Shown: positions 1 through 64,000 of the stretch, piece by piece
Layout: each line of letters begins with the position of its first letter
How positions within the stretch are numbered: position 1 is the stretch's first letter
DNA from: Oikopleura dioica
Lineage: Eukaryota > Animalia > Chordata
Direction of reading: 5' to 3'
NCBI GenBank assembly: GCA_907165135.1
Contig: OU015568.1
Span: forward strand, 1,674,001 to 1,738,000
DNA length: 64,000 nucleotides
The notes under the pieces: model-generated
What the model was told of the DNA's origin: nothing
What the model saw: only the letters and a program-made list of their open reading frames with translations
Database searches by the model: none
Translations under genes and position numbers: made by a program

Positions 1-1840
1 AAGTGAATTCTTCGTGGCCGAGGAATTCCGGAGATATCACAACGAAGTTCGCACTAGAAAAGCACAATCAGAAAATAATATTTTTCAAAGAAAATCGAGA
101 AGCGGATTGAGGCTTTGAGAAAAGAGCTCAAAGCCGCAGTCAGAGCGGCTTTTTCCCCTGTTTGACTCGAAACCGCAAGGGGCTCCTTGACTGAACCTGA
201 AATTACAGAAGAATACAAAAGATAAAATTGATAGACTTACACTTTCGTAACAGACTCGTAAATTCGACTGTAGTCCTTCACTTGATATCGGCAAAGCGGA
301 CATCCGAAGCGTCGAATGAAGAAGAAAACGGTCGGTTTTTCTGAAAAAAAAAAATTTCTCTAGAATCATAAAACCTTCTTTATTTACCTCCAATAAACGA
401 GCTCAGTTCAACCTTTTCTCTGTTCGCCAGGCGGGTGACGCTCAATTTAAGTAAATTTTGCAAAAAGCTCATTTTTTTCTCAAAATCGTGTTTTTTGGTC
501 GAAAAACTTGATTTCCGTCGTTTTTTATCGTTTCATTGCATCTCACTGACGTAACTTCTCGAGGTCAACAAAGGTCATACCTTCTATCGATCATTCTAGA
601 AAGAAAAAAGTTCAAAAAAATTATTTTTTGAGACGAAAGGAGAGCACCAGAAAAGGGAAAATTCTCAAGTCTGAGGTCAAGTCTGAAAGGAGCAATTTCT
701 TGGCCTCAGGATAGAGCCAATCAGTGAGCGCTGAAACAGAGTCGGAGGGAAAATTAAAAACGCGAAAAAGGAAGTTTTGGAGAAAATGACTTACAATTCC
801 GGAAAAGGAAGAAAGAGCAGAATTCCGAGGAAAAGACCAGCACAGTTTGGGAAAAGGGTTAATTTTAAAGAAACAATTATCTTTTATCATTTAGAACTAG
901 AGCACTAGAAATTGGTTTATGCACTGGAATCTCCTACAGTTGATAACTTATTTAGAATCAAGGAGTCTTTTCTGATAGGTCAAAAGAAATAGAGCTATTT
1001 CGACGGATCAGAAGCCGCCCTTCTGATTTATAAATGATGCCCAAGTGTAAAAATTCATAAAGATGACTTTTGGGTTGACTTCGAACAAATTTGTTAGACC
1101 CTTCTAACAGTATTCCACAGTCAAAAGTCAGAATCCACGAAGAAAAGATCGCTGAAGGCTTCGCGGCAAGTGACTCACAATTTTGTTGTTTTAGTGACCA
1201 TGCTTCCAATGCAAATGTACGCAGTTTGCTTCTCTCCTTTCCGCATTTACTTTTCTAATATTTACCTCCTTTTCGCTGTGTTTTTGACTATTTTTTGCAG
1301 GGGCTGAATTTGACGCAAAATGGAAGAGTCCCAGTGAGCGTGGAGAGATTGGAGAATGATCCCTGGCTTCAAGAAGAGCAAGTCCAGCCTGTTTTGAAAT
1401 ACAGCTCAGAACTAGAGGTAAGATGATCAGAAAATAATAAGGGCGGCTTCTCAATTGCTCAGAGAAGAATATAATATGAAGTCAGTTTGTTCTTGGGTAA
1501 CTCCTGATCGTTTATTGTTCAGGGTATCCTTCGCGAAAATCGCCAACGAATGCGCCACATCATCTCGCGAATTCCCCGCCCAAAAGTCGAAGTCCCTCCA
1601 AGTAATAAACTCTCAAGCCGACAATGCACCACCCTCGCAGTCTGGCAACCTCCACCTATCATTCCTCAAATGCCTGCGCCTGAATCACTTCTTCAAATCA
1701 GCACTCAAGAATCTTCGAATTATCAGACCAACAATTTTTCGTCAAGAGAAAGCAGCCCAGAAGCCTCATTTGAAGATCTTCACTTTGAAATCACCGAACG
1801 AGGGGACAATTTCTCCCCAGAAAGAATGGATACTGACTAA
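1..1840 (+). CDS. 3' part of an unidentified multi-exon gene, truncated by the window start
   Basis: Spliceable blocks: 1301-1417 (GLNLTQNGRVPVSVERLENDPWLQEEQVQPVLKYSSELE, flanked by ttgcag/gtaag) and a last exon from ~1534 (GILRENRQRMRHIISRIPRPKVEV...ERMDTD*). No recognisable domain. Confidence 0.35.
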
Positions 1841-2911
1841 ATATCTTTCAAAATGACTTTCCAAATCAAAAATGCGACTTTCTTCGTACCAAAATTCTGG
1901 TTTAACCATTAATCAACTAAATCTCCCTCCTTTTAGATAAAAAAATGACGAATGATATAACTGAAGACGTCCAAATCCAAGCCCTTCGATTCTACGACAA
2001 GATCCGCAATCTTGACACGAACCAGTACGACATTCTCAAGGGAGTAGCTCTTGGATATTGCCTCGGACGGGTATGTTGAAGTTCCTTCTTTTCTTGCAAT
2101 CCGAATTTCTAGTTCCGCGCTGTTCCTATCGTTCTCGGCGTGAGTGCTGGAGTCATGGCCGATTCTTGCTTCAAAATTCCGAACATCCGCCAAAGCGTTA
2201 ATGATCTGTTGAAAAAGGCCGAATGAACAGAAGATGTTCAAACTTTCCAACGCACTTTCCTTCTTCATTTTTTTTGTTTCCAAGCACCAAAACATGATTG
2301 ACATCAAGAACTTATAATATAATATATAAAATGAATTTTCACTTGATAAATCAGCTTCAAATTGACAGATTATTATATGATACAAAATAAAACTTCAAGT
2401 TGAATGCTTTGAAACCCGCCAGTAATGATGAAACTTGCTAGAAGAATAGATATTCTCACTTTTTTATTCAAATTTATATTGATAAAATGAATCCATTAGT
2501 TTTAAACGAGAGGTAGTAAATTCCCGGATAAATATCGGAAGCCGAAATCGTTATAAAATTCATCTCTTCTCATTTTCTGCTCCTTACTTTTCGCTTTATA
2601 AAATGAATATGCTCCAAACTTCAAATTAAATTTTCTTTCGCCGAGCGCAGAAATGAAGATTCTTATAAAATAAAATAAAATGGACAAAAAAAATTGTGTT
2701 ACTGTATTTATTTATCAGAAAAATAAAAAATGAAAACTAGAATAATGTAAGCTGTTACTGCGGCTAAACTTACTTTACCTTGATAAATTTAAAATGTCTT
2801 AAAATGAAATCAAAATTCCGCACAACAGCTTTAGGGCTCGTCGTTCTTAAATAAAAAGAATTGATTTCTTACTTGTTGAATTCTGTTAATTCAGTATGTT
2901 TGGGCTGTAAA

Positions 2912-3400
2912 ATGAATGGAGAAAATCGCAGCGATGATTTTCTCGAGAAATCGGGCGCCCTGTGCCACCAACTCCACGCGGTTCTGGAGCAGCAGCTCGA
3001 GCTCATCGCTTCTCGACAGAATCAGCTTCAATCCCTCAACGAAGAAATCTCGACTCTGGGCTTAGAAAGAGATCGACTCAAAGGAAAAAAGTTGCCTTTC
3101 TTCTTAAATTATTGAAGAGCGGGAAAAGCGAGCTGAAGATGAATTTTTGATCGGTTGTTTCTTTTTTGAGTTGAGAGTTTTTGGAAAACTCTTGGTTTTT
3201 TGAAGATTTCCAAAAAATCCATTTGGGTAACTTTTCTGAAAAGACGAAATCTTGAGCTTGAGAAAACTTGGCGAAGCGTTGAAAAACGAAGCGTTTCTCG
3301 CCACTGCCGAGGAAAGAAAGAGAGAAGACCCGACGCCGCAGAGCACGAAAACGAGCAGAGATGTGCGTCTCCGCAAGGCCAATTCCGTTTCTTTTGGGTA
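2912..3400 (+). CDS. putative coiled-coil protein (exons incompletely resolved)
   Basis: MNGENRSDDFLEKSGALCHQLHAVLEQQLELIASRQNQLQSLNEEISTLGLERDRLK has heptad periodicity; a second block reads LKRRNLELEKTWRSVEK. End uncertain. Confidence 0.35.
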
Positions 3401-4656
3401 CGTTCCGATCGTTCTTTGGGTAGCTGCGTTTTTCAGCCCAGTTTTGTAAGAAAAATAATTCTTAAAGATAAGCTTATCAGCTCATTTTAAGAGCATGGCT
3501 TCAGCAAATGATTCGGTTTGATATAAAATGGACTGTAACTCACAAGAACTGACAAGAATAACAATTTTGCCCGTTTAACAAGATAAAAAATCGAGAGCAA
3601 GCGGTTTCTCGATTATTTTTCTGATGCTTTTGATGTCAGATAGCAAGAAATTGACCTTTTACTGACAAGAATAAATGGGGCGGCATTAATATTTCTCAGA
3701 ATTCTTCAGAAAGCCTTTTTCGTGTTTCACAGAATTGATCCCTTTGAGAATAAAGCCCTTGTACTCAACGCGAGGCACATAAATTGAACATGTCATTTCT
3801 GGCTTATTTGCGAGTGCCAAGAGAATCGCAATGCCAAGTCAGGTCGTATTAGATTCATGTGACATTATTTACCGTTTATACTCGGATAACTGGCATCTCT
3901 GGGTCAGTACGGGTTTGAAAAGATCGATTGACTTTTCGCCATCTTCGGGGGCCTCGCCATAGTTTCTATCCTGTTCTTTGCGGCTTCCTTTAAAAAAACC
4001 GCATCATAATTTAAAGCTCTTTCTATACCCTGACTCAGGTTGTCGAGCTCAGTGTTGAGCAAAATAGCTTGAAGGGGCTTTTAATCTTTTGATATCATTT
4101 ATGTCGATTTTTTCTTAATTTTTCGATTCTTGATGAAGCTTTCTTCTTCGATTATTTTGCTGACAGTTTCAATTCAAAGAAAAAGGCAAAATTAATTTGT
4201 TGGCTGGTTTGGCCTGTCAGCCGCACAGCCGCTCCATGTCCAAGCAGCAAATTGCTTCAGATTGTGCCTCAGGGGAGTGTGCTTCTTTTGCGCTCTGACT
4301 ACCTAACACAGAAAGCATCATCCACTTTTCGCGAAATGCATTACGGCGCCAAATAATATGCCGCATCAGCATTATAGATATAAGAGGCTGAAATAAGAGG
4401 ATTTCGGAGGATTTTATGGGCATGATGGCCGTTTTTGGGAATATGTATGTATTTTAATTTATTTAATTTAAATTGAGGGCAATTTTGACGGAAAACTTTC
4501 AAGTCTTATTATCGTTATTATTTTCTTTTATTCATATAATTGAGACTGATTCAAATATAATAATCCTTGGCTGACTCTTATAAAAATAAATCATATTTAA
4601 AAAGAACAAAAGAGGCAGGAGCTCATAAAAACATAAAAACTTGATATTACTCAAAA

Positions 4657-7600
4657 ATGTCGAAAGATTCCGACGGTGTTATTACAAACCTGTCCGTCAT
4701 TTCCTCACTCGCTGAAAACAAAAATCAGAGCGACACTGAAACTAAATCCGAGGAAATGAGAAAAAAGAGAAGGGATCGCTTTTTCATCTTTTTGGATCTG
4801 CATGTGTCCCATTTCGCGCTCAAGTTTTTCAAGCTAAAAAAGTAACGCTTTTAGAAAAAATAGTTCCATAATCGAGAAATAATTCGAGTCTCTTGAAAGA
4901 AGAGCCGTGCGAAGCGCCGTTTTTTCCATCTGAACGATAAAAAAGCCGCGTATAGAATATTTGCCTCATTTTTACCAAGAAATTATAACACCTTGTTTTC
5001 TAACTTCCATCAAACAACTCGTTATCTAACCATATTTAGGCCTCGCTCAGCCGTAGACGAGCAACTGAGTGGCAGTGCTCTGAGGCACATGGACTCAGTT
5101 GACTTCAGTGCTGCTTCCTCAACGAACACTCAGGAAGAACTGGCGCAAAAGAAGCAGCGCATGAGCAGAGTTATCGACGACTCTGCTCGTCATCATTACA
5201 GGTACTTTATAAATATTAAGGAAGAAAACAGTCTGAAAAAAAGGCAAATCATGATGAAATCACAATTTTATAGCCACCATTGACGTTGCTTTAATTCGAC
5301 ATAATAAGTCTTTAATTTGCCCCGTTTCCCCAAACAGCGATCCTCGCGTCCTCAATTGAATTCTCTTCAATTCGAATTCCCCCTTTTTCAATGCCTGACT
5401 GAGTTCCCAGCTTCTCAGCCTAATTGAGCCGATGTTTCTCTTGAGCCTTTGCTCTTTACTTTCACTTTGCCAGATAAACTACAACAAAGTAAACTATCAC
5501 TTACATTTTTCTTCAGTATTTCGCCTGAGCTAGAGGCAAAAACTCAAGAAGCCATTCACAACAAATACGGTGGAAGAGAAAAGGTAATATTTTTTTTTGA
5601 TAAAGAGTGATTTTAAATTTATTTGATTAATTATTAAATGTACTTGATTAAATGGTTTCTTAGGCCGAAAACGCTGCAAAAGTGATTCAACAATTTTACC
5701 GCCAATACCGTCTCAAACAGTCCTTCAGGAAGCTGAGGTAAGTTTGTGGCCTTTTCTTCTTTTGCTTGACAAGGAAAAACATAAAATCGCTCTTTGATCG
5801 GGCCGACTTTTATAAGAAAGAGTAATTTCCCTTGCCCCTTTTTTCTTTCGTTTTCAATCAGGAAACGCTTCAATCAAGATTGACAAGAGGAATAATTACG
5901 GACGAGAAAGTGAGTGTTTCAAGGGGTTAAAATTGAGCGGTAAAGAAGTAGGAAAAGGGTTGGTATCTGATAGCTTTTTTCGGAAAGAAAAAATACGCCC
6001 GAGCGTAACCTAACCCAAAACGTCAGAATTCAACGCAACAATCTCGAAAGGGCGAATCTGAGAAAAAAGCTCGTAAAAGTCCAAGCTCTCTAACCCACTA
6101 GGCACCACTAGTTCATCTTCGTAATAATTTACAAGTAGCTGAACCTGCTCTCGCTTTTTTTTATTTCTCCATGTTTGCCAAGCGCTGAACAGTTACTGTA
6201 ACGAGGGGCAAATATGAGAAAATTTTTAAAGATGAAAAATTTTTGAAAGAGACGGTTTTCAATGCGAATAAGATGCTGTCGGAGGTGAAAATATTTTCAG
6301 TAAAAGGATTTAGATCTTTAGTAATAAAACTTTGTGCCTTCTCTTTTTGATTTTCTTCCAAAACTCTTGTTTTATTTTAGCCTTTTTGAAAAACCCAAAT
6401 CTGGGGTTACCCTTTACCCTCATTTCTGTTAATCCCTTTTATCGCCCGCACGAGTCTCGCTTATGAAAAAAGGGCTTGAAGGGAGAGTCCCATTCTGAAA
6501 CTGTCAATATCAATAATACTCTCAAACATCAGCCGTGTTATTTCCTACAGTGAGAAGCGAGCCAGTTGGGCAAATAGAAAATAGAACTCAGAATTTACTC
6601 GGAAATAATCAGAAATTCCATAGAGCGGCGAAAACAAGACGACTGACGTTGGACTCGCTCAATACAGAGCTAGAACAGGCCAGAAAAGAAAATCAAAAGG
6701 TAAGTTTGACATTGAGCTGTGTATAGACAGAATAGCAAATAAACAGTAAAAATTTTACATAATCAAAACGCAATTTGGTAAGACAGTATTAAAAAAAACC
6801 TTCTTTAGCAGCTTGAAAGTACACAGATTTCCACGTCTTCCTCCGAATCTTCGACAACGACGTCTTCACAAAAGTCGCCAAAGAGGAGTCCATCCTCTCC
6901 GCCGCCGAATGAGTCTGTTCGAGGATCAAAGTCAGACCTCGACCAAAGTCTCATGCCTCAAGACAAATCAGCCGAATCCAGGCTGAGTAGCATCTCGTTG
7001 GATCATCGCAGCGATGTCAGCTTACTCAAGCAAAGGTACAGTAAGCCTGCAAGTTTATATCATTAACTTTTAATCCAGAGAAAGCTACGCAGAATCAGAT
7101 GATTCGGACGAAGAAGAACCATCGACAAAAAGCCGTCATCCAAGTGAAGCCAAATCATTCGATTCCGACTCGTTAATCAGGAATCAGCGACTATCCTGGG
7201 TCTCCGGCTCCGTTGGAAGCAATACCGACTTGCTAAGAAAGCGAATGTACAGAATCGGGCTCAATTTGCTCAATAAAAAGCCCGAAAAGGTGAGTCTTTT
7301 CGCCGATCTCCTGACAAATATGCTTAATTAAAGGGGCTCGCATTTCTCATCAAGCAAGGATTTGTTGAAGACTCGCCGAATGTTATCTCGAATTTTCTCA
7401 TCACTAGAAAGGTACTAAAAACTATTATGAGCTCTCAATATGAGGGGCTGCGCGCCTGGGCCATCAATTTCAAAACTTAACCCTTTATTCAGGGAATTTC
7501 GAGGCAAGTTATCGGAGAATACCTTGGAAACGGCTCCGATCGATCAAAAAAGATCCTCAAGGCGCTGTGCAATCAAATGGACCTGGCCGACCTTGATGTT

Positions 7601-8979
7601 GACGAAGCTCTGAGGAAGTTTCAATCGTCAGTCAGAATACAGGGCGAAGCGCAACGAGTGGAGAGACTGGTGGAGGCGTTTTCCCAGCGATACGTTGAGT
7701 CGAATCCCGAGATTGTCAGAAAGCTGAATAATCCCGACTCGATCTTTGTCCTCGGTACAGAAATTCTTACATTTCTTGCAACTAAAGACATATTCTAGCG
7801 TTCGCGATTATTATGTTGAACACTGATGCTCACTCTCCCTCGATGCGAAAAGAAAAACGCATGTCTGAAGAAGATTTCGTCAACAATCTTCGAGGAATCG
7901 ACGGTGGCCAAGATCTCGATCAGAAGATGCTTCAAAACGTCTACAGAAGAGTCAAGAATAAGGAATTCAAATCTGTCGACGATCATATTAATCAGGTACG
8001 AGCAAGCGCTCTTCTTCTGAGTTTTATGCTTCCTTGAATTGAAGGTGTTGGTCATTGAACAACGAATAATTGGGAAGAAACCAACGCTTGCTCTTCCTTT
8101 CCGGCGGCTCGTTTGCTACTGTAGAATGTATCAAGTCACGGATGTGACGAGGCCGCAAAGGCCAGGACTTCATACACGAGAGGTCTTTTTGTTCAACGAT
8201 TTGTTGCTTGTTACAAAGGTAGATTGTACAACCGTAATGAATACAAGTCTCGATTTCTTCTTTTCAGGCCAAAAGAAGAAGCCAATATACCTACCGCCTT
8301 GATGCACCCTTGACTTCATTGGAAGTCGAATACTTCGGAAACGAGCACTATCCCCACGCAGTTCGTATTATCAAGGTCAGAGCCAATTCTAGGGCAACTA
8401 GATAAACAACCGCTTTCAGACTGGAAAAGTGCTCATAACGTTCTCACTGCCAAATCAAGATGATTGTAAAAACTTCATCCAAGACATTAGCGAGTCAATT
8501 CTTGAAGTTCGCCAAATGGAATCTCTCAGAATAGGTAAACCAGTGATCCCTTACTCGCATTTCTTAATTCTTGTGCTTTCAGAGGAATCACTGGAGTCGC
8601 TAGAAGAGCAGAAAGAAGCTCAAAAGTCTCCCCTGACAGCTTCGCGGAAGCTTTCCTCCTCCCTTCACAATATTTCAATTTCACGGGACATCGCGGGCTC
8701 CTCAAGTTCAACCGTTTCCACCGCCATCAGTGCTGCAGCTGATAAGTAAGGCCAATTTCCATACTACATTCTACGATTCTTCATTCAATAAATAAACATC
8801 TCAAAAACAGTTTCTCTGTACATTGTTTTGAATACGATTTTAGTTCGCAAGCGAACTCGAGGGCGCAAAAGGCAAGATCGTTGCAGTTGACATCACCAGA
8901 TAAGCCGAATTCTTTGATGATCGGCGACAGGAGTCTTGCTGCTCAAGGAAATGCTTTTGAATTTGTAGATATGGCTTGA
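4657..8979 (+). CDS. IQSEC: IQ motif and Sec7 domain Arf-GEF (IQSEC/BRAG family), multi-exon
   Basis: IQ motif KYGGREK|[24 protein letters not shown] (~5565-5737). Sec7: [72 protein letters not shown]-like [12 protein letters not shown]...[16 protein letters not shown]. Start and last exon approximate. Confidence 0.92.
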
Positions 8980-10012
8980 ATTTGGAAAATCAAGACGAAA
9001 ATCCACCAACTTAAACGGCAAAAATCGCCGGAAAAGCCCTAGAATTTTAGATTTAGTTTCAGAAATGGACGTTTTCTCCGAAAAGAACAATTTTTAGTCA
9101 TAAACTTCCGTTATCACACAATAATTAGGAGCAAATAGACCTGAAATCCCTCTTCCTCGGACTTTTTCCCGATAAACAAAGTTCTAAGCATGAAATAAAG
9201 GAGATAACCCGCAATCTCCGATGTCGATATTTTCAATCTTCTCAAAGAACGGCCGCAAGAATTCTCAAACCGCGATCGACAAAATCAAAGAAGTTCACTA
9301 AAACTCTAAAGATGTATTATCCCTTCTTTCCGAATTTCTGCAAATTTCACTATTTATTTAAAAATACGCCTTTGTTTCCTTACTGTATTTTCGTCTTTCC
9401 AAGTCTGTTCTTTTATTTTTTACTATTTTCAAAGTTCAAGGGCGATAATTTCTTTCCAGTTTCATCCCTTCAGTTTCAAACTTTGAGTTTACCTACCCTA
9501 CTCGCTCGCAATTGAATTTCTGTCCTTATTTACGTACTAAGCAAGGTATATCTACCTTACAGTAATAACTTACACCAGCGGGACAACAGACAAGTCAAAG
9601 TAAAAGCTCTCATTTCCATGCTAAACTTCGTTTCTTTTTACTTTTCGCAAATGATAATGGTAAATAATATTCTAAATGAAATAATAAACTTTCCTCCAGT
9701 TCTACCTTTATCAGTGTGTATTTTTATCACTTGGTGGGGCGACCGCCCGAGGCAAAAGTTTCACCACCCGCCTCGTGAGCAAAAAGCGTGGGCGCGAAGC
9801 GCTCGCTGCTCATAGGGCGAGCGCGGCGCTTGCCTTCGAAGGCTTTAAACTTGAGCTTGATAATCAGCTCATTCTGCATTTTCCACGAAAGCTGACATGT
9901 CAGATTTTTTAAGATTTCATCCTTGCCCCTTATCTCCTTGTAAGAGCTTCTCCCTTGGATACATCCCTAATCCTCCTGTTTAGAGAGTAATATCGTATAA
10001 CAACCTGCCAAG

Positions 10013-10464
10013 ATGGCGATGAATCCAGCGGCAAAATTCAAGATCAAACTTCCTCCAGAAGGTAAACAGTATCTCTTTCTCTATTAACCCTTAACCTTCC
10101 TTCATTAGTGAATCGAATTCTCTACGTTAGAAATCTGCCCTACAAGATTACGACTGAAGAACTGTACGATATCTTCGGCAAGTTTGGCGCTCTTAGGCAA
10201 GTTCGAATCGGTGTCACTGCCGAAACCAAGGGAACAGCATACGTCATCTACGAGGTAAGATGTCTCTTCCCCCAGGACCCATCTAATCTCTCTTCAGGAC
10301 ATTCATGATGCTAAGAACGCATGCGACCATCTGTCCGGCTTCAACGTTTGCAACCGATACCTGGTGGTTTTGTACTACAATCCAGCCCGAGCGTTCAAGA
10401 AGCTGGAGACAGAGAAGAAAGAAGCAGAACTGGCAGAGATCCGGAAAAGAATGGGCTTGCGTAG
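10013..10464 (+). CDS. SF3B6: splicing factor 3B subunit 6 (p14), RRM
   Basis: Three exons (10013-10061, 10109-10254, 10298-10464), GT-AG introns: [39 protein letters not shown]...[37 protein letters not shown]. Confidence 0.96.
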
Positions 10465-10668
10465 AACTTAAACCTGCCCCAACTCTGCTCACTTTAACAT
10501 CCTGCCCCTGTCTTCGAGACAAATCACCCCTCTGTCATAACTACCTAGAAATAGGTTGATCTCCAGTTACTGTATTTCTTTTATCTAACCACTTCTCTTT
10601 TCAGAAAAATTTGAGCTCGATCATTAGTCCTCCTGCAAGTGAATGACCGCCATCTCGAGCTACAGTAG

Positions 10669-11011
10669 CCATTAGCGTTGGTAGACGCGGGATATCGTCT
10701 ATCAGGGCTAATTCGAATGGTGAGTGAACACGAGGGGACTTTTGAACTGAGAAGACAAATGCGAGGAGATGTCCGATCATCGGTGTCGCTGCACTGCGAC
10801 ACTAATTACGACATTACGAAGGTAGGACAAGTCAAATTTAACATCGTATTTAATAACCTTTTTATAGATAATGTGGGACTCTCCTAGTTTGATTCAGTCC
10901 AAGTCCAAAGACTTGGATCTGATGATGCAGACGATATTTCGCGAGGAAATCGTGAAAACAAATGTTCTTGGACTGTGCATCAGTCTGCAAGTCAATTCTG
11001 TCGCAACATGA
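10669..11011 (+). CDS. small unidentified protein (at least 2 exons, start unresolved)
   Basis: Exon ...LVDAGYRLSGLIRMVSEHEGTFELRRQMRGDVRSSVSLHCDTNYDITK| joins in frame through a GT-AG intron to IMWDSPSLIQSKSKDLDLMMQTIFREEIVKTNVLGLCISLQVNSVAT*. Confidence 0.45.
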
Positions 11012-11306
11012 ATCTCACACCACCCACGGAGACATCTTGTCTGTCTTGATACTTATATTCTGAATTTCCACTTTCTATCTATTTAACAGTGAATAAAACC
11101 TTGTTTCAATTTTCAATTTGATTTACTGGTTGTTTCTTGGAGGAAAAGCAGTAGATATGTGTATGACAGTAGGTCCTAATTGTGTCTCAAGCGCCTCTAA
11201 TTTGTAACGCACGAAGCGGAAGTCGGTATCTTAACAAGAGAGGAAAGCAGAACTTGTAGTTTTACTCGTTCAATACTTGTTTGACGTGAATTCATTCAGA
11301 ACGACG

Positions 11307-12607
11307 ATGGCATCGGTGTGGTCTCCTCTTCCTCCCCACTGGGAGGAGGCCATAGGCCCGGTCGGATTCATCTTGAAGTGAGGATCAAGGAAGGTCTGAC
11401 GCCGACCCGTGAAAAGACCCTCGGACTGGCAAAAAATACTTCATCGACCACAAGCGGCAGACAACGACTTGGGTTGATCCCCGGACGACGTCAGTAGGAA
11501 CGACCCCTGTGAGAACTGCTCCAAAGGAACTGCCATATGGCTGGGAAATGGTACAAGACAAGGACTACGGCACGATCTTTATCAATCACATTGAGCGGAA
11601 AATACAAGCGGAGGATCCAAGTTAGGGTTCAAAATGAAATCGAGCAAAATTCATTCAAGACCAAGTTTATCCCGTTTCTGAACCCGATTAGGCTCTCCGA
11701 AGCCGATCAGAAGCAAAAAATGATCGATGCATTCATGAGCGCCAGTCGCGCAACTTCCAGCGAGCATCTTGCTCTTCAACGTATGCCATCTTACCTCTTA
11801 CTTTATTCCCGTATTTTCAGCACCGTCGCTGAACTCTCCTACAGACATCTCATCAGTAGACACAGAACTTCAAAGATCAATGCGGAACGTCATGAAGCTG
11901 AGAAGAGGTCTTAATCTGCCCGTATCGGGAGAGCAGAGTAGCAAAGAACAGCTCGAGCATATGATAAGAAGAATGGACAACGAAATTCAGTCTCTTTCGG
12001 AAGAAGTTGCGCGTTCAGGTAACTTTCTTTTCGAAGCAAAATTTTTCATTTTCCGTTGTAGAAAGAGAACAGTACCAGCATCGATCGCTCCTTGACGTCG
12101 CCGATAAGGAAAAAGAACTAGAACTGGCTTCCCGCCAATTTGCGAATCCTACAGCAGATCCTGCCGACGCAGCTGAAGCCAGTAGGAAATGTGAGCGACT
12201 TCGGAACGAGCTCAAACAAGCGAAGCTCTTCAACAACTCCAAAGTAGCGCAAAACATGTATGATGAGAAGCGGATAGAAGGCTTGGTCGAGCAAATTCGA
12301 CAAAAAGAAGAGTGCAAAAGGAGGCTTTTGTCTGTTTTAGGGAGGGTACTACCTTTTTTTCTCATGAGATTAGAGAAACTCGAGAGTACCTTGTAAAGAC
12401 GAGCCATCGATGCGAAACAGAAGGGCTCCTGCCAGATCTCAAACATTTTCCGAAGCCCGACAGCTTCCGCCAGACCGATTCGCAGACGCGCCGGCTAAGG
12501 GTGTCTCCCTGATCAATTTGAACTCAGAAGAGCGTATCGAACTCAACCCGCCGATCAACAGGCTGTCGACTCAGATTCCTCGTGCGAATCCAAGACATCA
12601 CCACTGA
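11307..12607 (+). CDS. N-terminal tandem WW domain, coiled-coil protein (KIBRA/MAGI-type WW pair)
   Basis: After removing a GC-AG intron (11356-11416): [33 protein letters not shown] and ELPYGWEMVQDKDYGTIFINHIERKIQAEDP, then coiled-coil exons. 3' exon frame uncertain. Confidence 0.78.
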
Positions 12608-12783
12608 AAACACTAGTGGCCATTTTTCATCCTTTTCAAAGCTTGAGATCATTCTCCTTTTTTATCCTTTTTATCTTTTACTCAATTTCTTTCCATCCAT
12701 CTGTTACAGTCATTTATTGATACACAGCCAAGCTTGTTTCCATCCCTTTTCTCAAGTCTTTTATTATTTAGAAATCTCTAATC

Positions 12784-14554
12784 ATGCCTCTTTCGCTTTT
12801 CGGTGGACCGAAGCTGGAAGACATCCTGCTGACACTAAGAATGCAGGAAAAAACACTTGAGCGCGAAGCCAAACGAGCAGAAAAGGAACACAACGCGCTG
12901 AAAGCAAAAGTGAAGAAAGCTATCGCAGAAAAGCGTATTGAATTCGCCCAGATTCACGCTGAATCTGCCGTCCGCAAGCGCAACGAAGCTCTCAAGTATG
13001 AAATTTCTCGCAACTTCTGTTCATTATTTATTTTTCTAGCTATCTTCGTCTTGCATCGAGGATGAACGCAGTCGGCAGCAAGATCAAGTCCGCGCAGAAC
13101 ATGCAGAAAGTGACAAGAGAACTGGGTACAACAACCAAGAGCCTTGAAAAAGTCATGAAAACCATGAACCTCGAAAAGGTAAATATAGCAGGGTGGAACA
13201 TTCGGGCAAAAATTTTGGGTCTGGCCGGCCGATTGCCCGCCGATGCCCGGAAATTTTCATCGGCGCCGGGAAAAACCGGCGAAATTTCGGACGCCCGGCT
13301 TTGCCCGGCGCAGATTTCTGCCCGATTTTTGTCCGGCGCCGATTTTTGCCCGACTTTACTTCGGCGCCGATTTCTGCCCGGCCGCCAACAATAATTCCGG
13401 CGCCGATATTCTATGGACAAAATTAGGACGCCGATTTACTCGACTAAGAAATGAGTGAATGTAAAAATTTCGTGATATGAGCCCGGTTAGGCAGTAGAAA
13501 GTCATTCTTTATAAAAAGGAGGATAATTTCACCGTATGACAAACATGTCGACCATAAAAAGGAAAGTTCCTTAATAATAATTAACAATAATCGAGAGTAG
13601 TGGATTGAAAATGTTAGTATTAGTGCTTCCCTGGTTGGCCCGCCGACTTTTTTTCCCGCCCGCCAACTTTTTCCGGGCGCCGTTTTTCCCGGCCGATGGT
13701 GCCTTTTTCGGGCGCCGACTTTGCCCGACTGCCCGAAGTTGCCCGTTTTTTTAGCCAAAATATGACCCTCGCGCCGGCCGTTTGCCCGCCGTTGCCCGGC
13801 GCCGACCAATTTGCCCGAGTTTGCCCGGCCGAATGTTCCACCCTGAATATAGATAACTAAGGTGGACTTCCAATTTAATCTGCCAAGGGTGCACCTTAAT
13901 TTCCATCTGATTGTCCCAATCTAGTACTTTAACACCTTTTTAGAATCCTCTCGACGAGATATTTTTATTTATCGAGAAAAAAATTAAAAAACTAGAATCG
14001 TTTGGAACTTATAGGGACTTGAAAAATGCATTAGAAATCACAAAAACCGATAAAAATCCGATAAAAAGTCCGAAATTCAAAAATCGGCTTCCATATGGGA
14101 AAAGAGCAGCTAAAGACGATTCTAAAAAGGTTTGATACTTGGGGGTTCTAATGGAAACTTTTTCCGGAAATCGAAAAGCAAATCTGGCAGATTAAATTGA
14201 AAGTCCACCTAAGCGCAAACCCAACGGCGAATTTTTAAGATCACTGCGACGATGGACAAATTCGAGACGCAATTCGAGAACCTTGATGTCGTCACTTCAA
14301 CGATGGAGAGCTCTATGGAAGGTGCTATGGCTACAGGAGGGCAGACAGCGCAAGTTGACGATCTTATCGCCCAAGTCGCTGGTGAAAATGGACTCGAACA
14401 AGAGCTTGAACTGCTCAAAGCTCCAGAAGCGAACAAATCGTAAGAAAATAGACGAAAAATGAACCTGTTTTGAAAAAATCTTTCTAGTGTCGCCGCTCCA
14501 GCAGCCCAAGAAGCAGATGACATCAATGCACGCCTTCAAGCTCTTCGAAATTAA
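12784..14554 (+). CDS. CHMP1: charged multivesicular body protein 1 (ESCRT-III, Did2/Vps46; CHMP1A-like)
   Basis: EAKRAEKE...KVKKAI...HAESAVRKRNEAL, KVMKTMNLEK|ITATMDKFETQFENLDV, VDDLIAQVAGENGLE and the C-terminal MIM1-like DDINARLQALRN*. Confidence 0.95.
13189..13845. mobile_element. 657-bp non-autonomous DNA transposon (MITE), 17-bp TIR, 7-bp TSD; P- or hAT-like ends
   Basis: CAGGGTGGAACATTCGG at 13189 and its reverse complement ending at 13845; AATATAG at 13182-13188 and 13846-13852; GC-rich subterminal TTGCCCG/GGCGCCG repeats around an AT-rich core. Confidence 0.9.
13861..14209. mobile_element. 349-bp PIF/Harbinger-type (Tourist-like) MITE, 25-bp TIR, TAA TSD
   Basis: GGTGGACTTCCAATTTAATCTGCCA at 13861; TGGCAGATTAAATTGAAAGTCCACC ending at 14209 (1 mismatch); TAA at 13858-13860 and 14210-14212. 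Confidence 0.9.
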
Positions 14555-14899
14555 ACACTTCCTCTCCAGTCCTCTTTTCCGCCAGTTCCGATTTCAAGCA
14601 AATACTAATCAAGCGATTAGCGCACTCAACGGATATTCTTCTATTCTTCAAAAATTGTTCTTATTCCAAAAATGCTTTCCCTCCAATAAATATAAATTTC
14701 TCTTAAAAATCAAGAACCTGAGAAGGTCTGCAAAAGAACCGATCTTCGATACATAGTTTATTGATGCAGGAGAATCCTTTGATCAACTCAGTCAGTATAA
14801 ATTTTGGTGGGAGGTTATTCGTAGAAAAACTGTACAGCGGGATTTGTTGAGGGTTTCATACAAAGTTGAAAATCAAGAATTTAGGACCTTCTATCCAAT

Positions 14900-15650
14900 A
14901 AGACTCACTTCTTCGAGGTCCTTTTCTTGTAAAAGCCACCTAAAAAGAACGGTACTGCTTGCTAACACATTTGTTCTTACCTTCTGAGGCTTCTGACAAG
15001 CTCAAAGCCGTTGAGATACTCGACGCCGTTGTACAAGACAGAATGCACTCCATCCAGGAATGATTGAGAATCAGTATCATCTTCTGTATCCTCGAATCTC
15101 GGATGAGCAGAAGACGGAGCGGGCCGAGGTGAAAGGCTCGGAGGCAGACCTAGGAAGGGAATTCGATCCCTGAAGGGATTGTGCTTTGTCAAGTCCTCAG
15201 CGTTGAATTTAGCCACTCGACTAGTGAGAATGTCGTTATCTTCGTCAGTCCTACTTCGACCGAGCATACGGGTACGCTGGAATGATCGTCCGCGGGGGAT
15301 GTAGTCGTTGAGAACCAATCCTGAATTGTTTTTTGAAAAATATTCTTGTTGGGCCCTGCTAAACTGAAATCCTCAGGAATATCCTCAACTCGGATGATAT
15401 TTGAGACATTCAGCTGCAATTCTTTGGAGAAGACTGAATCATGGCGCCCGAGTGCCGCAAGAAACGTGGTGTTCTATATCGGATGTTTTCGGGGAATTTA
15501 TTTGAACTTTATTAATTATTCTGGAAAATTCTTTTATATGATGGCTTGCTTACCTTGCTCACGAGCATCTTTCCTGGCTAGTCTGGCGGTTTTCTCCATT
15601 TCTTCAAGCTCAAGAATCATTCTGTTTTCTGCCCGCGTTCTGCAGTACCG
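14900..15650 (-). CDS. unidentified multi-exon gene
   Basis: Exons NTTFLAALGRHDSVFSKELQLNVSNIIRVEDIPEDFSLA|GLVLNDYIPRGRSFQRTRML...ELVRSLRR join in frame through a short GG-AG intron. Termini approximate. Confidence 0.4.
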
Positions 15651-15847
15651 AACTCGACCTTATCAAAGTTGATTCTAATGTTCGACCGAAAAAAAAATGA
15701 AAAATGACAATGGATACACAACTAATCGGATAATGCCCGGGAGAGAAAGAATTTAAAAGTCTCACATTACTAAGCAAGCTCGCTAAAGTTTAGCCCTTAA
15801 TTTTAGAGTACAAACTCTTAGCGTCTAACAGACGGCTAAGCATCTTT

Positions 15848-18800
15848 TCAACTCATTCCTGACCACTCAAGCGCGTTGTTCTTCTCTTTCCATCTACATC
15901 TTCGTTTCTCTCCATCGTCGATAACTTCCAGTCCCGGGTCACAGTAGATCTGGCATCTGGCTCCAGCTGCGTTATGATTCTCAGAAGAAAGCCATTCTCG
16001 GCCAATCCTGCATTTCCAAGTCCCATTCGGATATTCGTCCAGGGGTCCGGAATCATTTTCAAAAAGGGGAGGGCAGGTTTCAGTATCGTAGTCAACCGGC
16101 GCTTCCCAATCTGTGATCTCGTTGGCTTCATCAGAATCTTCTGGAACACAGTCAAAATCGTCCTGTGTCCACATGCAAGCCTTCGAAAATGTTATTCTTA
16201 GAAGCTAGAAGTAAAATCTTACATCCTGTCGATTGGAGCATCGGCAACGTCTGGTAATATGTCTATTACCGGGGATATAATTCTTCGGACACTGCAGCTT
16301 ACATCTGAAAATCTACTTAGCGTCTTTATGAACACGATGAGCCGTATTTTAGACTTTCGAAAGTGAATCTTTTTGGTTGCATAATGATCGGATCAGCGGC
16401 ATCAACAAAGCTGATTTGAGTCTCAAGAAGAGTCAAGTAACCACTTTTTCTAACGCCATGTTTTCGGGTCAGTATAATTCGAGGGTTGTTTCGTGATCAA
16501 ACTATACCTTGAGTTAAAATGAAAGCCTTTTGAACAGCTCCAGCTTCCGACCTCAGAACTAAGCTCTTCGCAAATACCTCCAGCGACGGGAGCTTGTGTC
16601 GTTATCTCAATATCTTCTTCAGGGAGGCAGAAAAGCTGCTCGTCATTCCAATCACATTTTCCTTTGCGGCATTTGCACCGCAAAACGGTACGGCGCTGCT
16701 CATATCGATCGTTGCATTGAAGTTTGCACTAGTACTGAGCTCATAAAACGTCGTAATTTTAGGAGGAAGATTTTCCGAATTTAATCAAAAATATTTATCG
16801 AACTCTCCTTTGTATCATGAGAATTCCCATCTGTGCACTCCCAGAAACCATTAGGATCTTCAAGCGCCTCACAAAATTCGTCTGCCGCGGTTGTCGTAGC
16901 TTCAGGATCTTTTGTTGTTGGAACTGGCGTCGTGGTTGGCTCTTCTAAGCAGGTTAAGTCTGGTTCAGTCCATCCGCAACCAGTATCAGAACATTCGCAG
17001 GATGTTTTCATTCTGAAAACCGCGTTGAGTCAAGAACATGAAATTCGAGATCATTCGATAATTACCTAGCGTGAGAGTCAAAGAGCGGTTTTTGGCAGCG
17101 AAGTTTACACTAAGAAGGATTATTGTTAAATTGCACAAATAGTTTGTCGGAAGACACGGTTTTGTGTTCCACTGGTAACCTAATAAATAACACGCAACGG
17201 AACTAAATCAAGTATTGTGTGCTACTAAGAAGCTATTATTGCGATCTTCAAACCTGGACACCTTCAGGGAGAGTGTCAGCCAACTCGTATTCTTCTGGGT
17301 TAAATTCGAAGATTTCACCACCCCAGCCTTCAATTTTACAAATCCATTGGGAGCGTTCATGAGGAGCAGTCAATGGTGGGCAGTTTTTGCTTTCATCAAC
17401 TGTTGTTGCTGTTGAAACCCACGACCATGTGGTTGTTTTTGGTGTTAATTCATCAGAAGTCGAGGTAGTATAAACTAGAGTTGACGAAGTAGGATCATAC
17501 GAAGATGTCGATGTTGTTCCTTGATCACTTGTCGTCGATGAAAATGCAGAAGTGCTGGTATAATCTGTCGATGTCGTGGGTCTTGATGATGTTCTGGAGG
17601 TTGTGGAAGTGGGGTCATATGAAGATGTCGTTGTTGTTCCTGAGTCTCTTGTTGTCGTAGAAAATGCGCTAGTGCTGGTGTAATCTGTTGTTGACGTAGT
17701 TTTTGAAGTTGTTCTGGAAGTTGTCGATTCGGTCACAGATGTGGTGTAACCACTTGTGCCGAAAGGAGTAGTTGTAGTTTTTACAGTAGATGTTGTCGTA
17801 GAAGTTGTTGATGTCGTTGTTGTTGTGTAACTAGTCGTAGTTGTGATTTCTGTCGTGGTTGTTGTGGTCGTAGTTGTAGATGAGGTTAAACTTGTGTAAT
17901 CTGTTGTTGTGGTAATTCCTTTCGATGAAGTCGTTGATGAGGTTGTCGCCGAGCTTGTTGTTGTTGACAAGGTCTTTGGTGAAGTTGAAACTGAGCTAGA
18001 AGTCGTCGTGTAATCCGTTGATGTGACAGAACTTGTTGTTGTTGTTGAGCTAGTCGTTGAGATTGCAGTGGTATAATCTGTTGTTTGCGTGGTAGTATAC
18101 TTTGTAGATGACGTTGCAGTTGCTGTTGTCGAAGAAACTGATGATGTATAATCTGTTGATGTTGTAATATCGGTTGTAGATGTGTTCTCAGTCGACGATG
18201 AGTACCCTGTCGATGTTGTATAATCTGATGTTGTCGTTTTTTGTGTTGAGGTTGATGAAAAATAACTCGATGTACTTATTGGTGAGCTCGTAGATGAAGT
18301 TTGATCAGTTGAAGTTGATGTTGTCGTCCTTGTTGTTGTGAATTTGGGCGTTGAAAATGTTGTTGATGTGGTCCTTTCTGTAGTTGTTGTTCCAAATGTG
18401 GTAGTTGAGCTTCCATAAGATGTTGTTGATGTGTACGCCGAAGTTGTTGTTGGTTTGAACGTTGAGGTTGTCGTGGAATATTCAGTTGTTGAAGTTTCGA
18501 ATAGAGTTGATGTTGTCGGTTCAGTTGTGGAGCTGTATAAAGTCTTTTCTTCAGTCGTAGTTTGATAATCAGTTGTGGAGGTCGATGTCTCGAATAGAGT
18601 AGAAGTTGTTGGCTCACTCGTCGTGCTGAAAGAAGAAGACGTTGTCTTTTCGGCAGTGGTCGACTCATAACCAGTTGTTGAGGTTGAGCTCTCGAATACT
18701 GTTGATGTTGTTGGTAAAGTCGTAGAGCTGTACAATGTCGAAGTTGTCTTTCCTGAAGTCGTTGTCCCAAAACCAGTTGTTGTAGAAGTTGACGTCTGAG

Positions 18801-19925
18801 TCGTCGATATTGCAGAGCTCGTCGATGTTTCAGTAGTCGTTGTAGAATAAGTTGTGGTAGAAACTGTAGTCGAGGTAGACGTTGACGTAACTGATGACGT
18901 TGTTGTGATGTCAGAAGTTGTCGACGAGGTTTCAGTTGTTGTTGTAGACGTTCCTCCTGTAGTCTTGGTAGTAATGTCCTCGGTCGAAGTTGTTGTTGAG
19001 ATTGTTGTAGTTGTAGAAGTATTTGTCGTTGTTGTATACTCTGTTGTTGTCGATTCTGGTTCCGTTGTTGTCGTTGTAGTCATTGTGGTGGTAGTAGTTG
19101 TTGAAGTTGTCGTTGTTGATGTTGTCGATCTTGTGGTTGTTGTAGTTGTAGACTTTGTTGTGGTTGTAGTCGATCTTGTTGTTGTCGTGGTGGCAGTTGT
19201 AGTTGTGGTTGTAGTTGATCTTGCTGTGGTGGTGGTAGTTGTTGTAGAGGTAGCTGTTGTAGTTGTTGTCTTTGTTGTGGTTGTCGTCGATCTTGTGGTG
19301 GTGGTGGAGGTTGTTGTAGTTATTGTAGTTGTAGTCTTTGTTGTGGTTGTAGTCGATCTCGTGGTCGTTGTGGTGGTAGTTGTAGACTTTGTTGTAGTTG
19401 TAGTTGATCTTGTGGTTGTGGTGGTGGTTGTTGTTGTTGTGGATGTAGCTGTCGTCGTAGAAGTAGTTGTTGTTTTAGTAGAAGTGGTTGTTGTTGAAGT
19501 TGTAGTCGTTGTGCTTGGTCGTCCCGGACAAAATGTATCAACACCTGATTGTAGTTCAACATCGAAAAATTTCCATTTGCACCCAGTAAAAAGCAGTAAA
19601 AAGCCATTCGATGAAAAACAATCACATTTTGCTACGCCGTGAGCCTCGCCATAATAACAGCTTGGAGTGCATACTGCTCCTGATTCTAGGTTCTCTGGGC
19701 AAGCCCATTCTCCTAGCTCGATTGTTGCAGCGTCATTAATTTTAGTCCCGTTCAAGGATGAGCATGATTCCTAAAAGATAACATAGTGCTTTTTCGAGTC
19801 AATTTTCTTACGCTTGATCTTGAAGCTAATTTATATGTAGTCTCCGCATTGAAAGTATTTTCTTCGTCCAAGTCAAAAGAAAAACACGTTCCAAGCAGCA
19901 AGAACGTGAAAAATCGACTCTTCAT
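15848..19925 (-). CDS. secreted Thr/Ser-rich mucin-like protein with Sushi/CCP-like Cys modules
   Basis: Signal-like MKSRFFTFLLGTCFS (ATG 19925); one Cys module, ~700 aa of T/S-rich sequence in one exon (ORF 17248-19755), then at least four C..W.C....C...C...C.C..C.W modules; no TM segment. Confidence 0.85.
17390..19510 (-). repeat. low-complexity ACA/ACT/ACC codon repeats encoding the mucin domain
   Basis: Imperfect TTTTTRSTTTTTK repeats (~19050-19510) and duplicated blocks such as EPTTSTLFETST and STTDYTSTSAFS..SSYDPTS. Confidence 0.9.
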
Positions 19926-20244
19926 AAAACTCTCTTTTTCTAGTCGCGTCTCTATTTATAAATTTTTCATAAGAGGATTATCTCTTCTTATTGAGAAAAA
20001 CTCCGCAAGTCCAAAAGCAACTGGAAATACTTTTGCTTGTTGTTTGCGTGATTAAACAGGTTTCAGAGTCGGAGATCACTCAGCCAAAATGCTGCCCTGC
20101 TGCCTGAAATGGATACGTTTTAGCTTGAGCCCCCGGATCGACAAAGTTTTCAATAACCGCCTTCACGGATCCTCGCCCCTTGGCCTGGAGAAAAATGATA
20201 GAAGCAAAAGTATTTTTCACAGTTCGTTTATATTCTCTCAGAAT

Positions 20245-23207
20245 TTAAATAAAAGATCCTTGGCAACCTTCTCCAACACAATCTTCAAATGGTCGGACTG
20301 CGGGGATAATTTGAACTTCGGAAGTGTACTCAAATCCGTGAATTCCATCTGGGCCAGGGAAAGCGATCTCGAAGAAAAATGCTCGGTAGGTTTCTGGGTT
20401 TTCTTCCAGTTCGATAACCCAATGGTTCTCGGCAATCTGAGTCGCCATGGTTTTTCGGAAGGTATTCAATTGCGCTTGGAAATCTAAAGATTTTATGAAA
20501 AAAGTCTCGATGCGGAATCATACTAATAAGATCTTCCGGTTTGATCATAGGAGCGGTCCAGGAAGGATCGAATTGTCCATGGCCGCGTGCTTTCGAAGAT
20601 GTGTATTCTCCTGTCAGATTGAAGGCTTTGTACAAATCGTACATACTGTCCTCATCGATGTCCTTATCAGTCAGTTCAAGCTCAACTTCTTCTTCGTCAT
20701 CCTCCGCTGAGCGACCAGCACAAGCATCTGGGCATACAGATCCCTCAGGGCAAGGTCCTTAAGTTTTCAATCTAACAAGAGTATATTCAAATTCTATACC
20801 TGGATATCCGTCAGGCTCGTTCGGCATGTCTGGAAGAAGATAATTTCCTTTTTCATTATTTCGAACTCCGGCAACTCTGAAATCTTTTCTGAATCTCGAC
20901 AGATTGTCGCCCATCCAACCAAAGATCATCGACGGCTGAATCTGTCCAGTAACGTAGAGGTCGATTCGTCCTTTTCGAGAAGCTGCATCTTCTGTAAGCT
21001 CCCAAGTGAACTCCGGAAGAGGTTGATCTTTCACGGCGGCGAGGAAGGTTGATCGAATGGTGAAGGCGAGATGAGGGTTGGAGATTCCATTGAGAAGGGT
21101 ACTAAAAGAATATAAATCCCTTTTACCGGGGTAGACTTCCTCAGGAAGTCCTTACCTGTGATCAGTATTTGGCATCATTCGGATAAATTTCGGCTCTGGC
21201 ATCTCATCCCACCAAAGATTGATATCGTCAGGCATGAAAAACTCGTCTCCGGTCGCAGAAATTACCACTTTAGGCATCGTGAAACGATCTTTGTAAGTAA
21301 AAGGGTCAATGAGGTCCATCATTGGTCGCATATTTGGATCATCAATTCTAAAAAATAAATGTTTGTAATAAACAAAAGCTACTGTATCGGTCAAAAAATA
21401 GTCAAACATACCTGAACTTATTACTTTTGCATTCATGCATGAAAATATAGACGTCTGCCAAGACCATTAAAAATTTGTCATTTAAAAAAATTAGGATAAT
21501 GAGAAACCCGCAATCGCGTTTGACTTTCGATGTAGCAATAACTAACAGAGCCATGAAAAAAATATGACTTTCGCGACCGAGCTCACCTCAATATTGAGTT
21601 TTTTGTACTTAAAAGAACGTCTCGAGAAATAAAAAAAGGAAACAAAATGAAGATCGTATTGACCATTTTCTTTTTTCTCAGCATTGTGTTAGTTCATTTA
21701 TAATTTTTCTCAAAAAACATTATTTCAGGGCTGCTGATGGATGGCTCTCATCGAATTTAAAAAGTCTCATCAACAAATATTCCAGGAGAGTTAATGGTCT
21801 TGGCCCAACCATGAGGTAAGAAATTCATTCCCGTTGAAAAATATTAAAGTTTCTAGAACTCGAGATGCCCCGCATAATCTCTTCCTCACTACGAAACGAA
21901 GCGACCCCGGTTCATCCTTCTTTCTCCGGAATTTTATGACATTCGATTACCCACGTGACCAAACTAGTATTGTTTACAAATAAACTTACCTTCCGTTAAT
22001 ACCTTCGTACCAATAATCCGTAAATGTAAAGGTCCAGTTGCCCATATTTCGCCACATTTGATGCATTATATCATCCATATTTAAAAAGTCTGAAAGCCTC
22101 AAGTTCAAATTTAGAAAAACATTATGAATTTTTTACCAAGAACGATCGGAGCTATCATCACCACTCGCTCAGGGTCAGCAGCAGCTGTCATCCAAGTTGT
22201 CCAGCCTCGTTTTGAAGCACCTTTCATTGTTGATTAAAAATGTATTGAAGACTCACCCAATTTACCTGTGACACCCCATTTGTCTATCTCCGGCCAGCCA
22301 AATTCGTCTTGAACAAATTCTGAGACCATGTCCATTGCCCTCAGAGCTGCTTTTGTCATTGGAAATCTGAGGAGCCACTCTGGCTCGTCTGGAAAATCGA
22401 GAAAGTGACGCCAAGTTATGGCAATGATAGCATCTTCCGTTCGCTTGCACTTCCAGTCGTTGAGGAAAATCAAGCGCTCGTTTGGCACTTGTTTGATTCC
22501 GACAAACACATTGCCTGTTGTTCGAGCGAAGAAACGGCCGTATTGAAGCATGTCGTCCATCAGATTCGGCGGGTTGTTGCTGTTGCCGCTGCCGTCGATG
22601 AGCATGAGAGCCGAGCCGAGAAGCTTCTTGTCGAGGATTTTGTCATTAGGGACCCAAACATTGACCCAGTGCTTCCACACAGTTCGCTCGGGATGATCGG
22701 GACCATCGTTGTCGATGTAATAAACTTAATGTCGAAATGATTATTTTTCATAGAAAATTACAAATGTAATTGCTCGTTCGATAGCCTATCGGGTTATACC
22801 ATGATTCTTTCAAACGACCTTTGCTAGCGCTTTTAATTATTCATCAACGATTGCCAGCTGAAAAATACCCAATTTCTCTTGCGAATTTCAATTTTATGGT
22901 TTTTATCCTAAACCAAAATTTTAAAAATTAGCTCACCCGACTCATTCAGCCATTTTTGCGACTTGAGCAAAAACGCGTATCCAGTGATATCCTTGAACTG
23001 AGTGTACGTCTCTCTCAACTCGTAACTGTAGTATCCGTCCTTTTTCCAAACATACTCGTCAAAAGCGTTGCACAAATCAGTCGGCCTGGTCTTTGGGCAC
23101 GGATTTCTGTAGTAGTCTCTCGGGTTATTCAGGTAATCCTGAGACCAGGAATCTTCCTGGGCGGAAGAAAACGAGGCCAGAACCGCGAGAAATTTGAAAT
23201 TTCTCAT
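20245..23207 (-). CDS. secreted PqaA / AprA-family alpha/beta-hydrolase-fold protein
   Basis: Signal peptide MRNFKFLAVLASFSSA; LKSQKWL, WKHWVNVWVP, KQVPNE, RTEDAIIAITW, WLLRFPMTKAALRAMD, spliced G|ASKRGWTTW, DPFTYKDRFTMPKVVISATGDEFFMPD, C-terminal RAFFFEIAFP...PFEDCVGEGCQGSFI*. Confidence 0.9.
21647..21983 (+). CDS. nested 84-aa secreted peptide precursor with dibasic sites
   Basis: Exons 21647-21687, 21729-21815 and 21857-21983, two 41-nt GT-AG introns, open throughout: MKIVLTIFFFLSIVAADGWLSSNLKSLINKYSRRVNGLGPTMRTRDAPHNLFLTTKRSDPGSSFFLRNFMTFDYPRDQTSIVYK*; AATAAA overlaps the stop. Confidence 0.75.
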
Positions 23208-23462
23208 TTTGCAGCGGATTGCAGGGTAGTTCTGGAAGCGTACCAGAAGAGCAAAGAAGTAAACATGAAAGATGCAAACATATTGCATAGAATAAACATA
23301 AACAAAGCGGGTTATCGTTCGATTTTTATTCTCATTTCATGTATAGCCTATATATGTATAGGACATTTTTGTTATACAGTGAAGGAGTTCACCAAAGTCG
23401 AATTACGAAGACTTTTAGAAGAAACAGATTTCATTTTATCAAACAGTAATTATTCTTCAAAT

Positions 23463-23681
23463 TCAATCGTCTCGAAGCTGGAGCAAATTTTCGGCAGTGA
23501 ATTCTTTTCTGCAGTAAGGACAGCTCGGTTTCTCCAAACTCGCGATGCAGGAGCTGCACATTTTGTGGCCACAGGAAGTGAGGGCGAATTCCAAATGGTT
23601 CCGGTAGTCGTATCGTTCGTAGCAAATCATGCAATGGTAGAAACGGTAGGTGTAGTCGTCCATGTCCTCGCTTCTTGGCAT
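23463..23681 (-). CDS. small RING-HC finger protein (~72 aa)
   Basis: CMICYERY...LTSCGHKMCSSCIASLEKPSCPYCRK fits C3HC4 spacing. Confidence 0.8.
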   Translation of the reverse strand: MPRSEDMDDYTYRFYHCMICYERYDYRNHLEFALTSCGHKMCSSCIASLEKPSCPYCRKEFTAENLLQLRDD

Positions 23682-24129
23682 TTTTATTTTTTTCTTTTTT
23701 TTCTCGATTTTTGGCTTTTTGGATTTTGCGAATTGAATGAAGGACTCCCCAGGGCTTTTTATGTTCTCGAAAATTTTCATGCAACTGCAGGTGATTTTAG
23801 GCCATCTGGAGGGAGGTCAGTTGGCAGAAGAAACAAAGATGGCCTACTTCTGATAGGCAAGGTGGGAGATTTATGCGGTCGATAGCACATTTTAACCTCC
23901 CTAGAAACGGAAAATCTAGGTTAACGATCGAGAACCGCATGACTTGACTGTCATGTCTGTCAGACCTAACCTTTCTGAACCTCCGCGTACGAGGTTCTCT
24001 CCAAAGAAGTTATGCGAACATAACGTAACAATTTTCTAAAATGCAGTGATTTTTCAAACTTAAAGGTTTTTAGTTGAAAAAAATAGACGTTGATAATGTT
24101 TTTAAGAATATTGAACCAAGCTGAAAGAA

Positions 24130-24486
24130 GATGTTTTATTACAATGAAGAGGTTTATTTCGTGACGATGAATATGACCGTCATCGAGTATGAAATAGAGC
24201 CACCACCAAAAAAGTAAGGATTTTTTATCGATCAATTCCGTGAAATTCTTTCAGGCGAGATCTTCTATTTGAGTTTGTTGGATCAAATGCGATGCTCTTT
24301 GGAATTCTAATCGGACTCTCCTTCGTGACCGTAAGTGGCAACAAGTGTATCCTTTTCCTTCATCATTTAAAGATGACAGCGATTATTTCTTTGACGGTTT
24401 GGAACTACAGGAAAGAAAAGCGAAAAATCAGAAGTCGTCAACTTATTACTTCTGAAAATACGACGATCAATACTATTTCCGAATAA
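24130..24486 (+). CDS. possible small single-pass membrane protein
   Basis: Hydrophobic MLFGILIGLSFVT|IISLTVWNY followed by basic RKEKRKIRSR; upstream exon YYNEEVYFVTMNMTVIEYEIEPPPK. Start unresolved. Confidence 0.3.
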
Positions 24487-24572
24487 ATTATTTCTTGAAC
24501 GGAATTTTTATTAGTTTTATTGATTTTTTGATATGATTCTAAAGCTTGAGTAAGTTGAAAAAGTTGTTAAAA

Positions 24573-26150
24573 TTAGAAATAAGCGTCAGGTCTTAGTCTG
24601 AAAAAAGCAGCAACCATGTACATGCTCCCAGTAATCACGACAGTCTTGACTTCTTCCGGCATGTTTTCGAGGCAATCGTTAATTGAATCAAATTCCAGCG
24701 TCCTGAGACCATATTCCTTGGCACTCTCAAGTGCTTTTGCTATGTTTTCGCGTTGCTAAGTTTTATTACTCGAGTTTTATTGATTATAAAACCTACTTTT
24801 TGCATTTGGTCCTCAACGCTTTCGGTCAAAAATGTTGGAAAAATATGCGAAAATTTCTCTTTTGTCAAATTTGAATCAAGTTCGTCTTCACTGAGGGCAA
24901 TATTTGGGCATCCGGCAAAATAATCAGGCTTCATGATTTCCGCAATATGCACCATTTGACTGTTGATTTCCCGGCCCTTCGCTGATCTCATTAAAATGAG
25001 CGTTTCTCCTTCCTTTTTCGCAGCTGCCCAGTTTGAAAGAATTTTCATCGATTCTAAGAATGAAGACCTTGATGAAATCATGGAGGACTACACCTGGAGT
25101 ATGCGCAGCGTCTAGAAGAATTTTTATCTTTCTTCCTTTTACTTTGTGCTCTAAAATTTGTTGCCTTCCAGGCCATCTGACGGAATTTATGGCCTTCTTT
25201 TCCGTTGAAGTAGCCGCTTTCATCAGGTTCGCTTCAGTCGAGCAACTCGTTTTTCTTAGCCGCTCAAAAAAGGTATCGTGCTTCATTTTTCTCATCAAAT
25301 TCCTTTAAAAGTGCGATCGAATGAAGAGAAAATAGAGATACCTCACAGCAAGAATAGCACTAGCTGCATTGATATTTTGCGGAAATTCTAGTTCCGTTGA
25401 ATCGATAAGCTCTCCAGAGGGCGTCAAAAGCTGCCCTCTATGCTTTGCTTCTTTAACGAGCACTTGGTAGGCTTCAGGGTACTCTTGCCAGGTCGTAATG
25501 AGGGTTGCTCCTTGTCTGAAAATTCCAGCTTTTGCCGCAGCGATTTCTTGGATCGTATACCCGAGTTTCTCCAAGTGATCATAGCCAAGCGCTTATTCAT
25601 GAATAAAACTTGAATTTAAAAGTTGACGAACCGGAAATGCAACAAACTCGTGGCGCGCCCATTGGATACTGCGATGTAGGACAAAGCTGGCCACCGATGC
25701 CAACTTCAAGGATGACCACGTCAACTTTTTGCTCGACAAAAGTCTGGAAAGCAATCAGCGTCAAGTAATGAAACCACTCATTGCCACAACGCAGAGGCTC
25801 CGTTTCGTCTTCTTTCTCGAGCTTTTCGAATGTCGCGGACAGTTGTTCTTCAGAAATCGGTTTGCCATTGATGCGAATGCGCTCGTTGATGCTATTGAAA
25901 TGTGGCGAAGTAAAGAGCCCAGTCTTGAAGCCCCTTCCTCGAAGAAGTGATTCAGCCATCGCGCAGGTTGTTCCCTTTCCCTAAGATAGAAGTGACTCTG
26001 AATATCTACGGATGGGATCTTGTACCTTTGTTCCTGCACAATGAATGAGAGGAATAGACCGGAGCTTTTCATAAAGCCTACCACCGAAAATCGTTTGTAA
26101 TAGCTCACCAAATCGGAGAAAACTTCTTGTCCTTGCTTTAACAAATGTCA
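24573..26150 (-). CDS. FPGS: folylpolyglutamate synthase
   Basis: IHCAGTK|GKGTTCAM (P-loop), KTGLFTSPHF..INERIRING, VDVVILEVGIGG, LGYDHLEKLGYTIQEIAAAKAGIF, LLDAAHT, C-terminal VVITGSMYMVAA. First exon approximate. Confidence 0.93.
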
Positions 26151-26617
26151 ACTTATAATGATACAAATCTGAATTTTTAGTATAAATTTTATACGGTCCC
26201 GGTAATACTCATTTTCATATCTGTTTTTTACATATTTATACGCATTGAGTGCTCGCACTACAGCGAAATATTGTATTATGATAATTTCATTTATATCACT
26301 TTCATGGTGCACTAAAAGATCCGGTGATGGCTCAATTATCGTCATTTATCTCTTTTTTTTTATAAAGATGATTTGAGTAAAAATTTTTGGAAAAGGATAT
26401 AAACGAAGTAAGCAAAAAAAAAACGGAAATGACAAATTTCCGTTAAAGTTCATAGTGAATATGAATTATAAGAAATTTTTTTGCTGGACGTATTCAGGGT
26501 GTTTGGGCACGAAAGACATATTTAGAAAGCAAAATAGGGTATTCAATTATCATCATAAAGTTTATTGAATAATTACGCAATATAATATTATATTATATAA
26601 AAGTCCGCTATAATTAT

Positions 26618-27119
26618 TTATACATGAAAGCAGTATCTGTTTTCGTCTGTTTGGCAATGATACAAAAGAAGAAAGCGTTTGGAATCAAATTGAAGCAGTT
26701 TGGGTGAAGCTGTTTATAGCGAAAGACTTTTCAAATTTCTCCACGGTTCGCGGCTCGTTTTTCTGACGGAGATTTTTCAGATTGATCGAAGGAAATTGAC
26801 AGGTCCGACAGACCTTTTCGCCTTTTTGGAGGGTCAAATGTTTATATTGAAAACCATATTTAATCTCCTCAAAACTGAGTGTTAAAATTGTTGTCTCAAA
26901 AAATGACCCCTTCCTAGCAGAATTTTGAAGCGTCCTTCCCAAAATAGCTGCAATCTTTCCTCCACTCATCCGCTCGAATTTATCGTGTTTGACCTGCGCC
27001 TGAATTTGTAAATCTTTAGCTCTATCACCTGATGTGTAGTGGAAATTCCAGTTGAATTCGAGCACCGGCTGGCCCCAAATATCCACAAGCTTTGAAAGAA
27101 TCGTATAAAATCCGGGAAT
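26618..27119 (-). CDS. duplicated 3' exon cassette of the 29456-30909 gene
   Basis: 26557-27134 is a direct repeat of ~29399-29990; the coding frame IPGFYTILSKLVDIWGQPVLEFNWNFHY... is intact, with synonymous-only changes over the first 59 codons. Confidence 0.7.
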
Positions 27120-27403
27120 CTAAAGGTCGATCAATACTTTTTCCGAGTAAATTTTTTTGAACACATTTTTTTATTTTTTTAATTGATTTTTTGATATGAT
27201 GCTAAAGCTTTAGTAAGTTGAAAAAGATTTGAAACTGGATGAATTAGTTGGAGAAAGTAGACATGCGCGATGGGAATCACCTAATCAAATATATGCATCT
27301 GACGTTATTTCTCAAACAAGTAAAGGCCCAGATAGACATTGAGCCTGTTCTTGATTTGAGGCTCTGAGATCATACTAAGAGTGAAACAATTTAATTTTTT
27401 TTG

Positions 27404-29340
27404 ATGTCGACTTATGCTTATTCAGAGAGTTCACTAGGATCTTACGAAAATATTGATGTAGGAAATCCTCCAACATTCCTAACCCCCATTTTCGAAGATG
27501 AAGAAACTGCCAAACAACCGGTTATTTTGAAAGAAAAACGATCAAATATGAAGTTTTTTTCAACTTTAAGCATTATATTTGCTATAAGGAAGAGTTAGTT
27601 ATTTTTATCTATTGTCAATATAACAAAATAGCTTTTAAACTTTTGAAGTCTATTCGTTATTATCGGATTATGGCGGGTCGGTTTGAAATGGAATCCGAAG
27701 ATAATTGAGCTACAAGGCATGAACGAGGAAGTATCTCAAAGAATAATTGTTCGAGGCTTGTTAGTTTAGCATGAGCTTACCTTTAATTTAGGAACTTAAT
27801 GCTTCACTGGAAAATGCAACGAACGAAAATGACAATATCAATATATTATTCAATAACGCTAACAAGGAAATTCAAGAGCTCAAAGAAACCAACAAAAATC
27901 TCGAAAACGATATCAAATTCTTCATGTCCCAAAAAGAAAGCATAATGATACTTGCTTCTTCCAAGTCAAGCTCAATCAGCTACTTGCTGAAAGAAGACGG
28001 CACTTATCTATCAGTCGCAGAGCACCTTTCTTTGCCTGCTCGTGGAGAGATTGTCGGCTATGAATATCAATTATCAGCCTTGATTAGGGGAGAAATTTAT
28101 ATTTTTGGAGGATTAAGCGTAAGCCGATGATACTTTAACGATTTAAATTCTTTAAGATTTCGCGTCTAAACATCTTCGAGATTGAAGAAATGCACGGATA
28201 TGCAGCAATCCTTTTATACAGTATTAATCATCAGTCATCAATTACTTCTATCGATAATGGAAATGCCGGTAAAAGTTTTTTTTATCAAAAAATACTTCAA
28301 TTTACAGCGATGATATGTAACATATCATATGTTTCGAGGAATCTACCATGAGTTGGGGAGAATTCACGCTGGAAGATTTGGCTAGGCGCAATATCTCCTT
28401 TGATCCAAGAGAATTTGAAGTGCCATTTAAACGCTGTCAGGAATATGACGGGGAACAAGCTGTCGCTAAGAATTCAACCGAATTTACACATCCTGATGCT
28501 TGTCTTGCCCTTTATAATAACAAACCAATGGTGATAGGAGGATCAGATTATTCAGATGATTTCGGTTTCTCCAAGGTTGAAGAATTCAACGGAGAAAACT
28601 GGAATACGCTTGAGGACTTTCCTAGGTGAAAAGAAAAAACAATTGATGTCTTTAGAAGTATTTTGTGATATATTGAAGTTGATGTACTATTTAGTCTTCT
28701 GATGATGATCTCTCTATAAAACACTCAGCACAATTTAATGATGTTGACTCAATCATAAATATTTAAGGTACATAAAATACCACTCTTGTCTTGGCATTGA
28801 CGATGGATTGCTTGTTTTTGGTGGATCTCAAATTATGAATGAGCCGATGCTTGAGAAAGCCACGGCTAAACTTAATGCAGATCGAAGTTTATATGGAGAA
28901 TTAAACGCCCAATACAAAAATGGCGTTTATATTTATTACCAATCAGTTTGGAAAATGATCGGATATCTGAAGAACGATGTAATAGAAAAAGAGTGACCAA
29001 AATTATCATATTTAGCATGCGTATTTATCTTTGTCAAAAATTGGAAGCACAATTTTTCTCGTCAGTGGTGTTGAATATGGGGATCTAGAATGGCATGCCG
29101 AAACGTAAGACATAAAGAATCTTCGCCAAATTATCGTTATTCAGCTTTCCTGTCGAGACTGTATTCTGGGATGCTGAAACATCCGAGTTTTGGGACATGG
29201 ACTATGTTGATTTTACCAATTCGACTTTGGGAAATACTATTCGTTACCATGAGGAATCTTTCAAAAGGCCTTTAGTTTTTCCTGTAAGCAAGTCACAGCT
29301 TGATTTTCTGACTGAAACTCGGATAAATCAACTGAATTAA
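27404..29340 (+). CDS. kelch-like/beta-propeller repeat protein with N-terminal hydrophobic and coiled-coil segment
   Basis: Repeats SALIRGEIYIFGG, ACLALYNNKPMVIGG...KVEEFNGENWNTLEDFP, GLLVFGG; many short introns; ends approximate. Confidence 0.6.
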
Positions 29341-29455
29341 ATGAATTGTTTCGATTTCTTTTTTCTGGCGAAAATTTCTGACAACCATTCATTCATTAAA
29401 AAGTTTATTGAATAACTTTGCTGTAGAATATTATATTTGATTCGGATATTAATAT

Positions 29456-30909
29456 TTATACATGAAAGCAGTATCTGTTTTCGTCGGTTTGGCAATGATA
29501 CAAAAAAAGAAAGCGTTTGGAATCAAATTGAAGCAAATTGGGTGAAGCTGTTTTAAACGAAAGACTTTTCAAATTTCTCCACGGTTTGCGGCTCGTTTTT
29601 CTGACGGAGATTTTTCAGATTGATCGAAGGAAATTGACAGGTCCGATAGACCTTTTCGCCTTTTCGAAGGGTCGAGAAGAGAACTAGTGGGAAGACTATA
29701 TAATATAGTCTATATTTTATCTGCTCAAAAATGAGCATTGAATTTGTTCTTTCAAAAAATGACCCTCTCCTAGCAGCATTTTGAAGCGTCCTCCCCCAAA
29801 TAGCGGCAATCTTTCCTCCACTCATTCGCTCAAATTTATCGTGTTTGACCTGCGCCTGAATTTGTAAATCTTTCGCTCTGTCACCTGATGTATAGTGGAA
29901 ATTCCAGTTGAATTCGAGCACCGGCTGGCCCCAAATATCCACGAGCTTTGAAAGAATCGTATAAAAACCGGGAATCTAAAGCTCGATCAAGATTTTGCAA
30001 GATTTGAGGATATTTACTCGTTTTGGGACTTCGATGGTGACTTCAATTTGCACTTGGTCCTTGTTGTCTTCATCCCATTTTATGAAATTGGTTTTTGTTT
30101 CGGCTGTGAAATTTGAGACTTCGGTGGTGAACTCGTTGACTTGTTTCGTCTCGAATAATTGGGAGTCTCGGTACCAGACTTTCATGATTTCAATATGATT
30201 TTTCTTAAGGATGTCAACAACGATTGACTTGTGCCATGTCCGATAAATGTCGTATTTTTGAAATCAAGCTTGAGTATTTTTCTCAAAATTCGCAACGGCT
30301 CTGATTGAAAATTGAATTTCAATTTTACCCTCGTTGGCACTTTTCTCATCGAGATCCAGTTGTTCAAAGCTTTCGCGTGCAAGCTGATAGTAAGCCAGAT
30401 TTCCGGGGCAATCCTTCACTAACGCAGTATTAACCGGATGAGTCAGAAGCATCGGAAGCTCTCGTACACGGTATTTGTTTTCCAGAGCTTTTTGAGCATA
30501 TTTTTTTGGCCGAAAGAATATGAAAGATAATTTTGTTGATATACTTTCCTTGAGTCTGTTTTGTTTCTTGCGAAGACGCTTGACAAAAGACCCCAATGTC
30601 CAAGCATTTTTCCGCTGATGCAGCTTTCGTTCTTTCGTACTTGTCCAAAATATTCGAGTGCACTGAAGCGCCGGGGAATTCTGTCATTTGACATTTCGCG
30701 GACGGAGGAGACAAACCGCCTTCGGGATAATTGGTGTGAATAGCAGTCAATCCGCCCTTAATCTGTTTTACACCTGTAATTAGATCATCGTAGAAAAGGG
30801 GAAATAAAAAAGGGTTTGGAAACAGTCCTGAACCATGGTGATTGTTTGCGGGATCATCAATCTCGTTTCTATCATCAGATGAGTGTATAGTTTTTCCTTT
30901 TTCACCCAT
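29456..30909 (-). CDS. unidentified multi-exon protein
   Basis: Consecutive minus-strand ORFs separated by short introns (30430-30909, 30264-30596, 29976-30185, 29553-29942); last exon ...LQFDSKRFLFLYHCQTDENRYCFHV*. Confidence 0.62.
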
Positions 30910-30917
30910 TTCATCCT

Positions 30918-33180
30918 TTATGCATTATTGAAAAAATCAACAATCTTGGCTCTATCTACTAGTAGATGATCAAACAATTTTTCGACTCATTTTTTGATGT
31001 TTCCATTTCGTGTTGCCTACTTTTTCATTAACATTCCTGTAGTTGAGTGAGTTGAGTCCATCGTATTTGTTCCTGTAGTCCTTCAGTTTCATAAGCATTT
31101 TATGAGTCACCGCTAAAATAAATTGTATCACTAAACTCTATGAAGACAATAAAGTTTTGCCACTATGGGCATTTCTCTTTTACCTTGATAGCTATTTTCA
31201 ATGTGCGCCTTGTGTTTTTCATTTTGAAAAGTCCATGGATGCGCGTGTCCACACATTGTGTACCGCGCAGAGTCGAAAACTTCCGGCTTTTCGATTTTCA
31301 TTTGTTTTCTGATTCTGTACTCGATATCCGAGTCCTCTCTTCCCCAGCCCCAGAAGACATTTGTATGTCCATTGACCATCGTGTAATTCTGAGCGGACAT
31401 CATCGTTACTCCACCAAAATCGGTTCCATAAGGGTATCGATAGTCGTACTTGTTGATCATCAAAGAAAGATGGATCGGATTCGCGCCGCAAGCATATCGG
31501 TTTCGATCATCTTCTGGTAGCATGTCTACATCGTGGAAAATGACACAATCGAAGCCAACGTCCATTTTCATCAATGCGTCAAACGCTGCATTCATCAAAA
31601 TGCCCTAAAATAGGAAATCAACATGAGCTTTTAGTAATCTCCGTATTAATATTCTAAGCTTTGGCGGGTTGAATTTCTAGTCTAGGCGATTCTTCAACCC
31701 TGTTCCGGCGCTTGTCAAAGGCAGTAAGGATTGTGAAAGTCATTTTTTAAACAATGGAGTTTTCAGTGTGACACCCTTATTGTGATCAAAGTCTAGGATT
31801 CGCAAAACTCAGCCTATAAAGGAGGTTTACCTTATTAAATCGGCCATCATGATACTGCTCCGCCACAATGATGCAATAACTGATCTTTTGCCTCCTCAAA
31901 AAGGGATGAAGATAATATAACAATCTCTTCAAATGCGTCTCTCTATCTTTATAAGGGACAATAATCGCAGTTTTTGTTGTCGAAAAGCAGTCTTCTGGTT
32001 CCCAACAGCCTCCTTCCAAAAGTCCATCAGCAACTGTCTCCTCAACATGATCCCATTCTGTTTCAAGATTTGAGTCTGGAATTTGTCGACCGATGAGTGT
32101 ATCAGGATATTTCGGGCACTCGGCAAGACCTTGATTGAGCCGGGGAGAGCCAGGATAGTCAGGGTGCTCGATATCATCGACGCCTTCTTTTTTTGGTTTT
32201 GGACTTGAAGCTTTCGGTCGAGCTCTTGTTTGAGCATCTTTTTCGGCGTCATCGGAAGATTGATTCTCTCGGTTGTCTGATGGTTCTGAGGGGTTTTCTG
32301 AAGGCTCCGATGTGGTGGAAGTTGTGGATTTGGTCGTACTGGCTCTTGAAGTTGTTGCGGCTGCGGTGGTAGTATCGACGGTCGTACTTGTTGTACTCTC
32401 TTCTGTTGTGGTAAAATGACTTTGCTGGATGTTCAAATATGTTCTTGATAGAATTTTTTTGAAAAAAAAAATTTTTTTTGGAAAAAAATAAAAATTAAAA
32501 TTTGAAAATCCATTCCTGCTGTAATCTTCTGGTTCGACTTATAAAAATGAGTCATTGTTTCGTTGAAAAATAAAATTATAAATTTTAAGCTATTGCATAA
32601 ATAATCTAATGAAACCAAAGTTCAACCGCTGCGGTTCTACTGATTTAGCACGGGCACGGCGTTCAATTAGATCCGCCGGCCGCCGCGTTCAAAACCAAAA
32701 TACTACTTCTACCTTCCAGTTTGGGTAGCCCAAAAGGTCAGCCCCTAGATGCAATTGACAGATACTTACAGGTGAGTTTCTGGGATACTGAGCGCGGACG
32801 AATAGCGAGTGATTGATGATGGAAAAAATTCGCATATCTGAAAAAGAAGACTCAAATTTCTAGCTGTTTTATATCATTTCTTTGAATTTCTATCTGATTT
32901 TTTTTCTATAAGAGCCTCAACATCGGGATCCTTATAAAGGAGATCAATAATTTTCGCCATTACAGAAGAAAAAACGGCCATTTTTTGACGATTTTCGTTG
33001 ATTTTTTGAGATTTTTTCGTTTTTGGCAAAAATTTCTTAGAGATTCCCATAAAAGAAAGATCTAACCATCGAAATCGTCCCTCAAGATCATCCCCAAACT
33101 TACATCAAAAACGAAATCGCCATGGAAAGCATGACACTCGTCAATTTCGTCCTGATCCCGCGCAAAAACGCATTCATCAT
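30918..33180 (-). CDS. B4GALT: beta-1,4-galactosyltransferase family (GT7), type II membrane protein
   Basis: AIIVPYKDRETHLKRLLYYLHPFLRRQ, RFNK|GILMNAAF, CVIFHDVDMLPEDDRNRY, FGGV, VNGHTNVFWGWGREDSDI, DGLNSLNY; N-terminal TM exon MMNAFLRGIRTKLTSVMLSMAISFL; T/S-rich stem. Confidence 0.93.
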
Positions 33181-33745
33181 GCGCCAAATTTTGATATTCA
33201 GAAATTTGACCTTCTCCGAAATTTTCTCTTTTTCAAATTAAAAAAAAGTACAAGCAACTGGAAATAGTATTTATCTGCTGCTGCGTAAACTAAACAATTA
33301 AAAATCTACTAGCCGATTGTTTGTCCGATTTTTTTTGCGGCGACGCACAATGGCGGCGCTAAAGATCGGAAAAAGTGCTGCACGTTTCGGTAATCGAGAC
33401 GTGAAAATTCACAGAAGGAAAAGCTCAATAAGCCAGGGAAAAGAGCTGTTGAAGGGCAATTGCAAGAAAGGATTAATTCTTTAGGGAGAGGGGGTCCAGA
33501 ATGGAACGCAATATTAGATCAAGATCTCTATGGGCTTTTGAACGAAGATGTAGGCATACAACTCAGTTAATGTTGGTGGAATTCGCCTCGATTCTATGGG
33601 ACCAATATGAATGTAGTAAAAATATCGATGCGCGAAACTAGTTTTAAGGGTATCAATTCCGAGGAATGTTCAAAATTTTGAAATCAAGATGAAGTTTTCT
33701 GATGTTTATTATATTATAAAGTTCTCAACATCAGTATTTCAAGAA

Positions 33746-33932
33746 AATTCACGTAAATGGCTCTATTTTGACGGGATTTTTGACCGATTTTTTCTGAACA
33801 ATTTTTTTCTTATTCCCACCGCCTGATTTTTCGAACCCTTTACTTGCCACCCAACATATACTAATTCTTCTATCGAATCAGGTTTTCCCGCATTTTTCGT
33901 CACGGAAATCCCAATTCTCGTCTACCCCCTCC
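33746..33932. mobile_element. right end of an element related to the 35548-35925 MITE
   Basis: ~190 bp clearly alignable to 35740-35925, ending ATTCTCGTCTACCCCCTCC-TTAA; left end not confidently found. Confidence 0.7.
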
Positions 33933-34610
33933 TTAAGTGTCTATTGATAACAAAGAATGATTAGTAAGGAAACAATCAAGCCAAAAAATTGAATTCTGTC
34001 AAGAGAAACAATTTTATTTATATTTCTTTTTTTCCTTCTAGGAGTAACCTTGAAAAGTTCAAATAAATCAACGCATTGTTGCAAGAAAAAGAGATGATGA
34101 AGCTTGTCTAAGCGATTAGATTTATTAGCAACGTGAGCTATGTGAGCTCTGGCCACGATGGTCGACATCGGGCTTCTTAGATCAGAGACGGGCAAATGAT
34201 ACATTTTCTTAAGCCGATCTGCTTTGTTTTAATGCCTCGATTGCTCGCTTTTTTCTTCCTCTTCAATTATCGCTATTTTTCCAAACGATAAAATAAGTGA
34301 GCTCTGTCTGATAAAAAATTCATAAAGAAGGAACTCTAGGAAAAAATGTCTACTAGACAGAAATTTAAAAAGAGAGCTGAGTTTTCTGCTGAAATCCGTT
34401 GCTGAGTAGGAGCTTATTTGTAAGTCGTTATTCTTACTCCTGGTGATCCCACTCCACGTTCACGAAAGTATCATCTTTCTCCTGGCAAAGGATTGAATAT
34501 AAAGCAAAAAGTCCTAAATCAGCGCTGAAAAGAGGAAACAGTGGCAATAAAACCATCGCGCCGATAATTCGAGGGAATGTGACTTTCACTTTCGAATGGA
34601 TAAAGAGTAG

Positions 34611-36111
34611 ATGAGCTGGGCGGTCTTAGAGAAAGTCCTTCAGGAATTGTCGAAGAGCATTTCTCTTCCTGGAAAATTATGGGTCATGCGCGAATCGGTT
34701 CAAACATCTGTATTTGAAATAAGAAGACACTCTAGTGCCGCTAGATTATTTATCAAAGAAGCATTTTTGAACCAATCAAAGTATCTCTTTATTTTTCGAA
34801 TTCTCGTAGTTCTGAGCATTGGTGACAAAATCTTCTCTGACGAACAAACGTAAGGTCTCTTTTCTCTCGTCATTCTATATTCTTCTAGTCGATTTCAATG
34901 CGATACAAACACACCAGGCTGTACAAACGTCTGCTTCAACCGATTCAATCCCATCTCCCCGATTCGATTCTGGGCAGTGCAAGTTCTCTTCGTTGCTGCT
35001 CCCTCGATCGTCTTCTCTCTTTGGATAGGACACTCTGTTGCTCAAAAAGACGCTGGGAAATCTAAGAAAGCAAAAAGAAAAGCAAAAATTGCAATTTTAA
35101 GTCGGCTTTCTTGTCAATTACTGATGGAAAGCGCTTTCGTTGTTTTGCAGTTTTATCTTTACCGACTTCGATTTAATGAGCAGTAGGATGATTAATCGTA
35201 TGAAAGATGATAAAAAATCAGCTTTGAGTGCAATCCTGAAAAACGATTTCTCGATTGGTCTGGCGAAAATTGGCGGCCATGCATTGGAACTATCGAATGC
35301 TACCTCTCCCGGCCGCAGGAAAAGAACATTTTTCTTTGGTACATGTATGCGAGCTCTGGAATCTGCGTCCTTCTCACGCTTTTTGAGCTTGGCATATTTT
35401 TGAAATCAGGGCCGAATCAAGCTGCTTACTTGCCAAAACCGACGAAGACAAATCGAAAATCACTGCCGCCGAATAGACGGTTGCAGAATAGACTTCAAGC
35501 TCGCCGGAGGTAATTTTTTATTCCCAGAAAAATATTGAGAATTTTAAGGGGGGGGTCGACGAGAATTTTTTCAGGGGTGATCGTAATTTCGCTTGTACAC
35601 ATAGTCTGGGTATGAAACTTATATTTTTGGAATTGTCAGATCCTCCCGAATCTGTTGAGCCTAAAAACATTTGATAAAAATGAGATTTAGGGGGTGAAAT
35701 TAAGAAAAATGTGAAAAAAATCGCCATTTTTGGTGCATTTTCGCGAAAATGGCCCTACTTTGAGGGGATTTTTGACCGATTTTTTCTGGCGAAAATTTTT
35801 TCTAGTTTTCGCCGCCTGATTTTTTCAACCCTTTTCTATCCACCAATAACATCAGATTTTCCCTATCTAATCCGGTTTTCCCGCATTTTTGGTCACGGAA
35901 ATCCCGATTCTCGTCGACCCCCCCCTTAAGCGATATGGAAATGGAGTCAAATATGGCGAATAAATCAAGCTGTGCTTTGACCTTGACGCCGATCGGAAGG
36001 AAAGATTTTAATTTTTAAGAAAAAAATTATGAAATTACTTGAAAAAATCTTTCCAGCGACCCAGATTCAGTGATCGACATGAATTTGGACGATGATTTTG
36101 TTGAAATGTAA
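34611..36111 (+). CDS. connexin (gap junction protein), multi-exon
   Basis: [92 protein letters not shown]; last intron 36000-36056 is GA-AG. Confidence 0.93.
35548..35925. mobile_element. 378-bp MITE, 19-bp perfect TIR starting G8, TTAA TSD (Kolobok-like ends)
   Basis: TTAA(35544-35547)-GGGGGGGGTCGACGAGAAT ... ATTCTCGTCGACCCCCCCC-TTAA(35926-35929). Confidence 0.92.
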
Positions 36112-36761
36112 ATAAAATTCTACTTTCCTCCACCTGTGTTAATTCTCAAGTAAAACGAAAGAGCAGCTATCGAAATTTTATGACGCTCGGGATTAAACTT
36201 TCTGATCATTACTGCTCATTAGCGGAAGCTTCTCGCTTCACGCCTGTCATCTCGAGTCCGTTCTGATGACATCAACTCGTGACAATGCTAACGTTTTATT
36301 CGGCGAAGGAGGGAACTCGTTTTGCGGTTTTTATATTGAGATCAGATGGTTTTTATATTGAAAAACAAATCGGAAATTTTCTACGATTTCAGCGCGAGAT
36401 GAGATTTGAGAATGAAAATTCGAAATTTTTTTTAAAAATAGTAGAAGTGAAACAGTCGAATTCTAGCTTTAAAATGTGGCTGAACTTTATTTCATGCCAT
36501 GATGAATATTTTTATAAATTTAGTTTTTCATTCAGCCAAGATCAATAATGAAAATGATCAAGCTTTTTTTTAGCTTATCAATGGCGTTTCTGAAAGTGAC
36601 TCATAATATAATTCAGTGAATGAAATAGTTTAACGTTGCAGAAACGAAAGCTCCACAAACTGTCCGCAAAATATCGTTAAAGTCAGTCTGGCGCAAACTC
36701 GTGCTCCTATATAATCCTCGCTTCCAACATAGAAGTAGCAAAGTTTTTCATTTGATACAAA

Positions 36762-37422
36762 ATGAAGCTTATTTGTACTATCATTTTTCTTACTGGCATT
36801 CAATCTCAAAATTTGACACCAAGAGAAGTTGGAGAGAACACAATGGATTTGTGCTATCAGTGGATTATTTCAAGCATGAGTTGCAAGTCTCAAAAATGGC
36901 GCTCTTCAAAATTCATTCACCGTTTTCAAAAAGTCATTGGCGACGCTCTTTGGCATATCGAAAGCACAAGAAAATGCGCAGTTAATCGAAGAGGTAAGCG
37001 AGAAGCTGACGAGTTTTCAGATGTTTCCGATATATCCAGCTTTTTTGCCGATGAGGATAGTTATTACGAGTCAATGATAAATGGCGAATACGATGATTTT
37101 GAAAGCTTGCAGTACCAGTACGAGGACTTTTTGCATGCAACGGAGAAACATGTAATCAATGAAGAAGAAAACGAGGAAATGTTAGATTTTGCTCGGGGTC
37201 GACGACCAAAAAACCCAGTCAAAATTGAAAAAGACGAAAAAACTTTGGTATTTGCCGAGAAATGTTTTCATAATTTGTAATATTTGATAGTGTGCTGAGT
37301 CCTTCGACAATTTATACGAGAAAACTTCCATCAACAGCTGCCGAAAACACCCTGCATGGAAGAAGAGAACCGCAGGCCTCATTCGGCAAATCACTCAATA
37401 TTCTTCAAAATGCGCGAATTGA
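36762..37422 (+). CDS. secreted precursor with furin-type sites and acidic spacer
   Basis: Signal MKLICTIIFLTGIQS; RRGKR and RGRR flank a D/E-rich spacer; a 43-nt GT-AG intron (37248-37290) joins to CAESFDNLYEKTSINSCRKHPAWKKR...KCAN*. Confidence 0.75.
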
Positions 37423-37475
37423 AAATCAATAAACTCGAATAAATATTATAATGATGTGAAGAAAGGTTATTTTAA

Positions 37476-39986
37476 TTAGTTCGCAAAAATTTCGTCAAGT
37501 ACTTTTGAACTTTGAACATGAAGATCGATAATGATACCGAACGTTACAGTAATGATGGTAACAGTCAAAATCAAAGCCCAAAAGTGGGAAAGCATCTTTG
37601 CATAAAATATCCAAGCTTTTTGATATTTTTCAAATTCTTCGTTTTCTAAAAAAAGGTGGTTACTTAAAATTAGATATAGCATAGGCAAACCATCGTTATT
37701 ATCAGTGTTTTTCCTCTCTACTCCGCATTTTCGTAAAATAACCGAAGGAATCGTATACTTTCCACAAATAAATTTTTCGAAGAAACGAGCGCAGAGCAAA
37801 GCAAATTTAGCCTGATGTTTAGAGAACTCGAAGATTCGGTCCTCACTTTTGTCCTGACACCATAAACTCACGGCTTAAGATTATAGAAAGAAATTTTGCT
37901 GAAATTGAAATACTTACTTATAATTATGTGAGCATAAACACTTCCAATGACAGTCAAAAGAAAGAGAAATAGCAGTCGTGGAGCCTTTTCAAAATTTTCG
38001 AAAATAGGGACTGAGCTTGATAAAACATCGAGATAGACGATCATTGTAAGAAGCATCGTTACTTGAAAGCCGATGCTCTCTCCACTTGAAACTTAATTTG
38101 AGTCTACTTTATTCGTAAATGTCTTTTCAATTATGATAACTCTGACTGGGACCCAAAGGCCAACGCATACCAACAAGTTGATACATACAATAGGCAGAAA
38201 AAGCGTCAATTCATAGAACGACGTCGCTCTTGCCAGGACAAAAGTCACCTTTACACTCGTATAATTCTGATAAGGAATAAAGAATTTACGATCAAAAACA
38301 ATAAATCATTGATATCGTAAATTTTTTAGTTAAAGTATTTATCCGATGCTCATAGCTATTTCTTCGAAGAGAAAATGCTTCAACTTTGTAATTTAAAAGC
38401 TCCCAGGCTGGATTCCCGTCGTAAAAAGTATTCTGCAAGAGGTCAAGCTTTGTTTCCTTAAAATCCAATGAAATCGAAAAGTTTCATTCATTAAATCTTA
38501 CATTGTATGAAATCGTAAAGGGTAGATTATAGGATTGAATGAACGAATCGGTGTTCTTGATTTTCCATTGTCGAATATCGAGAATAAGTCTGTCTTGAGT
38601 TTGTGAGGGGGTAGCGAAATTGACTGAGCAATTTTGAACATCAAATGGATAAAATTTTGATGACATCTCACAAGCAGTTACTAGCCGTATCTTATACGCC
38701 TGATTAACGATACCGCTTAATAATTTCATAAAGAAAAAATAGACAATACAATGATAGTATGGATCTCAATTTATGTTCAATACGTATAACTCAATTGTGT
38801 TCTTAGCTTACAAGCTATTGACGACACAGCTGAAGTCCGTTTTTTTGCCCAAATTCCTCCATAAGTCTAAGTTGACGATCTCAATAGGAGGTGTCCAGAT
38901 GAGCGAAGGGTCAATAGATAGTTCAGTCACAAAACCAGTTTGATCATGGAACCAGTGCAATCGAGGATCTTATATAATTATCATGTCCTTTCTCTGAAAA
39001 TATCTACCTTGCCACTTTGCATAAAGAACGATTGATATATCCATCGCGCTCTCAGATAATATAAGGTCGTTTAAACTCACCAACTCGAGCATTACTTCAA
39101 CCCGTAAGGGGGAGGATGAGACTCCGACCATTGACCTCAAGAATGAATCAAGAAACATATTTTGAAACATAATGAGATGTTCTTGGCTAATCAGCGGATG
39201 CCTGCTTTCCGGTCTAAAACCAGCATGATCGAGCATCTTTGTTCGATTAAAATCACCGGGAGTATCAGTTGCATTCCAAAAATACAGAGAAGTAATAATT
39301 TGAGTTATTTGTGGAAAGACTAAACCAATTTGATGAACGTTGACGAAATGCTCTACGCTGTAAATATCTTCTAAATACTGTGCACTTTCATTTATTTGAT
39401 ATTCCTCATGGATATTTATTTTCTAATTTGGCTTCGTTTTTGATTCTGAAATATTCTGGATATATTTAATTCAGAAGCTTTTTCCTGTAAAGGTGCGCCC
39501 GTTCTGTTGCAAGAGCCGTTATAAGAAGCCCCTTCATTCTAACTTAGGTTTTTTTGTTAAATTTTACTAGGTTAAATGGTATTGAACCAGTCCTGAAACC
39601 AAACAGCATTTGTCCATTCAACACATGCATCAACAAAATCTAGCTTCGCGTTTTTAGCCCGGCAATAAAATCCGATATTCGCCATCAAGCCCAAATCAAC
39701 ACTTATCAGTCCATCATAATCTCTGATAACTGTTTTCATTCTCTCGCAAACTCTTCTGATTTTTTCCTCATCCTTGCTTCCATTTTTACTTAATATTCCA
39801 AACCTGATAATAAATTTGATCTTAAGTCTATCCGAATAAGCTTTACCGGGGATTTAATGGACTAAGGTATTTGTTATATTTGCCATTGACTTGAATCATG
39901 TCAAATATTCGTTGCTCCCAATCGGTATCATCCGCTAGTTGCGCATAATTTCTCTGATAAAGAAGAAAAATGCAACTAAGTCTCAT
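37476..39986 (-). CDS. divergent Cys-loop ligand-gated ion channel subunit (5-HT3/nAChR-like, non-alpha) with extra N-terminal domain
   Basis: IWTPPIEIVN, Cys-loop CEMSSKFYPFDVQNC, M1 LFLPIVCINLLVCVGLWVP, M2 GESIGFQVTMLLTMIVYL, M3, M4; no vicinal CC; signal MRLSCIFLLYQRNYAQ at 39986. Confidence 0.85.
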
Positions 39987-40223
39987 TGTTCAAACAAGTA
40001 AAAAACACAAGAAATATCGCCTGCCGGCCTATTCTGAAAATCTACATTTCTTTTTTTACACCCTGTCATGAGCGTAAAATTTAACGATGGATACATTTGT
40101 TGCCTTTAACGAACTGAGTCAAGTCTTTTCTTTTGAACTTGATGTATTCTATTTCGACAATTGAAACTTCATGCCAGTGAAAAACAGATGCGAGTAGAAA
40201 ATGCTCCTTCTTGTTTATTCATT

Positions 40224-42438
40224 TTAGTTCGCATAAATTTCATCCAGCGCGTTGCACCTTTGAACAAAAAGATCAATGTAGATAGCGAAGGTAACAAGCA
40301 TAATTGTAACAGTCAAAATCAGTGCCCAAAAGTGAGAAAGCATCTTTGCATAAAATAGCCAAGCTTGATGATATCGATCAAAATCTTCTTTTTCTTGGAA
40401 ACAATTATAGTCAGGCTAAGATATTGAGGTAACAAACCATTGTTGGTATCATTGTCAGAGCTGATTTCCCCACATTTTTGTGAAATGACAGAAGGAATTC
40501 TGTATTTTCCACTCATAAATTTCTCGTAAAATCGGGCGCAGAGTAAAGCAAATTTTGCTTGACGTTTGGAGAGCTCGAAAATTCGGTCTTCAGTTTTTGT
40601 CTGGCACCACAAGCTCACCGCTAAAACGTGAAAATGAAGAATAATTGTAATCGAATCAATTCTTACTTATAACTATATGAGCAATAGCACTTCCTAGACC
40701 AGTCAAAAGGAAGAGGAATAATAATCTAGGTGCGTTTCCAACATCTTCAAAGACAGGTATCGTGTTTGATAAGATATCGAGATAGACAACGCTAGTCAGT
40801 AGCATCGTCACTTGAAATGAAATGCTTTCACCGCTTGATACTGCGCACAGAGGTTCAAAGAATGAAATGGCTATAAAAAATGTAATTTTGAAACCCTGAC
40901 TGGAATCCAGAGTCCAACACAGACGAGCAAATTGATGACAACTATCGGCAAAAACAGAGTAATTTCATAATATGAAGTTTTTCTTGCGAAAGCTAGCGTC
41001 ACTTTAACACTCGTATAATTCTCGTATTGATTTCGAGGAAGAGAATAAGCGTCGATCCTGTAGTCTATTAGCTCGAATTCTGTATTCTCATCGTGAAAAG
41101 CATTTTTAATCAAATCAAGATCAGTTTCCTAAATAAATTAATAATGATTTCGATTTTTTTACTTTTGAGCATACCTTGTAACCGATGGAAAACGGCAGTG
41201 TATAGGATTGATTAAATGATAAACCATTTTTACTCTTCCAATCCCGAATATCAAGAACCAATCTATCCTGCGTCTGTGAAGGTGTAGCAAGGTCAACGGA
41301 GCATATTTGAACATCAAAGGGATAATATTTCGAAGACATCTCGCAAGAAGTAACAGCTCGTATTTTGTACGCCTGCTTGACTTCTCCCCTTCAAGAAAGA
41401 GTTTCAAAAGAGAAATATTTAGAATTACAGATGATTGACAATGCAGCTGAAATCAGTTTTCTTCGCGTAATTTCGCCATTCATCCAAATTGACAATCTCG
41501 ATCGGCGGTGTCCAAATGAGCAAGGGATCCATTGATATTTCAGTTACGAATCCTGCTTCCATGAAATCCCATCTCAGCCGATAATCTTTCCAACCCTTAC
41601 CCTAACCCTAACCCTGTTAGGAGATTTTTTATCTGATTAATAAATATTTTAAGCTCAACAGAGAACGATCAAAATTTTCATAGTTGAATATTCCGTCAAT
41701 CGTCGACTTCCATTCGGAAGCAAGTGTCGAATTCGAGTCGAAATCCATCATTTCCTCATCTTTATATATATCGTTATACTCTCCTCGACCATTTATAGCA
41801 TTTGTTAAATATTTTCTTGTGAAAAGCTAATTAATTTTAAATAAATCTTAACCTAAGATAAATTATTTGACTCAACTTTTAATAAATCTAAGAAGTTATC
41901 AGCTTTCATGCCTGAAGTGGGGCTCCGTCACGATCACAGTCTCCAATATAATTGTTTTCGACCTCGATCAGGTTAGGCAGTTTCCGGAGCCCAAAAAACA
42001 TGAGCTCTGTATAACCCTCCCTGAAACCAAATGGCTCTTACCCATTCAACGCAAGAATCAACAAAATCAATATTAGGGTCAGGTTCTTCTGCACGGCAAT
42101 TAAATGCGATATTTGCCATTAGGCCAAAATCAACACTGAACATTCCATGGTCTTTTTTTATCTGCGATTTTGAATTTTCGCAAATAATTTTGATTTTTTC
42201 AATATTTTTACTTCCGGCTCTATTGAGAGTGCCATAACTAAAAATCCTTATTTTTCAATTCTATGACAAAAGTCTTACTTGGGACCTAAGCCTTGGCCTA
42301 GCGCCACAGGGCTTATAAATTTGTTGTAGTTTCCACCAGTTATCTCCTCCATAATAATTGCTCTCTGGGAATCTGATAATCATAACCAACTGAAGAACAT
42401 GCTCTCTGACAAAAAACCAGGAGATATGAAAATATCAT
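40224..42438 (-). pseudogene. tandem paralogue of the Cys-loop channel, probably disrupted
   Basis: Same exons (CEMSSKYYPFDVQIC, GESISFQVTMLL, WLFYAKMLSHFWAL). A frameshift follows the signal peptide (68 nt where copy 1 has 66), and the beta1-beta2 exon is missing, with TTAGGG-type repeats at that point. Confidence 0.65.
41592..41615. repeat. interstitial telomere-type repeat, 4 units
   Basis: AACCCT TACCCT AACCCT AACCCT. Confidence 0.85.
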
Positions 42439-42808
42439 TTTATAACTCAAGAAATCTATTGATCAAATTTTAGTTCAATATTAATAAACAAGAACTTAAC
42501 GATAGTATGAAAATTCACTCGCTTTTTATTGATGATTTTGTTTACGATTGTCAAATCAACATCTTTACTTCTCTTGCGATAGGAGCGGACTCTTCCTAAC
42601 ACCATCTGAAAGTAGCATTAAAATTTATGGTTTCATTTTCAATACGTAAAAGCCGGATGATTAAAGAGTCATTAAATTTGTTGATTTTTGTTTTGAACTT
42701 CGAGCTTTTTACGTCCTGTTAATTTTAAGACCGTGACACTTACTTAATTTATAAGGGACGTTGAAGATTTATTTAAACGCAAAAATTACTTTTAGCATGT
42801 CAGGTGAG

Positions 42809-45100
42809 AGTTAAAAATCAGTAGAAAAGGCTTCTTCTTTTTTCTCTTCATCAATGATTTTTTCGTGGAGATCGTCATCTGAGTCCGATCTGTGCCAGAA
42901 ATCTAATGAACGCTTGTAGCCACATTTTTTGGCAATATCGCTGAAAACGAAGCAGTGAAGTCGAGCGTCTCGTTGTTGTTTTCTGAAATCATTTTGAGAT
43001 TGAAAAATCTGACCAAAACTTACGTGTGGTGAAATCGACGTCTTCCCATGACAATCAAAGCCGTTAAAAAGCTCGCTGCAACTGTTACTGTGAAGCCAAG
43101 AGTTCCAATATAGTGGTAAGAAATATTGTAAAACGAGAGGATCCCGGAGTTTTCGACGAACTCGGATTCGTTTATTTCGATTGGGTAGCTTGTTCCGTTT
43201 TCAAAGGTGCATCTATCAGTGTTGACTGGAATTCGGAAAGATTTTTCGACGATTTCAGTTGGCACTGGGTAGATGTTTCTTCCGATGTAGCACCAGGTAC
43301 ACGCTGCGACACCGCACAATAGACCGACTAAATGAAAGATATATAAAAGATAAGCGCGCGGATCTACCTAAGGCACTTATTTCCTCAATCAGCGGAAAGA
43401 AAACTCCCATCATAAAAACTGCATAAACAGGCCCAGCAATAATGGCGCCAATACTCAATACAACTTCAATCACACCACCCTTCAGGAGAGTCGATAGATA
43501 GGCAAAGCCAATGCACACGAATCCAACAAATAAAGTCAAACTCTTCGCCAAAATAACCTGTTTTACTTTTCCAAGTTTTGAGGCTCTTTCTCCGATCATG
43601 TCGGTCATAATTACATTCGCCATTGAGCTAATAAAGGAGCTTACTGAGCTAAAAACTAGGGTTGACAAATTGATTTTCGATTGGCTGCTTCTAATTTGGT
43701 TCTCTTTCGCAACCCTAGCCTGAGAGAGCCAGCAAAAGCGCCAGAAATATAAATTGCACTTAGCCCCGGGTACTCAACAAAGAGAAAATTTGTCAAGAAG
43801 GGCATCAGCTGATCTGTAGATTCCAAAAAGCCCGCGGCCGCTGGATCGCAAAGCTCATAGTAGTAGACTAGAGTATATCCAGTGAACAAGCAAGACATGA
43901 GAATTATCGAAAGCCATCCGATCGCCATATATCCGGCTGTTTTCGCATGCGCTAAACTCTTGCAGCTCAAAAATCGCTGGACAAAGTTCTGTGAGCAGCC
44001 GAAGGCATAGCCTTCGATTCCGAAGAATTTTCCGATCAAATATGCTTGGAGAGAATCGCGAACTGTCGGGTCCCAGGAGCTGCGAAAGAATTCTGTTCTT
44101 CCGGTTAAATTTGCCATTTCGAAGATCTTGCCGTATCCGACTTTGATGTGAGTGAAGATGATCACTGCCATAAGCCCTGTCAGCATCCAGAGTGATTGGA
44201 CGACGTCGGTCCAGACAACTGCTTTCATTCCGCCGAGAGTGGTGTAAAAGATGCAAACAAGACCTGTCGTCAGAATTGCCAAATCGAGGGACATGCCTTG
44301 TTTGAGTTACAATCTGTTAAATCTGTAATAAAAAGCCCCGGTTCAATCAAGAATTTGTTCTTTCTGAAACAGGGTATAAGACATGCCTTGTTTGAGTTAC
44401 AATCTGTTGCGACTGTAATGAAATTTCGCTAAAAAAGCGTCTAGACTCAAGATCAAATTTGCTTGTTCCTGACAGACAAATACTGTAACGTTCCTGTGAC
44501 AGCTGAAATCGCGGTGGCAGGAGCGTAAATAACGACCCCCGTCGAAATCACATTCGCCACCATAAACATAATCGTAGTCGCATTTCTTACTTTTCGGCCG
44601 AATCTCAGCTCCAAGTATTCATAAGTCGTGTTGATTCCCAGTTTGTAGAAGACGGGGATAAAGATTTCGTTCGAAAAAGAAATGGCCATGAAGTATCCGG
44701 CAATGGACCAAATGTACATTGATCCGTAATTGTAAAACTCAGCCGGTGTCCCTTATTTTTTCTGTCATTCAAATTTTCATTCATCAAATTGTCATTCATT
44801 TCAAAATCTACCTAGAATAGTGATCGCCGAAAGAGCTGTGCACATAATCGACAATGAAGTTGGAAAAAAGTGCATCGATCTTCCAGCCATTAGATAGTCA
44901 TTAACATTTTCCGTCTTCCTTCTCGACTGATAAGCGAAATAGATTCCCACCAGGGCTGAAACGATAAGCATGCAGCTGAAAACCGCATAATCGGGTCCCG
45001 AAAACAGCGTTTTGAAAAGGCAAGTGACCTTAACAATGAGATAATTCAACAGGAAGCGGCATGGAAAAGTGCTTCTTGAGCAATTTTACCTGATAGTCAT
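42809..45100 (-). CDS. SLC5: sodium:solute symporter, SLC5A6/8/12 (SMVT/SMCT/NIS) clade
   Basis: DYAVFSCMLIVSALVGIYFA, DYLMAGRSM, SAITILG|TPAEFYNYG, TTYEYLELRF, YTTLGGMKAVVWTDVVQS, SQNFVQRFLSC, DQLMPF, SGAFAGSL|STLVSS. 3' end approximate. Confidence 0.93.
44291..44408. repeat. 28-bp direct repeat, 90 bp apart, duplicating an intron acceptor of SLC5
   Basis: ACATGCCTTGTTTGAGTTACAATCTGTT at 44291-44318 and 44381-44408. Confidence 0.95.
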
Positions 45101-45746
45101 TTTCGTAGCAATTGCTCGTCTCCATCGCCCAGTTCTGCCTTCTCTCTTGACTGTTTCTATTGACAGTACTTTTAACTAAACTTTATTTGACCAGCTAGTT
45201 TAAAAAAAGACTGTTAAAAATTTGCACTTCCGTGCGCTCAAATTTAAAATAGCTACCTGTTCACAAAGCAGAAATGTAAAGAAAAAAGTTGATTTTTCAA
45301 GACACGAATTTTTCGTTTCAAATGCGTTTCGCTTTATTTTGGTAAGGGAAAGCATTCGATCATAGTTTATATACTAAGTCGTTATGTCATTTTTGTAAAA
45401 AGGAGCAGTTGCGCAAGAGCTCGAAATAAATGCTATCGGACAATTTTGGCTTCTGGAACCTCCAGATCAATAATTCCGCACCCAAAAGAGGGTTAATTAT
45501 TATATCATTCTCAGGCCCAAACCAACCTTATTTACCTTAAAAATACCACGGAACAGATCAATCTCTGATAAAATTTACCAAAACTTTCAATTTTAAACAA
45601 CATATTTGTCGCTTCAAACTTTCAGCTGCTTGAAACTAAGATGAACTTCACCTGGAAGAGCTTGCCTCGGGCGAAAAAGAAGGCTCTGTAGAAGAAGGTG
45701 AAATGAAGACTGCTGAGTTAAGCGTTCTAGGCTCGTTTATTCTTGC

Positions 45747-47520
45747 TCAGTGAAAGAATCCCTTGAACAATGCTTCGAGCTTTGCCTGACAAAAAATCGA
45801 TAAGTGGTTGAACTCAAGGAAGGGGTTCGCTGATGAGTCGCTCTCTCGAACGTTCTAGCTGCTTGATTGCTCTTCTTGATAAGTCAAGGAGAAACCTTGT
45901 GTTCGGCAAAAGGTGTTTATTATGGAGTATTTATAGCTGAAAAGTATTTTGAACTTTCGAAGGGGCAGGTTAGAAAGAAGCATCAGTGCTCCAATAAGGC
46001 TTCGGGTCAAAAGGAGATTCTTGGTTATTTTCTGCCATTCGTTCGCCAACAGCTATTTCAGTTCGAGTGACTTTTGGCATCCAAGCTGGGAGCTTCTGAT
46101 ACTTTTGCTTCTTCTCTTCGATCTCGTACTTTTTGACTTGTTCTCCGTTGACGAAGGTGGTTCCATCGATGAGCTTAATGTATTTTGGCTTGATGACGTC
46201 GCACTGGACGGGCAAAACGGAGCCAGACTGGAAGTTATTGTCCGTTTGCTCAGTTTTGATGGTGGCAGAAGGTGAAAGTGTGGTAGGTGGAACCTGTGAT
46301 GTTTCGGGGCAGACGAGTTCAGTTTTTATGTCGGGCTTCGATTGAGCTAAGAAACATCATTGTCAAAAATGAAAAAGAAAAGGTTCCAAACCTTGTTTAA
46401 CCAATTTCATCTTCTCCATCTGCTCGAACTCTTTGTAAATCATGTGCGGCTCGAAAACGCTGAAAAGATCGTGCGGCTTCTTTGGGTCATTTCGGTAGCC
46501 GTAGACGGTCGCGTACTTGAACGGCCACTTTCCAAAAAGCTCATCGTCACGTGGAAGAGTGAAAATTGGAGTGAAGTAGTCTTCCTCTTCGAAAACTGAC
46601 ACTTCTTCTTTCTCGGGTTGATGTGCCTAAAATACCTTTTGCAAGAATTCTTCGACGCAACCTTGATTACCTCTTCTATCTCATTTTTTGCTTGATCAGT
46701 TTCCTTCGTCAAAGAATCTTCCTCTTGATTTTGGGGATGAGAGCTTTCTTCAGGGTTGTTTTCTAAAAGAAAGTTTCTCTAGTTTTATAGAAACTCTTTT
46801 TCTTGCCTTTTAGTTGCGTCTTATCGAAATCAAGAATCGAAAACAGCGCTTTTTCTTTAATTTGCGGATTCCATTTGAAGTTATTTATCGGTTCTTTTTC
46901 ATAATGACGACCGACGCTAGCCGAATAGTTGATGATGTAATTCAGGGCGATCTGGCTGCCCATTTTGTTCAATTCCTCGCTGGGTACGAAGGAATTGTGC
47001 TCGATCATGAAATGGACGTAAACGTAGGTGAATACCTCCGCGCCTTCATCCGTGTAGTTTGCTTCCTTAGCTAGACGGATGATATGGTTAAACATTCTTT
47101 CGATCGAGGGTTGTTTCGTTATGGCTTCGTTTACAGATTGCTTCGTTTCTTCAAGCTGGGCAAAGAGAATTTGAATCAAATCTTCATCCCGATATCCATA
47201 GTCAAAGTCCCTGTTCATTTCTTGCCCAGGAAACCATGGTCCTTCGTAAAATCCAGGAATATCGCCACCTTGTTCGTATGTAGTGTAATTGGCATCGAAG
47301 GCATTTTCGACTTTGTATGCTTTCTAACTTTTCTTATACAATATTTCTTGTACAATATTTTAAAGAAAAAAAAACTTCTGTTAATTGAAAACATTCCTAT
47401 TTGTCCCTGAATGGTACCAGAAGAAGTTCCTGCGGATAAGTTGTCACCTCCGACTTCATCATTTATTGCCAGTTTTTCAGCAAATAACTGATTTGGCGAT
47501 AATTCATCCTCTTTTTCCAT
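45747..47520 (-). CDS. unidentified multi-exon protein
   Basis: Chain of protein-like ORFs (47215-47589, 46763-47218, 46363-46602, 45970-46215) separated by short AT-rich gaps; no domain recognised; ends approximate. Confidence 0.5.
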
Positions 47521-47926
47521 TATGTTCTCTCTTTGGAAATTCCAAATTGGAATGATAAGAAAAAGTGATAATGCAAAAGTTAAAAACAATCATCTAGAAA
47601 ATTTTTCATGACCCCATTCTCCCTCCGTGCATTCTTTTCTAGTTTTAGTGACTCAAGATTTATTCTTTATCAACGGGATTATGCTGCCATAGTGTAAATT
47701 TCTTTTCGACGTATATGCAATACGGTATTTTGGTTTTAAAATTAGGCTTCTATAATATAAGAATAGTTTATATAATCTAACTGAACGACTCTTTCCACAC
47801 TAGGACAAAACAGTGTCTATATTTGCCCGTTTGAGCCGGCTAATCCCCGCTTCGTTTCACTGATACTTTTACGTAGAAAGATGTGCTGAAGATCAATCCC
47901 ATCAGAACGAGAAAGTAAAATGAGAA

Positions 47927-48300
47927 ATGGCGGTTATTGAAGATGAGCGACTGAAGATCTTTTTCTTTGCGATTTCATCTTTTCCACTGTTTTGGATCAT
48001 CAAATTTTACCTCTCAAAAATGTGTAAGAATGAAATTTAAAGGAAAGGAAAGGGAACAATTATTTTAGTTGAGGAAAGAAGACGATCGCGGACATCAGAA
48101 GTAATGTACAAAATGACACGAGTGCTTTCGGAAATCGTCATCCACCAGCCTGAAATACCTCGAAAATTCTCCATCGATTTGCTCGAAAGCGAGTTTATTC
48201 AAAGAAAATAAACCACTTTGTTCAATTTAATTTTTCAATGCTTGTCAAAGAATCTGAAGCGCTCAGAATGAAAACGCTCCTGACAAGATTTGACATGTAG
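47927..48300 (+). CDS. possible small single-TM protein
   Basis: MAVIEDERLKIFFFAISSFPLFWIIKFYLSKM|FEERRRSRTSEVMYKMTRVLSEIVIHQPEIPRKFSIDLLE|...RFDM* with plausible splice sites. Confidence 0.35.
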
Positions 48301-48883
48301 TAGACGAGATTAAAAAAAAACTCGTCAGATTGCTTGAGTCTTTAGAAAATAGAGAAAAATAAAGATGAGAAATCCTTGGCAGTCTTTTTTGACTGAATTC
48401 GGGATCCCAAAAGAGACGGAGCTCTTAATCTTTCCAGCCAGTTACTGTAAGCAGCTGGTACTAACAAGCTGATGCAGCAAACTTGGAGACATGAATGATT
48501 AAGAGCTCTGTCTGAAGAAGAATTTCACGTCATTGGAACCAGGTAGAGAGAGGGAAAAAAAATGTACTTGGACTTGAAGATGAATTTTAGCATTTCAGTT
48601 GGGGTGATTTTCTCGTCGATGTTTCTCTCCGTAAGTTCGAATTTGAAAAACCATAATGAGATTGTTTATTTCTCAAATATGACTTTATCCATTGATTAAT
48701 CATTTGTAAAACTATTAAAATCAAATCCAATGTACAGAGTCCTCAATTTTATATCGTAAGAGAAATTGATCATTCTAGCTTTTTGCCATGTTTGTCGTCG
48801 CGTCCCGATGCTGCAAAAAACCGCACATGCACTATGCGATTCGTTTGGAAATTCCTGCGTGAATAAAAATAAATCCTCTTTTT

Positions 48884-49884
48884 TCAAAATTGTATTTGAA
48901 ACTCTTTCAATGTTTCGACTTTTCTACAGATTCGTTTTTCTTCAAGAAGCTCATCGTGACAGTGAAGATGCCGCATTAGTTCTGCAGTCGATTTGTGGTA
49001 CGACAAGAAGTGCTTGCAGAATTTTTCGTTGATTGGATTTGGATAGCGATCCTTTGAGAAAGGAGTGAGATGTGCCATTTCATCATTCATTCTTGATTCT
49101 TTTCATAAAGTTTGAGAAGAGAACATTACCTAATTCCTGTGATATTTCCGATATCTCCAAGCCAGCCTCCAAGAGATGAGCCAGCATGAGTAGTATCAAC
49201 CCTAAATTGATAATTTGATGAAGCGAAGTCTAAGTCCTCTAACCGGTATTTTCCACTGTCAATATTGCATTTCGCCCCATCTTTGCTTGGTAGACAATAT
49301 GGCCATTTTAGAATCTCCGCTGCAAGTTCCCACGTGATCACAACAAACTGCTCATTTGGTCGGTGCTTTGTATTTGGAAATCGTTCGTCTAGCCAGTTTG
49401 GATCGCGGTCGTGCCACCAGCCGAAAACCATTCGACGTTGCCTATTGTATTCTTGTACGGTTGTGTAAAGATCTTCGCAGGCATAGAAATCACTATTGGT
49501 AATTCCGATAAGCGAATTTTTCGGAAACTCCGAGATCGCGTATTCAAGCCAATTGTACAATCTTGCCCCTCCTCGGCCGGTTGTGTTTCCAAGAAAAATA
49601 ATGTCTTGGAATTTCTCTGACTCGTGTTCTAACTTTTTGGACCAAGCATCCGGAAGGAATCTGTACTTGAATTTGGATGTCTTCAGCCAGGTTTCTCGTT
49701 GCGCAGCGCGATTTTCATAATCTCTTGTTGACGTAAAAATTCCAAGGTACACCTTTTTCTCCTTGATTTCGCCAGATTTCTTCGCCAAATGGAAGAGCCA
49801 AATGATCAGAAAAATATTCAAAGCTTTCCAAATATCTATATTTCGCCTCATCCTCTCTCTATTTTTTTCTACTTTCTGAGTCAT
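48884..49884 (-). CDS. GT31 glycosyltransferase, B3GALT6-like
   Basis: TM IWKALNIFLIIWLFHL; YLGIFTSTRDYENRAAQRETWL, LEHESEKFQDIIFL, SSLGGWL, and spliced CKHFLSYHKSTAELMRHLH, which resembles the C-terminal C..YLVTHK..LEDM motif. Confidence 0.7.
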
Positions 49885-50034
49885 TCTTGTTAATTTGCCC
49901 GGAGATTTATCTTATCTTCCGCTTTTTTTCTGTTTTTTTTTTATTTTTGACAAGAGAAAAAATTTATTCGAAGATTGTCATAAGGCACAGGTAGAAAAGA
50001 AATTTGTTGGCTGGATGCAAGTTGCAAGAAATTT

Positions 50035-52170
50035 TCAGTGGCTTTCGATTGAGTAGAAGATTCCCGGGGCGGAGCAGATTGTGGCAAGGAATGAAATGCT
50101 CAGGCCGCCGAGAAAAAGCCAAGCACACGCCCTTAATTTTTTATTTCTTTCAAGAGCCATAATTTCAATCAAACCTATCTAGGACCAGTGCGGCGTATTT
50201 CCACTCATCTTCATACGATCCATCGTTGTCTTGCTCTCTCATGCGATCGGATATAAATTTAAGCTCTAGAATTTCAATTATTGTAATGAAAATCGATCAA
50301 GAAGAAACCTTTATAAATAAAGTAAAACTCTGAATTGCCACTGAATTCAATAAGATCCTGCTTTGCGTTTTCTTCGTCCAAATCAACAGGTGGATCGGGA
50401 GGGGGATGAATAAACAGCACGATGGGCATAATATCCAAAAGTAAAAATCGAACCTAAAAGCACTTGTTTCAAAGAAAATGTGAGCGAAGCATTACCCATT
50501 TCGGCATTTGTCTAGCTTCTCTGCCTTGAGTATGATGAAGCTTGAGGCAAAAGATCGTTGAAAACATTGAAACAGCAATGATGATCATGGAAGCGACGAA
50601 AAACTGGCCGATAACAGGAAGACTTGATGGCATTGGTGGTGTTTGTTGTGATAATTGGTCCATGAAAACGACCATAGCCAGCAAGATCGTGATATCTAAA
50701 ATTTTTGATGACCATAATTTGCTTCTCAAATTTTAAAAATGGCATTTCAAAATTTAAAATGAAGCGATTTCTAATGATAACTCCTAGAGGATGATAGAAA
50801 TGTCTATTTCCGCCTTATTATAATTAACGTCTGTTCATAACTTCACTGAAAATACTTTGAGATCTATCTAAAACGTACTCAATCCAACTTTTTCACCAGC
50901 ATCTGGAGGCAGCACAAAGGTCAATACAATCAGCATCGCAGTCATTACGCAAGGAAGAACCAATGTAAGGGTCGGATAAAAGACGTAACGCTTCAATTTG
51001 AGCTTGTAAGTGATATCTTGATAGTAATTTGGACAGCATTCGTAGAGAGTCTCACTAAGCATGCACTCTTTTTTCGGGTTTGAAATTGTCTTGTCGCGAA
51101 AATGAGAAAAAATTTATGAAACCCTTTCCTTTTCCGACGATTTCCCATTCAGTGGACTTGATATACTGTGCTGGATCAATCAGAATCTCTCCTTTCTGCC
51201 CTCCGCCAACGATGGCGTTTGTGGGATTGTTGATCATAATGTTCAAGTAATTCTTTGTATACGACCAGGAGCCAAATTTCATCACGCATTCTTGAGTATC
51301 GAAAGGAAAGAATGTCATATCGACCTAAACTCTCATGATCACCTAAAAACTAAGTGTCCTTCACCTCGCAAGAGCTCTGAATGATCGCAGGAGGAAGCCA
51401 AAGGCAAGCTCCATTAGAGTAGCATTCGATGTTTGAAGCGAATTTGGAGTCGAAGCCATCTTGGATACTGAAATGGATGGTATCAAATGAATTTTTAGAG
51501 AGTCAAAATGATAATGAAGGAAAATGATTTTTGAAATCAACGATGATTTCAAAAATGAAAGTGTCGCGAGAGGGATGATCTCTTACGAACAGAGAATTAT
51601 TCACTCCAAGCCGAAACCTACCAACTATTGATTAGTTCAAAGCAAAGTTAACACAACATCTAGCAGCAGGAAAGCCAAAAACTGAGGTTCCCTTAATCGG
51701 TACCTTTGATAAAGGAGAATGTCTGGGGTCCAGATTTTTGAAGGTGCAATGACGATCTTGTCGACGCCGCCGTTCATGCTCGGCCGCCAGGTAAGGTAGG
51801 TATCGGTCCAATTGAATGAATACCTGAAAAAATATACAGAAATCGGCAAGAAAAACTTACATCATCGAAGTCATCAGATATTGATCCCTCTCATTGAGCT
51901 CAATAATCTGCAGGAGCGTCAATTCCATCGCAACATCAAGCGCCTGTGAAAAATTCGCAACTGGACGGACCATTGAGTTGTATTTCGCAAATCCGTCTTC
52001 AACATATCGAACACAAGAATTCGGCACTGCTTGTTCGTTCAGAGGGTCTAATTCAAAAAGCGTCCTTCCTAGTTCTTCTGTTAGAGGGCAGTCGGTGGAC
52101 TTGTGGAATTCAAGGCGGTAGCCATCCAGTAGACGGGTTAATAATAAGTTTTCGTCATATCGGCAATGTA
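50035..52170 (-). CDS. nicotinic acetylcholine receptor alpha-type subunit
   Basis: YNSMVRPV, KIWTPDILLY, WLPPAIIQSSCE|VDMTFFPFDTQECVMKFGSWSY, loop C YECCPNYYQDITY (vicinal Cys), LPPDAGEKVGL, EDEWKYAALVLDR. Signal-peptide exon not resolved. Confidence 0.93.
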
Positions 52171-54726
52171 CTGAAGTATAATATTAGATTTATATTTATA
52201 TTTTAGAGACCATAACAGCGATTAAAAAATGATATGTATAAAATTTTTAACAGAGTAAATCTCGATGATCAATTTGTACCTCGTTTACCTAATACATCCT
52301 CCTTGTAGTCATTCGGTTTATATTAAAATTAAATATTCAGAAAGAACTTTTTTTGTGTTATTTTCTTTATTCAAAGACGTATTTTTCATTTGCGGCACGA
52401 ACCGGAAGGAACGCGTAATCGATACCCCAACTTTTGTATAGCGCTTTTGCCCGGGGCGCGAGCCCGTTGTTTTCCTGCTGAGTAGAAATAAGCGTGCTTG
52501 ATGGGGATCCCCACCGCGAAATCCCGTTTTTCTCACAAAGTTCAACAATGATCACAATATTCCGCCCGTCAAGTTATTTATTGAAGTTCTGTCTCACATC
52601 GATTGCTTTTAACATTTTTTACTTTTATTTTGGACATAAGATCTTATGAAACGAGATTGAAATTTAGCTGTTACTTCAGTAGATAAACTATTCCTACTTG
52701 CAAGGAGTAATGAGTAGACAAGTAAAGACACGATCCAAGCACCTTTGGTTCCCTAATTGTATTTCAATCTGTTTTATCCCCAAGTCCGTGAAATACCCGC
52801 CATATGTTGGAGCCAGGCCAGAACATGAACTTAATCCGAGTGCCAAGACCTTCTTATTTCTACCTAGATATCTATCTTTATTTACCTGTCATTGACCGAA
52901 ACTTTGATGAAAAAAATCAAATTTTATGGGTGTCGAAATCAATTTTGCCATTTTTTCTGATTTGGCAGAATAAATGATAGGAAAGGTTTTTATCAGTATT
53001 TTAACAATTATTTCTGTTATCTTGATTCAGGACTTGTCAAATTCAAGTTGAAATTGATGACAACAAATGAGCTACAGCACAAATCTCTTGATAATCCCAG
53101 TCAAGATGCCGATACACGCTCTGATCAAGATCTCCCGCTGCGATTTGCGCTTATCGCTGTAAAAAACACGCCCTTACCTATCTTTAGTAAAAGTAAAATC
53201 TTCAAGAATAACATATTTGAAGTCGAAATTTTCCTCTTTTTTTTGTATCAAATGATCTCTTTTTTGAATTTTTAGGAAAAAGTGGGATCAACTCATTTTT
53301 CGAGCTCTGATTTTTGATCTTGGCAGAGCGCGGCGGGCGCGCGTCGTCAACTAAAATCTATCACGAGCGGGCGCTAAAGGAGGAAAAGTGGTGAGTTACT
53401 CGAAAACACACATTCATACTTTTGGAGAAAGGGATGATCGGAGAACAGCTGCCCCAATGCTCTGAAATATCTTCAATAAAATAGCCGTTTTCTTATCCTA
53501 ACGGGGAAGAATCCACGGATATCTAAAGCAGGTCCCCTTTTTAGCGGATTTTTTTCTAGTAAAGTTCCTTAACATATCTATTATATCAAGTAAGTCTGTT
53601 AAAGTGCAGTCTTTATTTGCCCTTTCAAATGGCTTATTCAATTTTATTTTGATGAACTCCAGTAGACCCCTTTTATTACACAAGTCTGACTCGCTAAATC
53701 CCCGCGAAGCTTGTTTTCATCCGCTTGAAATAAACAGTATCTCAGCGTGATTACTGAGTCTGTCCTTGTCCAAATCCGCAGTTAATTTCATTTCTGATCC
53801 CTCTGAAATCCATCTTTTGAACAACTAATTTCGCGAAATCAAATTATCAATTATCTTTTTGAAAATTATGAAAGAAGGCATTTTTTATCATCTCATCAAG
53901 TAGTCATTTTGTAACTTGACCGAAGAAGACGTCAAGATTTTTTTAAACTCATTATTTATGGAAACGCAAGAGCCATTCTTATCCAGCTCAATTTACACCA
54001 CCAGGTGTGAAGAATTCGGAAACGCGCTTTTCAACGCCCTGGATCAAGTTTATCCCAAACTTATATTCGAATAAGTCGCTCGTTTTTGACCCACGACTCA
54101 GAAGAAAAATTAAATCTGCGGTTTTCAATTAGGCCTGCTGAATGAAACGTTACTGTAGTTACTTTTTATTTGCAGATAGCTAAAAAAATCACACCCGGTA
54201 TCTGAACCCGTTCCAATTTTCTAAATTGACCATGAATTCGAAAACGAGGAAGACGATTTGACATGTATCCGAAATCACTTCCGACTTCGCACATTCATCA
54301 TGGAGCGCCGGCCCGGGCGTGTCAAATCTCGACAATGAGGCTCAATTATTTCTCATCTTCTTTTTTTCCAGTTATTTATTTAGTCTTTACTAGTAAAAAA
54401 CTAATTGTCGTCATAAATAAACAAACTCCTCAATCGTCCTTGATTTCAAATCTGCGCAAGGCCGTGCAAACATGCAAAGTTTGGCCAAATGAGCGTATCA
54501 TTATTGATCAAGTGACCATGTCGTAACAACAACTGCGTTTTTGGAACGTCTCTGTCCTCTACCTCCAGTTCCTTTTTACTGTTTTGACCTTGGCTCTTTT
54601 CCTTAGCTGAAGAGGTTTCTTTCCAGCAGACAGAGAATAAATCGAATAGTCAGGAAGCACTTCAGTAACGAAGGCGTATGCTTTCGATTGCAAATTTGCG
54701 GAAGCAAGGAGTTTCTTCTTCTGTAA

Positions 54727-57700
54727 ATGTCATTCCCAATGGATCTGTTTGATGGCAGAGATTATATGGCCTCCAACAACGAGGACAACGAAATCGACCT
54801 CGAAACCATCAACTCCGAGATACCGCCTGCGCAATTCAACCCACAGGAAGAGGCAGCTAGATTTACAGTTCCTAAAATACTTATCAGTCAAAACACCAAC
54901 ACCGTTTAATTTGAGGAAAAGACCTCTTGATAATTAACCTAAAATGAACTTTGAAGATATTGTAAAAACCCTGAGCCTTGATGAGATTATGCCGGAGCTA
55001 GGGGATCAGCTCTCTGTATCGGAAAATACAAGCATTCGATCAAATGAGCTCGACAGTATTCTCGGCACTCACCCGACTGTTTCTGAACCCGTTTCTTCGT
55101 CCTTCGAAATGATCACTTCCTCCGCTGCACCGATTCAATCTGAAGTTCCGAAACCGATTCCATCCGCAATGCCGATTACTCGACCAAAAAAGCTTATTTA
55201 TGAATACGAAGAACCTTGCCCGATTTGTGGCGATAAGATTACGGGATATCACTATGGAATTCTCACATGCGAAAGCTGCAAAGGATTTTTCAAGAGAACC
55301 GTGCAGAATAAGAAGACTTATCAATGTGTGGATATGGGAGATTGTGTGATCAACAAGATTCAGAGAAAGAGATGTCCTGCATGTCGATACCAGGTTCGTA
55401 GAATTTTTATGACAAACCATAAGTTTATTGAGTTTTTAGTCGTTTATAATTTTTTATACCGCAATTTTTTTGGGGTTTACAAGTTTAACCACGTATGATT
55501 TAAGTAGCAAGTACCATCACTTTTTCTCTAGAAATGTATGCGAATGGGAATGAAACTAGAAGCCATCCGAGCAGACCGTCTTCGCGGCGGCCGAAACAAA
55601 TTTGGGCCTCTTTACAAACATGATCGAGCCCTGAAAATGCAGAACAAAACCATCAGTCTTCAGGCTCCATCATCATCTCTTTTAGCTGCTACGAGTCAAA
55701 ATGACTCTCCATCAACGTCAAAGGTATTTGAAAAATTTTTCATAGAAGCGAACCTTGAATTCAAGGGTATTTTCGACGAGCATTTGAGCATACAAGGGAC
55801 GACTGAAAATACTGGTTTTGCTCAGCCACCTCAGAGTCAACAAGGAGCGATTCAAGGCCATCCTATGAACCATGGGAAGGCTTCGTCTAATCCACCTTCG
55901 GTCACATCTGAAAGTGTTCCAAGAAGAGTGACAGTTACTGAATGCGATAACTGCTCGCAGACGTCAAGTTCTTGTGGCAAAATTCGCCGCGAAAGTGGCC
56001 CCTCTAATTCTCATTTCAACCCCTACAGAGTTCCTCCTCATTTCTCTCTTGAACGGGACTACGAGTCACACATGCGCCAACAAGAACGAGCGCTTGATCG
56101 GCTGTTTTCTGAGCGCGATTCTAGAGGAGGCCCTGGTCCGCGGTATCCTTACGATCTTCCAGGATATCCTCCTTTTCCGCCACATCCCTCTGACAGCGAA
56201 AGGTTTTCTTGGTACAGTGCGTATGCTGACTCGAGATACTTGCATGGCTCGATGCATGGGCTGAGATCAGGATTGCCGATTCCACCAAGAAGTTTCATGA
56301 GGTGAGAAACCATAAATAGAATATTTATGGGAATAACCAGGCTTTTTTCTTATCGTGAGATCGAAGAAAATTGAAAACAAGATAAAACAAAGGAAGATTT
56401 GTAAATATTATTGATACTAATTAAAAGGGAAAATCACTCATAATTAACCTTAGCCCGCCAAAAGTGGATTTTCTGGGGTACCCGCCAAGAACACCATATA
56501 TGGACCATATAATATGGACCATATTATATGGTCCATATAATATGGTGCATCTTCCATTGTATCGCTTCACCATATTCAATTTCTCAATATTTTACTAAAT
56601 ATCTTCGTTGGAAAATATTTTTTACGACATATAGAAGTGTTCTAATGACGATACTGAAGTTCATTCAATCAAAAATTATTGTTTATAAATTCATAGATCG
56701 AGGATAAGAGAAGAAGACCAGGGTAAACATTTAGCAAAATCGCTGGGAATAAGCTGGGGTACCCGCCACAAACACCATATATGGTGTAGCAACAATTGTA
56801 GCTCGACACCATATATGGTGCATGGACTTTTTGGAAAATTAAGGGTCTACAGACGCAAACGTCTATCAGAAACAGGCCTAAAAGCCCTTGGTCGATAGAT
56901 AATCGATCATGCCGTCTCAGCGTTTCCTCCGTTTCCGAAAAAAATTTTAGTGTCGAGCGCAGTGAGCGAATATGTGACCGATTCAAGAGTCGTGGTGTAC
57001 CTTGGCGGGCTAAGGTTAAGCTTTTTTGGGCGTTCAAAAATTCAAATTTCCGAAGTTGGCCGGATTTTCCGACTTCGGAGGTGCCTTAATGCCCTCAGGG
57101 TACGAGTTGACCCCCCACTATCAATAGTCAATCTGATCCTTAGCTTCTGCGGATTCTAAATCTGTATTATATCCTGACCCTTCTAAGCCAGAAAAAAAGC
57201 TAAATTATTAGTGATTTCCCATACTTATTATGATAATTATATAAAATGCGGAATTCCGAAGATTCTAAATGTTCAGTAGACAATTCGAAGAAAATCGAGA
57301 ATTCTTCCGCCATGGAGAGTCCCCTTATTCCCGTTCCCGAGATCATCAATATCCACCACAGTCAACTTCCCAAAGAAGCAATGATCATCGCTTTCCTCAA
57401 ACACCCCATGGCTCAACCTGGCCATATCCTCCACGAGTCGGTCCCGGAGCAAGTGTAGGAAATCACGGGCACAGGCCTTCTTCACTTGAGCCAGGAGAAA
57501 GCGATATTTTCACGCTCTCGAATCAGGAGCTTTTGAAAAAGATGATCACTCACTGGATACCAGAAGAATCGCTAAGAAAAGATGCTCAACATGCAGTCAA
57601 AGATGTCGATACAGTGGATTTGGTGAATCTCATTGTGAAGATGGTCGAACAGGTAAGTGATCTTGGCATTTTTTTTTTGCTAATAATTTTCAGATTTTGT

Positions 57701-58542
57701 ATACAATGGTTGTTTGGGCAAAAGAAAGCATGTTTTTCAATCAAATTCATACTGAAGATCAGGTACAATCATCGACAAGAAAAGTTGCTTTATTTGAGTT
57801 TTAGATGATTCTTTTGCGAAAAGCCTGGATAGAACTCATGATCCTCGATCATGTGTACCGACAAGTCTGGTTTGCTGACTCAAATAATCTACTACTCGTC
57901 ACTGGAAGGATCGTACCGCTCAATGAGTTGTACAATGCTCTTGATGCAAGTGGGACGAAGATTTGCGAGGACTTATGCGACATTTCTGATCGATTTCGCG
58001 AGCTTCAAATTGATAGATCAGAAGTTATGTGTTTGAAATTTTTGATTTTGTTCAGCTCGAAAGGTAAGTGTGAAGAGCCATTACAGAAAACCATAACGGT
58101 TATTTTTATTGATGAAATATTAATTAAATTTTCAAAAACAACTTGATATAAATTCCAAAATATTTGTAGTCATGTCGAAACCAATACAGAATACAATCCT
58201 TTAAACTTTAAAGTTTAAAGTCAATCAGTTATAAAAATATTCAGAAGCGCGAGGCAATGGTCAGTTTATGAAAAAAGTCTCCGAGCGAATCAACTCCTGC
58301 CTCCTCGAGTACACCCAGCTTCAGTACCCAGATTCATCAGACCGATACGTTCAAAATTTAATGCGTCTTCCAGGTACCTACAAATGAGAATTCTCATCAT
58401 AGAGTTCATATTTACACTTGTCTCAGACCTCCGAGGACTTGCAAACAAAATCGAAAACTGGTTTGTTGACAAACTCAACCAAGGGTACATTTCCCAATCG
58501 TCACTGCTTGGTGAAATTCTTCTGACAAAGAAGAACCAATAA
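54727..58542 (+). CDS. NR5A: nuclear receptor NR5A (FTZ-F1/SF-1/LRH-1)
   Basis: [36 protein letters not shown]; FTZ-F1 box [29 protein letters not shown]; LBD DQ|[32 protein letters not shown]; AF-2-like SLLGEILL. Confidence 0.96.
56448..57015. mobile_element. 568-bp piggyBac-type MITE, 14-bp TIR, TTAA TSD, in an NR5A intron
   Basis: TTAA(56444-56447)-CCTTAGCCCGCCAA ... TTGGCGGGCTAAGG-TTAA(57016-57019); internal direct repeat TGGGGTACCCGCCA..AACACCATATATGG near 56474 and 56756. Confidence 0.92.
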
Positions 58543-59142
58543 TTTTAAATTCTGTATCAATTCAATTTAAAAGTATTTCTTGAATAAAAGTTGCATTAAA
58601 GTTCTACTAGCGCGTTATCACTCCGGGAAACAGTATCATCGATACTGAAAAAGATGCTTCCTTGTCTCTAGAATCCGAGTTTGTTTTGCCGAAGGCGTGA
58701 GCCTGGTCAATATTTGAGAGAGACATATTAAAACTCTGAATTTTTGTTTGAATTCAGGAGTTTTTCTGCGGGTAATTCCGCCAGACTCAGAGAATTTGAG
58801 TTGAAGATGCAGACAATCGGAATAAATGACATGGCGAGGTCCGTTTTTCAGCGGGCTTATGTTAGAAGATATACTCTTGGTAAGTTTACAGTATGATTTT
58901 TTTCTGATTCAAATTTTATTTTTATTATTGTGTTAATAGCTGGAAGCTCCAAAGATTGGCATGAGACAATAAAACAGGTGGCCTAAGCGGTTTTTCCCTA
59001 CTAAGGGAAAATCGCGCGTAAATAATTTTATTACTATAAGTCAGAAAAACACTTATTTCAACCAAATCAGACTTTTCCCTATTCACTTTATAAAGGTTTT
59101 GGCGACAGATATATAATTTGAAAACTTTTCAGGAATAGAAAA

Positions 59143-61312
59143 ATGTTTCAATTTTTAGGGGCTTGGTTAGGCGTGCCTGTTGTGTTATCATACAGCTTTT
59201 ACAAACTATTCGTCGAGAAAATTTTCACCGCTGAAGAAGAATTTGTAAACCGAGATGCCGTCGATTTTGCCCCGAATGACTCGCACATTGGCGACGCAGC
59301 ACCGGGACATTCTCCAGCTTGGTTGCTACGATTCCAGAACCATATTTTCAAGACTCGATTTGGGAAGTGGTTCTTTTTGCCGATTCCAGTCAAGACTGGA
59401 ATGCGCGATTTGGTCAGACACGCGGCCTTGACCTGCAGAGCGACCTTCTATCCGATCGGACATGTTGAGCCAGAAGATGTGGTCACAGGAAAGGATTTTA
59501 ATGACTCATCACTGATGAGTCATCACTGATAATTGCTGATGAGTCATCAGCAATTATCGCTTAGAAACATGAAAAATCCAAGTAAGATTATAAGCCCGAC
59601 CTTTCTTCCCCACTAAAATCAACGAAGAGAGCGGACTCGTGGCTTCCCACAACGATCGATGATTACACAACGGCCTACAAATCTGGAAAATATACACCAG
59701 TTGATGTCATCGAAAAGCTCTTACAAGGTAAACCCTTTAAACTCATTTTCGACGAATATTCTTCGATAGATTTGGAAATTTTGAACGGGAAACTAAACAT
59801 GATGTGCGAATATTTCCCTGATCAAGTCCGCGCTCAAGCTAAAGAATCTGCCGCTCGATATGCTGAAGGAAAGCCTCTTGGTCCTTTTGACGGTGTGCCG
59901 ATTGCAATGAAGGACCAGTTGGATATCGAAGGCCATAGAAGGCGAAATGGACTTGAATTTTGCGAGGGTGGCGCAGCTGTCGAAGACTGTACGATTACTG
60001 CTCGATGCAGAGCCCAAGGTCAGTCAGATTCCGGTTAGATATATTTTGGAATGATTTAGGAATGATAATTGTTGGTCTGACAAACATGCATCCAAAAGGC
60101 TTGTCTTGCTTCGGCTCGAACACCTCCTCCGACCATGGCATTTGCCGAAACCCTTACAATGATCAGTTTTTCTGTGGCGCATCAAGCTCCGGAGCCGGAG
60201 CAATCGTTGCTTCTGGAATCATGCCTCTTGCGATCGGAACTGATGGTGGTGGGTCCGTCCGAATTCCATCAGGCTACTGCAACTTGGTCGGTCTCTTTCC
60301 TTCTATCGGAAGAATTCCTCAAAGAGGCACGAGCTCTGGAACTTGCTCGGCAGCTGGACCAATGGCACATACTCCTCAAGACTGTGCGAGATTGTATGCT
60401 GTGATTGCTGGCCCAGACTTTAAAGAAGGATCGGAGCAGAGTCGAATTCAACCTGCAGTCACCATCCCGAAAACTATCTTGAAAAGTTTGGCAGGCCTGA
60501 GAGTTGGAATCGACCAGGATTGGAATCAGCATGGAGTTGAAAAAGTGCTTCTTCAGGACTTTCAACGAAGACTTAATTGGATGATCGACCAAGGTACTCA
60601 GAAACAAGATTAATTTTTTCTAAAGTAATAGGTGCCGAAATTGTTAACTTCATTATGCCGGAGAAAGACCTCGTTTATGCAGCTCATTTGATATGTTTCT
60701 CGAATGAAATCGCCTCCGACGTTGTCAGATACGCTCAGCAAGGCAAGAAGGTCGACTATGATGTAGAATTGGTATCCAATATTCAGGTAAAAAGAGAAAA
60801 AAGGAAAATATATCAATTTCTTCAGGCCATGTCCACAAGAGCAACCGATTACTACATCGCCAACAAAATAAGAACAAAATTCATGAGGATCTTCGAAAAT
60901 GACATTTGGCCGAAAATGGATATTATTGCAACACCAATGTCAAGGACAACCATGGTGCGAATTGGCGAACAAGACCATATCTGTAAGATAAAAGCCAGAA
61001 TTTCTTAGTTTATGAGTATTTTTCAGATGGAAGAGCTGATCCGAAAACAGTTGGCAAAATCTCCCACTTCACTCGAATCTTCAATTTTGTTGGCTGTCCC
61101 GGAATCATGGTTCAACTCGGCCACGACAAAAATAACATACCATATGGATTCCATATGGCAGCGAAATGGGTAAGGGGAGAACATACGATCCGATTTAACC
61201 GTATTTCTAGTGGGACGAAAAGAGACTTTTTGAAATCGCGGATTTTATGGAGAGCCAAGCACCTTATAAAAAGCCAGTTCATTTGAGCACACCTCCGTTC
61301 AAACAAGAATAA
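59143..61312 (+). CDS. amidase-signature enzyme, fatty acid amide hydrolase-like
   Basis: GPFDGVPIAMKD (catalytic Lys), CRNPYN...GASSSGAGAIVASG..PLAIGTDGGGSVRIPSGYCNLVG (Ser-cisSer), AGPMA, MDIIATP, FTRIFNFVGCPG. Confidence 0.92.
59501..59558. repeat. two adjacent perfect palindromes in an intron
   Basis: ATGACTCATCA-C-TGATGAGTCAT (59501-59523) and GATAATTGCTGATGA-G-TCATCAGCAATTATC (59528-59558). Confidence 0.95.
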
Positions 61313-61466
61313 TTTTCTGTAACATTTTTATCTGAATATAAATTACTGTATGCTTTGGATATTTTTACAAGATGCGAGAAAAAAGAAGTCTTCTTTCAAA
61401 TTTATTGATCAAAAGTTAGGAAAGATTATGAGTAAGCTTTTACTATTTCCTAAGAGCCTAGACAAT

Positions 61467-63185
61467 TTAAAGTAAATTATAAAAGTTACATAATATAACA
61501 ATAGTCTTCGCTGCAAAACTCTTTGCATGTGTCTGGAGTCGTCTCAAAAATGATCGGCCGATGCTGACTTCCTTCGTGAGTAAAAAATGTTTCAGACGAA
61601 ACAACAGCTTCACCATTCCATTCAGCACGCTCGACAGCATAAAAATCGTTACCACCGAAAGCGATGAAGTAATTTTCATGAAAAAGCATCGAATGATAAT
61701 TAAAATTCTAAAAAGAAAAACAAGAAACGGAAGAATGAAGGCCTACGTTTTGGAGTTGCCCAGCAACAGTCCACCGCTCATCTCGAAAGAGATAAACGTT
61801 TTTTAAATGTGAGCTGGTTTCCTCAGTATATCCTCCAGTTGTTATAAGACCATCTCCGACAGACACGCAGCTCAATCTTTTGACCGTACCGCCCGGGAAA
61901 ACCGGCTCATTTTGCCAGCCACTTAAAATAATATTAATTTTTCTCGAAAAAATTTCATCACGTGACAGCGAGAAGTTCAACCGTGTTCGTATTTCCTCCA
62001 GCTACAATAACAGCTTGTGTCTGATACGTTGCCATGCATGCGAATTCGTGCTTCACCATTAAGTTGCTCAAAGAGAAAGATGTTTCCCCATCAAATCCCT
62101 CGCATTTGTCCGCGCTTGAGGCCCCTGCACAGATAACGACCTCATCTTTGACCTCAGGAATCGTGACGGTTGCCCCATAATCAGTTCCGAAGCTGTTGAT
62201 AAGGCGTTTTCCTGTATCGATTAGCTCGCAGCCACTTATTTTTCCTATCTTTAGAATTTCTTTATCATCTTATAATAATAACACTGTCTGCTGGTAGCAA
62301 TATGAAGTCACCAAAACAGAGAAATACCTTATATCTGTTCTGTGAACCTCCAAAAAGAAAAACTTCGCCATTGAGAATAGCATGGCCAGCATAATTTAAA
62401 AAATTCGCATGAGGTGTCGAGAAATAACGATTTTCCTTTCGTCAGGCTCGTAAAATATTTTCTTGTCACGAAAAAGTCTGATATAATATTAATTTCTTTA
62501 ATCTTGAGCTCTCCTTAAAGTGTCCATCTGCAGAAAGAATGTATGTGTTTTTAGTGCTATACTGAGAAAGCAACATGTAAAAACCCTGGCAATTGTAACC
62601 ATCATCACATGGGCATCCTCTTGGACATCGACTATTGCATGGGCACATTTCGGATTCAAGATCAAACGAATTGAAGCATTTGTTGTAGCATGATGGAGAT
62701 GCTGTGCAGTTCTTGACACAGTGCTTAGCGTTGTACATAGCTTCATTGATGCACTGTTGATAAAATGGATTATTTAGCTCAGGATTTTTACACGAACAGA
62801 TTGAGTTCGGACAATCATCGCATCCATTTGGACATTTTCGGAAACATGGACATTGCTCGTAACATTCTTGGTCAATGAATCATTTTTCTTAATTTTTACT
62901 CTTACCAGTATAATCGGCAAGACAATTACGCTCACAGCTTGAGTCCTCGCAGTCATCTTTGCAAGTCAAGAAGTCGGTATAGCAGAATGAGTCACATTTC
63001 AGCGCTAGATCTTCATCCCTAACAAATATTTTTCTCATCTCTTTTAGACAGCTATTTTTCATTATTAGATTATTTTTGTTATAGACTATAATAACTTATA
63101 GTAAAGCTTACTGGCAAGTTGTGTTGTAAAGATTCGGGCGAAATCCAGAACAAGCAAAAAAGAAAGAAAATATAATTGTCAGCAT
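61467..63185 (-). CDS. secreted Cys-rich plus kelch-like repeat protein
   Basis: Signal MLTIIFSFFACSG; repeats CPC..KCPNGCDDC and CPCNSRCPRGCPCDDGYNC; propeller-like SCVSVGDGLITTGG...VYLFRDERWTVAGQL, FIAFGG. Confidence 0.7.
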
Positions 63186-63339
63186 CTCTTTTGGTATGAG
63201 AGCGGATCAGCTGAGGGTCTTCAACTTCGACAGAAATATTTTTTATTTAAGTAAGCTGTTATATTCCCACGAGAAGCAATGGTCATTAAATTCTCAGTTT
63301 ATTAAAAACATTTTAAAGATGTATGAATTTATTCTTTAT

Positions 63340-64000
63340 TTACAAAGCAGTTGATTCCATCTCATGTTGTAAAATATTTTTAGGCTTGAACTTGTCAATG
63401 CAGAATTCACAGCTTTTCCGTTGGCAAGGGCCTCCACGATAGAATTTTTTCCTGAAACAATTTACCATGTATTTTTCAAAAAATAATTACCTAAAGCTTT
63501 TGGCAAGCATTCTCAAATGGGTTTGCTCGTTGACTGTGTCCCAGTTCTCTTGCTTGTTCGGATTCAGCAACGCTTTCGTGCTTCTTTTTCCTATCGTATC
63601 AATACCTTCCTGTCTCAACCAATCCACGTCGAATTGTCCTTATAAATCCTTATTATCCCCCTTCGGTTGCTTCATTTTACCTTCTGTATCCCAACCATGA
63701 CCATATGCGGCATTCGGATAAGCTGGCTCGCCATGTTTTGCTATGTCGATTCCTCTTACTTCTGTATCTTTTCCTGGTTTAGCGAAATCCAGCAAAAACT
63801 GTGCTTTTATTTCGTTACCAGGACCATATCGACCCTCAATATGTCACAGTACCAGCAGAGCCAGAAAATGATGCTTGAAAGAACAAGTGTCCACATCAAT
63901 ATCGCCACGATTCCGATAACTTGCCATAAAAGTTGCTAGAATTCAGAAAATTCAAAATCATAGATTTGCTTTTTTTGGCACGTCTTACGTTCAACGGCGT
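63340..64000 (-). CDS. AMT: ammonium transporter (Amt family), 3' part; 5' part beyond window
   Basis: QLLWQVIGIVAILMWTLVLSSIIFWLCWYCDILRV followed by EVRGIDIAKHGEPAYP, the conserved Amt C-terminal motif. One intron boundary and the last exon frame unresolved. Confidence 0.85.

What the first reader, a model, noticed from the sequence alone, without database searches (positions are those of the whole stretch)
13858..14213. Harbinger MITE that is itself a perfectly removable GT-AG intron (introner architecture)
The left junction reads TAA|G GTGGAC, so TSD plus the first TIR base give AG followed by a GT donor at 13862. The right junction reads CACC TAA G, giving an AG acceptor at 14212-14213. 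Splicing 13862-14213 leaves ..ATAACTAAG|CGCAAAC.., exactly the pre-insertion sequence. Any copy landing in an exonic TAAG in this orientation would be a frame-neutral new intron. MITE-derived introners are established in some algae; activity of this family as one is inference, and GTGGAC is a weak donor. Here it is an intron within an intron.
Basis: partly seen in the sequence, partly recalled or inferred. Interest (0 to 1): 0.8.

Follow-up and report, generated by a model that had tools for sequence, protein, structure and literature searches.

The report
Small transposon built like an intron
A 349-base jumping element sits harmlessly inside an intron of an Oikopleura dioica gene, but its small family always lands so that it could be cut out of RNA without a scar, and sister copies inside conserved coding exons suggest that this animal gains new introns this way.

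Summary
Window 13861-14209 is a 349-bp MITE with 25-nt terminal inverted repeats (24/25) and a TAA duplication. Removing 13862-14213 would restore the pre-insertion CTAAG exactly.

The genome is Oikopleura dioica OKI2018_I69, a tunicate.

The TAAG context is not chance. Of 18 paired elements of this group in the genome, 16 sit in C|TNA|G and start GG(T/C/A). Every insertion is therefore bracketed NAG|G(T/C/A)...NAG| on both strands.

"Harbinger" is not supported. The genome has no DDE_Tnp_4 match, and the long partner elements encode an orphan protein.

The window copy is passive. It lies in a formerly 45-nt intron of a CHMP1-like gene, and none of the five near-identical copies forms an intron of its own.

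Sister subfamilies, however, split the CLU domain, a RING-H2 finger and a cyclase tail, and one sits at a TYW4 exon end.
- A metatranscriptome contig joins the CLU exon exactly across the element. An empty allele cannot be excluded.
- A wild DNA contig carries the same RING-exon insertion, diverged inside the element, while the coding sequence shows five silent changes and one replacement.

Splicing is likely but not shown by RNA from carriers. The scan has noted similar exonic MITEs of other families in this genome. I rate this a new member of a known kind (introner-like).

The parts
13861..14209 (.). 349-bp non-coding MITE (family 1, ends GGTGGAC...GTCCACC)
   Evidence: five copies at 97-100% identity in the genome, plus a 4,040-bp element with the same 25-nt TIRs.
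13861..13885 (+). Left terminal inverted repeat
   Evidence: exact pattern match; 0 matches expected by chance.
14185..14209 (-). Right terminal inverted repeat (1 mismatch to the left one)
13858..13860 (.). Left copy of the target-site duplication TAA (preceded by C at 13857)
14210..14212 (.). Right copy of the target-site duplication TAA (followed by G at 14213)
13862..14213 (+). Hypothetical nested GT...AG intron (352 nt). Its removal would restore the pre-insertion CTAAG.
   Evidence: Read directly from the sequence. No RNA evidence for use at this locus.
13179..14239 (+). Host intron 2 of the CHMP1-like gene (1,061 nt; 45 nt before the two MITE insertions)
   Evidence: GTAAAT donor, TTTTTAAG acceptor, and the frame continues across exons. 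Snf7 hit on exon 2.
13189..13845 (.). Second, unrelated MITE in the same intron (TIR CAGGGTGGAACATTCGG, 7-bp duplication AATATAG)
   Evidence: one other full copy at 96%, a split copy at 99%, and fragments.
12784..12995 (+). CHMP1-like exon 1 (starts at ATG)
13040..13178 (+). CHMP1-like exon 2
   Evidence: PF03357 Snf7, E = 2e-5.
14240..14439 (+). CHMP1-like exon 3
   Evidence: open frame MDKFETQFENLDV...
14488..14554 (+). CHMP1-like exon 4, to the TAA stop

Best explanation
The feature is a young, non-autonomous copy of a small Oikopleura dioica cut-and-paste transposon group of about 20 elements. The group inserts into the palindromic site C|TNA|G and duplicates 3 bp. This could equally be read as a 5-bp CTNAG duplication with ends GT...AC.

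The window copy landed in a 45-nt intron of a CHMP1-like gene and is most likely removed passively together with that intron. It needs no splice sites of its own.

All elements begin GG(T/C/A) and end with the complement. Every insertion is therefore bracketed NAG|G(T/C/A)...NAG|, on either strand. Spliceosomal removal of the element plus one duplication would restore the original sequence exactly.

Shown:
- the anatomy of the element;
- the target rule;
- the position of four sister elements in or at coding exons of conserved genes (CLU, RING-H2 E3 ligase, adenylyl/guanylyl cyclase, TYW4/LCMT2);
- the ancestral uninterrupted CLU exon in a relative;
- an mRNA-derived contig with the exact CLU junction;
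- a wild haplotype that shares the RING-exon insertion.

Inferred: that these exonic copies persist because they are spliced out as new introns, helped by this species' tolerance of weak and non-GT donors, and perhaps by the long terminal hairpin that brings the two ends together.
For: Anatomy and copies.

Target rule: (16 of 18 paired elements are C|TNA|G).

Organism: one search returned a hit named Oidioi.mRNA.OKI2018_I69.chr1.g924 on a 14,533,022-nt contig, the same length as C4. One search gives 64,281,565 bases in 19 contigs, matching PMC8008620.

CLU:
- The element splits Pfam CLU into profile positions 1-129 and 131-225.
- CLU is single-copy in the assembly.
- Tara metagenome DNA of a related lineage has the uninterrupted exon with CTCAG.
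- A metatranscriptome contig skips exactly 352 nt, with GT..AG on the gene strand.

RING:
- The element splits zf-RING_2 at profile position 34 of 44.
- Wild contig L060 (98.9% identical) carries the same insertion with identical junctions but lacks the nested 583-bp TE.
- Element arms differ at 14 of 292 positions plus 3 indels. The coding blocks compared differ at 5 of 684 (Fisher p = 9e-5). Over all coding exons there are 5 silent changes and 1 replacement.

TYW4: the downstream 483-codon exon is intact.

Species tolerance: 11% of introns are non-GT/AG (PMC8008620).
Against: There is no RNA from an animal known to carry any of these insertions. The three raw-read RNA runs gave zero reads on the CLU locus, so they are no test.

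The one junction contig comes from a wild haplotype that differs from the assembly at 2 positions, and it could simply derive from an empty allele.

The CLU and cyclase copies are 99% identical to each other. They are therefore very recent and could be rare deleterious alleles in the one haplotype that was assembled. The assembly comes from a single male with merged haplotypes.

The donors GTGGAC, GTCCGG and GCAGGG differ from the GTA(A/T) donors of all seven natural introns I read in these loci.

Both putative splice sites of the window copy lie inside a 26-bp terminal stem, which could hinder their recognition.

The group is tiny.
Confidence: 0.65

Rival explanations
1. It is an ordinary MITE and nothing more. 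The GT...AG bracket is a by-product of the target site CTNAG and a GG terminus. The exonic sister copies are recent, polymorphic loss-of-function insertions that selection has not yet purged. The RNA junction comes from animals without the insertion.
For: The CLU and cyclase copies are 99% identical. The assembly is one merged haplotype of a single male. The junction contig differs from the assembly by 2 SNPs, and no contig covers the element. The donors are weak and the splice sites lie inside a stem. About 4 exon-associated elements out of roughly 20 is near what random insertion would give in a genome this gene-dense.
Against: The RING-exon insertion is shared with an independent wild DNA contig. 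It has diverged 4.8% inside the element and has gained a nested TE in one haplotype, while the coding sequence shows 5 silent changes and 1 replacement. CLU is single-copy and split inside its conserved domain. The TYW4 downstream exon is intact.
Confidence: 0.27
2. The window copy itself is used as a nested intron. It would be removed first at 13862/14213, which restores the 45-nt host intron for a second splicing step.
For: The sites exist and their removal is exact. The two MITEs stretched the intron from 45 to 1,061 nt, against a median of 49 nt in this genome. The long hairpin brings the two ends together.
Against: No RNA was examined at this locus. The host donor and acceptor are intact and far stronger. 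GTGGAC is a poor donor. Long introns do exist in this genome. The second MITE (13189-13845) would remain in the intron anyway.
Confidence: 0.08

Closest known systems
Introner elements of Micromonas pusilla (IE1 type; Huff et al. 2016, as summarised in PMC11282704 Fig. 2, and Gozashti et al. 2022, PMC9860276)
   Same: A short TIR-bearing DNA transposon with a 3-bp duplication (TCA in the published example). The element supplies the 5' GT or GC. The 3' AG comes from the duplication plus the flank. Removal leaves the mRNA unchanged: the NAG|GY...NAG layout.
   Different: Those families have hundreds to thousands of copies, mostly as spliced introns with RNA support. Here there are about 20 elements, 4 of them exon-associated, and splicing is unproven. 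The host is an animal (a chordate). Long partner elements with an orphan ORF are present.
MITE-derived non-canonical introns of Fritillaria borealis (Henriet et al. 2019, as summarised in PMC11282704)
   Same: A larvacean tunicate in which introns carry TIRs and target-site duplications, and in which the spliceosome tolerates unusual ends.
   Different: The Fritillaria introns are mostly AG-AC or AG-AT and very numerous. Here the predicted ends are G(T/C/A)-AG, the class already known in O. dioica, and the copies are few and young.
PIF/Harbinger Tourist-like MITEs
   Same: A 3-bp duplication, often TAA or TTA, in an extended palindromic target. TIRs begin with GG.
   Different: The duplications here also include TCA, TGA and CAA. 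The genome has no DDE_Tnp_4 transposase match. The long elements with the same ends encode an unrelated orphan protein, with only a faint DUF7869-like signal.

Membership tests
MITE (non-autonomous TIR transposon) | Short and non-coding, with terminal inverted repeats, a target-site duplication, several near-identical copies and a related longer element | tested here: met
   Five copies at 97-100% identity. The 4,040-bp element at C4:3500544-3504583 has identical 25-nt TIRs and subterminal similarity of 90-92%.
Introner elements | The element plus its duplication provide both splice sites, so that removal restores the exon exactly | tested here: met
   Shown at the sequence level for the window copy and for 16 of 18 elements.
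Introner elements | Copies coincide with introns that RNA shows to be spliced | tested here: inconclusive
   one metatranscriptome contig has the exact 352-nt skip at CLU, but the genotype of its source is unknown. Three raw-read runs gave no reads. Indirect support comes from the shared RING insertion.
Introner elements | A family with many genic copies that make up a visible share of the introns | tested here: not met
   about 18 paired elements plus 2 solo ends in 64 Mb. Three are inside coding exons and one is at an exon end.
PIF/Harbinger | Autonomous partner encodes a DDE_Tnp_4 transposase (PF13359), usually with a Myb-like second ORF | tested here: not met
   no PF13359 match in the whole genome; no Pfam family for the ORFs of the long elements; the only homolog by word search is the genome's own copy.
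PIF/Harbinger | 3-bp TWA target-site duplication | tested here: inconclusive
   TAA and TTA, but also TCA, TGA and one CAA. The data fit a 5-bp CTNAG duplication equally well.

The most novel reading that the evidence does not exclude
This orphan-transposase group, with target C|TNA|G and termini GGT, GGC or GGA, is a working intron generator in a chordate. Each insertion into an exon becomes a scarless G(T/C/A)-AG intron closed by a terminal hairpin. Decayed copies of such elements would then be a main source of Oikopleura's fast intron gain and of its peculiar G*-AG non-canonical introns.
Probability: 0.2. Interest if true: 0.85.

Novelty: new member of a known kind. Interest (0 to 1): 0.6.

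Why it matters
Oikopleura dioica is known for extreme intron turnover and for about 11% non-GT introns, and the source of both is unsettled. This transposon group has an insertion rule that guarantees scarless G(T/C/A)-AG removal. Copies have been caught inside conserved exons, and one is shared between wild haplotypes. Together these would let intron birth be tested directly in a chordate that can be cultured, genotyped and injected. If the copies are not spliced, the same loci instead show how many disruptive insertions a single animal of this species carries.

Tried and rejected
1. L004, a family-1 copy, looked exonic because its empty site lies in a 174-codon open frame. Reading the sequence showed a 42-nt GTAAGA...TTTTCAG intron that happens to be open in frame. 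I rejected it as an exonic case.

2. The 4-kb element next to UFD1 also looked exonic. It lies in an intron, 8 nt upstream of the acceptor.

3. Raw RNA reads of three runs labelled with the species gave zero reads on the CLU locus at 95% likeness. This is no test; the runs are probably from another cryptic lineage.

4. I tried to fetch the published OKI2018 gene models for CLU, TYW4 and the element ORF. The length filter or withheld records blocked this.

5. Exact-ORF look-ups for wild contigs found nothing at CLU, the cyclase or the window's CHMP1 gene.

6. The Tara contigs for TYW4 start 64 nt downstream of the element, so they do not show its state.

7. A scan of the window for further C|TNA|G-bounded TIR relics found only the known element.

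8. Classifying the long elements' protein gave nothing firm: no Pfam family, no homolog by word search, and only a language-model lead to DUF7869, which no held paper mentions.

Exon pieces were searched separately by reference. Flanks were joined only inside local scripts, to read frames across empty sites.

Full report
**What is there**

Window 13861-14209 is a 349-bp non-coding element.
- Its 25-nt ends are inverted copies of each other (24/25). No shuffle of the window gave two such matches.
- It is flanked by TAA at 13858-13860 and at 14210-14212.
- The junctions read CTAA|GGTGGAC and GTCCACC|TAAG. A GT therefore stands at 13862-13863 and an AG at 14212-14213.
- Removing 13862-14213 (352 nt) restores CTAAG once.

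**Host gene**

The element lies in a four-exon gene on the + strand: exons 12784-12995, 13040-13178, 14240-14439 and 14488-14554. Exon 2 matches Pfam Snf7, and the protein reads like CHMP1/Did2.

Intron 2 (13179-14239) holds this element and a second, unrelated MITE at 13189-13845, which has a 7-bp duplication (AATATAG). Without the two insertions the intron would be 45 nt. So the element is indeed an intron within an intron, and it does not need to be spliced on its own.

**Organism**

The genome has 64,281,565 bases in 19 contigs. A word search returned a protein named Oidioi.mRNA.OKI2018_I69.chr1.g924 [Oikopleura dioica] on a contig of 14,533,022 nt, which is the length of C4. The published OKI2018_I69 assembly is 64.3 Mb in 19 scaffolds. 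It comes from one male with merged haplotypes. Its median intron is 49 nt, and 11% of its introns are non-GT/AG (PMC8008620). The RNA holders were marine metatranscriptomes.

**The family**

Family 1 has GGTGGAC ends. It comprises five MITEs at 97-100% identity and one 4,040-bp element with identical TIRs. A subfamily 75% alike, with ends GGCAGGG and GGTCCGG, has four full copies and one partial copy. A scan for the conserved TIR core preceded by AG found more subfamilies. In total there are about 18 paired elements and 2 solo ends.

Sixteen of the 18 paired elements are flanked C|TNA...TNA|G. One has CAA as its duplication, and one has an imperfect duplication. The target is therefore the palindrome CTNAG. 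The data cannot separate a 3-bp duplication with G...C termini from a 5-bp duplication with GT...AC termini.

Either way, every insertion is bracketed NAG|G(T/C/A)...NAG| on both strands.

**Not Harbinger**

Pfam DDE_Tnp_4 has no match anywhere in the genome. The long elements (C4:3500544, C3:2399712, C2:5248040, C2:3931838, C4:7864242) share an ORF of about 380 codons plus downstream exon-like ORFs. These have no Pfam family and no homolog by word search other than the genome's own annotated copy. A protein-language-model lead points to DUF7869 clusters of invertebrates. The superfamily remains open.

**Where the copies sit**

Family 1:
- the window copy, in the CHMP1-like intron;
- L004, in a 42-nt intron that is open in frame by chance;
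- L002, about 290 nt upstream of a coatomer-gamma-like start;
- L003 and L005, in non-coding sequence;
- the 4-kb element, in a UFD1 intron 8 nt from the acceptor.

None of these coincides with an intron of its own.

Sister subfamilies behave differently.

1. C2:7910125-7910473 splits the conserved CLU domain between ...RVTAQ and SIIPGILEREQ... The two halves match Pfam CLU positions 1-129 and 131-225. CLU is single-copy in the assembly. The gene strand reads CAG|GTCCGG...CCCTGCCTCAG|T.

2. C4:7587031-7587380 is 99% identical to the CLU copy. It lies 22 codons before the stop of an adenylyl/guanylyl cyclase gene, in the same orientation.

3. C1:7544928-7545275 lies in the last 4 nt of an LCM-domain exon of a TYW4/LCMT2-like gene, directly before the native GTAAGG donor. 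Here the sense strand offers a GC donor. The downstream 483-codon exon is intact.

4. C2:7177344-7178220 (877 bp) splits a RING-H2 finger between ...HPPCIRDWL and RLHNSCPVCR... zf-RING_2 profile positions 3-34 of 44 lie upstream of the element. The gene strand reads TAG|GTAGAG...CTCTTCCTTAG|G. This element is a roughly 294-bp MITE with another 583-bp TE nested inside it.

**Evidence on splicing**

CLU:
- Tara metagenome DNA scaffolds of a related lineage (77% nucleotide identity) have the uninterrupted CLU exon with CTCAG. The insertion is therefore derived, and no intron stood there before.
- A metatranscriptome contig (246 nt, depth 4.2) joins the CLU exon across the element. It skips exactly 352 nt, with GT..AG on the gene strand and 5 ambiguous letters.
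- That contig differs from the assembly at two positions, and nothing in that run covers the element. It may come from spliced carriers or from animals without the insertion.
- The three raw-read runs gave no reads at all, so they are no test.

RING:
- A wild DNA contig was found through an exact 95-residue exon-1 ORF (L060, an ENA assembly, 98.9% identical). It carries the same MITE at the same RING-exon site, with identical junctions, but without the nested TE.
- Between the two haplotypes the element arms differ at 14 of 292 positions, plus three indels. The coding blocks compared differ at 5 of 684 positions (Fisher p = 9e-5). Other non-coding flanks differ at 9 of 955.
- Over all coding exons there are five silent changes and one replacement.

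This insertion is therefore not private to the sequenced male. It has had time to diverge, and the gene around it still looks constrained. That is what a real intron would show. Recombination could have placed older flanking variation next to the insertion, so this is strong circumstantial evidence and not proof.

**Points against**

- The donors GTGGAC, GTCCGG and GCAGGG differ from the GTA(A/T) donors of the seven ordinary introns I read in these loci.
- The window element folds into a long hairpin (-102.7 kcal/mol, z = -6.6) that buries both putative sites in a 26-bp stem.
- The CLU and cyclase copies are very young.
- The share of exon-associated copies (4 of about 20) is not above what random insertion would give in so compact a genome.

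**Comparison with what is known**

The layout NAG|GY...NAG is that of the Micromonas IE1 introner. There the element brings GT or GC, and the AG comes from a TCA duplication (PMC11282704). Gozashti et al. describe the same class (PMC9860276).

Introns derived from MITEs, with tolerance of odd ends, are reported in the larvacean Fritillaria borealis (Henriet 2019, via PMC11282704). Transposon insertion is listed as a source of Oikopleura introns, citing Denoeud 2010 (PMC3443670); I could not read that paper.

The group fails the copy-number feature of introners, and the RNA feature is inconclusive. It works like an introner on paper, and one element behaves like one in population data.

Notes from this scan report exonic hAT-type MITEs in the same genome. 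One note claims RNA proof for another family. I did not test those claims.

**Verdict**

"Harbinger" is rejected as unsupported. The window copy is a passive intronic MITE. The group it belongs to is a credible, low-copy, introner-like system in a chordate. I put the probability that exonic copies are spliced as scarless introns at about 0.65.

Noticed in passing
window 13189-13845: A second, unrelated 657-bp MITE lies in the same intron. It has the TIR CAGGGTGGAACATTCGG, a 7-bp duplication AATATAG and GC-rich internal GCCCG-type repeats. Together the two insertions stretched a 45-nt intron to 1,061 nt. The genome holds one other full copy (96%), a split copy (99%) and many fragments.
   Followed up: partly
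L055:1535-5640 (C2:5248034-5252139); also L028, L027, L030, L059: These elements are 3.5-4.4 kb long, with 170-340-nt inverted ends of the same group. They encode an orphan ORF of about 380 codons plus two further exon-like ORFs (motifs ...QSDGA... and ...SGHGKG...). An internal array of roughly 63-nt tandem repeats is open on both strands. There is no Pfam family, only a language-model lead to DUF7869. This may be an undescribed transposase lineage.
   Followed up: partly
L057:1403-1985 (C2:7177502-7178084): A 583-bp TE of another, abundant family (dozens of copies at 83-93%) is nested inside the RING-exon MITE of the assembly. It is absent from the wild contig L060. Its insertion is therefore polymorphic and lies inside a candidate new intron.
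   Followed up: partly
L027:1045-5084 (C4:3500544-3504583): The 4-kb element sits only 8 nt upstream of the acceptor of a UFD1 intron of about 105 nt. The original branch point is now about 4 kb from the 3' splice site, so how this intron is still removed is unclear.
   Followed up: no
L053 and L054 against L052:4341: Two independent marine metagenome contigs (95.5% and 97.9% identical to the genome) both begin at the same AT-rich position, 64 nt downstream of the TYW4 element. This looks like an assembly break and leaves the state of that insertion in the wild unknown.
   Followed up: partly
L036:1-1497 (C1:14655636 onward): A partial subfamily-2 copy abuts a long run of N in the genome copy. 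The run is either a gap or a withheld stretch.
   Followed up: no
runs X8-X10: About 1.5-1.8 billion letters of raw RNA reads were read from each of three runs labelled with the same species. None of them laid a single read on a 3.3-kb stretch of a housekeeping gene at 95% likeness. This fits the deep divergence between O. dioica cryptic lineages.
   Followed up: no

Follow-up and report, generated by a model that had tools for sequence, protein, structure and literature searches.

Does a short frame spread over three exons and enclosed in an intron of another gene represent a gene, and if so, for what kind of protein? This question is raised by a locus in the 64,000-nucleotide stretch of Oikopleura dioica DNA analysed here (contig OU015568.1; hereafter the window), where the first-pass annotation had proposed a hidden gene for a peptide precursor of the neuropeptide or hormone type, lying antisense within an intron of a PqaA gene. 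To our knowledge, peptide signalling of larvaceans is almost unmapped. Catalogues built on homology usually miss secreted peptides that are orphans. After comparison with a divergent lineage, we consider, with a probability of about 0.7, that the locus carries a nested gene, real and conserved, whose product is a small secreted protein; that it is a protein-coding gene at all appears hardly in doubt.

Structure of the nested gene

After removal of two GT-AG introns, the three exons listed in Table 1 (sequence read, with exon-wise translation) are joined into a frame of 84 codons without stops, closed by a stop codon at 21981-21983 of the plus strand, reproducing exactly the coordinates first proposed. 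Exon 1 ends in phase 2, with a Val codon (GT/G) split by intron 1, and the junction between exons 2 and 3 splits an Arg codon (AG/A). The conserved frame requires the removal of both small introns: if intron 1 is left unspliced, a stop follows after 4 codons in both lineages compared below, and if intron 2 is left unspliced, TAA follows at once.

The spliced product agrees in every residue with the public protein CAG5078063.1 (UniRef100_A0ABN7RP12; Oidioi.mRNA.OKI2018_I69.PAR.g8887.t1), an unnamed AUGUSTUS model of Oikopleura dioica with the same sequence and hence the same exons and splice sites, and the gene was therefore not hidden as first described but already present in GenBank. A second spliced copy is absent from a collection of 15 billion proteins, which holds only the annotation's own protein. 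The OKI2018_I69 annotation was made by an AUGUSTUS run with RNA-seq hints (PMC8008620). The record of CAG5078063.1 is without name, function, orthologue or remark on nesting. With the gene model already public, the practical gain of this study is modest; the orthologue and the description of the nesting are added here.

Table 1. Features of the nested gene and its host in the window.
Feature	Position	Strand	Length	Description and basis
Host exon downstream of intron, open part	21155..21347	-		start A + IDDPNMRP...; PF10142 positions 240-301, E 1e-18
Host intron	21348..21989	-	642 nt	GTAAGT...TTTTTTAG, phase 2; sequence read, PF10142 profile, homologues
Upstream segment	21348..21646	+	299 nt	host acceptor to nested ATG; presumed promoter and 5' UTR; not conserved
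Inverted repeat, upstream arm	21457..21470	.	14 nt	perfect; partner 21791-21804 inside exon 2; unexplained
Nested gene exon 1	21647..21687	+	41 nt	ATG and most of signal peptide; sequence read, L005 exon
Nested gene intron 1	21688..21728	+	41 nt	GTTAGT...TTTCAG; sequence read
Nested gene exon 2	21729..21815	+	87 nt	signal-peptide end (V-A-A/D), predicted helix, GLGPT block, RR site
Nested gene intron 2	21816..21856	+	41 nt	GTAAGA...TTTCTAG; sequence read
Nested gene exon 3	21857..21983	+	127 nt	including TAA; RTR-x-AP, F-[LI]-T-[TS]-KR, then poorly conserved C-terminal third ending in Lys
AATAAA, candidate poly(A) signal	21979..21984	+		overlaps stop codon; 5 nt short of host exon; sequence read
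Host exon upstream of intron	21990..22108	-		end ...YWYEGING + AG

The host gene and its intron

The host is a PhoPQ_related (PF10142) gene on the minus strand, and the whole nested coding region is held in one of its introns. Removal of this intron rejoins a split codon (AG/A) within the conserved GINGR-IDD, and matches to the PF10142 profile flank it on both sides, the profile positions carrying on over the gap (105.5 bits for host exon 22237-22680 and 67.6 bits for exon 21155-21346, at a gathering cut-off of 20.3). Host homologues without the intron (L007 and L012) translate uninterrupted over the junction site. The host intron is confirmed by these boundaries, and the antisense nesting of the coding region, as described below, is kept in the divergent lineage; the statement that the gene fills the intron has to be corrected, the coding part being only 337 of the 642 nt.

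All the available homologues, namely L007, L012 and the own-genome paralogue L013, lack an intron at this position, including the one closer to the host gene (L007, 77% vs 62%). The view of L009-L012 as an orthologue lacking the intron was weakened, P0006 being equally close to the own-genome paralogue L013 and to the host gene. The median intron of the genome is 49 nt (PMC8008620). Since the host intron exceeds this value about 13-fold and is found only where the guest gene is, the locus offers a natural case for the rise of long introns and nested genes in a compacted genome. Neither terminal inverted nor direct repeats of the host intron were found, and a transposon origin was rejected for lack of such repeats or other transposon marks.

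The overlap of AATAAA with the stop codon beside the host donor, as first noted, is seen in the window and again in the orthologue. If this hexamer serves as the poly(A) signal of the nested gene, then, the stop codon being part of it, the mRNA probably ends just inside the host exon, a few bases beyond the intron; from the distance of 5 nt, a short antisense overlap between the guest transcript and host exon 21990-22108 is to be expected.

Chance expectation of the frame

The chance level of such a frame was examined with dinucleotide shuffles of the host intron, allowing up to two GT-AG introns of 35-70 nt. A spliced stop-free frame of at least 84 aa was obtained in 27% of the shuffles, and the real intron also yields alternative frames of 107 aa on the plus strand and 87 aa on the minus strand. 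Shuffling of the mature part likewise produced two KR/RR sites in 27% of cases. As judged from these sequence tests, the described gene layout alone is within chance, and significance is given by the comparative evidence alone.

Conservation in a divergent lineage

The orthologue was identified in contigs from metagenomes, which belong to a divergent lineage of the O. dioica type; L005 is the copy compared below. L005 and L014/L015 carry it in the same host intron, as in part do L006 and L017; the contigs come from three samples, with 74-85% DNA identity in the host exons. Within the orthologous host intron of L005 (1319-1980, 662 nt), exon 1 (41 nt, L005 1747-1707) and exon 2 (87 nt) are identical in length and phase to those of the nested gene, both introns carry GT-AG, and exon 3 (L005 1445-1331) is 115 nt, the 12-nt difference in length being in frame, with a product of 80 residues in total. 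Intron 1 of the orthologue is 130 nt, shares only the splice-site ends and is otherwise not alignable, and intron 2 is 44 nt with identity at the level of shuffles. A form of the orthologue without intron 1, suggested by an L005 tblastn segment for residues 4-43, turned out on reading to be low-complexity read-through of the 130-nt intron.

Comparison of the window with L005 gave an identity 3-5 sd above shuffles for the exons and at shuffle level for the introns and the upstream region; segment 21348..21646 shares with L005 only short common words, the best being the 11-mer CCATGAAAAAA. The differences between the two genes are distributed over the codon positions as 37/17/45 (p=0.002), and pS is 0.73 vs a pN of 0.355. 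For exon 2, 16 of 28 residues are identical to L005 1575-1492 in the claimed frame, as against 6-11 of 28 in the five remaining frames, where stops are present as well, and 10 of 28 for the best of 1000 shuffles. Identity between the lineages is about 44% at the amino-acid level. Three sister-lineage haplotypes are free of stops and frameshifts, and one Pro-to-Asn change was found among them. The locus illustrates well how a gene of so small a size can be validated by cross-lineage comparison alone.

Features of the predicted protein

By simple rules, the protein carries an N-terminal signal peptide with a hydrophobic core of 12 residues (mean Kyte-Doolittle value 3.0) and a predicted cleavage after V-x-A at residue 16, leaving a chain of 68 residues; both lineages have these features in common, together with the MK start and with Val and Ala at positions -3 and -1, in good agreement with the 16-residue signal peptide originally proposed. 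Since this signal peptide appears cleavable, the product would enter the secretory pathway, and its secretion is likely on these rules.

Directly after the signal peptide lies a conserved block of about 39 residues, with GW-x-[ST]-SNL-xx-LIN-x-YS in a predicted helix followed by GLGPT-x-RTR-x-AP and F-[LI]-T-[TS], which probably represents the selected, functional part. A single-sequence AlphaFold2 model of the public protein shows a helix at 2-36 and disorder beyond, at low confidence (pLDDT 62.6). The protein has a net charge of +6 and no Cys, and the amphipathicity of the helix is not significant (p=0.15 and 0.06).

With respect to dibasic sites, KR is kept in L005 and RR is replaced by SK, the conserved block running through the RR position; as two lineages are compared, the match of the two residues KR carries little weight. 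The C-terminal Lys is also conserved, and the third segment, after KR, is identical at 5 of 27 residues, with gaps in frame. The conserved block ends at KR, the sole conserved dibasic site, where a proprotein convertase may cut and free it from the fast-evolving C-terminal tail; such processing is possible, the odds being somewhat against it. There is no Gly for amidation before the basic sites, since RR and KR in the window follow S and T, respectively, and the corresponding sites of L005 both follow S; nor is there a repeated peptide in the 84-residue protein. An amidation Gly is common in neuropeptide precursors but not obligatory. Of the precursor layout first proposed, the signal peptide and KR are conserved, but RR is not and the third segment is so only poorly; the division into three peptides is not supported, considering that the best conserved block spans RR, that the amidation Gly is absent and that no known neuropeptide family is matched.

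Homology searches

A search for paralogues through all 64 Mb of the assembly, with the DNA and with the protein exon by exon, gave the own locus only, and for this reason membership in a repeat, transposon or gene family was rejected. Distant homologues were sought among 1.8-5.8 billion proteins: in a word-indexed search, the public protein retrieved itself alone; an exhaustive phmmer search of 1.84 billion representatives with exon 3 likewise matched only the protein itself; and neither a Pfam family (E up to 10) nor an Rfam family was matched. On the collections searched, the nested gene is restricted to the Oikopleura dioica complex.

The nearest neighbours in the ESM Atlas are mostly small secreted hormone precursors (top score 0.91), in clusters such as those of pigment-dispersing hormone, neuropeptide F, DH31, galanin and PrRP. 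These matches are spread over ten families with 141 features in common, which by the calibration of the tool indicates a probably wrong family; for the top neighbour, pigment-dispersing hormone, at least 170 features are expected of true members, and the PF06324 (Pigment_DH) profile gave no match at E up to 10. The precursor of pigment-dispersing hormone carries an 18-residue amidated peptide at its C-terminal end, after KR; in contrast, the conserved block of the present protein lies on the N-terminal side, and a Gly-basic end is lacking.

Known small prepropeptides of animals, for which the Ciona-specific neuropeptide precursors form a comparison group (PMC6475428), resemble the product in their size (about 80-100 residues), in the signal peptide at the N-terminus, in a domain-free disordered body and in dibasic sites with a conserved KR. 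They differ from it in that its conserved block adjoins the signal peptide rather than lying between two conserved sites of cleavage, in addition to the failings in RR, amidation, repeats and family matches described above. With orphan genes for small secreted proteins it shares the signal peptide, shortness, fast evolution and the lack of both a paralogue and a homologue beyond the O. dioica complex; it may have arisen de novo in the intron or been inserted there, and neither terminal repeats nor marks of a transposon were seen.

Nature of the nested gene

The reading of the locus as a chance open frame or an artefact of the gene predictor, without function, could call on the shuffle frequency, on the lack of homologues among billions of proteins and on the fact that AUGUSTUS can predict genes even without hint support, but it is close to refuted by the comparative data: the orthologue keeps the structure and the constrained frame, with no similarity left in the surrounding intron DNA. 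The frame would likewise be incidental, as its chance level allows, if the conserved sequence acted as a non-coding part of the host gene or as regulatory antisense RNA, for instance as a structure aiding the removal of the unusually long intron. Such a role is suggested by the inverted repeat that links the upstream region to exon 2, for which the duplex of the two arms (RNAduplex) beats all 300 shuffles, and by a 9-nt upstream complement to the same exon 2 position in L005; the duplex in L005, however, is not significant (p=0.14), and there is no homology between its upstream arm and that of Okinawa, so that conserved pairing was rejected, being significant in the window only. In addition, the substitutions follow the codon positions, the start and stop codons are kept together with the splice sites and the lengths and phases of the exons, the indel being in frame, stops occur in the minus-strand frames, and no Rfam family is found, all of which renders a non-coding role very unlikely.

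Among readings of the real gene, a classical neuropeptide or hormone precursor, cut at RR and KR into three peptides released from neurons or gland cells, is recommended by the signal peptide with both sites, by the KR and C-terminal Lys kept in the orthologue and by the assorted neuropeptide precursors in the Atlas; it is quite improbable, given the SK in place of RR inside the conserved block, the diverged third segment, the absence of amidation Gly and repeats, the empty Pfam and phmmer searches and the calibration of the Atlas matches. A secreted effector of other kind would be either an antimicrobial or defence peptide of cationic type or a minor part of the filter house, active as the entire chain of 68 residues or through its N-terminal helix. 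This reading would fit the charge of +6 without Cys, the helix directly after the signal peptide, and the fast evolution (pN 0.36) combined with lineage restriction that is typical of immune and surface genes. Its hydrophobic moment is not significant, however, the helix of the orthologue is less basic (H, D, S for K, S, K), and the sequence resembles no known antimicrobial or house protein; this role is also unlikely. The gene for a small secreted protein, as preferred here, may specify a neuronal or endocrine signalling peptide, but this is doubtful. An extended version, in which an Oikopleura-restricted family of secreted signalling peptides with an active 39-residue block freed at KR was born with or inside a newly gained long host intron, and in which antisense overlap couples the expression of both genes, is improbable as a whole.

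The nesting resembles that of other opposite-strand intronic genes of animals, in which the entire coding region lies in one host intron and is kept between lineages. The present case differs from them in that the host intron consists mostly of the guest gene, in a genome with a median intron of 49 nt (PMC8008620), in that the guest poly(A) signal is 5 nt from a host exon, and in that the available homologues are without the intron. The genome of O. dioica is noted for extreme rearrangement (PMC11067885); the nested arrangement is retained in both lineages.

Nested gene model and its host intron

The window is part of the O. dioica assembly OKI2018_I69 (G000:C1:1674001-1738000). The minus-strand host gene was assigned by profile match to PF10142 (PhoPQ_related), and the interval proposed as its intron in the first-pass annotation is a genuine one: it carries the donor GTAAGT and the acceptor TTTTTTAG, the split AG/A codon rejoins ...YWYEGING with R-IDDPNM..., and homologues without the intron read GINGRLDD uninterrupted over the junction. 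At 642 nt, the host intron is about 13 times as long as the median intron of the O. dioica genome (49 nt; PMC8008620); no transposon marks were found in it. For the nested gene, reading of 21200-22200 and separate translation of each exon exactly reproduced the three-exon model with two 41-nt GT-AG introns.

Coordinates of the host and nested genes in the window and in the sister-lineage contig L005
Feature	Window position	Strand	Window length	L005	Basis (window)
Host exon, PF10142 profile positions 47-178	22237-22680	-			profile match
Host exon, PF10142 profile positions 240-301	21155-21346	-			profile match
Host intron	21348-21989	-	642 nt	1319-1980, 662 nt	splice sites, split codon, intron-less homologues
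Nested exon 1, starting with ATG at 21647	21647-21687	+	41 nt	1747-1707, 41 nt	sequence reading, translation
Nested intron 1, GTTAGT...TTTCAG	between exons 1 and 2	+	41 nt	130 nt, GTAAGT...ATCAG	sequence reading
Nested exon 2	21729-21815	+	87 nt	1576-1490, 87 nt	sequence reading, translation
Nested intron 2, GTAAGA...TTTCTAG	between exons 2 and 3	+	41 nt	44 nt	sequence reading
Nested exon 3, TAA at its end	21857-21983	+	127 nt	1445-1331, 115 nt	sequence reading, translation
AATAAA, overlapping the nested stop	21979-21984	+			sequence reading

The gene had been described as hidden. A protein search using the 62-codon open stretch containing exon 3 retrieved one 84-residue protein, identical in every letter to the spliced product, that is, GenBank CAG5078063.1 (UniRef100_A0ABN7RP12, 'Oidioi.mRNA.OKI2018_I69.PAR.g8887.t1.cds'). 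As the identical model is already public, the gene is not hidden, but this model is without name or characterisation. The OKI2018_I69 annotation as a whole was made by AUGUSTUS, with intron hints from RNA-seq reads and exon hints from a Trinity assembly (PMC8008620).

Conservation in a sister lineage

The frame and the dibasic sites, on which the proposal had been founded, do not put the gene beyond chance. With no more than two GT-AG introns, each 35-70 nt long, a spliced frame of at least 84 aa is present in 27% of dinucleotide shuffles of the host intron, and the real intron also holds alternative spliced frames of 107 aa (plus strand) and 87 aa (minus strand). As for the dibasic sites, shuffling the mature part yields two KR/RR sites in 27% of cases.

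Metagenome and Logan fragments were located by protein search with the large host exon, and the contigs were then fetched. Those designated L005 (ENA ERZ27250700), L014/L015 (JGI Ga0115008_10005145) and L006/L017 (Logan SRR33541868) belong to a single lineage, with 98.6-99.6% identity to one another and 74-85% DNA identity to the window in the host exons; if this is one of the non-Okinawa O. dioica clades, the two lineages separated more than 20 million years ago (PMC11067885). The orthologous host intron of L005 carries the nested gene on the opposite strand, as in the window, and the codons split by its introns are likewise V and R. All conservation statements herein compare these two lineages.

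Between the window and L005, DNA identity of the nested exons stands 3-5 sd over shuffles, while that of intron 2 and the upstream regions (299/233 nt) is at shuffle level and that of intron 1 is confined to the splice-site ends. Differences at codon positions 1/2/3 number 37/17/45 (p=0.002), and in-frame codons give pN 0.355 vs pS 0.73, the latter near saturation. In the claimed frame of exon 2, 16 of 28 residues are identical, against 6-11, with stops, in the other five frames, and the best match after 1000 shuffles of the L005 intron was 10/28. Exon 3 differs by 12 nt, a multiple of three, and retention of either nested intron leads to an early stop in both lineages, so that the conserved exon 3 frame needs splicing. 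Stops or frameshifts in haplotypes, named in the first-pass annotation as evidence against the gene, were absent from the nested gene in three sister-lineage haplotypes, in favour of the gene; the sole difference among them is in L006, where two substituted bases turn Pro into Asn. From these comparisons, we consider the nested gene to be real and protein-coding with a probability of about 0.9.

The last 24 nt of L006 (1083-1106, vs L005 1503-1526) diverge from L005 within nested exon 2, owing perhaps to branching in the assembly or to a structural variant; L017, from the same sample, picks up again at L005 1641. A perfect 14-nt inverted repeat joins a site upstream of the nested ATG (21457-21470) to exon 2 (21791-21804, codons V-N-G-L-G), the chance of one such repeat in 741 nt being about 0.001. 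L005 has a 9-nt upstream complement to the same exon 2 offset, though its location is not homologous, and only in the window does the duplex energy reach significance.

Features of the product

The L005 product was analysed one exon at a time, and whole-protein analyses used the public protein. Both orthologues start with MK, after which come 11-12 residues forming a hydrophobic core (for the window, the mean Kyte-Doolittle value is 3.0); positions -3 and -1, ahead of D/N-G-W, are V and A, as expected of a conventional signal peptide with a predicted cut after residue 16; secretion is likely. The approximately 39 residues thereafter form the conserved part (22/37 identical), with the motifs GW-x-[ST]-SNL-xx-LIN-x-YS, GLGPT-[MI]-RTR-x-AP, a small in-frame indel and F-[LI]-T-[TS]-KR. 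Only 5 of 27 positions match, with gaps, in the tail after KR, and Lys is the last residue in both. The product contains neither Cys nor Gly preceding a basic site, and its mature part has a net charge of +6. AlphaFold2 on the single sequence gave, with low confidence, a helix at 2-36 followed by disorder; the segment after the signal peptide showed no significant hydrophobic moment.

We found no paralogue in the 64-Mb genome, no homologous protein besides the public one in 5.8 billion clusters, no other protein in an exhaustive search of 1.84 billion representatives with exon 3, and no Pfam family at E up to 10. In the ESM Atlas, nearly all neighbours of the whole protein are small neuropeptide or hormone precursors, of mutually different families (PDH, NPF, DH31, galanin, PrRP, NPS, spexin); the top score, 0.91 with 141 shared features, falls under 'family probably wrong' in the tool's calibration, and every score was below 0.9 after removal of signal peptide and tail. 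We read this pattern as suggesting likeness to a class, short secreted precursor-like proteins, rather than family membership. The neuropeptide-like precursor proposed earlier is thus partly retained: the signal peptide and KR are conserved, but the tail is variable, no family matches, and RR, replaced by SK in the orthologue, cannot be a conserved processing site, leaving the scheme of three peptides the least likely version. The product may be a signalling peptide, a defence peptide or a protein of another kind. The nested gene would make a small secreted protein, selected in the block immediately after the signal peptide, which cleavage at KR may free from the variable tail.

Nested setting

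The overlap of AATAAA with the nested stop beside the host exon, pointed out earlier for the window, was seen again in L005. Because AATAAA ends so close to the host exon (5 nt in the window, 12 nt in L005), the nested mRNA probably ends within it, antisense. No intron was found at the host-intron position in the metagenomic host-gene homologues L007 (1120-1300) and L012 (790-960), from Tara and other sources, or in the own-genome paralogue L013. L007, nearer to the host gene than to its paralogue, carries an intron of 42 nt, located eight codons upstream of that position, indicating that intron positions vary among larvacean PF10142 genes. That host intron and guest gene go together is a reasonable lead; intron gain is not claimed, as the orthology of L007, L012 and L013 is uncertain. 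We regard the locus as a validated orphan gene for a small, putatively secreted protein, in an unusual nested setting conserved in two lineages, and of modest significance.

PF10142 is the PhoPQ-activated pathogenicity-related family. Besides the host, the assembly holds nine PF10142 matches with 39-67% identity, three at one C4 locus (examples: C1:16624018-16624470, C5:1356900-1357274, C4:6831232-6831698, which is L013, and C1:7239677-7240027); in-frame stops in some of them may be introns. Directly upstream of the first PF10142 exon of the host (22911-23288) lies a minus-strand RING-finger open frame of 105 codons (23463-23780; PF14634 and related, E 1e-8). A mucin-like minus-strand frame of 835 codons (17248-19755), consisting nearly entirely of Thr/Ser-rich repeats with Cys-containing ends, accounts for the strong GC and AT skew at 18-20 kb.

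Follow-up and report, generated by a model that had tools for sequence, protein, structure and literature searches.

Introns that arise from transposons have been described as introners (Huff 2016, Gozashti 2022; summarised in PMC11282704 and cited in PMC13326754), and Fritillaria borealis carries non-canonical introns that are derived from MITEs and retain inverted ends and target-site duplications (Henriet 2019, as reported in PMC11282704 and PMC13326754). As presented in these summaries, the element in both cases makes up the whole of an intron in a once-continuous coding sequence, its splicing has been shown by RNA, the splice sites can come either from the element or from the duplication, and the paired ends may join the ends of the intron. 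For Oikopleura, PMC3443670 names transposon insertion among the sources of new introns, citing Denoeud 2010 on this point. Non-GT-AG introns are documented in Oikopleura dioica, where they account for 11% of introns in the OKI2018_I69 assembly (PMC8008620). A different kind of nested arrangement is represented by stwintrons, in which an inner intron interrupts a splice signal of the outer intron and two consecutive splices are obligatory (PMC8469720, PMC6616335). Among transposons with TTAA target sites, Kolobok elements generate a TTAA duplication and have termini of the form 5′-RR and YY-3′, unlike piggyBac (PMC9587614).

The locus described here lies in a connexin gene of O. dioica, within a window (the whole stretch of DNA that was analysed) of 64,000 nucleotides. 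It is probably best understood as a recent, polymorphic Kolobok-type MITE that inserted into an intron of this gene and leaves the transcript within an enlarged GT-AG intron of 421 nt. Like introners and the introns of F. borealis, it combines a small DNA transposon, inverted ends, a target-site duplication and an intron position, and scarless removal is possible. Unlike introners, it sits within an older intron and created no new one, and so is not an introner. The resemblance to stwintrons and to ratchet points, which are sites of recursive splicing, consists in a 3′ splice site that stands directly before a potential 5′ splice site (35548/35549). It differs from stwintrons in that a complete acceptor is present at both junctions, so that one splice is enough, and in that the putative inner donor is GG and not GT; the outer signal is not disrupted. 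The proposal of Denoeud 2010, as rendered in PMC3443670, of an Oikopleura transposon precisely removed together with its duplication is also similar. The literature searched did not pair GG-AG introns with Oikopleura, nor G-tipped TTAA elements with GG-AG introns.

The window belongs to the PAR (pseudo-autosomal) scaffold of OKI2018_I69, and public gene models were taken from OU015568.1:1704843-1717422, where the sequence is identical to that of the window. The host gene corresponds to g8894 (Oidioi.mRNA.OKI2018_I69.PAR.g8894), which is annotated at 35124-36111 (+) and encodes a protein of 156 amino acids with a connexin Pfam match; the ORF downstream is 100% identical to Oidioi.mRNA.OKI2018_I69.PAR.g8895. 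The g8894 protein is exactly reproduced by four exons (35124-35182, 35222-35509, 35931-35999 and 36057-36111) that total 471 nt, giving 156 amino acids and a stop codon. The introns of this model are one of 39 nt (GT-AG), the 421-nt GT-AG intron (35510-35930) that holds the element, and one of 57 nt (GA-AG; 36000-36056). At the second of these the protein junction QARR/S/DMEMES demands the removal of exactly 35510-35930. A different exon model, with an ATG at 35176 and a 71-nt intron at 35339-35409, is ruled out by the annotated frame of the g8894 protein.

The public model is truncated and seems to cover only the C-terminal half of a full-length connexin. Matches to Pfam PF00029 are colinear along the gene (profile positions 27-47, 49-112 with E 2.4e-23, and 182-222 with E 4.5e-14), and their scores of 83.5 and 53.2 bits compare with a gathering cut-off of 31.3, which identifies a connexin. 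Exons at 34611-34682, 34782-34849 and 34889-35182 code for the N-terminus, membrane helices 1 and 2 and the first loop, and the upstream part (34611-35123) belongs to no called gene. Both extracellular-loop cysteine motifs are present: C-x6-C-x3-C is read in the exon at 34889-35182, and the second loop has three cysteines ahead of an SRPQEK motif. The exon upstream of the insertion encodes this second loop, the fourth membrane helix and the beginning of the tail, and the element lies in the portion of the gene for that cytoplasmic tail. Three introns of the gene are exactly 39 nt long (34850-34888, 35183-35221 and 35510-35548). A gap in the Pfam profile match suggests that 34683-34781 is also an intron; this candidate (99 nt, GT..AAG) keeps the frame and has no stop codon, so it could be read through.

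Comparable connexin sequences were sought elsewhere. No connexin was found on the Bergen scaffold that carries a homologue of the neighbouring gene, and hence no orthologous intron. A Tara Oceans metagenome contig of 1132 nt encodes a 144-amino-acid connexin fragment, presumably from another larvacean lineage, that is 63% identical over the loop and fourth-helix region and stops before the tail.

Coordinates of the features of the connexin locus, the inserted element and its decayed relative (positions in the window)
Feature	Position	Strand	Basis or remark
Proposed full-length connexin gene	34611..36111	+	Colinear Pfam PF00029 matches and g8894 model
Proposed connexin exons	34611-34682, 34782-34849, 34889-35182, 35222-35509, 35931-35999, 36057-36111	+	
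Exon upstream of the insertion	35222..35509	+	g8894 protein 100% identical; ends ..CGGAG before GT 35510
Present intron, GT..AG, 421 nt	35510..35930	+	39-nt original plus 382 nt (element and one TTAA)
Original 39-nt intron, GT..AAG, intact	35510..35548	+	Own acceptor TTTTAAG, proximal AG at 35547-35548
Left TTAA target-site duplication	35544..35547	.	Repeat search
Non-autonomous transposon (MITE), 378 bp, ends 5′-GG..CC-3′	35548..35925	.	Repeat search
Left terminal inverted repeat, 19 nt	35548..35566	+	Repeat search; G8 followed by TCGACGAGAAT
Acceptor-like T6-CAG in the element, possible cryptic 3′ splice site	35566..35574	+	Sequence only
Right terminal inverted repeat, 19 nt	35907..35925	+	Repeat search; perfect complement of the left repeat, ending in C8
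Right TTAA duplication	35926..35929	.	Repeat search; with G 35930 forms the distal acceptor TTAAG
Exon downstream of the insertion, connexin C-terminal tail	35931..35999	+	g8894 protein
Neighbouring GA-AG intron, 57 nt	36000..36056	+	g8894 junction TPIG/S/DPDS
Older decayed relative of the element	33484..33932	.	Right 188 nt 81% identical to the element

The original prediction, made from the DNA sequence, placed a TTAA-specific element with G-run ends in the acceptor TTTTAAG of a 39-nt intron, and a repeat search confirmed this. The 39-nt intron holds a single TTAA, which lies inside the acceptor, and because there is only one, a TTAA-specific element that entered this intron had to hit the acceptor. 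As had also been claimed, TTAAG stands at both junctions and a run of eight C residues precedes the distal acceptor. An unbroken TTTTAAG remains at 35542-35548 and a new TTAAG is found at 35926-35930: the target duplication copied the acceptor and did not destroy it. The g8894 model uses the distal TTAAG, half of which is duplication. Since the acceptor was duplicated and not interrupted, no second splice is needed.

The element has the properties of a MITE: it is short, has inverted ends and a target duplication, lacks coding capacity, occurs in many copies and is mobile. Its arms together with the TTAA span 23 nt and are 100% complementary. An 18-nt motif from its ends occurs three times in the window, compared with 0.03 occurrences expected by chance. 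The only ORFs in the element are of 69 and 72 amino acids, neither of which has a Pfam match at E values up to 1, and an Rfam search of the element gave no match. In the DNA sequencing run of a second individual (X3), 682 contig pieces aligned to a stretch of 1201 nt; for 178 of these pieces identity was at least 99%. In summed depth the element exceeds its flanks by a factor of tens to hundreds, a summed contig depth not being a copy number. These figures point to a multi-copy family, many of whose members are nearly identical and hence young. Two metagenome scans returned no matches to the element, whether the query was a subterminal motif or the end together with TTAA. The decayed relative in the window, to which the third occurrence of the end motif belongs, matches the element at 17 of 19 positions of its right end, which is followed by TTAAG. 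At the left it is flanked by TTTA and its end is degenerate, with 12 of 19 positions in agreement in an ungapped comparison; the left half shows no relation to the young copy. This relative sits between a glycosyltransferase gene and the start of the connexin gene, possibly in promoter territory.

The prediction had further raised, as a question, a Kolobok-type autonomous partner. Both end features of Kolobok are found, namely the TTAA duplication and GG..CC termini, and the element shares with Kolobok MITEs (PMC9587614) its short length, inverted ends, lack of an ORF and many copies in addition to the TTAA duplication and RR..YY termini. piggyBac MITEs have the TTAA duplication in common with this element, and their end polarity is opposite, in line with the contrast drawn by the same source. 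The putative assignment to the Kolobok superfamily is one by end signatures. Kolobok elements are mobilised by a DDD/E transposase with the C/DxxH signature, and no transposase was found in the window. The ends of piggyBac elements are 5′-CC..GG-3′, and this polarity next to TTAA is not that of the present element. The run of eight G residues at the tip is, to our knowledge, not a described Kolobok feature. The window also holds a 568-bp piggyBac-type MITE (56444-57019), which is flanked by TTAA, has perfect 14-nt ends starting CCTTAGCCCGCC and CC..GG polarity, contains internal palindromic repeats at 56497-56560, and has a G after its right TTAA.

The X3 individual differs from the reference by about 4% at the locus and carries the insertion on one of two alleles. 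A contig of the filled allele covers 35899-36006 and bridges the right junction without mismatches at a depth of 9.4; 77 nt of it are unique flank and 31 nt belong to the element and duplication. A second contig, of depth 12.1, joins about 30 nt ending at 35544 to 35926-36006 and represents the empty site; the two depths add up to the local depth of 21.5. The presence of filled and empty contigs in one DNA run means that the insertion is recent and still polymorphic, and that the empty site exists as DNA. The empty allele retains the 39-nt intron. A synonymous site at 35976, 46 nt downstream of the insert, separates the X3 alleles, with T on the filled and C on the empty one. The empty-site joint skips 381 and not 382 nt, the empty haplotype apparently having five T residues where the reference flank has four. 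This is taken to be a homopolymer of unequal length in haplotypes that are 3-4% divergent (heterozygosity is estimated at 3.6% in the assembly paper, PMC8008620), and may also be a homopolymer or polishing error or an excision footprint. That the Nanopore assembly misplaced the element has next to no probability, for the risk is only the general one that attends a family of many near-identical copies, and it is refuted by the independent short-read X3 contig across the right junction and by the perfect TTAA duplication.

Both X3 alleles have the same contig downstream of the insertion, and it shows 13 differences from the reference; the insertion is therefore present on at least two backgrounds. 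Within the annotated coding sequence, six of the eight X3 differences are synonymous third positions and the other two are conservative replacements. The difference at 35318, in the exon at 35222-35509, is synonymous, as are four of the five in the last exon, all four being third positions. Because the coding differences are mostly synonymous, including those in both exons past the insertion, the reading frame across the 35509/35931 junction and across the GA-AG intron is under purifying selection. The ends of the GA-AG intron (35999-36009 and 36044-36054) are perfectly complementary over 11 nt, and AG at both of its boundaries makes the register of its junction ambiguous. In X3, changes occur at 36051 and 36054 in the right arm of this repeat and compensating changes are absent, so the pairing of the intron ends does not look constrained.

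Deletion of 35549-35930 (GG..AG, 382 nt) restores the 39-nt intron, exactly as had been predicted, and from this a seamless GG-AG sub-intron had been proposed. The register exists; as a distinct intron the sub-intron is not supported, and it is one of six equivalent deletions that restore the empty site (TT..CC, TA..CT, AA..TT, AG..TA, GG..AA and GG..AG). Any 4-bp duplication gives five such registers, and a sixth is gained where the target is followed by the same base with which the element begins. The GG..AG register is present here because the host site is TTAAG and the element begins with G; in the window TTAA is followed by G at 34 of 296 TTAA sites (11%). The sequence thus presents the GG-AG sub-intron as a by-product of the duplication register, an architecture that is real but expected. 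Nor is such a sub-intron required, as a single 421-nt GT-AG intron explains the g8894 model, which was hinted by RNA-seq.

The annotation was made with AUGUSTUS using RNA-seq and transcript hints, and the RNA came from a culture and not from the sequenced male (PMC8008620). The public model joins 35509 to 35931. This junction is compatible with a single 421-nt splice and with any two-step route, and its source may also be empty alleles that were transcribed in the laboratory culture. In a later re-annotation of OKI2018_I69, GAAG, GCAG and GGAG sites were allowed only when hinted (bioRxiv 10.1101/2023.05.09.539028), and it is assumed that the deposited model was built under the same rule. Three RNA runs of 2026, two of them bulk oligo-dT and one single-cell, all labelled O. 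dioica, gave no reads over 35100-36300; they probably come from another cryptic lineage, or the gene is silent.

The most likely route of removal, modelled on the predicted structure, would be a single splice from GT 35510 to AG 35930. In this model the element lands in the sole TTAA of the 39-nt intron and the acceptor is copied, leaving one copy at 35548 and one at 35930. The 23-bp hairpin formed by the element ends and TTAA would then loop out 340 nt and aid the single splice, burying the proximal AG and the G-run and placing the old branch region beside the distal AG. In a fold of the RNA of 35500-35945 (-136 kcal/mol, z -3.6), the element ends and TTAA pair with each other, in the centroid structure as well as in that of minimum energy. 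The predicted stem pairs the proximal AG (35547-35548), the G-run and the C8 run, and the distal AG lies where the stem closes, within a few nucleotides of the old branch region. The C8 run does precede the distal acceptor, but that it serves there as a pyrimidine tract is not supported; it is predicted to be paired with the G8 of the other end in the pre-mRNA.

The proximal acceptor could nevertheless win, as it is intact, the original branch site is intact too, and it offers the first AG after the branch region. It is accordingly conceivable, if unlikely, that the filled allele is mis-spliced at 35548 or at the T6-CAG ending at 35574, with a frameshift that yields a connexin without its last 40 residues or leads to degradation of the mRNA, the annotated junction then coming from empty alleles. 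The unchanged proximal acceptor and branch region, which come first, speak for this, and a stop is reached after 22 codons from 35549 or after 32 codons from 35575; the T6-CAG ends 26 nt beyond the proximal AG, and its use gives an in-frame stop. The polymorphism of the insertion, which has thus not been fixed by selection, and the origin of the annotation RNA in culture (PMC8008620) are likewise in keeping with mis-splicing. Weighing against it is the presence of the insertion both in the reference individual and in X3, where the 13 downstream differences suggest segregation and recombination and not purging. The hairpin should, moreover, mask the proximal AG, and only a poorly conserved tail would be affected.

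Removal in two steps is a still less probable course. Here either GG(35549)..AG(35930) would be excised first and the 39-nt intron second, or, in the reverse order, the 39-nt intron would be spliced to AG 35548 and the regenerated GAG/GGGGGGGU would act as a GG donor to AG 35930; the intact proximal acceptor makes such a first step to 35548 plausible. The register for it exists and leaves no scar, about 11% of introns in O. dioica are non-GT-AG (PMC8008620), and hinted GG-AG introns were permitted in the re-annotation (bioRxiv 10.1101/2023.05.09.539028). The putative donor AAG/GGGGG agrees with the donor of the GA-AG intron, AAG/GAAAG at 36000, from position -3 to +1 and again in the G at +5, but mismatches the usual consensus at +2, +4 and +6. 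The outer GT..AG pair is intact, which makes a second splice unnecessary, and folding predicts that a GC-rich stem of 23 bp ties up both the GG donor and the C8 run. The annotation holds no trace of two steps, though the final mRNA would be identical, and the proposed intermediate, in which 35548 is joined to 35931 and the 39-nt intron is still present, has the same sequence as empty-allele RNA before splicing.

A wider form of the same idea is that a permissive O. dioica spliceosome recognises the ends of G-tipped TTAA MITEs, from AAG/GG.. to ..C-run-TTAAG, and this too is improbable. If it were true, the MITE at 35548-35925 would be a nested intron taken out in a second step, and fresh insertions at exonic TTAAG sites would be spliced scarlessly and would add to the pool of GG-AG introns. 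The original prediction went as far as a transposon route to new GG-AG introns, and this the locus does not sustain, since a copy in a pre-existing intron cannot show such a route.

Taken as a single enlarged GT-AG intron, the case is one of ordinary intronic insertion, another MITE copy in a compact genome, and the analysis corrects a truncated connexin gene model. The two alleles also make up a natural experiment in which one intron occurs in two forms, either empty or carrying 382 nt by which its acceptor is duplicated, and the exonic site 35976 (T or C) is a linked marker. The pair bears on acceptor choice, on the hiding of an insert by a hairpin and on the use of GG donors at transposon tips. 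A bearing on the origin of new or non-canonical introns in Oikopleura would arise only if RNA proved positive or if the family were found to match GG-AG introns genome-wide.

Elsewhere in the window, positions 18001-20000 show a GC skew of +0.35 and an AT skew of -0.29 over an ORF of 835 amino acids (17248-19755, minus strand), which suggests that the product of this ORF is compositionally biased or repetitive.
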